Source of the DNA: Chrysomallon squamiferum
Lineage: Eukaryota; Animalia; Mollusca
DNA length: 64,000 nucleotides
Direction of reading: 5' to 3'
NCBI GenBank assembly: GCA_012295275.1
Contig: CM022668.1
Span: 3,906,001 to 3,970,000 of the forward strand
Of this stretch, positions 1 to 64,000 are shown one piece after another. Position 1 is the stretch's first letter. Each line of letters starts with the position of its first letter. Made by a program: the position numbers and the translations under genes. The notes under the pieces were generated by a model. The model did no database searches and was not told the origin of the DNA. It was given only the letters and a program-made list of their open reading frames with translations.

Positions 1-420
1 TCCCATTTTGATTCTCGCAACATTACTGCAAACATCTGTTTATCATGTTTTCATGTTTGTGTTGGTTTTTGCAGCTACACATTTTTACAATGTACTTTTA
101 AGAATGCTTTTGTAAAATAAAATAATTTTAAAACTTACAGATGGTTTTGTTCGTGCTTCTTTTCTAAGGTGAATATTTTCGTGAAATAAAATATTTGAAA
201 AAGTGTTAATGTCGATGAAGTAAAATGAACGTACGATGTATTTGCCGATGATTGTCGATCATATAAGATGGTAGAACACGCTATTCTAGTGCTGCAGTTA
301 ACTGAAGATAGTTAATAGTGAAAAAACAAATTTACTTACGTGAATCGTTTAAAGGTGACATCACCGATTTTGATGAAGACGAAATTCTATCATTTCACGA
401 GTAACGAGTAAGAAGTAGAA
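1..420 (-). other. Probable 5' end (UTR exons) of a minus-strand gene that continues beyond the left edge
   Basis: Minus-strand GTAAGT donors at ~339 and ~138, acceptors at ~164 and ~75, and a CRE at 505-512 upstream. No product can be assigned. Confidence 0.35.
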
Positions 421-504
421 ATATTAAGAAGAAAAACTTTGCCACTAAAACAAGTGATATATGTAGTCCTAAGCCAATCTACCAGTGTTTCGTTGATTCT
501 ATTA

Positions 505-512
505 TGACGTCA
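505..512. promoter_or_regulatory. Palindromic CRE (TGACGTCA)
   Basis: Exact motif in a CpG-containing region upstream of the putative minus-strand first exon. Confidence 0.4.
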
Positions 513-741
513 CAAAAAAGTTTTACTATCTTTGCAATAATAATAATAATAATAATAACAATAAAATAAAAATCGATATTATATATAAATATAGTAAGTG
601 TTTCATATCAGTCACTAATAATAAATATTTGTGACACTCTCGCTGAATACGTTTTCAGTTTTTACAGGACATGAAAAAAAATTAATAATTATTTCATTGG
701 AGAAAAGTGATCATTTGTTATATCTACAAAAATAATAATAA

Positions 742-772
<31 letters not shown>

Positions 773-1844
773 AAGAAGAAGAAGGAATAACAAAATAAAT
801 ATCGCTTTCCTGAAGTACATAATTCTATAAAGATAATAAATGTTTGAAATTTATCATCTTTACTAAATATGTATTATTTATTACGATATTTCAGATAAAA
901 ATGTCAGATGAAAGTAGCATCATTTTATTTTCATTACTATTTAAAACACTAAGACAGCTGAAAATAATTTTCATATTAAATTATAAAAACAAATATACGA
1001 TAAAATGAACTCTGGACGGTACAAATACATTTTAGGAAAATTCCAGTTATTACATTTTTCTGTAATATAATTAGTAGACGAATGTTAGTCTTGCACACAT
1101 TCCAAAATAAATTTAATCCTTGACGATTATTTTCAACCATGTCACTAAATCTGACAGTGCTGGTATGTCTAAACTCATATTTTTCTTTCTTTCTTTTTTT
1201 TTGTTTCCAGTGATTGTTTTTTCCAAAGTCTCGTCTGAGATGACTAAGTTGTTACAGGTAAACTTTAATACAATCACTCTAACCTGGAAAACATTTCCAA
1301 TAATCGTATTAATTTCTTGTTAATAAGCCATACATTGGAAATGTATAAAACATAAATATCATCTTCAGCAGTAATATTAATTAGTACAAAATATATTGTT
1401 ATAATAAAAAACAGAAACAAGAATAACGATGAGCAATCTAGCTCATGCGTATTAATACTTTGCATCGTGTTGTTAAGCTGAATCCAGTTTATTTCATCCT
1501 ATAATGGTTATTACAATTTAAATAAATGTATGTTTCAAAATTTGAAGTATATAATCATACATTATTATGTTGATAACATGCTTCAAGCGTATCAAATTCT
1601 GTCTGACTACCAGTGAAAAATTTTAATTAGGAAATTATTTCCAGTTCGTAGACAGGTGAAGATTATTTATCTGAAGTTTTCGAGAAACGCGACAGTGAGT
1701 TTTAGAGATGTCACAAAACATCAGCATCACAGGATCATCTACTGTGATAATTACTTTATTACAAGCTCAACAAGTTTATCATCAGTTTGAAGAGACGAAA
1801 TCTTCATTTATAGGCTAACTGAATTGCTATTAATTTACAAAAAC

Positions 1845-1917
<73 letters not shown>

Positions 1918-2209
1918 AATCGAATTCTGCATTCAGGTCAGGTTATTTCGGTATGGTGCAGTTAAATAACATTACCACGAATTATTATTATACACAGGAT
2001 ATTTCTGCGGAGAGAAACAACATTGACTCTGAAAACAAATTTGTTCAATTTGATGGAATATAAATATATTCGCCTTCCAACTCTTGAATATCAAAGACTA
2101 AATTCAATACCTAAGTCTGAAAGATATTTTATTTATCCCCGTCCATAATTCAGTGGTAAACGAACATCAAAGGATATGATATAAAAAATAAAGCAGAAAA
2201 ACTGAATAT

Positions 2210-2215
<6 letters not shown>

Positions 2216-2298
<83 letters not shown>
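2216..2298. repeat. (AG)n microsatellite upstream of GKAP1
   Basis: Perfect dinucleotide run. Confidence 0.97.
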
Positions 2299-2301
<3 letters not shown>

Positions 2302-2419
2302 CAAGCAGCTATAATGTATAATTTATTCGCATATATGCTAAAAATTGCCTAACCCCGTTTTAGTGCTGTTCGAGAAATGTCAAGAGGAAATTTAAAAGAG
2401 TTATCTCCCCACCACATGG

Positions 2420-5400
2420 ATGGCAATGGCGAAAGCAAGTATTTCTGTAAGCAGTTCGAGATTTGCTGTTTTGAAAGTAGAAGATGAAGATGATGACAGC
2501 ACAACGCAAAACACAACCATCAAGCAGACCTCAAAATCTAACACCCAGAATGCATCATCAAAGAAAAAAAACAAAAAGAAAAAGAAACATGATCCGATTA
2601 ATACAGAAGTCGAAAAAGAGGTACACAAAACAAAAGAAAGAGAAGACTTTTTCACTGATATTTCATTTTTAACATCCTAGAAGAGTTTCCAAAGTATGAT
2701 ATGCTGCTGCCAATTTTTTTTTTTCATTCTTATTAATATATACATTAAGTAAATATGTATTTTACATCGTATGACATATTGACAGTTGACTGGAATATTT
2801 CCTAGTAAGTAGTATTACTATTAGTATTAGTATTACCCTATCACTATATTTTAATTATTATATAATTTGGATACAATACTTTACTAATTTCATTATTTAA
2901 TTTAAAAAATAATTTATTGACATAAGAAACATTTATATTTATCTATTACATAAAAGTAGTATCATGTTTTAAAAACTGACACAAAAAAATCATTTCTGAT
3001 ACATTTGTAGCATAAAAATTCAGGTTTTCTAAACTTTTATTTTTATTATTTATCAAAAGTTTCATAAATGCAGTTTTAGACAATTGTTGTACAGACACAT
3101 ATATGTGTTAAGAATATATATATTTTTTTAATTTCAAATGAATATTTATTTTTTATTATTGTTTTAGTTGAAACATATGGCATTTTGTAAGCCAGTAAAA
3201 GTCCACAAAGAATCTGACAAAGCAGTTTCTCAAAAACCAGATCCCAAACAGTGGATGGAATGGCAGGAGAAAGATGAAGAGGTATTAAAACTTTTTGTAA
3301 TCTTAGTTAATATGTAATTAGTAACAGTGTGGAGTTGTGTTAATGCTAGTACATTATGCTAATTGATAAAGAGTTTTAGTTAGACTGGTTGATTAATACT
3401 GTATCAGAGGAGTTAGTTAAAGTAGAAGATTGTTTAAATAATGTATCAAGATATGTTCGTGTTCCAGTATTATGTCAGTGTATAGTTAGTTAATTATGAA
3501 GACTTAATAAATCTGGCTGTGAGTTATGTATTAATTAATGTAACAAATTAGATTTTATGAAAAAAGGCATACTTTAATTAATTCTTTAAGAAATATAGAT
3601 TTATGGATTCTGTTATAATTTAATGTCAACTGTTTAGTTATGGTTGTTCTTAAACATAATGGATAATACACATTTAACAGTAAGTATAATATCTGACAAA
3701 CTAAACTGTAAAGAGATTTTATACTTATGTTTGCATGAACATTTGTTTACATGATAGATTTGAACAAATATCTTGACCATTAATATGCTGTTCTTTCAAA
3801 TACACATTGGTAACAAAAATTTGTAACTGTTAAATTGGAAAGAGAGATTGTTGTTGTTATTATGTTTTATTATTATTTTGAAGATTGAGGACACTTGGTT
3901 GCATGGAAACCTAATTAATTGATGTGATTCCTTTAAATGCTGCATATTTAAGTTAAAGAAACAAAATCATAAATATGAGAAAACATATTTTTTGTATCTC
4001 TTTTCAGTTCACACAAGAATCATACCAAAAAGATTTAGAACAAGCATTGTTACAAAGTAAACAGGAGTATGAAAGACAAGTACAGGTAAGCTAAAAATAT
4101 TTAAAACAAATGTTGTTACAATGTAAACAGGAGTATGAAAGACAAGTACAGTTAAGTTGGGTTTCTCAGTTTCTTTTGATGTTTAATTTATTTCCTCTGA
4201 ATGCCTGTCAACACCAAGCCCAATTTCCACTTTTAAAAATCACTTCAGGAATTAAATTAGAATTGTTGATTGTGCTCAGTGTCAGTCTAACAAAAAGACA
4301 TTGAACTTTTGTAGAAGTTGGTGATACCCAGCCATCATACTTGACTTACAGAACTGTGGTGTGCTACACTGTTATAGTTCAGTTACTCTGACCACTAGAG
4401 TGGTCACTATAGATAAAGATCAAGTGAAAATTGTGACTGGCTACTGAAGTCACTAGAGGTTATAATTCTATATCTGAATTTGTTTTTTCTCTCTGAATAT
4501 ATCTGTCATCATTAACCTCAGCACATGGTTGTCTGTCTGTTTTACATACTTCCCAAATCAGATTGAACCATTGCCTGGTGTAATTTTTCTGTAGTTACTA
4601 GTCTAGTTTTCTTCTTCTTGTTCTTCCTTTGTTATTAGCATTCGAATTTGAAATGATCTTTTCCTGTTTCAAATAAAAATATTGTCTCTATTTCTGAATA
4701 GATGATCACTTCCAGATGAAAAATATTAACATTTTCTGATTTTAGAAAGTGAAAGAAAACTTTGCAATGAATGGAATTGAAGGAAAGAAGAAAAAGAAGA
4801 AAGACAAACAGCCAGTAATGACACTGGAACAGTTCAATCAAATGGAATTCAAGAAAGAGAAATCTCTCAATTCTGATGGTAAAAACAACACAGTGCATAA
4901 AAAGTTCTTTATATCTGCATGAAAAATTTATCTAAATATAATTAAAATATAATTAAGTCTATTTCTGATACATTTAAATACTATTGAGTCTATTTCTGTT
5001 ATATTTAAATACAATTAAGTCTGTTTATGTTACATTTAAATACAATTAAGTCTTTCTGTTATATTTAAATACAATTAAGTCTATTTCTGTTATATTTAAA
5101 TAGTTAAGTCTTTTTCTGTTATATTTAAATACAATTAAGTCTATTTCTATCATATTTAAATATAATTCCTACATCAAAAAATCTTACTGAAGTACTTCTA
5201 TTCAGTCATGCTATAATGTAGTGCATCTATATTGTGTGAGTAGGTTGTTTCTTTATGTTCATTTGTTTATTATTTTTATTTGAAATATATTTCAGATATT
5301 TAATTGCAATGTGAAGATATGTTTATGCTGAAATTATTATTATTATTATTGCTATTATTAATATTAATAATTAGCCAGAAATAGAATATTGCTGTATTTA

Positions 5401-8254
5401 GACATGTAAATTATTGCTGTTTTGAATGTGTATTATGATACTGTCAGATGACTCGCCCGAACCTGTAGGAAAAACACCTGTGATAAAAACCTCATTTGAA
5501 GAAGCAGACAGCCATTTCTTTGAAAAAGTCAGTGATGATGTGACTAAAATTATTTCCAGAGAAAAAGTTCAAGAAGAATATAAAAAGGTAATGATTTATT
5601 TTTTCCTCTTAAGAGAAAGAAACCCGTTATCATTCACTTCCAGTTGTGTATTGTATTTTGAACAATGGTTCTGTCCTGTGTTGCCTTGGTAACTAGCACC
5701 AATCATACATTGAGGTAACTTATCTGTTTCATGACTTAGTTACATTCACTTGGTTTGTCCAGTCTCACTGATGAAGAACTGGCCAAGATGCAGTTATTCA
5801 CCCACGCTGGTGACAAATGGATTTGAACTGTATCTGTTACTGTATTTTTGTTATTTGTAATTTTTGTTATTTTGTTAATATATCAGATGATACTGTGTCT
5901 GTTGTATTTAAAGCCAATGTGGGGTTTTTGGGAGAGGTTTATTTTCTCGGTTTTTTATTGTTGTTTTTTATAATCATCAAGTTATTTAGTACATATAATT
6001 TTTCTACTTTCTCTTTTAATATGTCCTAGAACATATTGTATTTAAAATGGATTGTTTTTTTTGCTGTAGCATTATGCAATGGAAAGTGCAGTCATGTTGA
6101 AGTGCCAGCAGGAGTTGACAAAGAAAGACAGAGAAATAGAAGAGTTGAAGTCAGAACTGTCAGCATTACAAGTAAAATTTTATAATTTGTTTCAGAAACA
6201 CAGCTTTAGACACAACTGAATGAACTTGTTAGTACAGCTGCACTGACTGTAAACAGGTCTTTGTGTTCATACTTTCTGCTTTGTCACTACTAATCCCATG
6301 ATAAACAGAATCCACTCCCATTACACCATTGTCATGTTAACTAATGTAATTGTTAAAATATAGATAATGAAGTATAAAACATTGGTGGAACTGAAATTTC
6401 TCTTGTCTTTAGATTATTTTCTGTTTACACATAAACAATTGTAGAAATTAAACCATCATTGCATAAGATTTAAAAATCAGTATTAGTATAGCTGGTGCTC
6501 AGATTGTGTGTTTTTATTTGTTAAATTACTGTTTTGTTGTTTTGCAGGAGGAATTTAAACAAGTGAAAAAAAGAAACAAACAGCTTTGTGTTATTCTTGC
6601 TCAAGGAGAAAGTAAATTTTTGTTTTCAGTTAAATTTTTGACACCACAGATTTCATTATAGTGTTGTCACTAAACTAGTAATAAATGCTTGGAAAATGCA
6701 AACAGAATTTCAGGTTTAGTTTAATATAACTGGTTTTATTACCACACATCTCAAACTATATTTTTATAATCATGTTAACCTAGAACTGTGGTGGTTCTAA
6801 CAAACATCAGAAGTAAATGTTTTACACCATCAAGTTTATTTTTTTATATACCGTTAAGAGATGAATAAATTATGGTAATAGTTAATTAGGTGAATCTTAT
6901 TAAAAAGAATGGCTTTCATTTCTTTCTTGGCTGCTTAGAACTGTCAGAGAAATTATACAAAAAAACTACTGTTTCATAAAATTGATTTAAAACATCTCTT
7001 ACAAATGTTAGATCTTTAGTTTCTTCTTTTACTTTGTTTTGAAATCTCTGTGATAATTAATAACTGTTAACAGCTACTTGATTTTGTATTATAAATAAAA
7101 ACTGTTTTATTCCAGTGAAAGATAAAGCTCAAGTTCTGATGCATGTTGAAGATTTGACTCAAGTTCGAGATGAACTTACAGAACAAGTATAATCACTTTT
7201 TAAATTAGTTTTTAACAGTGATTGATTTAGAATAGTGGTGACCGATTTATATTAGTAACTGATTTAAAATGGTGACTGATTTAAGAAAGTGATCTGGCTA
7301 GCCTACAGCTGGTTTAAAAAATAAAATTCTCCCTGACAGAGTTCAGTGAGAAAGAAGAAGAATAAATGTGTGTGTCCATTCTGTATTGTCAGTAGTGGCT
7401 GACTAAAATGTAATATATTAACTGAAAGATGATAGCTTTAGAGTAAGGATCTAAGATGTTTTAAGACATCTTAAATATCTGACAAGAATGACTTGGTTTT
7501 AAAAAAGTGATTTATTTTTTTCATATGTAAATTTTCTCGTTTGTGATGATTACATTTAGTGTGTGTATGTCAGTGTTGGTCTAGGAAAGAGTCAAAATTT
7601 ACAAATACAGATTACAATAATAAAGTGCTGATAAGATTTTATTTTCACCAGGTTTCTGAACTTAATGCTGAACTAGAAAAAGAAAAATCCAAAGTGCATG
7701 CACTGAAGGTAGAAATTGAAAAATTGAAGGTAAGTTTTCTTCATTATTACTTACTGGTTATTTGATTTACTGATTTGTATCTCGCATATTCACTGATCAT
7801 TTTAAACCAAATTGAACTTACAAATTGGAATTTCAGTATAACTTAGCTTTTAAAAAAAAAAAAAAAATTATTATTTTATTATTATTTTATAAAGAGCATA
7901 ATTTAATAAAAACTGATCACACAACACTTTAAAATACTGTTGTGAGGTAATGACTGGAACAGGAAATATTCCAGCTGATTACACAGAGGGGATTGATCCT
8001 TTGTTAATAATACCTCAGAAAACAGAAGTTACCTTTTTATTTTCTAAAGATTATCATGCTAAAATTGTATAGAAAACTTAGTTACATCATTATTATTTCA
8101 TTTAAAACTGAGAAAATAAATGTGTCACTCGGAGGTGTACCTGAGATTTGAAATGTTTTATTTACATTTTATTTATTTATTTATTTATTTATTGTTGTTG
8201 TATGTAGTTTATTTTTGTTTTTTTTTCTAGGGTGGCAAACATCATGGGAAATAA
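2420..8254 (+). CDS. GKAP1: G kinase-anchoring protein 1 homolog, 10 coding exons, 334 aa
   Basis: Exons 2420-2620, 3168-3281, 4008-4085, 4746-4878, 5448-5587, 6070-6171, 6548-6611, 7116-7186, 7652-7729, 8231-8254; all GT-AG, frame continuous (1005 nt). Family motifs SRFAVLKVE, LKHMAF, QWMEWQEKDEE, DLEQALLQSK, KQVKKRNKQLCVILAQGEMKDKAQVL, ELEKEKSKV and terminal GGK. Confidence 0.93.
4946..5167. repeat. 31-bp minisatellite (ATTAAGTCTATTTCTGTTATATTTAAATACA), about 7 copies, in a GKAP1 intron
   Basis: ATTAAGTCT/ATTGAGTCT recurs at 4952, 4983, 5014 and onward. Confidence 0.9.
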
Positions 8255-11200
8255 GAAAATGTGAAAATATGAAGAGAGATGAAAATTTATTAAAAACAAA
8301 GATAATGAAAGTGATTGTGGCAATGTGTTGAATGATCCTGGTGAATTTATCCTTTCTGAATGGATTCATCCAGTTAATCTGGATCAACCACAAATCTGAT
8401 ATCAGCTGTGGTTTGAAAATTTGACCTTGAAAACTTGAAATTGTTCTATAAAAATGACACTGCTTTGTCATTAAAATATAAACAAATGAGTATGTAAATA
8501 ACTTCATTAAATAAAAGGAAGAACTCTAAATGTTGATATTACTGAAGAAAATAGTGTTTGATTTTGTTCTAACTGGAAGAAATGATCACGTAAGTGACAA
8601 TCCCCCCAAAAAAAATAAAAAATAATAAAATAATAATAAAATAAACAAGAAGTAAAAAAATAATAAAAAAATATGTATATATATATACTTTTTATATTAT
8701 TAATATTTTTTTTAATATATAGTAATCTTAACAGTCAAATAAAACTGATGAGATTTTTTATTTTATTTACTGTGTTAACTGGATAATTCTTTAAATTTTA
8801 AATAACTTTCCATGTGTTCAGAGGTTTTTTTATATTTATATTATGTTGTTTGATGAAGAAAGGAACCATATTAACGATATCAAAAACAGTGTCTGGTCAG
8901 ATGTATAGTTTGTGTTTAGTCATAGGTAGGTTATGGTAATTTGTAGATAAACACCTGTAATACACTTATTTCTAATACAGAAGTAAGATTTTCCACATAT
9001 TAGTACGAAACTGCTGTTTTCTCTCTCCTCCTTTATTTTAGCTTTTTGTTTCCTACCAAACTATACATACTGTTGTAAACACACTGATGTAGTTAATAAA
9101 TAAATAGTTTCAAACATACAAAAAATAATAGTAATTCAGTAGAACTAAAGAAAATATTTCAGTCAGTCATTAAATGTGTAATTTATAAAATGATATAATT
9201 TTCATAAACATCTACAAACCTGTTGTCATTTTAGAAATATTTTATACTTTTTGCCTGAACCACCCTATTTTCATCCTTCTCAGGGTTTACCTGCTTACTA
9301 AATGAACTTTTTGAAAAGTAAGTTCTGTTATACTTGAGAAAATAAAATATATATAATGTAATTCTGTTTTAACTTGGATTTTAATTTTGAAAGAGCAAAT
9401 AGGGATTTTTTTACCTAGTTATATTAATTGTTTTGATAAAACAAATGTAATAATTTGGAAAACCCATATATATAATATGTTTGGATGGGAGCTGTAAGGA
9501 AAACATGTTTTGACTGTCAAAACCTGAGACTCTAGTCACAATCCTACATAACTACATCTATTCAACTTTTTGTCTATAAAAATGTATTTCCAGTTACAGC
9601 TTAAACTACATCTGACTGAAACATGAAATGTATTAAACAGGTTAACAGGATATATATCTCTATTAAAAAGCTTAACAGTATGTATAATTATTGAATATTT
9701 GACTACTGTATTTAAGAATGTTTTTATCATAAAACATTACAGTGTAAATAGTTCATTTGATACTTTATTTATGTACATCAGTTATAACTAATATTTTTCT
9801 ATATGTAAATAGCAACGTGCCAAACAAACAAAATGTGAATAATGATTCTTTCAAATTATGCACCGACTTTGTTTTGAAATAATTTATTATCATTATTTAA
9901 TAACACCATTACATCACACTGACAGATGTTTCTGTTATTATGTCACTTGTGAGATATTAGATATCAAATTTCGGATTTTTCAGTTATCAGCAGCTATATT
10001 CTATAATCCTTTGTTCATACTTCATTACTGTGGATAAACCAGTCTGCATAACTGGAAAATAAAATGTTCAGTGAGGACTGACCTCACATGGACAGCTTGG
10101 TGGAGAACTGTGGTCAGCTGGTGTCAGAAATCTTTCTCATTCAACCACAGCTAATGTATTACCAGAACATCAAGATTGCCATAATAGAAACATACTAGTC
10201 AAGCTTACATATTTATCTGTTACTTCTGCAGAAAGTGTTCACAGAAAGACATTCAGCAGTTTTCTTTATAATTATGTTGATACAGTTGGAACATTTTTCT
10301 TTCGTTATTTTCCTTTTTTGTTAAGAAAGAAATTTATTTTATTTATTTTTGTCTCAACACAGTGGTAATAATCATTAAGATTAAAATATATTTAAAAATC
10401 CATTTATAAACATGACATTATATAATAACACAGAACCAGTATTTTCGCAACCAAGGAGTCAGTTTATATAAATTAATTACCCCATGGACCGCAGGCTTTT
10501 GACAGGTCTAACTACTTGGCAAGCCAATGTAAGTAACTAAAATCAAACTCGTTTTTCCCATTTCCATGAACTTAAAGAAATATAAATAATAAATTTGGAA
10601 AAAAAAATAACAAAATTCCATAGGCAGATAATATAAATTATGTAAAACACAGAAGAAGTGCTTGGGTTCTGATACAAGCTCAGATGGACTTTTGGCTGGA
10701 TATCGTTGGTTCTGTCTGGCAGCATTGGCCATCTTGTTTATCACAATATCTGAATGGTTGCTGATGTCATCACAAGAAAATGTGTGACGTCGATTGTGAG
10801 CCATAACCTTCACCTATGAACTGTTTTGTTTCGCAACAGATATCGGGAACACACTTTATATTGTCTTTTGACTGAAGTCTTTTTGTAAAAATTTAATATT
10901 ATGTTTTACATATATGTGGATTCAATACACAAATAAATAAATAAATAAAAATGCTTGCAAATCCATGCATTCACAATTTTATAGCATTAATAATAATAAT
11001 AAATGTTATCTAAATATAATTTATTACATCTATTTCTCAAACTGTTGTGAATGAAAATGAAAGATAAAACGTGAAAAACGAATATCGGCTCAAGACCTTT
11101 TAAGTTAACATTGTAGAGGTTTTTTTTTTTTTTTTTTTTTTTTTTTCTTTCTTAAAGCAATTTGAGCACTGAGCGGAACTGGACATAGTGACAAGGAGGA

Positions 11201-12003
11201 GAATAATTTTATCTCAAAAATAAAGACGCTAACGTCGGAGGGTCGTTTACTAAACTGTCGTAGCCACAATTGATACTTGGACTACAATCATTTCGTGGAA
11301 GGATCCCTGGATCAGCAAGTTGCTTAGCGGTTATCTTAAAAGATAATAATGAAGATGATACGAACAGTAACAATAACAATAAATAAATAAATAAATAAAA
11401 GCGAAGCATAAGCAAAGCCTGTCATCACATAGACAATTATTATTATTTAATGTAGTTTAAATTAAAAATCATAAGAAATATAATAATAAGAAAAATAAAA
11501 ATTGCTAGTAACTTGAAACCATTCGATACGAATGTCATATCTCTGTGACGCTTAATTCTGTAGAATACATAACTGAAGATTACCAGTCGGTTGTATGTGC
11601 TCGAACAAAACATTTCTTTTATTTTATTTTCAGTTATTTGCTGTTTCCGCAGATATACTTAAAAACATATTTCAAACAGTCACTTGCTAAAAACTGTCCT
11701 AGACAGGAAATGGATTAGTCAGCGACGCTCGAATTTCACGTGCGGTTAAGTAAAATTGAAAATCTATTATTTGTCAACCTTCGGCTGGAGAAGAAAGTTT
11801 TAGGCAAGTTAGTTTTTATTTTTTCCTTGATATTCTTATTAACTAAAATGCTAGACACTATTATATTCTAAGATGAATTACTTAAAAAGAAGAAATGAAA
11901 TAATATTATAGGGAGAATCCACCGTCTTGGAAATGATATCTGTAATATATCATCATCATCAGAGTAACGAGTTACAAAACACCGATCGTGCGCATTCATG
12001 CAG

Positions 12004-12034
<31 letters not shown>

Positions 12035-12073
12035 TTTATAATATGGAAATTAAAGTCATGTTTTATTTATAGG

Positions 12074-13785
12074 ATGTCTAATCAAGAGCCACCTCCTGCT
12101 TATCAAGCACAATACCCGCCTCCTGGTCAGTACCCACCTCCTTGTCAATACCCACCTCCTGATCAGTATCCTCCACCTGGACAATACCCTCCACCTGGAC
12201 AGTACCCACCACCAGGACAATACCCACCACCAGGCTATTACTGTCCTCCCCAAGGTCCACCACAGGCTCCAGCCGCCCCATCAAAGGTAAATATAATACT
12301 TAAGCTTAGGTACATACAAGATACGTGATACTTAAGCTTAGGTACATACAAGATACGTGATACTTAAGTTAGGTACATACAAGATACGTGATACTTAAGC
12401 TTAGGTACATACAAGGTACGTGATACTTAAGCTTAGGTACATACAAGATACGTGATACTTAAGCTTAGGTACATACAAGATACGTGATACTTAAGCTTAG
12501 GTACATACAAGATACGTGATACTTAAGCTTAGGTACATACAAGATACATAATACTTAAACTTAGGTACATACAAGATACATAATACTTAAGCTTAGGTGC
12601 ATACAAGATACATAATACTTAAGCTTTGATAAATGAAAAATATACATTAAACTCAAGTTTAGGTAAATACTTGATACATATTATACTTAAATTTTGATAA
12701 ATGAAAGATATACATTATACTCAAGTTTAGTAAATATAAAAGAATAAATAAATAATATTCAAATTTTGTTTAATTGTTTAAGTAAAGAAAACATGAAGCA
12801 TGATGTTAATGTGGCAAGGTTGATCAGTTAAAAATTGATGAGTACTAAGACATTTTCAGATTCTTTTCACAGCAGTCTTCACAGCAGTCATCAGTGGTTG
12901 TTGTAAACAGTCAGCGAGATCCTGGTCAGACGGTCATCATAAACAAGTAAGTCTGACACAACGCACTGTGTGTCACACAGTTTTTAGTGTTCATGGGGCT
13001 GATACTTATAATGAATCCTTTCTGCTAATCAGAGGGAAAGAAGTAAAGGTTTATTCTTGTAGTCATTCATTTAACGCCAAGTAATTAAAGATTACAAATG
13101 AAATGAATAGGAGAAATATTTCAAATACAATAAAACCTGCAAATCATGCTCTTTACAGATCTTTATTTATTTATAATTTATATATTTATTTTATTTTATT
13201 TTATTTCATTTTTATTTATTTTATTTTATTTTATTACTATTTTATTTTTTTGGTGTAAGGGAAGTCATTTGTGTTGGAGATTATTGTTTGTGTTTCTTTT
13301 TTTAATGGTTTGGGTTTACAAGAAAGCAGAATGAGTACATATTTAATTTAATTTAATTTTAATTTTTATTTTCTCTTATTTATCAGACGAAGAATGAATC
13401 ATCTTCTTCACTGTCTCATTTCTCTCGTCTTCTTTCCCTGGATTTTTGTTTGGATTGTTTTGGTAAGATAAGTTGTTGTTCAGAGGGGAGAAAAAAAAAA
13501 AAAAAAAAAATGGTGATTGGTAAATTTGTTGTCAGTGTATTGCAAAATTACAATCGTCCTAATTACACTACAATACCTCAATACATTATTATGATACTTT
13601 TCACAGTTGAAATGAGTATTTGCTGTGTTTTATTACTAAATGTCTTATTTTAATGTTAAATTGCTAGTAACAAATGCAGAAGTTTAAACACTTCCATTCA
13701 TTCTGAATTATAAATAAATCATTATTGTTATTATCAAATCATAGTTGTTATTTCTTCTTTTTTTCAGTGCATCATTTCTGACTGA
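12074..13785 (+). CDS. Proline/tyrosine-rich (YPPPGQ repeat) small membrane-anchored protein, 126 aa, CYSTM-like architecture
   Basis: Exons 12074-12286, 12873-12946, 13387-13462, 13768-13785 join in frame: MSNQEPPPAYQAQ, about 7 YPPPGQ-type repeats, QSSQQSSVVVVNSQ...KRRMNHLLHCLISLVFFPWIFVWIVLCIISD*. Hydrophobic C-terminal segment. Confidence 0.85.
12293..12740. repeat. 32-bp minisatellite (TGATACTTAAGCTTAGGTACATACAAGATACG), about 10 copies plus a degenerate tail
   Basis: Period 32 read directly (TAAGC at 12301, 12333 and onward); intronic. Confidence 0.95.
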
Positions 13786-15509
13786 AGATTATTTTCTTAT
13801 AAACCTTAAGACTGCTTTGTGATGGACTATTGTAGATAAAACTTGGATTTATTGAATTTATTAGGTACATAATATATTAGTATTAAAAATATTTATTAAG
13901 TATTCAGTGACTACTAACACTTGAGAGTTAAATTTATTGACTGATTTTTCAGTGTAAATAACATTGAATTAATTCATATTTATATTTATATATTCATGAT
14001 TATATTCGAGTTGAAAAATAAATAATTATTAATATAACTGTGTACATATAATTATATTTACTGTAGATGTTATTTTCATTGAGACTGAATAAATATTAAA
14101 TATTTTAAGAGATACTGTTTAGAATACTTACCCTGATGTGTTTTCTGTAAGGTTATAAAGTCTGTTATGTTTCAGAATGGTGTCAGTAATTACATAACCA
14201 AGCACACTGTAAATAAAAATATGCTTAGACTTTGTATTTAAAGTTGATCATTGTGAATTTAATGCTGCTTGTGACATTATTATTCATGCAAATCATGATT
14301 CATTCTACAATTTGCCATCATGATGGTAAGCATGTTACTGACAAAAAAAAGAAAAAGAAAAAGTGTCTAAATCTGTGTGAACAGTGGTTGATATACTAGA
14401 TGAAAATTAGCAAAATAAGGTGCATATTTTATATTTTAAAACATTTTCAGTTATAATTTTGTTTTTAATTCATGTGGCAGTACATTATATTATAAATCTA
14501 CTACTCAAAGATGAAGATGTGTATGAGAAATACTTGTTTTCTGCAAGTTTGTTTTGTAGCAGTTTCAAGACAGGATAAAAAAATAAAATTGTAATTAAAG
14601 CTGGTACAAAAATGAGCATTCAGTTTCCATGCTATGCTGGTGAGAAAGAAAAATGTTATATTCTAGTTTATTTCAAATATTTTATTAATAGATTGAAAAT
14701 GCACATACATACAGAAACAAAAATAAACAGAAGATTAAATATAAGTTGATTTTGTCCAGCAGCTTAATGACACTAGTATTAGTAACTTGGTGAATGCCAC
14801 AGTAAATAATTTGGCTTTTCACAAAACAGCTCTAGACCCAAACAAAATAATCAGTGAATATATTAAGCATATATTGTGATATATGTGTATGTAAACATTT
14901 TAAATCAGTATTTGAAAAGTGTATCTTACCCGAGGCATAATCAATTATCTGTATAATCATACCAAGTGGTGATAAAAATAATCCAAAAAGTTTGTATAAT
15001 TTTTACATTACTTAGTTTTCTGGAAACTCTTTACTGTTGTGTTAAATGACAGACTGAAGTGTGTTGAATCATATTCTGTACTTTCTGAAGCTCAGGAAAG
15101 ATTATTATACATTTGCATTAACTGAATTGATGCAGTTATGGAAGAAAATCATTTTTTGTACATAAAATTTATAGATTTTAGAAAAATTGTTTTTTCAGTT
15201 GGGAGAACTGGACTTTGGGTAAGTTAATTCAAAATGTACAGATGACAAAGATTTCCATGTAATGTATCTTGTGTAGGTAATGACAGCTTATTTTCCTGTT
15301 GTGTGATGTTGGACAAGGTGAAAATGTATCCCTGTAGCTTATTGATATTTAAACAGAATGACTGCCAGGCTGTAAACAGATATCAGTTTTCAGTAAGTCA
15401 TTACCACCAAATTATCCCAGTGATACTGTACTCCTTACAAGTAATTAACAAGATCTGTAAATGTTTTTCATTCTTATTGTAATAATAATAACAATATTAT
15501 TATTATTAC

Positions 15510-15549
<40 letters not shown>

Positions 15550-15720
15550 TGTAGTAGCAGCAGTTGTTGTTGTAGTAGTAGTAGTAGTATCTTAAAAATC
15601 ACATACAAATTAAGTCAGTTATTGACAGGTATATTCAAATAACATTAAATACATCTATACAGGCTATGAACTGATGTAATGATGATGTTTATCTTCACAA
15701 GTGAAAAATGTTGAGAGTTT

Positions 15721-17171
15721 CTATGCATCAGACATATTGATGCTATTCAAATCAATCTTGTGTAGGACATTTTTTTCCAGCGCAAATGAATACTGAAATT
15801 TAAAAAATATCACTGATTAGAACCATGTAACAACCTTGTAGAAATTGATACATACAGACAGACACACACACACACAGACAGTTAGTTAGATCATCAGAAA
15901 AACTGACTGATTGATAAACAGATAAAGAAACAAAGGAGAGAGAGATAGAAAAAAGATAGGATGAGAGAATAGAAAGAAAGAGATTGTGTATATGCTTGTT
16001 TGAATGGGTGTATGTATGTATATATGTGATGTGTGTATGTGAGTATATATATAGAGAGAGAGAGAGAGAGAGCTTTTTAGAATAAATGTTGAAATAATTG
16101 ATGATTTGACTTAGACAAGAAATCGTCAGCAAGCAGTAAGCACACTTGTTCTCAAAACAGCAGATCTTACATGTTTAAGTTTAGTTGTTTTGGTTATTAA
16201 TTTACCTAGTGAAATTCAGTATCCCTGTGTTTATATTTATTAATATTTACTTTTACATATTGCAAATAGTCTTAAAGCAACCACTGCCCTCTGACAAAGT
16301 AGGGCCTACTACAGTATAGTTACCTCATAGGTTTTACGATTTTGGGGAGATTTGTTAAGTAGTAATCGAACATCAATCTGAAAATAACAAATAGAAGTCA
16401 AGAGTGTTGTTGTTGCCATCATCACATTCATCATCATTAACACAGATTATTATTACTATTATTATCATCATCAGTATGTATTAATATTTATCTTTGTAAT
16501 GTGTAATTTTAATTAGACATTTACTTACATGTAATTTGTTCATATACAGCTTTTGGTATTTTTCGGCAATCTTGAATTTGACGCCTTGCAAATCATATCT
16601 TGTACTTAGGCCACCTATAAGAAGATAAACTCCGGTTTTTACAAGTTGTATTAATATATTGTCATTTAGAGTTTTAAATAACAAATGACAATATATATAT
16701 ATATATACTTACTATACATAATTCATATCATTATCACGAACTCTGATTTTGAAACTTGTGCTTGGAAAAAAAATCTATAGATAATATGTTACTTTAAAAT
16801 GTACCAAAAATATCTTATTTTGGTAAATTCATAGCTGTATTATTTAAATTAAACTGGGTGCAGTGTCCATCTCATTTTATTTTTACATTTTTTTCGTAAT
16901 TAATCAGAATATTTAGAATTATATAAACTTTGTTATAAACTTATTATTAATAGTAGTGGAAGTAATAATAGCAACGAATAGACTTAAATCGGTCAACTTA
17001 AAATGTATGTTGTTTCTATGAAAAATAAGAATCAAAACTAGTATCATTTATACACTTAAGCAGTGTTCAAAATAATAAAATTACCATAGTTACGTTGTGC
17101 AGTCTGCTAACACACATTGTGATGTTGTAATTACCTGTATATATTGTTTCCTCTAGTCTGCAGTCAGACAT
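15721..17171 (-). CDS. UMA-domain-only microprotein (82 aa), truncated UBAP1 paralog
   Basis: Exons 17171-17135, 16614-16529, 16377-16324, 15792-15721 with canonical GT-AG sites give MSDCRLEETIYTGGLSTRYDLQGVKFKIAEKYQKLYMNKLHIDVRLLLNKSPQNRKTYEYSFALEKNVLHKIDLNSINMSDA*. It carries both UMA motifs (LQGVKFKI and YSFALEKNVL) and intron phases 1,0,0, identical to UBAP1. Confidence 0.8.
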
Positions 17172-17603
17172 TTTATAAACGGTTAATAAGTAAATATTAC
17201 AAAGTACAACCTGTTACATTGCTTTCAAACTGACCTATATTTTATGTCAACAAGGATTTTCTCTTATCGAAAAATTGATAAAAAAAAGAAAAAAGAAAAA
17301 AAGATGCATAACTCGCAGCTGTTAGCCGCGAGAACAAAAACGAAACCGTTGCTCATTTCTGTTTAAGCTAATTGTTCAATGAAATACTGTTTGAAATTTT
17401 AAGCAAAACAATTTATTACAGATATTTTTTTTTTCTAATAAACAAATTAAATAATAAAAGAATTTTACATATATAATTTTTTTCTAATAAACATATTAAA
17501 AATAAACGTAACAATCGTTAAAGATATTATTTTCACTGATAAACAAAAAATTAAATATCACGTCTAGTTATGAACAGGTAATTTAATCTCTCATATATAT
17601 ATA

Positions 17604-18655
17604 TGTCACGGTGACTAAAATTTGGCTCGTCCCGTCTAAAGGGTAGCAGATTATAATAGCGTCACGCTATATATATGTATTTATGTATTTTCATAAATTA
17701 ACCCTAAAGGATAATATATAGTTATATAGTTAAACCGTCCGATTCGACGATACGTTATCAAAGCAAATACTGAAATAGCGTTGACAAATAATAAAAAATT
17801 AATTCGGCCTAGTTGGTTACTTGATCATTCTTTCTAAATAATCTTTTAATTATTAAAACACGTTATCTTTGTTTTTATAAATGTAAGTACCACAGAATAA
17901 CACTATAAAAAATTCAACAGCAACAGATTTAGCCATCTTCAATCATTCAAGATGTATGTTACATATACAAAACATTAAAACATAATTACCATTGTCTGCG
18001 TTTTCCTTTGTGTTGTGCAGACAAAGACTCTCAAGAATGGCACTGATCAAAGAGATGTCGTTCAAAACGCGTGTGACTACTTATACACCCATCGCTCGGG
18101 TGTTCAATCTACATCTCTGCAGACAGCCTTTCTGAATTTACTTTGCAGCTTTTAATGCCAGTTTTGGGTTTGTTAAGCCACAGTGTTTCTTAGTTTATTA
18201 AATAACGGAATTTCCCCAAATTATATAATACAGCTTCTAAATAGCCCAAGTACGTCTGCATACGCTCTGCTATTTAGTTTTTGTGTATTTACCCTCATTT
18301 TATTCTGCGACGGACACACCCACTGACCTGTCAGAAAGCGTGCCCGTCGTAGACGTGCTTCACAACAGCTAGCTCTGATTAGCACGTTCATTTTTCTCAT
18401 TCATTCATTCATACCCCCATTTTCTGCCATTAATTAGTAAACAGTTAAGAAATGTAAAAATATAAATTATAAACATGATTATACAAGATAGCTAAATAAT
18501 ATAATAAGATATTTAAGATAAAATGTAGCAGACATTCTGCTTTAATGGGCATATAAAAATGAAGATTTTGTGAAATTCTATAATTCACTGCATATAAAAC
18601 AAAATTACAATCAAAATCAAGTCTGGCAAAGAGGCACTAATGAGGTCCCGTCACA
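17604..18655 (-). mobile_element. Probable solo LTR (~1.05 kb) of an LTR retrotransposon inserted in a (TA)n tract
   Basis: Termini TGTCACGG...CCGTCACA (TG...CA with short inverted ends), ATATA on both flanks, CpG-rich interior, TATA-like TATAAGTA on the minus strand at ~18078-18085, and no gag/pol ORF. Confidence 0.7.
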
Positions 18656-18756
18656 ATATATATATGAAATAAAATCAAACAGTGAAATGAAAGTAATATA
18701 TTTCTATTTACCACAAATGATTCCGCTGCTCTCTACATCCCTCGCGCAGGTTCCTC

Positions 18757-18764
18757 TGACGTCA
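18757..18764. promoter_or_regulatory. Palindromic CRE (TGACGTCA)
   Basis: Exact motif about 185 bp upstream of a candidate ATG at 18949. Confidence 0.4.
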
Positions 18765-18948
18765 TAATCAGTCTGTTGACAGATATCTGAGTGGTGAACT
18801 TTTTTCTTGTGTTTATATACTCCCATCATCTGAAAAACCAGAAACACTATTGACACATCTACTGCAGATGTTATTGCTTCTTCAGTAGTCTGCAGTTATC
18901 ACACTGTTTCATCGTTTACTTCTGTCACGTCCGTTCTGAAGGGATAAA

Positions 18949-19024
18949 ATGGCGACATTCAGATATTTTGTAGCAGTATTATTTTTTAGTATACACTTTT
19001 TACTGAGTCACACAAAACAAATAA
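18949..19024 (+). CDS. Candidate first exon encoding a signal-peptide-like sequence; downstream exons unresolved
   Basis: AAAATGG start context, MATFRYFVAVLFFSIHFLLSHTKQI, then a phase-1 donor (A|GTAAAT). Confidence 0.3.
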
Positions 19025-21108
19025 GTAAATAATTTGAAAAATGAATTTACTTATGGAGTCTATTCCTAAAACCATAGGCCATCCTTTAAGTTTGTGCTTA
19101 ACACGAAACACTGGAAAGTCTGTTATGATTTGATGTGACAGTTTCAATAATAACACGTTTAACCACTTTGTTCCGTAAACCTGTTACATCAGCTGAAACC
19201 CTTTCTATTAAAGACGGTGAAAATATTCAGTCTTTGTACAACTAAAAGTACAATATGGCGAGCTAGAGCCTGGGAGGGAGGGGCAGGTTTAAGACAGATT
19301 CTTGTTTTCAGATCCTGTGGTTATGTACAATTTGTGTGTGTGCGTGCGTACGAATGAGAGTGTGTGGGTGAGTGCGCTTTTTTGAACTTGGGAAAATACA
19401 TTTTTACGTAAATGAATTATTCATTCCTACTCACTTTTTGTGTTTCAGTATTAAAGTGACACTTTCTGGTGTAATTGCTGTTTTAACTGAAGTAATCTGT
19501 AATTTCAGTGATAGTAGATACACGTTGTTGTGTATTTATATATCACAGTTAGATTATTTTCTCAGTACACTGAATATCTAGGACTGTATTAATGTAACAT
19601 GGATAGTAACTGTAACTTTGTTAGCCTGTTTTCAACAACATCAAAAACGATTTGTTAAAAGTTTACCCTTGTAAATTAAATAGTGCAGTATGTTAACGTT
19701 TTCAGAAAAACTGGATTTCTGTTCTTCTTATTTTATCTAACAAGAAAATTAGTTTATCAGAATTTAGATGGCCAGTTTTATTTATTTTAAATAATTATTT
19801 GGAATTGAATAAATATTACTAATTAGAAAATAATTTAATGTTGCTTCAACATTTTATGTTAATCAAAATACGACCTTGCACAATAAGTGACAAAAGTAAT
19901 GAAAGTAAACAAGTTAATAAATGGTTGCAGGACAATTTCTATCATAACATATTTTTATTAATCTCAAACTAAACACTGCACTGTTTTAAAACAATGAATA
20001 CTTATATTATATATAATGTAATTGTTGGGTCTCTTGTAGAAGAGAAGAAAACTGAAAAAAAAAGTTACACATTTTCTACTTCATCCTGATGTATTGTTAG
20101 TCACACAATGGAGGGGGTTGGGGCGAGGGGAAGACACCACTTAGCTTATTTTTCTACTAGTGTCGAAAAAATTAATTTTGCTACATATTGTCTCACTGGT
20201 TATGAACGTGGCAGACTATTTACATATTTTAATATTAAAATTTTAAAAGTAAAATTATAACAAAATTTACGATAAAAAAATAAATAAATCAGTAAGCTGT
20301 TATTGACCTATGAATCGCCGTCTAACCTGATCACCAGCGATGTTGTCTCAGATTTCACTGTACACTGATTTCTGTAACAGGGAAGTGGGGACCGATGAGC
20401 CAATTTAGAAACACTGTATTTATAAGAAATTCCTAACAAAAACACAAACTTTCACAAGATCTATAAATATGTGTTATCATTTCAATATTAAATTGAGACC
20501 AAAGAAAAAAACAATTACTCAAGATAGTCAAAAATCTACTTTTTAACTGTCGCGTTGATGGCCTGCTACAAGGTCTCTGAACAATATGGGTGAAGGTCAC
20601 ATGTAAAGTAATTGCATTGGTGGCTCAAAGATGTCACTATCATTTTACAGTCAGGAGTTTAGGGGGTGGCTCAAAGATCCAAAGTTTCCCGTACATAAAT
20701 GTTATTAGAGGTGTGGTAGTTTATTTATATACTTTATATATCTTGTTATCTTTACATACATTAAAATCTTTTGTTGCATTAACATACATTAAATATTTTT
20801 TGTTACACTTGCATATCCTTTATTGCAATGTTTATAATAATAACCAACGGCAACAACCTGCTAAGGTACTTCTTATTTCAGTATTTCTCTCTTCCAGTTT
20901 CTGTCTCTAATAATAATATATAATATTTACCTCTGTGTTGTAATTCTCTAGCTGAGATTTCATTCATTTATCTCTCATCTACCTCCCCTTTTCACTATCT
21001 GTCTGTCTGTCTGTCCTGTTTGTCTGTTTGTCTCTGTCTACCTATATATTTAAAGCAGATTTTTACACTATTTAAATTGTAATTTTATTCATAAATATCG
21101 TTAACATT

Positions 21109-21110
<2 letters not shown>

Positions 21111-21201
<91 letters not shown>
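21111..21201. repeat. (CT)n microsatellite
   Basis: Perfect dinucleotide run. Confidence 0.97.
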
Positions 21202-21204
<3 letters not shown>

Positions 21205-21643
21205 ATCCTCAAAACTGTAGAACTGTATGCGTCAATACTTAAATAACTTCATTGTATTTTCACAGATGTATTTGAGGAATTCGAAGCATGAGGACTACAG
21301 GCCGCAGTTATTTGACGTATTACGAATGCTGATTTTCCTGCTTCCATTTTTTGTTGTTGAAAAAAGGATATATTATAGAATTTAACAAAATATTACATTT
21401 TGATTTTTTTATTACGGACATTCTAAATAAGTCACAATCCAAGCGTCATCTTAAACACACTCGTTAGCTACATGATTTATAAACTGTAAGGTTGTATTAA
21501 ATATCGCAAAATGACGATTAATGTAGTTTTCAGTCAAATATGCCAGTTCTGTAAAACGTAAAATGCATTAACTGAATGTTTATTTTATATAGCTGTTTAT
21601 TATTATTATTTAATAAAAATAAATCTGACCCGATTTCCTCACC

Positions 21644-22055
21644 TGAGTACATCTGTATACATAATAATATATCACTGTGAGTACACCTGTATACATAATA
21701 ATATATCACTGTGAGTACACCTGTATACATAATAATATATCACTGTAAGTACATCTGTATACATAATAATATATCACTGCGAGTACACCTGTATACATAA
21801 TAATATAATCACTGTGAGTACATCTGTATACATAATAATATATTTCTGTGAGTACATCTGTATACATAATAATATATCACTGTAAGTACATCTGTATACA
21901 TAATAATATATCACTGCGAGTACACCTGTATACATAATAATATATCACTGTAAGTACATCTGTATACATAATAATATATCACTGTGAGTACATCTGTATA
22001 CATAATAATATATTTCTGTGAGTACATCTGTATACATAATAATATATCACTGTGT
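21644..22055. repeat. 34-bp minisatellite (TGAGTACATCTGTATACATAATAATATATCACTG), about 12 copies
   Basis: TGAGTAC at 21644, 21678 and onward; units nearly identical. Confidence 0.95.
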
Positions 22056-22782
22056 GGTTTCACTGTAATAATTTTATTTACACATGTGTATTTACGTCAC
22101 CTGAGTACATGGTGATTGACAGTTTTAAAATGCCATTTTATAAAACACCACAAGGATGATCAGACGTCATGCTTTTGACCATATATGAATATACAGAGTG
22201 CGTTTTGAAAATTCATTTAAAAAAAAATACGAACAAGAAAAATGCATTCATCAAATACAAGGTAGATAGATTGACAGATAGATAGATAAAGAGACAGATA
22301 GTGAAAAGGGATGTAGAGAAGAGTGATAAAGAATGAATGACTAAACGAACGATGTCTCAGCTATAGAGTTACTAAGTATAATACAGAGATAAATATTATA
22401 TATTTTAAAATATTTGTTTAAAACATCAGAGTGCCAAGTCAGATTATATAATTATTTGATGAAGCTGCGGACCTGTTTAACTCTATTAGAGAAGAAAATT
22501 GTACAGCCAACAACAGTCTCGGTGGTCCAGAACGTAAATAAATAAAATATCAGGTTTTAGATAAAGAAAAAAACATAAAATGAATGCTACGTTACAGGTA
22601 TTTTTCTGAAAAACAAACTGTCCAAATATATACTGTATATATCTTTCTTACCGACCAAATATATATTGTTTATATATTGAATTTTTTTCAAATATATATT
22701 ATATATATCTTCCATACTGTTTAAATAAATATTATATAAAGCTTTCTTTAAAACATACTGTCCAAATATATATATTGTGTGT

Positions 22783-22828
<46 letters not shown>

Positions 22829-23678
22829 GTCTTACATAATATCCAACCTGTTATTCCCTAATATATCTTCAAGACTAACTAAGTTTAAAATAAAGATAAG
22901 AAACCTACTGCCCAGATATAAATTGTGTTTGTCGTCGTATATACATAAGCATGTTCAATATGATAATATTCTGTAAATCTTCCAATAAACCATATTGTAC
23001 ACAGCTTTCTGTAAAGCTGTACAAATTTAAATATCGAATAATTATAGCGGGAACCTGATACTTCCACAAATTTCAGTGCTGAAGTTCTGACACAGTTTTA
23101 AACTTGTGATCAGAGTTTTTACAAATCACATGATGTCAGATATAGTTTCGTAATCTACAAGGTAGTCAACTCAAAGATATTACAGGACATAATTTCAAAC
23201 AGTCTAGAGACTAGACAGACATATTATTGTACATGTCATATCAGTTACAGTACAAGATGCAGGCTAGATAACCAAAGATAACAAAGAACATACGATATAT
23301 TACGCAATCAATGCGTACCCACGGATAACCAGAACCTGATGTTAAGGATCGTTTGAAAACAATTTGGTTTCTTCAGCTTTGTTCAAAACAAGCGTTTCAT
23401 GTTTTAATTGTAACACTGGGATGAAAACATTACTGTGTCGTTAATTTGAATCGTTTTAGAAACAAAACCGAAGAAGTGAATAAACTGATGGTTCAGCCAT
23501 CGAAATTAGCAGGCAAACTAACAGAGGTTTTCAAAATGATGTCGTTCCAATTTAACAGAACAGTGCCATCTCGCCAGAACGTTCCGTCAAAATTTGCCCC
23601 TGCATGAAGCCCAAGCATGTAAACTGGTAAACTGAAATACGACTAGCTATCTTTTATTATAATAATAATAATAATAAC

Positions 23679-23712
<34 letters not shown>

Positions 23713-23847
23713 AATAATAATATGAAGAAGAAGAAGATGAATGTATTGTGTGTGTAAATGAAACTAAACAAAGAGAAATATTCGTTGTTGCAGCCTTCCC
23801 GTACAGCAGTAAACGACGTCAAGTCGGTCTTGTACCACGTCAGTTTA

Positions 23848-24880
23848 CACTACTTCTAGCATTACTACTACTTCTACTAGTAATTTTATACTACTATCAT
23901 TAACACTATTCTAGCATTACTACTACGTCTACTAGTAATTTTATACTACTATCATTAACACTACTTCTAGTATTACTACTACTTCTACTAGTAATTTTAC
24001 TACTACTATCAATAACACTTCTTCTAATAGTATTACTACTTCTACTAGTAATTTTACTACTACTATCAATAACACTTCTAATAGTACTACTACTTCTATT
24101 AGTAATTTTACTACTATCATTAACACTTCTTCTAATATTACTACTACTTCTACTAGTAATTTTATACTACTATCATTAAAACTACTACTAGTATTACTAC
24201 TACTTCTATTAGTAATTTTATACTACTATCAATAGCACTTCTTCTAATAGTACTACTACTTCTACTAGTAATTTTATATACTATCATTAACACTACTACT
24301 AGTATTACTACTACTTCTACTAGTAATTTTACTACTACTATCAATAGCACTTCTTCTAATAGTACTACTACTTCTACTAGTAATTTTACTACTACTATCA
24401 ATAACACTTCTAATAGTACTACTACTTCTATTAGTAATTTTATATACTATCATTAACACTACTACTAGTATTACTACTACTTCTACTAGTAATTTTTTTA
24501 TCAATAGCACTACTAATCAATTTTACTAGCTATCAATAACACTTCTAATAGTACTACTACTTCTACTAGTAATTTTATATACTATCATTAAGACTACTAC
24601 TAGCATTCTACTACTTCTACTAGTAATTTTATATACTATCATTAAGACTACTACTAGCATTCTACTACTTCTACTAGTAATTTTACTACTACTATCACTA
24701 TCACCACTATTGTTAGTACAAGCGTTACTAGTGCATCAGCTACTATTACTACTGCAGCTAGTATAACCATTACTACGACTTTTACTACCACTACTTTTTC
24801 TACTGCTAATACTTCTATCATAACTACAACTACTACAATAACTACTATTACTACTTCTACAATAACTGCTACTACTACAA
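23848..24880. repeat. ACT-rich higher-order tandem repeat (~55-60-bp units) grading into (ACT)n-like low complexity
   Basis: Recurring ACTACTACTTCTACTAGTAATTTTA; it explains the Val/Ser-rich ORFs in the track. Confidence 0.9.
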
Positions 24881-24975
24881 TGATGATGTATTTCATATTC
24901 TGATTTTTTGCAACTCACATCATCTCAGTCTGAGTACTACAGTGGGAAATTATTTCACATTATTCATGCTGTTGT

Positions 24976-24977
<2 letters not shown>

Positions 24978-25057
<80 letters not shown>
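24978..25057. repeat. (CT)n microsatellite
   Basis: Dinucleotide run producing spurious RERE/LSLS ORFs. Confidence 0.95.
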
Positions 25058-25062
<5 letters not shown>

Positions 25063-25784
25063 GTCTGTCTCATACACATAAACATACACACACAAATATA
25101 CACATATATACAAACACATATGTACACAAACACCCAAATGTAACATTTTGAAACCACGGCATAACAACATCAACAACATGAAAAAAGAGGAAAGAATAAA
25201 TAATAAAAACGGCGACGACGACGACGATAACAACAACAAAAATATTAATGCGTGTTAATTGGAGCTTCGAAAAATTATATTAATAGTCATTTTGAAAATT
25301 AAATTTTAGATGAATGTTCGGTTTTTTCATATGATTTTTTAAATTAATCGTTATATAACTATGGTGTTTGGTAGTCCTTAAAAATTATAATTATGCTAAC
25401 AATAAAATATACCACGATCGTGGACAATAACCGGCGGTGCGCTGGAAATTTGATGAAAGTAATTAAATGCTGAAATAGCTATGATTCAAAATGTCCTTTT
25501 TGTATTCACCTATTTCTTCATTATCTTATGACATTAAAATCGTTTACTTTCATTTAGAAACTAATAAAGTTTCTAAATTGTAGTAAAATATATTTTGCCA
25601 TGAGACAGAGGTCAGGCTTGCAGGCTGACCCCTGATGTACCCCGTCCCTACCCTGTCCGCATTTCTGATACATTTTTTGTTAGTAGATGCGGCAACTATG
25701 AACACTTGTTACCAGGTGAAAATACATAATCAACCAAAAACAACACACTGGTTAGCTAGTTTTATCTGAACTCAGTTTAAATAA

Positions 25785-25835
<51 letters not shown>

Positions 25836-25944
25836 TATTTATTAGTAAATCACCTTTTATAAGTAAATCACCTTTCAGTTTAATTCAGTTAATCACCGCT
25901 TCCTGATATCTATTGCTATACGAAGTCTGCAATCAAATACATTA

Positions 25945-25988
<44 letters not shown>

Positions 25989-26072
25989 GAATAATAAGAA
26001 TAAGAATTACAATTGATAAAAAAGCACATATTGTTAAAGCTTTTATTTTTAACCTTTCAGTAACTATGTGAC

Positions 26073-26118
<46 letters not shown>

Positions 26119-26399
26119 AAACAATTAAAAAAACAACAACAAACAAACAATTCCATCTGGCTTCAGAAGCTCATTAATGTATTGTTATTAGCAAAAATTA
26201 GAAGTAAATAAAACGAAGTCTGTGAGTCATTAAAAACTTACAAGGATTATTTCTTGGCACCGTCGCAGATACATATTAAAAGCACGGACTTCAATGTCTT
26301 TATACTTAATAAATTTAGTATTTAGAATTATTCTGTGTACATGCAACGAAGTACATACCTTGTGACTCTTTCCAGATATTAGAAAATAAATTCGATTTT

Positions 26400-26550
26400 C
26401 CCCTTTATATTTGGCTTGACATGTGTTTAGGAATGACGTCAGTCGATTGTGGACGTTTTGTTTACTCTGTGAAGAACGACGTCTACTCTAGTCGTTAATA
26501 GTCGGTAAATTTCGTTTCGTCTTTGCCCCACCTTTCATTTTATTTATTTA

Positions 26551-26589
<39 letters not shown>

Positions 26590-26745
26590 GCAGCTTTATG
26601 GTTTTTTCGTTTTAAAAAAGTAAACTATTTTGTGAGACCATGTTTTTGCTATGGTTTTGGGCTATAGTATATCAAAGTTATTTCCCTTTTAATGTAGGAA
26701 GTGACGTTAGGAAGATGGCCGATAAATGGTTTTTATTTAGGTTTG
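26400..26745. promoter_or_regulatory. UBAP1 promoter region with candidate non-coding first exon(s)
   Basis: CpG-rich patch with CRE TGACGTCA at 26434-26441, ETS-like GGAAGT at 26697-26702, YY1-like AAGATGGCCG at 26712-26721, and plus-strand donors at 26505 and 26741. The UBAP1 ATG exon has an acceptor at 29478. Confidence 0.55.
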
Positions 26746-29487
26746 TATAATTTTATTTGTCATTTAAATCATTAATGGATTTGACTATATTCTTTGTTAG
26801 CGAGTCGAGTATTTTAATACTAAAACTAACAGAAGGCTTTAGTGAATTTTAATCAACTCTATTATTTATCATCAAATAATTTGGGTCAAAATATTGTTTG
26901 AGGCACAGTGCATTGCACTGTCACGACTGTCACACTAGCGACTATCGAAAGTAAGTGTGTGAGTATGACAGTGAGTCATTGATGTTTACTTCAACCTGAC
27001 AAAAAATAGTTTAATTCATCATCTTCAATAAGTAGGTACAGTATATTGGATTTATCTTTTTTATTATTTATATGGGCAGTGTTGTTTTTAGGTGTTTTAA
27101 AAAAAAAAAAAAAATTACGGATTATAAACGTAATTTTTTAAATGTCATTTCTCGATATCACGATATGGAATATCAAGTCAGATTGTTATGATTCTGAGAT
27201 CAGAATTAAATTTTGAATACATTGAAATAATTTTGTTTTCCATCTTTATTTTATGACGGTAAACCATGTTTTTACCTTCCGTAGTAGGGCCTTTAATCAT
27301 AGCCTAATAGGGCCTCGTTCAAGCTGTGGAAAGTTTCCTCAGTGATATTTAAATGTACTGTTTTAAATGTTTCTTTAACTTAGCAAATTGGTCCTAACGT
27401 ATTTACTAAGCCACGGATTGCAATTTAGTTTATACCACTTGTAGAATTTGCTGGTAGTTATTTTTTTGTAGTTATTATAATATTTTATATTGTTGTAATT
27501 TTAAGGTACAGTTTTTGAAAATGTTGGTAACATATTTAATATTTACCTAAATGGTTTACTTTAATTAATATCTTGTAATTAACCTATATATATCTTTAAA
27601 GTAAGTAAATATATTAACCATTCAATTCTGCAAATATTCCTAACAATATGTATGAATTAAATATCTACTGTTAGTTAACAGTAATCCAATTACTGAAATC
27701 ACCTAACAATTAATGATCATTAGCAAGAGATAAAAGGAGTTTTTGTAAGGTATGCTCTGCTGACTTCAGGGAAGTCCGCAACATGTTTATTTAAGTAAAA
27801 GTCAAAAGAGAGACAGAGACCGCAAAGAACAAAGAGAAGACACGGGTGGGATCAGGAGTTGGTGGCCATTGTTAGGCAGTTAATTATGTTGGTAAATATA
27901 TTTTGCATTATCATTGATTATCCTGTTTCTGTATGCTCTGTTTGATTTGTGATAAATTTGATGAACCTCTATATGCTCATTTAATGCCAACTCCCAAGTC
28001 CTCAATCAGTAAATAATAAGAATACATGTGTAAAATAAATAATTATCTTTGAAATATAAATATTGTATCTAATATTGTATATATGTATCTATTATAATCG
28101 ATCGTCACATTTTCGTAATTACACAGACAGTGGGGCCACCAAAGGCGCAGTCCCTAGACAAAAAATGAGCCATATTTTAATAAAGTCATTAGCATTTGAA
28201 AGCTAACACCTCATCTGCACTGGGCCCCATGACAATTTTTATTCACCATTTGAACAGCACTTTTATTTTACACAATGAAAACTGTCAGTTCTACATGAAA
28301 GGGAAACAGATTGTTGTCATATAACACTTCTCCAATTTGAAGCTAATCAAGAGAGAATGGGTATTAGCTGTTATTTGATTGTGAATTGAAGTCACTACAT
28401 TGTGGAGATTCACCTTGTGAAAGGATCAGTTCCTGGTGCTCCTGAATAAATCTTTTTACTCCAGCCAGTACAAATGGTATATCAAAACCACACACACACA
28501 TACACACAAACTATTACTTTTTTGTATAAAAAAAATTGTTTAATGACTTCATGCTGTTGACTTCAAACATGAGTAGCCCAGCAGGTGTTTCTCTTTTGTT
28601 ACATGTGTTAATGAATTGTCAATGCTATAAATTTATGATGCCAACTAACTGCAAATTAAACAGTTACATGAAACATTGCATTCTTCTTCATTCAACCAAA
28701 GAGGAAGATAAAACATTCTCAGATAAATGACCTGACCTCAGATAAAGTCAATATTTTAATACTTTTTAATTTGGTTCTGGTTGGATGAACTCTCATACTA
28801 GTCAGTTAAACATAGGTTATATATTTACACATAAATTTCATGATAACTTGTTTATAATTGCAGTTATTTATGTGGAAACTTAATTATTGGTACCTAATAC
28901 ACTACAGATGTTAATGTTAACTGTAAGTGATAAATATATACAAACTGTTACTCTTTAATACTTGTAGAAAAGAATTTTTTTTTTCACAAATTCTTTATTT
29001 ATTATAGAATAATATAAAAATTACAGACAAACACATAATTTGGATCATTCATAATCATGATAATATTTCATTTAAAAATCTTCTGTTTTCTTTTTCAAGA
29101 ACTTTGAATTTAAATTATCTCTAAAAGTAATGATAGCAGTATGATTATGTAAATATGATGGTGATGTACAAATCACTGTTTGCTTTTACATGAATGTAAG
29201 TAAATAATCCTGGTTTGAATTTTCTTTGCTCAGTTTAATATGTATATAATGTTAACTTCATTCATGTTAATCCAAAACTTAATAATGGACATAATACAGT
29301 CATATCTCTTTACAATGCTGACATTGGGTGGGTAGCTGATTAGTTTTGTTTCATATTTCATGAATATGTGTATGTGTGTCTGTATACATAGATGATTGAA
29401 ATTTTTTGAAAAATAGATTATTGGAAATGTATATATTTAATTTAACTGTCATGCTAACAAAGTTTGTCTGTTTTTTAGTGATTAAGA

Positions 29488-30552
29488 ATGGCCTACCAAC
29501 AAAACCATCACAGGACTTCTAGTACAGGTCAGTATGAAATGATGTTCTTCTAAAATTTGATAATTGGTTTTATATGCATTTAATTTGTTATAATTGAGAT
29601 GTGAAACTTTGTTAGGATTTGCTCACTGGTTGATATAAACGGTTTTTAAATTTTAGTCTCGTTATGTTATTTGTAGGTTTGGCCTCAAGTATTTCTTGCC
29701 TTGATGGTGTCCCATTCAAGATAGGCGTCAAGTTCAAAACTCCTCCTCGTGTAAGTTGTGTAAATTTTATTGTTCTCAAAAATAACCATCAAAGATTACA
29801 TTCAGAATCAGTTGTTAAAGTTTGTATTCATAATTAAAACTCTGTTTCCTCTTAACAACTTTTAGCCGTGAGCTATTTAATTAGTTAACATCTTTTGAGC
29901 TAGGTAATTGTTACATAACAATACCTGCTTTAAAAGCTTATTATTTTTATACATTCATTGGCTACCTGCATACTGTGGTCCAGTGGTTAGCATTTTGTGG
30001 TGTCACCCATTGCAGTGGTTTCATATTTAAAGTACATGCACATAAGAGATTTTGCTGGTTATGGTAAATATAACTGAAGTCAACAACTAAAAATTTATCC
30101 CTTGAATTTCAAATGATGTATAAAACTTCTGTGTTTCAATACGTCATTATATAAACACAAAACATACACATCCATATGGTGAACATGCACATTAAAATAT
30201 AATAATGACTAACTGCAAAACAGTTTATATACTTTCATATATCACTGAATACACACTTCAATAATTCAAAGTAAATGAACAGTCTCCAAATTTAAAATTT
30301 TTATTTTTATTTTATTAACAATACCAAGCATGGAAAAACAACAACAAAAAAGTCCACACAAGAACAGAAAACTAGATTAGTGTTTTTTAACTGAAATAAA
30401 AGAATGTTGAATTGATTTTATTTTAGTTTATGTGTCCTGATGAAATAAAAGAAAGACAAAGGTGTCCAGCCTTAAATGAGGAGGTGAGAATTTGATGTAG
30501 TTTTTGAAACTTCCAAACAGGTTTTCAATTTTTAAAATATTCCGAATAATTA

Positions 30553-30633
<81 letters not shown>

Positions 30634-33600
30634 GCTCTTGTCACTCTTTTCTTGCTCTCATTCACACTCTCTCTTATCCAAAAGAAATGATAATACTGCA
30701 GTTTAGTTTTCTCTTTTTCTCTGTCTGTATGTCAGTCTGTCTCACTCTGTGTTGTTACTGGTTTTAGTACATGTTTGAGACTGAGGAGGCAGTGTTGGCC
30801 TGGGCAAAGGCGAGAGAAGAATTAAAGGAAAAAGCTCGCCAAGAAGCAGCTGAACAAGCTCGTCAAGAAATAGCTGAACAAGCTGAAGATGCTGTCAATG
30901 ATTCTGAAGATAGTTCAGATGATGACAATAACATGGATGGCATTGACAAGTCAACATCAGTGGACATCTCTCAGCCTGTTGCAGCAGCCATGTCTAACAA
31001 CATCCTCACCCCAGTGCCTATCACATCCACCAAACAGGAACAACCGGACACCAGCAGCCGTGTGGTTGATATTGACTTGACTATGTTTGAAAAAGAAGAA
31101 GATTTGTTTGACAACATTGACAGACAGATGATAAATGAGATGGAGGAACTGAAAACAGTGCTGCAGCCTCCAGCACCACCAAATGACTCCAATACCAACA
31201 GCAACAACAACAACACTGTAGCTGAAAGAAACAACAGCACATTGACTGCTGTGTCTGAGAGTGTTGAGTGCAGTCAGAAAAGTGAATATACCTGTGATAA
31301 CCGCCCTGGTCCCCTAGTGAGACCCGTCCCTGCAGTCAGAAAATCTAAACTTAGTGGGAAATTTTCAGAAGGGGAATATGTTGAACTTAAAAAAGATTTC
31401 CACTCTGATGTTGTTTTTTTCAGTAAGTCCAGTAACACAGCAGATGGTACTGACCCAGGTGACAGTGATGTGACAAAAACACATAAACAACTCTTACCTG
31501 ACAGAAATAACTCACTGGAGATACATACAGCAGGACCTCTTGATAAGGATGATAGCCAAGAAAATAACAAGATAATTCAGCAGAGTAATTTGTTTGATGA
31601 TGTTAATGGGACATGTTCAGTTACTGGTGGAAGTTTGCCTTACCAGTTAGTTGCCAATAACCTAGTTAAACCTGTTCTACCACCAGTTCGGACAGTACTT
31701 CCTCCAATACAGCCTAAACCTCCCCCAGTACATACTGCTCCTCCTGTATCACAGTCACCCCCTCCCAAACCTGCAAGACTTGTACACACTGCTTCTGTAT
31801 CACAGTCACCCCCTCCTACCCAGCCACCCCCTCCCAAACCTGTAAGACCTGCACCTCCTCCCCCTCAAAACAGGAATCTGATAACCTCTGGGGTAAAGAA
31901 AGACAACTTAATTAATTTTTTACCTTGTAAAAGACATTCTGTTCCTATTTTAAATTCTGGGATGTCCCAACAGACAGACTGCATGTCAGTATCATCTGAT
32001 TGTGCCAGTCTGTCATGTAGTTTGTTATCACAAAGTGACGTCATTGGAAGTAAATACAGTCGTCACCTGCAGAATGCATCTCCTTGTGGCACTGTCACTA
32101 ATTGTGGCAGTTCCAGTCAGTCTGATGTGTCACCAAGTTCACCTATCTTTTCTGTGTCACCACCACCAGCCAGACCATCTTCACAACAAGTAAGTGTAAT
32201 ATTATTTAACTGTTTTGATGGGGTTTTTTAGTTTTAATAGAACCATTACAGTTTTATTACCTAATGTTTCATTTGACAAAATGTTAATGTGACAGTGAGT
32301 AGTGAAACAACCTTGTTTCCTAAACTCAGCAGAGTTGTTATAATTCAGTGTGTTTTTTGTTTTTCTAGATAACCTTCGAGAAACAAAACACTTTCATACC
32401 CAGGCTCTTTATTCTGATGCATTGTGTTTTTATTTCATTAGGAATAACATAAATGTGTGTTTTATAGGTATCTGTATCAGAAAACTTTATCCATCTTATA
32501 GTATATATAATTATATACGTATAAGTAGGTATTCACAAGATACTGCGTATTTTCATTTTTCTTTTTCATTCTTTTTTTAATATATTTGCGCTAATTATGT
32601 TAAACAAGTTTAATTTAATATTTTAAGCTATGGAATCCTTACAAGCCACTACCACTACCAACCAGTGTGTCTCAAGATTCCAGCAGCTCAGAGTTTGATC
32701 CCTACACAGTCCTGTCAGAAGAAGAGCAGAAGTTTGTAAACAATTTGACTGACATGGGTTTTACTCGTCCACTGGTGGCTCGAGCAGTAGCCAGACTGGG
32801 CACCAATGAAAGAGAGGTGAACATAGACAGAGATGTTTGTTGTTATCATTCAGTGTTTTATTTATTGTTATTGTTGTTATTTAATCGTTGTAATAACCTT
32901 TGTGTGCCATTTCAGTAAATACTCTTTTTACTGTTATTTATAATTTATTTATTTTTGTTCTTGTTGTTATTTAGTATATATTTATGGTTTTGTTCTTGCT
33001 TGAAGGAATGATTTTTAACTTTCAAAATAATACATGCATTCAGGGTAATTTCTTTTCTTCAAATTCTTCAAAAATAACTTAAATATTAATTTGACCAAAA
33101 ACAATTTTGTTTTTTAAATTAAAAAATTCCTTATTGGTTTTGCCAAGGTTTAGTAAAGGGAAGTATTTAATCACAAAAAAAAAAAATGCTTTTGTTTGCA
33201 GGAACTGTGTTTCATTAAAAAGTGTTATTGTTTTTAAGGTTCTTGATTTCTTGGACAGCATGGACAAGCTTTGTGAAAAAGGTTACAGCACGGTTTTGTC
33301 AGAAGCAGCACTGCAGATGTATGACATCAAAAAGGTTAACATTTTCACCTGTTCATATAACAGAAAATAAACTTTATTTTCTAAATCTTTCCATCTTCAT
33401 CAGATTCAGTTTTCATTTAATTTTTACATAAGTTATAATTCCAAAGATGCAGATTTTCATGTATAAAAAACACACAAAACCAAACCAAAACCAAAACCAA
33501 AAAGTAAGAAGAAAAAAACAAAAACAATAAATAAATAAATTATTTAATTAAGTAGTTTAATTAAATTTAAAAAAACCCCATAAAACTGAACATTTTCTAT

Positions 33601-33885
33601 AATGAACAGATTAGTATTATTATATTATTACTATTAACAATATTAAATTTTGATTTTTATATTTGTTGAACATTTTATTTTTCTGTTTTTGTATCCTTTA
33701 CTGTTAGACGTGACTTACAAAGTCATTTCTTGTACACTGTAATGTGTTTGTTTTTACAGGCAGTAGAATATCTGCAACTGTACTCACAGTTCCAGGAACT
33801 TGGATTTGGCACTGAGAAAATAAAGGAGGCTCTTGTGAAAGAAAACCTTGACAGAGACAAAGCACTTGACCTCCTGACTAGCTGA
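29488..33885 (+). CDS. UBAP1: Ubiquitin-associated protein 1 (ESCRT-I subunit), 7 coding exons, 667 aa
   Basis: Exons 29488-29527, 29677-29750, 30427-30483, 30768-32189, 32628-32816, 33239-33334, 33760-33885 join in frame (2004 nt). N-terminal UMA (LDGVPFKIGVKFKTP...YMFETEEAVLAW), IDLTMFEKEEDLFDNI motif, and C-terminal triple UBA/SOUBA (DMGF, EKGY, ELGF...DRDKALD). Confidence 0.93.
30556..30629. repeat. (CT)n microsatellite in a UBAP1 intron
   Basis: Perfect dinucleotide run. Confidence 0.97.
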
Positions 33886-36800
33886 TGATTCAGTCTACAA
33901 ACTGTTTTGACTTTACTGGCTGTTGTACTGATGTAACAGAATGTACTACACAGTCATTATGACACTTACGATCAAATCAGTATCACTTTACAACCAGATT
34001 CCTCTGTAAAACATTATCAGCTTTTGATTCAGAATAGCTACAACTGTTGATACAGTTTTCTGTTGAATGATGTTCAGTGCAGTATTATCAACCACTGAAC
34101 ATACAGTTGCCAGTTTTTAACTGATAATGACATCGGCATTTGTTAAATGATTTAAGTGATAATATTGCTATACTTCATAGGCTGTGATTATAAACTAAAT
34201 ACAAAATTTCTGATTGTGTCTGATGATTTCACTGTTATTATGAGAAGAAAGATCTCTGTTTGTAAATGAGTCCCACTGTTTTTCCCTGCACAACAGTTAT
34301 GTTCCTGTGAAACTAATGAGACTGGAGAGCTCTGCATGAAAACTGTGAACTGGCAGGATACTTGTAATAGGTGTGATTTGGCCAGATAGTGCTAATGAGT
34401 TTTAAGTTGAAGGATAGTCCAAGCAAAAGTCTGAATTGACAGCAAATGTGATTTCTTTTTTAAAGCTACAGTTATGTGCTTTAATATGTTAATAGTAACA
34501 GTTTGCTATATATCTACTAACATTGTGCAATCTTTGAAAATGGTCTGTGTCAATTTTTTATTTTTTTGGTTGGGGTATCATGAATATAGTAACCTCTTCA
34601 AAATTATTAAGTGTACATTTCAGTGTGTATTTATATTAATTTTATTATATAAGCAACATTTATTCTTAATTTTTATAACTTACTTCACTAACTTAATTCA
34701 AAAGATACTGATGTGAATGAATACAGCAGTGAAAAATATTTAAAGAAAAAATAATAAAGTAATTCTGTAATTTTTTTATTTAGTAACATTTGTCATAACT
34801 ATTTTACTGTTTTTTACCCAAAATTTTAATAAATATTACATAATCAGCATAATTAAGTTATTTTTTTAAAATTAATGCTGTGTTATACATATCACACACA
34901 CACACAGCAATGAAAAATGAAAACAGTTTAGGGTTTTTTAATTAAACTGTTTAAAAAATTACTCTTTTTATCACAGAAAATTTTAAATAATTAATATTCA
35001 TAATTCAGATATATTTATTACATGCTACATATTTTAAATTAATATTGTCTTATGAAATCCTGTTATATAATTTAGAGATTTTAAGCAACAGTATATATTC
35101 TGTTGTATTACTAGCTGTGTTTTGCTACATGTATTGTTTATAGTGTGATGTAAACAGTTCATTATTAACTTTTATTCCAAAATAAGGAAATCTGCTATCA
35201 TATCTCCACTCTCATCTCATTACACAGATTAATGGTTCATATTGTGTCTTTTTTTTGTTTTGCTGGCTCCTACATTCCTCTGTTTGAACTGATTTTAAAA
35301 AGTTGTGATTCCTTTGTGAAGTAAACATTGAGATGTATATTAGTTCTTATTTTTACAGTAACATTCAGATGATTCAGCAATAACCAAGAAAATACTATGT
35401 TAAATGTCTGTATACAAAGCTCATTTTATCTTTTTATAAACTGAGGTATGATTATTAAGTTTGATATAAAATAAAATAAATAACTTTGTGCTTAGACTGA
35501 TTACCTATGTCATGTTTGAATTTGTTTGTTAACCCTTTTTATACAGATTAAAGTTTGTTGGTATATCCAGTATTTTTTGTAATTAATAATCATCATCATG
35601 GCAATATATTTGTCATTCTTAACTCAAATTTCCCCAGTGATGTAGATTCCTAAAACCAGAGGCCAGTGTAGTGTCAGAGCACTGTGATTTATAAAGTCAG
35701 ATTTTTGTCTGATAGTAATGGTTATTTTTGCAACAATGTGAATGATAGTTTATCATTTCATTTCAAATTACATTATGTTGTAAGCACTAGTCTTGGTAAC
35801 ATTTTCAAATTAGTCAAAATAAATAAATAAATAATAAAAATAAGTCACAACTCTTGCAGTGTTTCTTGTTGCAGCAGACATGTCTGATACCAAAAGGGTT
35901 AACAAATAAATGTTCAAAGTCTTTCATTTCTTCAGTGAGATTATTTTGTATGATTGATATACACAAGACAGCTGTCAGTATTATTAATTTAAAAATCTTC
36001 TTTTTTTTTATTGTCTATTTGTTTATTTTTAATGTGAGAAAATAATATGTACAAATTATTCCACTTCACATTTTTGACAGGAGGTTTTTATATACTTAAT
36101 TCTATACAAAGATATGCCCAGAAAATCAGTGTTTGTTTAACTGAATGAGAAAACCATCTTTACTGTTCTGAAATCAAGTTTTACTTAAGTCTAAAAATTG
36201 GTCACAGAATCATTCTGTTCTTTTATATAAAAGATATCATTCTAGAAATTTAATCAGAAATATCCAGTCATCATTAAGGATTTTGAAATATTAAACATTT
36301 TATTTTAGAAAGTTACAGCACAATGCATACATTTATCTGTTACCAACTTTGAAACCTTTGCAAGTAAAATTTTTTTTCATCCATGAATATTTAAAAGAAA
36401 AATAAGAAAAAAGAAGGGAGTATCATGATGTGTATAATGTACAAATAAAAAATAACCACAATTTTGATACTGATTTTATTTTTCAATGTTATAACATGCA
36501 CCAGAACCGATTTATTGTTTAAAAAGATGCATACCATCTGTATATACTGGTGATTGTAGAAATTAATAAATAAACTACCAACATATTAACGTTTGTTATT
36601 TTAAAGAAAAACATTTATCTGAATGAAATTGTAACAATTGATATATGCAGTAATCTTTTAGGCTTCAACCTTGTACATGTTTGTAACCATCTACATTATT
36701 GGTCAAGAGAAAGATGGTCTAAAAGATAATGTTACCTTGATACATTTTGATAATTTATTAAATTTAAAAAGCTGGGGGGTTTTGTGAAGTGAAAATGTTT

Positions 36801-37380
36801 AAGTATATATATCTGGAAATAGGTTGTGATCTCATATTTAACAGCATCTTTAATCAAAATATTCTAATAATTACCTTCTAAGATAAAAAAAAAAGTATAA
36901 ACAAAACCAGTAAATATATGCATTACCAAAATATGTTTGATTAAGATTAACAAACCTCACCATAAAATCCCATGTTTAAAATTTATTATCTGTATGAAAC
37001 TATAATAAGTTATTTTTGCATTAATTTCATTCATCTCAGTAACATTTGCACCCACAAGTCAAAATAATTCTTTGTTTTAAGAACAATTTAAGTTTAATTA
37101 TTTTAATTAATCTTACATTTTAATAATTAAAATACTCATTTATATCATAACATACACAAAATATATAATCATCTGAACAAATTGCTTCCTGGGGATTGTA
37201 AACATTTTTGTATTTTAAAAATTATACATACAATATGTAGATTAATTATAAAAAATAAAAATATGAACAAGCCGCTTATTTTGAAAAATTTAAATGTGAC
37301 ATTTTGCTTATTTTATCCATTTAAAATAATGTAAAAATAATGTAAAATAATTTTAAAGAAACGGAAATGTGTTTTCACTT

Positions 37381-40300
37381 TCATGCATGGCGAAGTTTAG
37401 TTTTCTTTTTGTTGCTTTGATCTTTCATGTTCTGAGAATGCCTGGAAACCGTCTTGTTCATGTTTCCGTATTTCTGACAGTCATTTCTAGAAAAGTGAAA
37501 AAGGCAGACAAACAATTTTAGAAAAAAGTCTGTTTCAATTTAACTAAAAAATAAAAATAATTAAAATCTGATAAGATATACATAAAAAAAATCCATACAA
37601 CTTTTTAAAACGATAAATTAAATATAATTAAAGGTAATATATAATTTATTTATATTCGTTAAAACAAAATTTTAAATGCCATTTTCATTAAAATAGTTCT
37701 GTACACAAGAACTCAGGTTTGAAAAATAAGAAAACAGAGTGAGAGGACAGACATACTTGCTCATCTTAATTTTATCTCGACAACCTGAACCTCCCTCCCA
37801 GTGACAACTTTTTTGTTTTGTTGTCATCTGTTTGCACAACACACACGGCTTTTCTGGACTGTAGGGCTGAAAAGTCAAATTGCTTCATTTCAAAATATCA
37901 TTTCCATAATTTACACATAAACAAGATAATAAAAAACTTTACATTTCTATGCTTATTCTATTTTGTGCAATCTAGGTTTACTGTATGTCAAAGCATCTGT
38001 ACATTTTAAAAATATTTTATTGTTAATTAAAAACAATAATTAAAAATAATAAAATCTGTGATTGAATAGTATAAATAAAGGTAACTAAGAATATACTGAT
38101 TTCTTATTTATTTTAAGTGTTTCTTTATCAGCTACAAATCAATATATTTCTGCATTTTGCAAATGTTTCAAAAATAGGTAGGTGTAAATAATATTTAAAT
38201 TTTATGATGTTCACATGCTAATATGGATAAAAATCTGTCAAAACTTGTTATTTTTAAAACCAACCTGTTCTTTACAACAGAAGCCACAGATAATTCGATT
38301 GGCAAATTTCATTTCATGATCTAGTTCACTCTCGTTATGACACAGGTCACATGGGTAAACCATTCCACAACAAGGAAACCTACAACACAACATAAGAATT
38401 ATTTTAACTTGTTACATTTATACTCACAAATACATTTTAATTCTTTAATGATTGTAACAACTGCAACATACCGAAACCATCGAAAGCTTTTCTTGTAGTG
38501 TTTGCAAGTTCCAAATTCTGGAAGAGGTTTTCCTTCTTGTATGACTGGATCTTTGAGTTTCCGAATTCTTGCCACCTCTATCTTGTGTACTTGTTTTTCA
38601 TCTGAAATTTTGAATAAGTTTTACCATAGCTATCTTTAATTTAAATCACTGCAGGGATGATCAATAATTGAAAAAATAAATTAATAATTAATACACAGAT
38701 ATAAAAATATAATAACACAATTTTGATTTTTTTTGTATCAAATAAAGTAGGTAACACCACACCATGTCACCAGAGGTTTCAGTCAACGTTTTGCTTCAAA
38801 TTTTTGATAGGTCAAATATTAAAAGTTTATTTTAGCTTGTCAAATCAACCAGTTTTTTTCCTCTTTATATTATTAGTTTGTGATTGATTCACCAAAGATT
38901 TATGAAAATATATTTTAATTTCTGACAACACTGGAGAAATAAAAATAATGAAACTGGCAATAAAAATGTGACAGAAAATAATTCTAAAAAACCCCCAAAA
39001 TTAATCTGGACAGTGACTTAAAAGTAAAACCATATAAACACTACAGCTCCACTGACTTTCTTTCACTGCAAGATGAGATCAAATTTCATTTTCATCTGCT
39101 GGTTACATACTGACAAGAAGGGAAAACTAAACTTGAATATCTTTACACAATGCTTTTTATATTTGAATTAGCAACAGAATATGGTATCAATCCAAACAGA
39201 AAAATTAGTTAAAAGTAAATGCTATTTAAACAGTGAATGCAGTTAAGTTTAATGCTAAGATCTTTTGTAACCTTCTAGATTTAACAAAGATTATTTCTAT
39301 GAAAAAAGATTCAACTGAACAAGCAAATGAAAAATGAAAGTGTTGTCTTACCTGTTTTAATAGCTGAAGGTTGTAACTGTGTAAACTTCACATTCTCAGT
39401 TGCAATGGATAACTTCTGATGGCAGAAATGACACCAAGTATCAAACAGCTGTCCCACAGACATACCCTGTAACAAATATCATTTTTCAAACTTACTTATC
39501 TACAATAAACATTTATCAACTGTCAGGGCTATTTAAAATATAAACTATATTCTTTACTGTTTCTTATATACCTGCCTCTATATGTTACAGATATCTACAC
39601 CTATCTATCTATCTATACATGAATTTTAGAATGACATTCAATGTATTAGTGACTATTTAGAATAGCATATAAATAGATTTTACTTTTTTCTTGTTGTCCT
39701 TGCAACAGTTAAGACAACCTATATCAGCTGTTGACTCCTGCAGGATAAGATCAAAAGGGGAACAGTTGTTAAGGTCGAGATAACCCATGACGGCTGACAG
39801 CTGGTGAATGATGCTGGGTCTGAAGACAAGGACCTGGGTGACATTACACTTGGCACATGACACAGAGTTGACGCGGTGAGCAGGTGTTGTGAATTCACAC
39901 TTGTGTCTGCAGCGACAGCACTGAATGATGATGTGAATGGATTCAAAGTGAAGAGTGGAAACGTTGTTGAGCTGTAGATTTCTCAGCTGTATTTCAGTTC
40001 CGTTCTTCTCCGGGTCTATCAGAGCACTGACAGATTTCTCTTCACTGCTGCTTTTAGTAACTGTGACATCATCTTCATCTGCAGCTGTGTCATCATCTTC
40101 ATCTGCAACCTGTTTCTCAGTGTCTGCACTTTCAGATTTGTCAGTGTGATGTTTGGTGTGGTACACAGCCTGCAGCTCCCTGGCTGATATAAACTGAAAA
40201 CCTGCCTCTTTAGCTATCAACTCTCTTTTCAACTGAAATATAAATATGAACTATTTATTAATCTCTATTAAAGTGCGAAAATATTAATATAAAATAAATT

Positions 40301-43106
40301 TAAAAAGGCAACGGCTATTCTTACTAAGAGCAAAATTTAAATGAGGATTAAATGTTAACAATCATATACATAGTCTGTCTGCTGATTGTTTTGATTCAGA
40401 GCAATACAAACCTGTCTTAAGCCCTCAGTAACAATTTCTTGAATACTTCTATCTAACCATCGTACAAATGGACGAAAATGAAGTTCTAATGTGCCGTGTT
40501 TTTCTTGTAGCTTTTGTTTTTCATACAAGCATTCCTTGATGGACATCTCAATATATCTGAACAAAAAAAATACTTACAATACATTAGGAGTAAAAGCTAG
40601 TGTCGGAAAAATATAATTACATTTTAACACTGGCCACCATTTTAATCACTGAATTGTGTTGAAAACCGAATTTTATTTCCCATCTTAGTGTCAATACATG
40701 TATCACACAACAAGTAATCATAACTGAGTATTTTAAAAATTAATTTTAAAAATCTAAATTACTTTCAATAATATTAATTAATAATTAGTTAAAGGTTTAT
40801 GTGTAATTTCATCTTCCAATCATTTCAGTCTAACTTCATCTACTTATCAGCCATTCATATGCAGATACAAATGTAATTCATTACTAATCTGTTGGGGTAT
40901 TTTAAAATGATATGAATAAACAATAAATGTTCATCAAAACAATAAACAAAAATGACACACTATTTCTGTTCTTACCTTCTTACTGTTTCAGGAAGATCTT
41001 GTTCTGGTAGAACAACTGAGAACATCTAAAAGTAAAGAAAAGACATATTTAAATTAATAAATGCACACACACACAACAGTAGAATGTTTTTAGAACAAGA
41101 CTGAAGATAACAGATAATAATAATTATTTATTTTCACAGCTTGTACTTTAACCTTATGACAAGTTATCTTTAGAAGTTCTGACTTTCTAACAAATGAATT
41201 TTTAACAATGAATGTAAACAATCATATATTTAATTATTATATTTATAAATCACAGATGAATTAAAATTTGCACAGTAAAATTTAAAAATACAATTTCATG
41301 CATCTTTAATTCTAGTACCCCCACTCCCCAGGCAACATAACTGTTATAATTTCCCCATTCATTTGCACAAGCGAATTTGAAAGCAATCAAACATAAATGT
41401 ATTTATATAAAAATAAATAACATGGTGCCATAAGAGTTAATAGTGGCTTTAAGTGTGTGTGTATATATATATATATAGGTATTTAACTCTGGTGAGTTGT
41501 TAGTCTGCACCAAATGTTTCTCACCTGTTCTGGGTAGTGTTCTGGTACTGACACAAGCAGTTCAAACACTTTGACAGCAAATGGCTAAAAAAGACAAAAA
41601 TGGTTATGCAACAAGTTCTCAGTATAAAAGCAATAATTAAATTATTAATAATTTATGATTTTATTTTTGGTTAAATATTTTTAATCTTTTAAAAGCTTTA
41701 AAGGATTAGTGCACTGCATAACAAATTAATTAAAATTTTAAATTAATCATTCTCTTCTTTTTCTGACAAAAACAGTTATGGATGGATATAAGCAAGAAAG
41801 CCATTATACTTACCCAGTCTGGATCTGTTGGACAAAATTTAATTTTCATTGAAAACTCAGTGTTTGTATCTGTAACAATGGCAAATTTCTCATTGGGAAA
41901 TCTTTTCTTCATCTGATCTATTTCAACTTGTCTCAGTTTCTCTAAAGCTTCTTTGGTGGCATCATCCTTTCTAAGTATCTCTTTCTGTATCACTGGTTTT
42001 AACTTCATTTGCTTCTTACTGGTAACAATAAATAAAAATAAAATTAAAAATAAAATTAAAAATATGCGTAAGTTAAAATTTATAACATTATAGATATATA
42101 CTATTTTATAAGTTTATTATATGAATACTGTAATGACTAAAAAAAAAAAAAATAATAAAGGTTTCTGATATTTAAACCTAAACTTCTCTATTTAATGTTT
42201 GAAAGACCTTTAATAGATCATTAAGTATAATTCAGTTAGCCACCTGTAATTTGTGATTAAGCTATCTACTTGAAATAACTATCACATTCACCTTATGGCT
42301 GGTGATACATTTTCAACATTCTGACTGATGTTGTCAGCAGTTTTATCATCAATGTCATCCAGCAGGAAGTCATGATTAACATCTTCCATGATGTGTGGAT
42401 GCCAGAATCTACATCGCCTACCCCAACTGCAATCTCCATTCTTAAAGTACGGACACACTTTTCTACCTTTACATTTTTCAGATTTCCTGCTGCTTTTGGC
42501 CAAATTTGTCGTTTTCTGAAAATCTGTGATATTACTTTGATCAACTTGATCAGTTTTATCTTCATCATCTGCTGTTTTCAAAGAGGAGTGTTTAAAAGTG
42601 CAGCTATCTCCATACCTGCAGTTGCCATCCTTCAAAAACCATTTGCATGTTTTCCTGTATGTAGCCGATATCTCTGCCAAAGAATAATCTTCAGCTCCAT
42701 GTTTAACCAAATCCTTTTTCAAGACGTAACTCTTAGGTTTAGCAGGATCCTCTGTAGATTCTGATAGAGAATGCACTTCTCTAGCAACATGCTGGTATCT
42801 ACAACGTACGCCATACCTACAGTTTCCAAATCTTGAATAATTGTGACAAATAGCTTTAGATGTATCAGCACTGCTTACTGTGGACACCTCATTTTGACAA
42901 CTCTGATTTTTTTCGGCTGATAAAGAATTGTTCTTTTGGCCTGCCAAATTTTCTGTAGCAGAATCACTTAGCACTTCATGGTGTTGTTGTGGCGAATCTT
43001 CAGTGGAATTATTCAAAATGGTGTGTTTAAATCGACAACTGTCACGATATTTGCAAACTTTGCCTTTTCCAAAAAATCTGCAAATTTGGTTTGACTCTTT
43101 GAACAT
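37381..43106 (-). CDS. CCCH zinc-finger / RWD-like / CHY zinc-finger protein (S. pombe SPBC18H10.09-like family), 11 exons, 799 aa
   Basis: Exons 43106-42292, 42018-41814, 41584-41525, 41025-40976, 40556-40412, 40232-39684, 39466-39352, 38601-38472, 38379-38265, 37866-37757, 37486-37381 join in frame (2400 nt). Four CCCH fingers, PTDPDWPF...PEHYP, and CHY motif GTCKHYKKSFRWFRFPCCGMVYPCDLCH...ICGFC...HWEGGSGCRD. Confidence 0.9.
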
Positions 43107-43610
43107 AACACGATGACAATGAACTTGTTTATAGTCTTTGCTTTTGATAATAACAATAATAATAATAAAAATAACGAAGACAAAAAGCACAAAAAACAAT
43201 ATGAAGAAGCTAGTAAAGACTGAAGTTCTATGAAAAACTGGTAAGCCAGATAAAAATTTGGTGGACTTTAAACCGTGTCACAAACACTTTCTCTCCTGAA
43301 CACAATACCCAACAACCCAACTACATAGCGAAAAATCTATTTATACTAATGTGTATTGCACCAGTGATTGTAATTCGCTTTTAACCAAGACATTAAACGA
43401 TATCCTTACGCCGCTGTAATATAATTCCAAAAATTAAGCGACATAACATACAAGTCAAGATTACAATAGGTTCCTGCATTGTAATTTATAGCGTATTGAA
43501 ATTAAAAACACTATTTGTTTTCGTAGTGATCATCTAGGAATAATGTATTCATACATAATTGTGCGTCAAGCCCGAGGTCAAGGCCGCTAGGTGACTTTGT
43601 ATGACCCAAA
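43107..43610. promoter_or_regulatory. Bidirectional promoter between the CHY gene and mitochondrial EF-Tu
   Basis: Head-to-head ATGs about 500 bp apart, local CpGs, AGGTCAAGGCC half-site cluster near 43574-43584, and YY1-like CAAAATGGC overlapping the EF-Tu start codon. Confidence 0.6.
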
Positions 43611-45023
43611 ATGGCAGCGCCCATGTTTGTCACTCGCTGTTATTCGAAAGTCCTTTGGAAAATCATACAGACTAAATTTCAAAACCCTATTGCAACATTA
43701 AATGTAATCTTTCAAAGGCCGTTTTCAACGAAGCCAGAAATCCAAGACGTTGTAGGTAAACCCCACTGCAACGTGGGGACGATCGGTCACATAGATCACG
43801 GAAAAACAACTTTGACAGCTGCCATAACAAAAGTGTTATCTCAGCAAGGAAACAATACTACGAAGTATATTAGTTATGATGCTATTGACCGTGCCCCAGA
43901 AGAGAAATCGCGTGGTATTACAATTAATTCTACGCACGTCGAGTATGAATCTGATGAAAGACATTATGCACACACAGATTGCCCAGGACATTTAGATTAC
44001 GTTAAAAACATGATAACAGGAACATCACAGATGGATGGAGCTGTGCTTGTAGTAGCAGCAACTGATGGAACAATGCCTCAAACGAGAGAACATTTGTTGC
44101 TAGCAAAACAGATTGGTATTGATAATATTATCGTGTACATTAATAAAGCAGATTTAGTAGACAAAGAACTGCTGGAGCTGGTGGAACTCGAAGTGAGAGA
44201 TTTGCTAACAGAATATGGTTATGACGGTGCACATACCCCAGTTGTTGCTGGCTCTGCTCTGAATGCTCTTGAAGGTAAAAATGAAGATATTGGGAAAAAA
44301 TCAATTTTGAACCTTGTTCTGGCCATTGATCAACACATTAATATACCAGAAAGAGACACAGCTGGGCCATTTTGTCTACCTATTGAAGGAACTGTTGCTG
44401 TTCCAGGAAGAGGCATGGTTGCCATAGGAACTGTAAGGCAAGGTGTTATTAAAAGGGGAGATGATGCAGAACTACTTGGATTTGGTAACCAGATAAAAAC
44501 TGCAGCTTCAGATATTCAAGTTTTCAAAAAGTCTGTCCCTTCATGCAAAGCAGGTGACAATGTTGGTGTGCTTTTAAGAGGAGTCAAAGATGAGTTTGTA
44601 CAACGAGGAATGTTTCTGTGTGAACTTGGAAAGTTTAAACAGTGGGATACATTTGAGGCTCAGGTTTATGTGTTAACTAAGTCTGAGGGAGGACGAGTGA
44701 AACCAATTACTGATAAATACATTCAGATGATGTACAGCAACACGTGGAACATGTCTGCCCTTGTCAAACTCCCAGATGAAAAGTCAATGGTTATGCCAGG
44801 AGACACAACGACCTGCACCATTTTATTGAGAAAACCAATGGTACTGGACAAAGGTCATCGATTTACAATCCGAGAAAACAAAATAACAGCTCTCACTGGT
44901 GTCATCACCAAAACTCTGCCACATTTAGATCTTAGGATTGCTGGGTTTAACTATGAGAAACCAAGAACACACAGAATTGAAGGCAATGCATGGCTGACGA
45001 TGCGAAACAGAGCTAAAAAATAA
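43611..45023 (+). CDS. TUFM: Mitochondrial elongation factor Tu, intronless CDS, 470 aa; likely the EF-Tu2 paralog
   Basis: Basic/hydrophobic presequence, G-motifs [21 protein letters not shown] and GSAL, domains II and III, and a ~36-aa C-terminal extension. Confidence 0.93.
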
Positions 45024-45925
45024 ATATTCCATAGAGCTATCACAGTTTACCTGAAATACACCACTGTGTTATTAAATAATGTAAACTGTTCTTAGATATA
45101 TACACTGTAACCTGTGTTTCAATTTCTAATTTCTTATGTTCAGTGACTTAGAGTGAAATTTTATTGTCAAATAAAAATTCCAAACATTTCAAACAAATAC
45201 ACATTTGTATTGTATGTGTGTGTGTATGAGTGTGTTTATTGTTTATTTTTTATGATAGGAGTAAAATGAGGTTTTTATTGGTTAAAACAATAAAAATAAC
45301 TTATAATCCTTCTTGTTTACTATTTTCCAGTTTTAAAATATTAAAAATTTATTTTTATAATTGATATTAAGGCTATTTAATACCCGTTTTAAGTTTAAAC
45401 AGAAACAAATGTTTGCTTTATCTTTAGTCAAACAGATGGTGAAACCTTTCTTCACCAGTTACTAAAGAAAACGAATTTTGAAAAGAATTAAAGAAAAAAC
45501 TGAATTGTTAAAGGAGGATTTTACATTTGTATATGTATACTGTTTCTTATTATTTAGAAAATGTTTATAAATACTACTACTAATAATAATGTTACAAAAA
45601 TAATTGATTACTACATTAATATGAATATAATTTATATTATCTAATGCTACACGTTTTGATGATATTGTATTTTATCATATGATTATGATCATAAGCTCAC
45701 AACAGTATTTAATTTTAACACGTTTAGTGATTTAAGGAAATTGATTAAATAATCTATATTAGTTACCTTTTTAAAAGTTTGTAAAATAATAATTATCGCC
45801 CCTGAAATACAGTTGATGGTAGAGGGCGGAGTCGTCAGTTGACACGTTTCTGTGTACACAACGTTCTGTAAAGGATTTATTCCTCGATTTCATTTTCTGA
45901 TTGAGGAAGATATTTTTGGTTTATA

Positions 45926-48900
45926 ATGACAGGAAACAGCAGACCAACCATGAGAACAGGCGGTAGATCGCCGCCTTTTTTAATAATTGGTTTGGTACTT
46001 GGTATTTGCATCATTGGGTTTAATTACTTTAAAGTTTCGTCAAAGAATTACGACTTGTCGAATGAGGTGTCTTTACTTAAAGGACAAATCAAATCTTTGA
46101 CAACAGAGAAACTAAGCATAGATCAGATTAATAAAGAAACGGTGAAGGCTTGTAGAGACAAAACAACTGATTTGGAGGGTGCATTGAGTAGCTTGAATGA
46201 CGAAAAGAAAAAAATAGAAGACACCATGAAGGAAAGATACAACGAAATTTCAATTTGCACGGATGGTCTTGTAAGTGATTCACATTAAATTATTAGTAAT
46301 ACCAGACTGACATTTCTCTGCACATAAACGTGTTTCATGTATCTATATATTTTTTCTACATTTGATGCACACAGGAGAAAGTTATGTCACAATATTAATA
46401 CAGACGTTTGTTGATTAGTTTACTATACATGACATTGTCTATAACCTGTACATTCAACACTGAATAACACAAGTCCTTGATCATTTTTATTTTTTAATTT
46501 TTTTAAATATATTTTCTTTTTGTTAGAATGTTACTATTTTATTCTTTTGAGAAATATATAATCAGATCCATTGTTACCAGTCCGTGGATGATACAGAACA
46601 GTCTACATTCTGATATCATTATTAATATATATATTTAAAATATGACTCACCTAATAACCACTGATATTAAAATGTTTGAGATGTTAGGAAATACCTTTTG
46701 ATTTCATATATGAATAACTTCATTGAAAATTACAAAAACATGACATATGTTGATAAGTGCATATACATATAAATTACTCTAAATATATATTGATTTATCT
46801 TTGTACAGTGTAAGTTATTGGAAAATTCTGAAGTACGTGATGATATTGATTTATGTTAGCACTCTAATAATTTCAGACCAGATGTCAACAGGATGCAGCT
46901 GGTGTACAGCAGGAACTTATTCATGTCAAAGGTAATGAAAGTACCACATATTACAACCCACAAACCCCCCAGTATTAATGTTAAATCACACATACTTAAT
47001 AATATTGTTTAAAATATTTATATTTTTATTTTTTTAAATTAAAAATAATTGAAATATCCTAAAATAACTGTTATTCAGTAAAAGAAGGCCTCAGTAAAAT
47101 GGCACAGGATTTTTTTTATACTGTTTTTAATGATGCACTTTGTGCACCACCATCACAACAAGTACAAGAACATGAACATGAACACATCAACAGGACTAAC
47201 AATCAACAAGTGACCAGCCGATCCACATGACACAGGAGACACAGAAACGGGAGACATGCGCGTGCACACAACACAACACCAACAGACACTGATGAGAGCT
47301 CCACTGACTTGTCAGTCCCACAAATTGCATTCATGACAAATAACGACTGTTAAAGATGTATTTTAAAAATGACATTAAAACAGATAGTTTCTTGTTTCAA
47401 TATTTCTTATACTATTATTTGAAACTTGAATGCCATTTGATATGTGGAATCAATACAATGACAAGTTTGAGTTATATTACAAGAAGAAATATGATTCTTT
47501 TAATCAATGACAGTGTACAATATGGTCAGTTCGCAGTCAAACCTGCTACCACTTTAGGTTTTATCACTGTGTATCAGCTGTTTGCATAATGCAGAAGGCA
47601 TCACAGTTTCCAAATGAAAAGATGAAAATGAACCTGCTATTATTAAAGCCACAAAATAGCATCTGAAGAATTGTCAAAGCAGTGATAATTTTAAAGCAAA
47701 TTCTCATCTGAAATGTTAGTCATCATTTATATTTCTTAAGTATGGTATCATTTTAGTGATTTATATGGTATTTGTTTGTTATATAACTTTATGAATGTAA
47801 CACATAATCCCCACAATCAAAAAGCCCCTCACACTCCAAAAATACACAGGTAGAAAAAAGCCCCTCACACTCCAAAAATACACAGGTAGAAAAAAGCCCC
47901 TCACACTCCAAAAATACACAGGTAGAAAAAAGCCCCTCACACTCCAAAAAGAAAAAGCCCCTCACACTCCAAAAAAATACACAAAAAAGCCCCTCCAGTG
48001 GATTTGCAAGTTAAGACAAAAAAACCCAGTTTAAAAAAAAAAAAACTTGATTAAGGCATACTCATATCTTGATCAAAATATATGTTAAAAATGGTTTGAT
48101 TAATGTGTTTGTTTGATTAACATAATTACTTACTATGAAATAACTTGTAATAATCACAATTAAGATAAAGGATACAATTTGAATAGAGAATTTATATCAA
48201 AGCATACAGTCACGTGACATGAAATGAGATACATTCTGGGAATTTTGCAATTTTAAAAGTGAAAAATAATATCAAGAGCTGATATCATTAGATACTATCA
48301 TTTCATTGCCGAATCATTTTGTATTTTCTAATGTGTACTGTTTCATTTGTATTTAAAGTTGCTCACTTATTAAAGCTGATCACACCCAGTTTGTTTGAGA
48401 AAATAACTAATTACATACATTCCATGACTTTGTTAATTAGGTGTCAGGGAAAAGGTTAAACAGTGGTAGAATATTTTTTTGAGTTACGGAATGTTTGCAC
48501 TATCATGGTCTTTTTTTATGTATGAGGTACTTTTGCCCTACCTTTTTTTTATCACTGGGACTCTTGGTCTATCTGTGTATTTTTGAATTGGGCAGCTTAT
48601 GTCTGTATCCCAAAATTAATACCATTTATGTTGTGTGTTCTTGGTTGGTTTGTGTAATCAGCAGTTATATCTTTTTATGAGTAGTTAAGATTCCTAGACT
48701 AGTGTGGTGGGTGTGGCCTGGAAAATTGTTGTAACAGGTGTTGTAAACTGAGAGATGTGATCACTAAAAGTGTGTGCAAGGGAGTATCTTAACTAAAACA
48801 ACTGTGTTTATTATGTCAGCTGTGGAGATTATTTTAAAAATTATTAAAATTTATTTCTATTTCAAAAAGAACACAAACAATTTCTGAGTCAGTTATATTA

Positions 48901-51900
48901 ACACTAGAATAGAAAGTAAATATTTTAAAACTAATAAGACTTTAAATTTAAAAACAAAAATTAAATGGGATATTTGTCCGTAGTTCTAAAATAATAATAA
49001 TGTAAACTCTTATTATGTTTTAATGGTAATTTTCAAACAAGGGTGTGATAGCCATCTCTTAGCAACCATTTTGTTTGGCTGCTTGAACTGCCATCATATA
49101 TATATTTTTGACTAGGATTAGAGTAAATTCAAAGTTATTTAGTTGACAATAACCTTTGATATAAGTGAGTTTTATTTAAAAAAACCAAAAACAAATATCA
49201 ACAAATGTCATTCACAAGTAGATGATGAATGTCAGATCCATGAATCCTATGATTTGCAGGTTACAATTATCATATGTACACTGAGAAAAATTAATTCAAA
49301 AGTTCATTACGTTTCTTAAGAAAGCGACAGATGTTAAGGTAATATAATTTTTATGTTTGCAGATTGTCAGTACATACAAGCATTTCACAGATACCAGTTA
49401 TTGTTAATTTTTATTGTCTAGTCTTAGCACGCCTGTTTTTTGTAAGAAAAAAATAGTAATTATTCTAATCTGTTTCATAGCACAAACTTAATAATAAATA
49501 AAATAAATATATATGTACACAACAGCTTGTACTTACATATTACTTTTATAAATGTAATCAATTAACCTGTCTTTTTTTTGTTTGTTATGTAGATAGTGAT
49601 TTTCTAATTTCAGATTGATTTGGTTTTGTTTTCACTATGTAAATTAGTATTTTGCAGATATTTAAATATATTTTTAATTAATTAATTTATTTTTTAATTA
49701 GAAATGAATATTATATTCCCAATTATAATTCCCTCAGATTAACATGAGAAATTCATGTAACAGTATTATTTATTGATCTGATACTAACATCTGTGCCAAC
49801 ATTTTTAAATATCAGAATCAATGTATCTACAAAATAGCATATCGTTCTTATCAGACTGCTATCTATGCAGTGGCTTTTATAAAAAGAACCTAATAAAAAT
49901 GTGTTACTTTAATAGGAGAATTGAAGAAAAAGACTGAAGAATTTATAGAGTCAAAGGGTCTTAACAAAATATGTGATCAAAAGTAGGTATTTCTTTTATA
50001 TTATTTTAAAAAGTTTTTTTATTTATTTTTTTATTAACATTATTTTTATATATTTTGTTTATTAATTCTGTTATTGATAAGCAGATACCAGTTAAAAATA
50101 ACCCAGCAAACAAAAACAAAATCTGTTATAACAAATGGATATTTATGAATATAACTTTATTTATTACCAGCACTTTTTTTCCAAGATAAAACTGTTAAAT
50201 TTAATTATTCTTGTTAAATATGATTTTAAACAATATCTGCATTTTTTTTTTTTTTTTATACAACTTTTATATCCAGCCTTTATTAAAATGTAACAGAACA
50301 GTTGTGTGTATTTTTATTTTCTTGTTGACATTGCAGTGCTTGCTCGGAACAGATTGGCAGTGTTCTGAATGTTTTAATTAAAAGTGTTGGCAGACAGACC
50401 ATCATGGCTCCTCTTCAGCAGAATGGATTTGATGTTAACAAATTTGTGTAAGTGTAATTTGTAATAATCAACAGAAAATATAATTAAAAGCTTTTATATA
50501 CAGTCTTCAAGTTACATTCATCTATCTGGTCAGATAAATGTCTATTGATAATAATATTTATTTATTTTGTACAGGAGTGTGCCTGCAAAAGAAAAAACAG
50601 ATGAAAAAGATAAAACAGGAGAAAAGAAAGATAAAACAGCAGAAGAAAAAGAAAAAGCAGGAGTGGTAAAAGAAAAGGTATCTGAGGTAAAAGTGACAGA
50701 TCACACAAGCAACAAGACTACAGAAATTAAAAACTCCACAGTTAAACAAGGTGATCTTTTGTTAATATAATGATATGATGTACACATTCTGTTTTCATGG
50801 TTTAGTTTACAGTATAATCATAATTATTACATGCATGGTGATTATCATAGTGTATTGATATATATATATATATATATATATGTATGACAACATGGCTGAC
50901 ATGATATATCAGCTTAGGTGACCATACAATTAGGATTAATATGTTTTTACAATTTGTCAGAATTTGATATTTGTTTAGAAATTTAAAAAAACCCAGAAAT
51001 GGCTTTTAGAAATTAATTCCTTTGCTTTTTTTGATAACATTATCATTATGATATACTAGCTTAGATTGCCATATGATATTTCATGTACTATCTTAGGTAG
51101 ATTTACAGAACTGTATATCATTTATATTCTCATGTTGAAAATTCTTTTATTATGAACATGTCTTTCAGAACCTTTTCTATGAGTTTGTTTATGTATGCAA
51201 ATATGTTTAGGACTGTTTAATTCACATTATTAATTTTGTTTTTAAGTGGATTTGGTTAAACTATGTCTTTAATAAAACTGTATCACTAATTCAGTGACAC
51301 TGTTGTCTAGACAAGTGTTTAACCTGACACTCCCACACTGCATATTTCACTCACCTTTACAGCAGGTAATAACTGTTCAGTCCACACATATCTGTCAAAG
51401 GGTTTGGGGATATACTAGATCAACAAAACTGTATAATTGCTTGAATTACATTTTTAAAGATGGCACTGTATAACTCATGATTTAGCAGAGATAATCATTA
51501 ATGTATTCATGTTGGGGAAAGAAAGAAAAAAAATGAATATTTAGTTTCTGGATTGATCTTAAACTGCACCTCCAGAAAATAATAAACAATAATATGAAAC
51601 AGTACAAAGAATAATTAAAAAAAGAAAATCTAGATTAACTTCCATAAAAACCACCTCAGTAAAATGTAATTAAAATACTAGACAAAAAATGAAAAAATCA
51701 TACAACTTAGACATTTATTATATTTGTTTACTTACTGAATATTAATATTATTTTAATGTCAGCATTTAAATTAATAAACATTAAAATGTAATGAGAGATT
51801 ATTATTAAATAAATGAAATGTGTGTTTTTGCAGTTAAATAGATATTCACTGTATTTAAATTTGTATGTGTAAAGTAATTTACACTTCTAATATTTTAATG

Positions 51901-52034
51901 TCTAAACAAATTTTTAACAGAGAAAACACTGAGCCAGACAACTCAAGTCAGTAATTTGTTGATAAGAAAATGGTTGAAGTATCTGATTAAATCAGAATTA
52001 GTCAAAATATAACAATTAATTAATTAATTAATTA

Positions 52035-52099
<65 letters not shown>

Positions 52100-53705
52100 A
52101 ATGAAATAATTTTATTAAATCAAAATCATTACATTTAAATATTTAGAGATGTCATATTTTTTTTTTTATCTTTTAATATGCCTTGTTATTTTTAGAGCCA
52201 GATAACAACGCTGAAAGAGCAGTGACAGTTAAGGAAAATGGTATTGCTGGCAAAATGCTTTCCTCAAATCTTTCGTTTGCTTTGGGCCTGGGAAACACAA
52301 GTCTTCCCAATCTGCCATTATCAGTATCTCAGTTTTCTAATGTGAAATCTTCTGTTGGGAAGGAACAAGAGAAAAAACCCAATCAGCTTGTTAATTTTGA
52401 TCAAAAACATTTTAAAGAACCTGCATCAAACCAAGATGTTAATCAGCTAAAATTTAATTCTAAGAATGAACAAACTGTAGAAAATCATTTTGATCAAAAC
52501 AAATTTAAAATACTCAGTGAAAAAAATTCAATCCAACAACCAGATTCAGTTAGAAAGATGAATTTCAATGATAAAGTAATGGTGTCAGCAAATCAATTTG
52601 ATGCTGTCAAATACAATTTAGCAAATCAGGTTAACCTAGCAAAATTTGAAAATGATAATGGTAGAGAGATGGTGGACAAGAAGACTTACAACTTTGAAAC
52701 GCATGGAAATTTGGTTGAGGTAGTCAGTAATTAGCTTCTTTTTATTTTTATTCTCAAACTTTTAAAATTTCATTTGATTATCTTGTTTTCTTTTGCTTTC
52801 AGCCTAGCTTGAGTACAATATAAAATATATATATAAATAAAAATAAAAATAAAAGAAAAGAAAAAATTAATTTAAAAAGTATAGTAATAAGGCATTAACA
52901 GTTTGCACTAAAGTCCCTACTTTAGAGTAGTTTTGCTGTGTGAATTTGCTCTGTATGAGTAGCTGTGATTTACAAAGATGTTCTTGTGCACTGTGTAGTA
53001 AAGTATTGTTCTGTTACATAACTTACATGTTTGTGTAGGACTCTGATGAAGGGTTGGGCTGGAAAATAAGAGTAAAAAATTTATAGCACAGGTAATATCA
53101 AAATGGATAAATTTTATATTCACTTCCATTATTCTCAAAATATATCTCAGTATATAGCTCACCAGTTATCTGCCAATGGTGAATCCATCTAATAAATGCA
53201 TTGTGCAGTTATTGAATATTATTAATTTTTTTCATGTATGATGATTGTTGCCACCTTCGCTTAGATTTGTCTATATGAAAAAAAAAATGTTTTGAGCAAC
53301 AAATCACAGAATTTTGTTGAAGTCAGTTAGTCCTAATGGATCAAATAAAAACATTAAAAAGAATATTAATAAATAATGACGACTGCAGAATCTAAAACAC
53401 TAAATCAAACTAATTCAGCATTAGACAATTGTTTGAAATCTAACTGCAGTTGATGTATCAAAATAAAAAATAACATTCAAGTACAGGCTGTTGTCAAAAT
53501 ACAGTTGGTTATTCATCCATGTTTTCAAGGGATTACTATTTTATATATGATTAGAGTAGTGAGACGATGCTGAATGATCACATTGTGATTTGTACTGATT
53601 TCCAGTTTATCAAAGCCCATGATTTGTGTTGTCCTGTTTAAGAGAAGCTGCCCAGTGATGCCTGCTACTAATCAGAAAAGACTAGACCAGAATGCAGTAG
53701 ATTAG
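45926..53705 (+). CDS. GOLM1/GOLM2(CASC4)-like type II Golgi membrane coiled-coil protein; 3' exons uncertain
   Basis: N-terminus GGRSPPFLIIGLVLGICIIGFNYFKVSSKNYDL matches the family signal-anchor pattern. Exons 45926-46270, 46877-46931, 49916-49982, 50337-50447, 50575-50750 and 52196-52719 join in frame; last coding exon tentatively 53643-53705. Confidence 0.75.
47819..47995. repeat. 36-bp minisatellite (AAAAAAGCCCCTCACACTCCAAAAATACACAGGTAG), 4-5 copies
   Basis: GCCCC at 47824, 47860 and onward; intronic. Confidence 0.9.
52038..52096. repeat. (AAT)n microsatellite
   Basis: Trinucleotide run; similar runs occur at ~1845, ~25790 and ~25945. Confidence 0.95.
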
Positions 53706-56700
53706 AAATGGTGAGAGTATCTTTAAATAGAAATGAATGTTAAAAGTCTCTTACTTCAACATAAAAATAACCCATTGAAAAACAACAGGTCTAATTTGGA
53801 GACTAATTAAGCGTTCAGATAGTATTATTTATTACTAGCAGTTATTGTAGTGCAGGTATGGAAACATTTGTCTGGCAAGCTTGTAACTGGAATTTACAAG
53901 ATGCAGGTTAAATGCTTATTTAAAATGTAAAATAACAACTGAAAATAAAGAATGCAGCTGAATACATCCTTATTAATTCACAGAAAATTCTTAAAACACA
54001 CAAAGTCCATGCACTTTTCATTAGCTATTTGTGTTTCTGCTGTGCTTGTCTTTTAGATATAATACATGAAAATGAGATTAATAACCTATATGACAGTATC
54101 ACCAGCAACATTCTCACTTGTACTGACTTCATGAAAACCAAAACAAAGCACACCTAATTCAAAATAGCCAGTTACAGAATTAAAAAATAGTTCTCCTTTT
54201 TTTTGTTGTCGATTTTCTTGATTTCTGGAGACTGGATAAATGGGTCAGTACCTGCAGTGGTATGTAGCATTTTAAACAATTAAAAACATGCTAAATATTG
54301 TGTTATTTTGTTTTTGATCTTTCTTTTTACAGTGGTATTGCAGATTCAGACAACTGGTTAATTAGAAAATGTGAACACAATCAAAGTAGTCCGTGAGTGT
54401 GAATCTGACAAATGTTTTTTTACAAGTAAGAACACTGTATGTTTTATATTTTAGGGTGAACCTGACAGAAAAGAACAGCAAGATGGAATAAATGAATGAA
54501 GAAAGAAGTTGATAGAACAGATAACGAGCAATGAAATAGAAAAATTTCACAAAATGTTTTAGTTTTTAAAATTAAAAGTGGGATTGATGAAGCAAATTGG
54601 GCAAAATGTGTATTTTAAAATGAATGTTTTGTTCTTAACATTTTAGTTTATTTTTGTAAAATGTTTAATCAGGGATTTCATGTTTTTGTAATTTGTTAGG
54701 GATAATATTACTATGATATGTCATTCAGAACATTCCACTTGTGAGTCATTCAATAACTCAGCTCTGAAGCAAAAAAACTTGATGAACTGTAAAAAAAACA
54801 TCACTTTGACTCATTAACTCAATTATCTGCATATCAAAACAATTAATTTTGTTATTCCACACACATTCATGACATTTCTTTAACTGAACAGTTCATTTAC
54901 CAGCCACCTCAGTCCTTAGATAGCTTACTCACATTACACATTAAATTAACACACTTGTATGTGTCATCATGATATTTTTACTTTAAAATAACAGAACATT
55001 TTTTGCTGTGAACTTTTTATTATTATACACAATGCACATACATTATAAACTGTACCAAGATATATATTCAAGCTAGAAATTAAGCGTGTTACTGATGTGT
55101 TTTTGTATTGACAAAGTTTTAATGGCAGGCACAACACTTATCACTAAAACTAGAATGACAAAAACATGTTTTAACCATCAGAAGACAAGGGAACAAAATG
55201 GTACACATTATCTGACACAATTGTAATGTTTGTTTGTTTTCAGTGACTATTCACTGGATTAAATTCATTTCAAAATCAAATTATTTATAATGCTGTCATT
55301 TGCTGATTTAATGCAGTTGTGAGTTTTAGCAATAGTTTGAGAATAGCATATTAACATCTTTAATAAAACTTATATCTGCAAAAATCCTTTACTGCTGAAA
55401 ACTTTAAACATTGTCCAATAGAAAAGTGTACATTTTCATTATCTTGTATATGTAATCTTTACATCTGTTTACTATTTTTTTTCATCTCCCAGAAAAGTGT
55501 AAAAGCAGATGTAGTTTTTTAAAGACCCACACAATGTGTTAATTTAAAGATCAACACATATTGAAGTTATTTTGATTTGTATATTAGGGTGTTTATGTAG
55601 TGGTGACTGTTTTTACATTTGTTATTGTGTATTTATATGTGGTTGAGACATATTTTACCTTTTTATGTTATTTATTCTTTACATTTTACTATAGAAAATT
55701 GTCTGGATGACAGTAGACATTTTTATTACTGACGTGGGATTTTTATTTTTTTTTCCTTATCATTATTGTTAAGATTCCGTAAAAAAAAAAATTTTGTACT
55801 GGAAAATACAAAACATCGAAACGTGTTTGGTTTAACTTTCATATTTTACTTTGAAAAATGTTCATTTTGTTTGTTTATTTATTTGGTAGTTGATTCATTT
55901 AGTTCATACCACATATCACCTGATCAAAGGAAATCCAAACAGTCTTGAGATTAAATTTACAAGAACATGTACTTTCTTTTTAACATTTTAAAAAATTTAT
56001 ATAATATAAATATGTTTTAAGAATTTGTCTACTTTCTCAGTACACAGATTTCCACTGATACTTTGCAGCTGATCTTCAAATGATATATCAATTTTGATGC
56101 TGGTTTTTAGCATTAATAAATTTCCATGATTTAACAACCACAATGGCAGTTTTTTTACCATTGCAGTAAACAAGAAGTTAAGAAAGAAATCCAATGTTAG
56201 TGTTTCTTTATTCATTTTACTCAGAGTGATGTGTTTTCATATAGCTAAATGTTTCAATAATTGTTGTTTCTTCTTCATTCCATTAGTTAATTATTATTTC
56301 TATGAAGAACATGACAAATGTGTATTAACACTTATAGCAATGTTTAATTATATTGTAGAAAAAGTATGATGTTCACTGGTTTTGAAACACAACCTTTCTT
56401 AAAAACAAAGTATAATAGTAATTGTGTTTTCTTACTTTGTGTTTTTATCATGTGATGTATTTAAAAACCCAATCAGACTGTTCTAGTGATCTGTTTTTGT
56501 TTGCCGTTGTTGTATTTTTGTTTTACAGGTAAAACATTATTTTATCATATTTGTTAGCAAGGACTCATCATTTTTTTTTTAAATACGCAGTTATGTGAAG
56601 AAGTATGTAAAATGAAAATGCTTTTTGTTCACATCACCCCAAATTCACTTAAATGATTTGCCATGTTTCATAAACTGTGTAAAATGTATATAACTGTTAT

Positions 56701-57744
56701 TGCAAGACCAGATTTGAGAAAAATACCAGTGTAAAAGATTTATATCTGTAGTGTTTCATTTTATTATTTAAGTATTCTATTTTTTTTAGGTCGTTTACAA
56801 ATTTGTTTTGTTAGATGTTACATGTGATAAAACTGTTTTATGCAAAATGCTTCCACTACAGTTTCGTAATAAATATAACATCATTTGTTATTTATATTCA
56901 ATCTGTAATTTTATTTATAGATCATGTCAGAATCAATACATTAATATTCTCTCAGCATACAACTGTCAACAATGTAGATTTTTCTTGTTTGATATGGTGT
57001 AATTATGTGACTAAATTTTAAGAAAGGACTACACTATTTACAGTGAATTATCAGTACTGTAAAAACATGTAACATATTTAGAAACAAGAAATAAATGCTG
57101 TTTACAAATGAGCTAACAAATATTTCACGGTGTTCAGTAATGTTTATTTTGACAGGTTGTATTATGCATAGTTCTTTTCTTGGTGACATATGTTTATTTT
57201 GGCTAATATTATTTTGATTAAACTTAGAATAAAAACTGACAATTTAAAAGAAATATGAAATCGGATCTCATCTTATGACATGAATAACAAAAGAAAACTT
57301 AGGTTTTCAGTTGTGTATTTTTTATATTTACATATGATGTAATGTTTATAAAAGTATTTAAATTGTGCATTAATGTGTTCTGATTTAAATAAATACAATC
57401 CATCATTTAAAGGGGCTACAGACTTTTGATATGTTGATCAGGTATTTTTCTGGTATTATATATTTTTTTGGATTGGATATATTTGTATATATTTTTATGA
57501 GAGGGATCTAAAAAAAAAAAAAAAATAAAAAAAAAGGTTTGTTTTGGACTGTTCTTTTTAAAAACAATTGTTTTGCACTGCAAAATGTGGGGAAATAAAA
57601 ATATTTTTAACAAACTTTTTGTTTTTGTTCTGTTTTGTATTTCAGTGATTTTCAGGTAAGCACAGTTAGATCCTATAACCAATAATGGCTTGGCAATGTA
57701 CACTGATACAAAAATGCACAATTTGTAGGATGGATATAATTATT

Positions 57745-60700
57745 TTATTTTCCAATACAGAAGTCACTAAAAATGACATTCAAAATGTCTTCTGAAGAAA
57801 CTTTACCAATAACTTTGCCAATTTCTCTAACAGCTTTTCTGAGTTGTTGACTAGCTATGACGATGTCTGAGTCGAGCAGAGCTGGTAAGACTGCAGATGT
57901 CTGACACAGTGAGTGAGATGTGAGCGATGACGTGTCTGTGTGAGGTTTACATCACCTGTCAGAGGATCCCAACACCTGCAAATGTAAATTGTCATAAATG
58001 TTTCAGTGTATATTTTCACCTGATTGTTTTTATTTGTTACTGACAACAGAAGAAAGTTAGATACTGTAATTTTCAAACCAGAAAAAATTCACTGGTTTAA
58101 TCAGTTTTGAAAGGAGCTAAAATAAATGGAAGAAAATAACACTTACATTTGTTTAACTTTTTCTGTCAGTACATCTACAAACTGTGGAATTCCTTGCTGA
58201 GTGATACAAGAAACCCACATCACTTCAAATCCGTTTGTTCTTTCTTCAGTCTCTCTGAAGTCTTTAAGAAGATCACATTTGTTGAACACTATAATAATGT
58301 CATCAGCTTTGAGGGAAATCTTATCAGCCTCATTTCCTGTTTCACTGTTTTGTATATCTGCTGATTTGTCCAAATTCTGAAATGGATAGCTGACTTGTTT
58401 AAAACAGTTCTCATGCTTTGAATGTGATCTTCTGTTGGCTGGTAAAATAGGTTTTTTCTGAATATCATCTATATGATGTGGAGGATACATATTATGATTT
58501 TTGTCTAATAATTTTTTATTTTGGTTTTCACTTTTCTCTGTATCTGTGGCAGCAACAACTGTATTCTGTTCATCAATCAACTCAACCAAAAATCCAAGTT
58601 CTGACAAATGGCTGATAACAAGTTCTTGTAAATCAGATTTCTTGTTTTCATGTTTAGTCAAAATGGCTGGAGCATCCAACATAATAACTTTAATATCAGA
58701 ATTTAATGCTCTGAAAAATAGATAATACAGTTTATAGAAAATGTATTTAAGATTATGTTGCATTTATGATAAAGTTTTTATTGCATTCTTTCTTTCTGCC
58801 ACTTTCAATATCTTAACTGAAGCTGGCAAGTTTGACTCATGTATATTATTGCTGTTGTTTCTCTGTAGAATAAGTGTTCTTAATTATATTTTAACTTATT
58901 TTTATTTTTTGTTAAAAATTAAAAATTAGAGGCCGTTTATTTAGATTGAGAGAATTAATTGTAATGAAAAATAGAAAGAGGATCAGTCTGACTGACCTTG
59001 ACATTGCACGTTTAATTCCCTCCCTTTCCACATCACCCTCTGCCTCTCGCAGGCCTGCTGTGTCGCTGATCAGAACGGGAAACCCTGCTAAATTGATTGC
59101 TGTTTCAATAACATCTCGAGTTGTTCCTGCTGTGGGTGACACAATGGCTGCAGGTCGCTGGCCTGAACAAATAACAATTGTTAACTTAATTTGCTCTATT
59201 CATTTAGATGCTTATAGCCCTTACAGAATTCTTCAGAATTAATCACAACATCAGTGAAATATTTAAAGTTTACTACATGATGAACATATTAACAGCATGA
59301 AACATTTTTATTTAAATAAATGACTACAAAAGAAACAATGACAAATACTTATGTACTAAAAGTTAGACTTATTTAGACTATTATCACTTATTTTGTACAT
59401 ACTGAAACATAACTTTGAGACAGACAGACACTCACACAGACGGTTTAGAAGACTGCTTTTGCCAACATTGGGAGGACCAATAATGACAACATGGATGCCA
59501 CTTCTCAGCCTCTCTCCACGTCGGCCGTCACCCAGGTGAGCAGAGATTTCTGACAGCAGGTTTTTTATTTCAACTTCAACTGAAACACAAAGAGTAAAGT
59601 GTAGAAACATTCACAGAGTTTAATATGTGGTGGCAATTAAGCTAATACAACAATGATTCACTGAATATAGATCTACTTTAATTTACTTGTTAGAAACTCA
59701 TTTTTATCAAACTTGTGAGTTGGAATTTAATTAGATATTTTACACTTGTGATACTGATTGCAAGCATAAAAGTATTAAAAGTATTAAACATCTGTTGAAA
59801 ACTGCAATCAGTTAACACATTTTAAAAATGAAACTGTTACTTCTGAGTTTATTTCAACTGATGTTAACTTTGTGTGTGAATAGTTGATAGAAGAAACCCA
59901 CAGTAATGAATTTCATAGAAAAATGTTAAATACAATATTATTGTTTTAATTAATATACAAATGTATTAGAAACTTTAAATAAAAATGATCACATTATTAA
60001 TTCAGGAGATGTTTTACACACACACACATATGCAGGTTGTAGTATATTATAATTTTTTTATTTTACCATGATCTAAAACATCATCTTCAATATTTTCTTC
60101 TTCATGGAAATCAATAAAAGCTTCAACATTAGCTAAACACTGAAAATTAAAACAATAATTATTTCCTCAGAAAATATTTCTGTTTTTAGAAACATTGTTT
60201 TAAATAATAAATTATTTAATATTCTGATTGAATACATATTGAAAGTTTTTATTTAATTGTTATACCTTTTATGTTTCCAGCAGTTCAACTCAGAGCAAAT
60301 GAGTAAAAAGAAGTATTTCAGTAAGAAAGTCAATATTTCAGTTAAAATCTAACTTTTACTTTCTTCCATATTTTGTCTTTTCAAAAAGCTCAGCGAGCTG
60401 AAAATATATTCCCTTTAATTTGGAAATAGTGCTTTTTTCAAAAAAATTAAAGTAACAGATGCAAATTCTAGGTTTCAGATCTTCATTATTTAAAACAGAC
60501 AGTCAGTATCACCTTTATCAGCCTGTGTCTCCAGTCTGTGTAGAGTTTGCTTAGTTCACCAGAGAGCTGTCGAAGAGCTTGTTTTCTCTGTGCCTCTGTC
60601 TCAGCGTTCACCAGATCTGCCAACCCTTCAACCTCAGTCAGGTCCAGCTTTCCATTGATAAATGCCCTGAAAACAGAAAATTATTATCAAAAATGTTAGT

Positions 60701-61426
60701 GGTAAATGTATTTATATTTCTGTGATGTAATAATCAAAATATTTTTCATTTATTCACAATTTCGGAGATCACTTGATGATTCTTATGAAAGATTTGTAGA
60801 ACTGATGCTGTTACATGTGCATATTTGTGTTTGTGAAAATGTACTGTCTATTTTCATGTTTTTGTTGCTTTTGTTTTTTTTTCTCACTAATATATAATTA
60901 TGCTTTGGTTAATTCATCTTTTTAAATTTGTTTATTAATCATTATTATTATTACATTGGAGCATCTAATATTTTATTGTTTATATTAGTATTCAAATAAT
61001 AAATTAACGTCTATGGATAACCTACAGCTACAATGAAAAAACAATCTTACTTAGTGTTTAAACAAACAGTCTGTCAAGACATCCTGAATTATCTACCTTT
61101 TGTGAACTCTCCAGCTTCAGCATGTCTCAGACCTGGCAGTTTACCTAGCGCTGTCAACAATGCAGTAACAACAGCAATGCCCCCATGAATATGGAGCTCT
61201 GCTGTATCCTCCCCTGTAAAACTTCGCGGACCTGGCACAAAACATAACTAGATACTGTTCCAATAAATTAATTTTATATTTAAAGAAAAAGTGTTGAGGA
61301 TGGCATTTAATATTAAAGATACAAGTAACAGCAGTAAAAGAGGTTTGCATTGTATCTAGATCTATTAATACTGTTCTATTTTAATAGTAGTTTAACAGCT
61401 ATGCATGTGTGTGTGTGTGGGGGGGT

Positions 61427-61457
<31 letters not shown>

Positions 61458-61854
61458 AGCAATAATTATTATTTTGCACCATGCATTAACATATTATAAT
61501 AATTATTTAAGTAATTACATGAAATGTCAAAATAATTCTGACAGTACCTGGAAACCACAAAACTAGTCCCCTGTCTATAGGTTCCTGTGTGTTTGGATCA
61601 ACAATATTTCTGATGGTTGCTTGCTGTGGAGGAGGTAACTTATTTACAGCACTCAGTCGCAGGATTGCATCACGTGCTGATGGTCCTGATACTCTGATAA
61701 CGGCAACACCAGCTTTACCATGACCTGATGACAATGCAAAAATTGTGTCCTCTCTGCATACAACTTTACTTGAGATATATTTCAGATGGATACTCCTGCT
61801 AAATGTCTTTTTCAGAAAGTTTGATGAAAACCGAGAAAAACATACTGCTGTCAT
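57745..61854 (-). CDS. GTPBP3: Mitochondrial tRNA modification GTPase GTPBP3/MnmE, 8 coding exons; two apparent 1-nt deletions in this sequence
   Basis: Exons 61854-61548, 61231-61097, 60666-60513, 60139-60067, 59579-59436, 59162-58997, 58710-58147, 57975-57745. Motifs [51 protein letters not shown] and terminal FCIGK*. Total is 1774 nt, 2 nt short of an intact frame. Confidence 0.92.
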
Positions 61855-62339
61855 GTTGCTGAAAGACGAAAACAGAAAGAATATATATTTCTAATGAACT
61901 GTTACGTAATTTTTTTTTACATATTTTGGTGTATTTTTATGTTTCATGTGGACTATATTATTATATATATTAACTTTCTACTTTAATTTTACATTCATTC
62001 TTTAATTCTTTCTTTATATATATTTTTTTCTCTCTATCTATCATATATACACATACAAAAACATAAGAAATACGTACATAAGTACACACAATATGACACT
62101 CGAGACCTGACTATGCAGTATACTGTACAATATTGAGTATACTAAAATTCGTGATTTTCATAATTTATTTTAACTTGAATTCTATTTCCAAAATTGAAAA
62201 AAATAAAAATATGTATCAATAGAAAGGTGTTATTCAGTGTAATATATACCACAGTATACTCAAGGTTATATCGATGAGGTGTTTTAACTCTCCCAAACAC
62301 GAATCAGGGAAAATAAACAATAAAACGTGCTAAAAGAAA

Positions 62340-62452
62340 ACTCCTTAAACTTCGGGCATCCCCTTCCAATACGTCACCGGAAGTGAGGAAATCCAGTATT
62401 ATTGTGAAGATGTTCGATCGCAGTGAAACATTATATTAAATAGTCACTGAGA
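62340..62452. promoter_or_regulatory. Bidirectional promoter for GTPBP3 and the TPR gene
   Basis: Half-CRE ACGTCA abutting ETS consensus ACCGGAAGTG (62371-62385) in a CpG patch between head-to-head genes. Confidence 0.6.
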
Positions 62453-63618
62453 ATGGCAAAAGCGAAGGTAAGTCAGATAGTAGGCTATAACACTTTGCTG
62501 TGATATAATGATACTATCGTAAACAAAATAAATCCTACCCGAAATTGAGATTTAATGTTTTGTTTTTACGATTTGCTTTAGTAAGTTAGTAACTGAATAA
62601 GATTAATCATTAAGAAAGACCCCATTACATGATGATTACTCATTAGACCGTTCTTAATAATATGGTTTATTGTTACACATTGTTTATGTTCATCACGCAT
62701 CCGTCAGTATAATTTTTGTTTTGTATGCATATTTATTTCTTTAATGTGTTAGCAGTGTGTAGATTTATTTTCCTGTTGATTAAAATCACACTTTAACTTT
62801 AGCATTTAAATATACACTTAATTGTATAATATGAAACATTTATTTATTTAGGCAGAAGAGTTGAAGGAACTGGGTAATGTGGCTATACAAAAGGGGAATG
62901 TTCTAGAAGCTATGATTCACTATACTCATGCTATCAAGTATGATCCACAGAATCATCTGCTGTACAGTAACCGGTCTCTGGCTTTCCTCAAGTCACAGCA
63001 GTATTATTTTGCTATGGACGACGCCTGCAAAACTATAAAACTGAAACCCAGCTGGCCAAAAGTATATTTATAATGCACCACATACTTTGATGCTGTTGCA
63101 TGCCAGTGGATATTGAGATATAGCCATTTTTATCAGTATTCACTTTAGACTAAGATACTGGTCATATCCAGTTGATGTGTACTTATAATGTCACATTATG
63201 TATTAGTAACAGTTTTACTGTTATCCATTCTTTTTATGTACCACTATTTAACATTTTCCCCCTACCTACTATCAACCAGTGTATAATTATGTTTGTTAAA
63301 TACTTCTCTTAAGTTGTGAATCAAACTTTTCATAACATCTGTCCATGGAGTTATTCTTTTCATTTAATATGATTCTGCTATTTGTTTAATTCAAATTATT
63401 GTTATTTTGTTTCTCTTGTGTTGTATTATTATTTATTATTTTAGTTATTTATTTTTATAATTTTTTCCCCCCACTTTTCACAGGGATTTTACAGGAAAGG
63501 AGAAGTGGAATATGAGGTTGGAAGATACACAGATGCTCTAAAATCTTATCAGGTAAAAATTCAATTAAAAAAAAAAGTCCAGTCTGATGAAATATAAATT
63601 ATATTTAAATATACATAC

Positions 63619-63662
<44 letters not shown>

Positions 63663-63928
63663 TTATACACATACACATATACAAATACAAATACAAACAC
63701 AAACATGCACATAATGTATTTATATACATATTTAAAATATGGTATAAAGTATATAACATACAAATTTAGAGCACATTTTGATGATTAATATCTTTTTAAT
63801 ATTATTACAGATCTTTATTAAATAAAGTTGTTATGTTTTGCAGAAAGCGATGGATTTAGATCCAAATGATTCAAAAGTCAAAGATGCCATTGACAAGGCC
63901 AACAGAGAAATTGAGAAGGAGAAGAAAA
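62453..63928 (+). CDS. STI1/Hop-like TPR (carboxylate-clamp type) protein, 5' part; continues beyond the window
   Basis: Exons 62453-62467, 62852-63061, 63484-63552, 63844-63928 give MAKAKAEELKELGN...YTHAIKYDPQNHLLYSNRSLAFLK...WPKGFYRKGEVE... Confidence 0.85.
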
Positions 63929-64000
63929 GTAATAATAATTTAAATCAAATTTCATTTGTTTCATTTCTGTATTTTATTGTTGATATAACTAATATATTAT

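Follow-up and report, generated by a model that had tools for sequence, protein, structure and literature searches.

A spliced UMA-only gene beside UBAP1 in the snail Chrysomallon squamiferum, and its predicted relation to ESCRT-I

A spliced, transcribed and previously unannotated gene with an open frame for a small UMA domain protein lies on the minus strand, 12 kb from UBAP1, in a 64,000-nucleotide stretch of Chrysomallon squamiferum DNA (contig CM022668.1; hereafter, the window). Its probable origin is a duplicate of the neighbouring UBAP1 that was inverted and truncated. The fuller reading, in which such a copy is also predicted to supply a weak, less selective fourth subunit of ESCRT-I that has no ubiquitin reader, is preferred tentatively, with confidence a little short of even.

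Gene structure and transcripts

Table 1. Coordinates of the UMA-only gene, its alternative 5′ exons and the neighbouring UBAP1 in the window
Feature	Position	Strand	Remarks
First coding exon, 82-aa form	17135..17171	-	ATG at 17171; phase-1 donor
Exon 2, UMA-N block	16529..16614	-	LQGVKFKI where UBAP1 has LDGVPFKI
Exon 3, variable middle of UMA domain	16324..16377	-	
Exon 4, coding part, UMA-C block	15721..15792	-	YSFALEKNVL, 13 more residues, stop
3′ untranslated part	15599..15720	-	Covered by RNA contigs of exon 4; 15599 is not a defined 3′ end
First-exon extension to second donor at 17085	17085..17134	-	Out of frame with ATG 17171; joint in run X1, depth 8.9
Alternative 5′ exon, donor 17990	17990..18080	-	Joint in run X1, depth 17.7; the open frame, not the exon, ends at 18080
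Alternative upstream coding exon	18712..18829	-	Phase-1 donor 18712; ATG at 18829/18826; 109/108 aa
Full-length UBAP1, 667 aa, 7 coding exons	29488..33885	+	Model from sequence and homology
UBAP1 coding exons 1-3 (40, 74, 57 nt)	29488-29527, 29677-29750, 30427-30483	+	Phases 1, 0, 0
UBAP1 coding exons 4-7	30768-32189, 32628-32816, 33239-33334, 33760-33885	+	

The gene consists of four exons of 37, 86, 54 and 72 nt (Table 1). As the initial annotation had described, these exons have canonical splice sites (GT donors and AG acceptors at every intron, phases 1, 0, 0) and give an intact frame of 82 codons followed by a stop. The stop is located 17 residues past the conserved Glu of the UMA domain. 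The absence of a linker and of SOUBA (UBA repeats), also claimed previously, is borne out by the sequence and by the end of the profile match at position 67 of 100, which indicates that the helix directly after the UMA domain is absent as well. Neither AATAAA nor ATTAAA occurs on the minus strand in 14700-15720, downstream of the gene. A small multi-exon gene on the plus strand (12075-13800), whose protein carries PPPGQY repeats and, at its C-terminus, a short hydrophobic part, is convergent with the UMA-only gene; its first exon has no Pfam match. RNA contigs over 14800-15464 may belong to the 3′ UTR of either gene.

The RNA evidence consists of contigs from four runs (X1-X4) of a single study. 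Of the three junctions predicted in the initial annotation, 16529/16377 (exons 2-3) and 16324/15792 (exons 3-4) are present in all four runs, with canonical introns, whereas 17135/16614, which leads to the first exon, is present in only one (X1), at a depth of 36.9 compared with 89.6 and 114.5 downstream, contig depth being a poor gauge of expression level. The 82-aa protein is thus spliced as predicted in one of four runs, but is only one of several forms. The coding exons have no letter differences across the four runs.

Exon 2 has four different 5′ partners (donors 17135, 17085, 17990 and 18712). The exon ending at 18712 is in frame with exon 2 and is found in at least three of the four runs (X2, X3, X4), as a loose contig end behind 16615 that maps to 18713; run X1 may also hold this form. 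The records of X2-X4 contain about 280-370 letters ahead of exon 2, compared with the 118 needed to reach the ATG, and an acceptor-like AG sits just before 18829 on the minus strand; more upstream exons are therefore possible, and the protein could exceed 109 aa. The upstream exon (18712-18829) has no meaningful Pfam match. A 25-nt likeness between the first exon (17135-17171) and a stretch upstream of the 18712 exon does not stand out clearly from chance (35/1000 random stretches). The open frames that lead to donors 17085 and 17990 contain no in-frame start codon (Met). The source of donor 17990 is a region (17600-18300) that yields many divergent RNA-contig pieces and behaves as a dispersed repeat.

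On the plus strand, a short hydrophobic frame at 18949-19027, pointing away from the 18712 exon, starts in a favourable context, carries a phase-1 GT donor and resembles a first exon encoding a signal peptide. It has no Pfam match, and may represent a second gene with a promoter common to the UMA-only gene. A CRE-like TGACGTCA lies near 18758.

UMA domain and signs of selection

Pairwise comparisons detect the domain only marginally. Alignment of the 82-aa form with the neighbouring UBAP1 gives a weak score of 39, which 7 of 2000 shuffles match or exceed, and the comparisons with four UBAP1s are equalled by 7, 9, 8 and 80 of 2000 shuffles. Among 1.84 billion representative proteins searched with seven query rows, exons 2 and 4 included, 57 matched. 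The UMA profile was built from 56 UBAP1 N-termini (53 of the 57 matches and three from a UBAP1 search) and did not include the UMA-only protein; P0037, P0038 and P0063, which are multi-stretch repeats, were left out. A UBA-type Pfam match is found in 43 of the 56 UBAP1-like members. The scores on this profile are 34.0 bits for the 82-aa form (P 1e-12), against at most 9.6 bits among 2000 shuffles, and 32.9 bits for the 109-aa form; on a profile of only the 17 strongest matches, the 82-aa form scores 19.3 bits. In a six-frame scan of the window (2925 pieces), exon 4 alone (15.3 bits) and exon 2 alone (10.8 bits) rank third and fourth, behind UBAP1's own two pieces. The UMA membership asserted in the initial annotation is thereby upheld: judged by its sequence profile, the small protein is a UMA domain protein, with both conserved blocks matched. 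When single exons were compared with Pfam (E up to 1), exons 2 and 4 matched no family, MVB12 (PF10240) included, and UBAP1 exon 2 matched PF10240 at E 0.14. A PDB sequence search returned no UMA chain. The exon-2 frame retrieved only unrelated matches below 0.9 from the ESM Atlas, where the Patella UMA had no usable match.

Certain residues of the two blocks are retained and others replaced. The N block keeps L, G, V, F, K and I, and the C block Y, F, E, V and L; in particular, Tyr60, Phe62 and Glu65 constitute the Y-x-F-x-x-E pattern, the Tyr and Glu of which occur in 56/56 UBAP1 proteins. The Lys (53/56) and Ile (44/56) that typically follow V-x-F in UBAP1 are also retained. The change of VPF to V-K-F that had been pointed out before is seen in exon 2, and LQ stands in place of LD. 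Lys at the Pro position and Gln at the Asp position each occur in 0/56 UBAP1 proteins; the middle position of VPF is Pro in 49 and Gln, Ala or Glu in the other seven (5, 1 and 1, respectively). VPF has been described as a feature of UMA proteins (PMC2881412), from which the small protein departs. In addition, none of the four prolines conserved in the UBAP1 UMA domain is retained, and the V-to-Y spacing is 36, compared with a mode of 33 in UBAP1, where 36 occurs in 1/56. The VPF proline is lacking in the natural UBAP1-like proteins P0035, P0043, P0044, P0047, P0049, P0055 and P0056, and many UBAP1-like proteins have Val or Ile for the Phe, which indicates that the motif varies more among animals than papers on the human proteins state.

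The small protein and the neighbouring UBAP1 are 26% identical over 61 columns, and this identity is concentrated at conserved columns (10/19, vs 6/42 at variable columns; Fisher p 0.004). When the neighbour's exons were decayed neutrally in silico to 28% identity, 184 of 5000 runs remained stop-free and none reached 30 bits (maximum, 21); the simulated changes excluded indels, and including them could only reduce the stop-free and score figures. Because neutral decay never reached 30 bits, we infer purifying selection on the gene, in agreement with the signs of selection, rather than decay, that had been read from the sequence initially. The gene is presumably translated.

It is highly improbable that the gene is a duplicate in decay that is still transcribed, or that its RNA is non-coding and the open frame a relic. 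Such a reading would accommodate the four 5′ partners of exon 2, two of which bring no in-frame start, and the lack of an ortholog in searches of limited reach (see below), but at 26-28% identity a neutral sequence seldom stays stop-free and never attains 30 bits in these simulations, six splice sites are intact and used, and the coding exons are invariant in the four runs.

Relation to UBAP1 and predicted place in ESCRT-I

The neighbouring gene is a full-length UBAP1 arranged head-to-head with the UMA-only gene. Its exon at 30768 has Gigantopelta aegis as the best named match (40% identity over 64% of the query), and its UMA core is 77% identical to that of G. aegis. The initial annotation held that the small exons mirror UBAP1 coding exons, whose lengths (40, 74 and 57 nt) and phases are as it described. 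This holds exactly for introns 1 and 3, which interrupt the same codon in the same phase, to the base: counted from the exon start, the N-block Leu comes eighth in both genes, and the last intron lies directly ahead of the conserved Tyr in both. Intron 2 shares only UBAP1's phase, its position being four codons off from one anchor and one from the other. The chance of two exact matches among three introns is about 6e-4, a rough figure that assumes uniform positions and no phase bias. The ACAG/GT shared by the first-exon ends is present, but as a near match to the usual donor consensus it says little. Unspliced gene calls of other animals (P0006, P0007 and P0067, the last from an Octopus cluster) run into UBAP1 introns at those same places, which indicates that these introns are stable in UBAP1.

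Several observations count against a recent copy. Comparison of the two loci at the DNA level gives microsatellite-level matches only, with no remaining similarity; insect and vertebrate UBAP1s are about 30-37% identical to the neighbour, above the 26% of the small protein; the small protein scores 35.6 bits on a profile of distant UBAP1s and 17.8 on one of the gastropod/cephalopod type, which is weak evidence as broader profiles favour divergent sequences; and in the free tree it falls outside the gastropod/cephalopod UBAP1 group, on a branch of length 1.94. In AU tests, no local placement is rejected: p is 0.30 for a sister position to the neighbour, 0.40 for one to the neighbour plus Gigantopelta, and 0.46 for a place within the gastropod/cephalopod group. 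The trees omit P0005, which has no middle exon, and the AU tests used 34 of 57 rows, 23 further rows being left out.

That the gene is instead an old paralog of the UMAD1 or truncated-MVB12 type, i.e., an ordinary and merely unannotated ESCRT-I subunit gene beside UBAP1, is quite unlikely. The small protein has the layout of UMAD1 (tcag7.903 group), with the UMA domain near the C-terminus behind an N-terminal extension and no ubiquitin-binding domain (PMC10445733, PMC2881412); its conservation across Metazoa has been reported (PMC2881412), and the V-to-Y spacing of human UMAD1 is likewise 36 (V89, Y125; PMC10445733). The small protein also lacks the neighbour's gastropod/cephalopod-type C-block residues and, as noted, leaves that group in the free tree. 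However, the old-paralog reading has to account for two introns that match UBAP1 to the base in a gene 12 kb away, for UBAP1-typical Lys and Ile after the motif, for AU tests that do not reject local UBAP1 placements, and for the lack of a PF10240 match in exons 2 and 4 under conditions where UBAP1 exon 2 gives one. Human UMAD1 has its UMA domain coded in one exon, which also counts against it. UMAD1, here compared by description only, retains and needs VPF, and a typical UMAD1 ortholog should likewise have kept it; the small protein has UBAP1's introns and location and a changed motif. A UMA domain close to the C-terminus is shared with MVB12A/B (MABP + UMA; PF10240) too, but the exons found, which do not include the 5′ end of the longer form, contain no MABP.

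No ortholog of the UMA-only gene, which the initial annotation had proposed to be lineage-specific, was recovered from protein collections by searches of limited reach, and the tree gives no date. Among short proteins, 299 candidates of up to 158 aa gave two matches, both unspliced UBAP1 exon calls. None of the 57 matches among the 1.84 billion representatives is a UMA-only ortholog; two 109-aa matches, P0044 and P0048, were rejected as orthologs and group with arthropod-type UBAP1s. Proteins of 71-2000 aa contributed 26 candidates, none of which scored, and two metagenome scans gave 577 and 598 pattern matches, none confirmed. In simulation, the profile used for the 71-2000 aa search lets through 186 of 200 simulated relatives that are 70% identical, 121 that are 60% and 28 that are 50%, the representative search passes 11 of 200 at 80%, and a word filter lowers the reach of the searches further; altogether they miss unannotated genes and reach little below 60-70% identity. 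The gene's own sequence would pass the search cut-offs, yet was not returned, and public protein sets therefore appear to lack the gene. No UMAD1 or MVB12 sequence was among the returns of the protein searches. A literature search, mostly without subscription papers, found no UBAP1 duplication in gastropods or molluscs and no invertebrate UMA-only copy of UBAP1.

Known contacts of the UMA domain indicate how the small protein might act. In the human ESCRT-I complex, TSG101 and VPS37B form a pocket that buries the Val and Phe of VPF, and the Pro lies against a TSG101 tyrosine; a VPF triple-alanine mutant blocks ESCRT-I assembly (bioRxiv 10.1101/2020.01.31.927327). In human UBAP1, triple mutants of L17-D18-D19 and of V20-P21-F22 each block binding, and E59A leaves no binding with VPS37B; a fragment of residues 1-68 is enough for stable complex formation and has a dominant-negative effect (PMC3314968). 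The helix following UMA restricts UBAP1 to VPS37A (PMC4007767).

The preferred reading makes the small protein a weak alternative fourth subunit, predicted to attach to the TSG101-VPS37 core. Its Val24 and Phe26 are expected to fit the TSG101/VPS37 pocket as before, and Tyr60-Phe62-Glu65 to touch the VPS37 stalk. Without the Pro and the Asp ahead of it, affinity for ESCRT-I would fall, and the missing helix after UMA would reduce selectivity among VPS37 partners. A share of ESCRT-I could thereby be drawn away from ubiquitin-cargo sorting, and the alternative first exons could vary the N-terminal extension. UMA subunits appear dispensable for phagophore closure according to one review (PMC13142933), which implies that a cargo-blind complex could still serve some ESCRT tasks.

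Both triplets that are essential in human UBAP1 (LDD and VPF; PMC3314968) are changed here, which argues against the predicted binding. It is unlikely, although less so than an old paralog, that the gene is UBAP1-derived and selected but has lost ESCRT-I binding, with the C block serving another partner or only the fold of the protein. VPF is described as completely conserved and as the main anchor, and its triple-alanine replacement abolishes binding in MVB12A, UBAP1 and UMAD1 (bioRxiv 10.1101/2020.01.31.927327; PMC10445733; PMC3314968). Pro→Lys and Asp→Gln are states with no counterpart among the 56 UBAP1 proteins, and exon 4 outscores exon 2 in the six-frame scan. Moreover, UBAP1 truncations that keep UMA and lack SOUBA are harmful in mice and people (PMC9691459, PMC8244911), so that a tolerated copy may have had to shed binding. 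Against a loss of binding, the eleven N- and C-block residues listed above are all retained, ESCRT-I is the sole partner described for either UMA block in the available parts of the cited literature, and no single Pro mutant was found in those parts.

By comparison with known systems, the small protein resembles UBAP1 (human, and the neighbour) in its UMA domain, as judged by profile, and in introns placed identically ahead of the N and Y-x-F-x-x-E blocks, and differs from it in lacking the post-UMA helix, linker and SOUBA, in VKF and LQ, and in its alternative first exons. SPG80 truncations of human and mouse UBAP1 likewise keep UMA and lose SOUBA, but are disease alleles of one gene with an intact VPF, whereas the snail has a separate gene with a changed motif that is apparently selected (PMC8244911, PMC9691459). 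The proposed kind of subunit, UMA-only and ubiquitin-blind, has a precedent in human UMAD1, a known UMA-only ESCRT-I subunit (PMC10445733). A bolder extension, which we regard as somewhat doubtful, is that the snail lineage independently built a second UMA-only ESCRT-I subunit from a truncated UBAP1: a selected, SPG80-like form without SOUBA that would be tolerable through its detuned V-K-F, would have N-termini switchable by first exons, and would titrate ESCRT-I between ubiquitin-dependent sorting and other jobs.

Should the small protein bind, the proline of VPF would prove unnecessary, UBAP1 would be shown able to give rise anew to UMA-only subunits, and an animal would be able to maintain by selection a SOUBA-less type of UBAP1 that is harmful in mammals; the protein would then be a natural variant for studying how competition among fourth subunits tunes ESCRT-I. 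If it does not bind, the gene would be a small case of a domain fragment re-used after duplication. In either case, a spliced gene is apparently missing from the public protein sets.

Other features of the window

The window is AT-rich animal DNA (GC 25-39%). A GC-richer segment at 23244-23642 has open frames on both strands and no meaningful Pfam match; its minus-strand frame contains a G-x-F-x-W-x-D-G pattern, which we take to be reminiscent of C-type lectins. A single long plus-strand frame at 43605-45023 encodes elongation factor Tu with an N-terminal extension resembling a mitochondrial presequence, and is head-to-head with a CCCH zinc-finger gene on the minus strand (42288-43277). Exons of a TrmE/GTPBP3-like tRNA-modification GTPase (TrmE_N match) are located on the minus strand at 58143-61890. 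Tandem repeat arrays were noted by eye at 12306-12600, 21650-22050 and 23850-24700, the last of which has Thr/Ser-rich frames with shifts and is probably non-coding.
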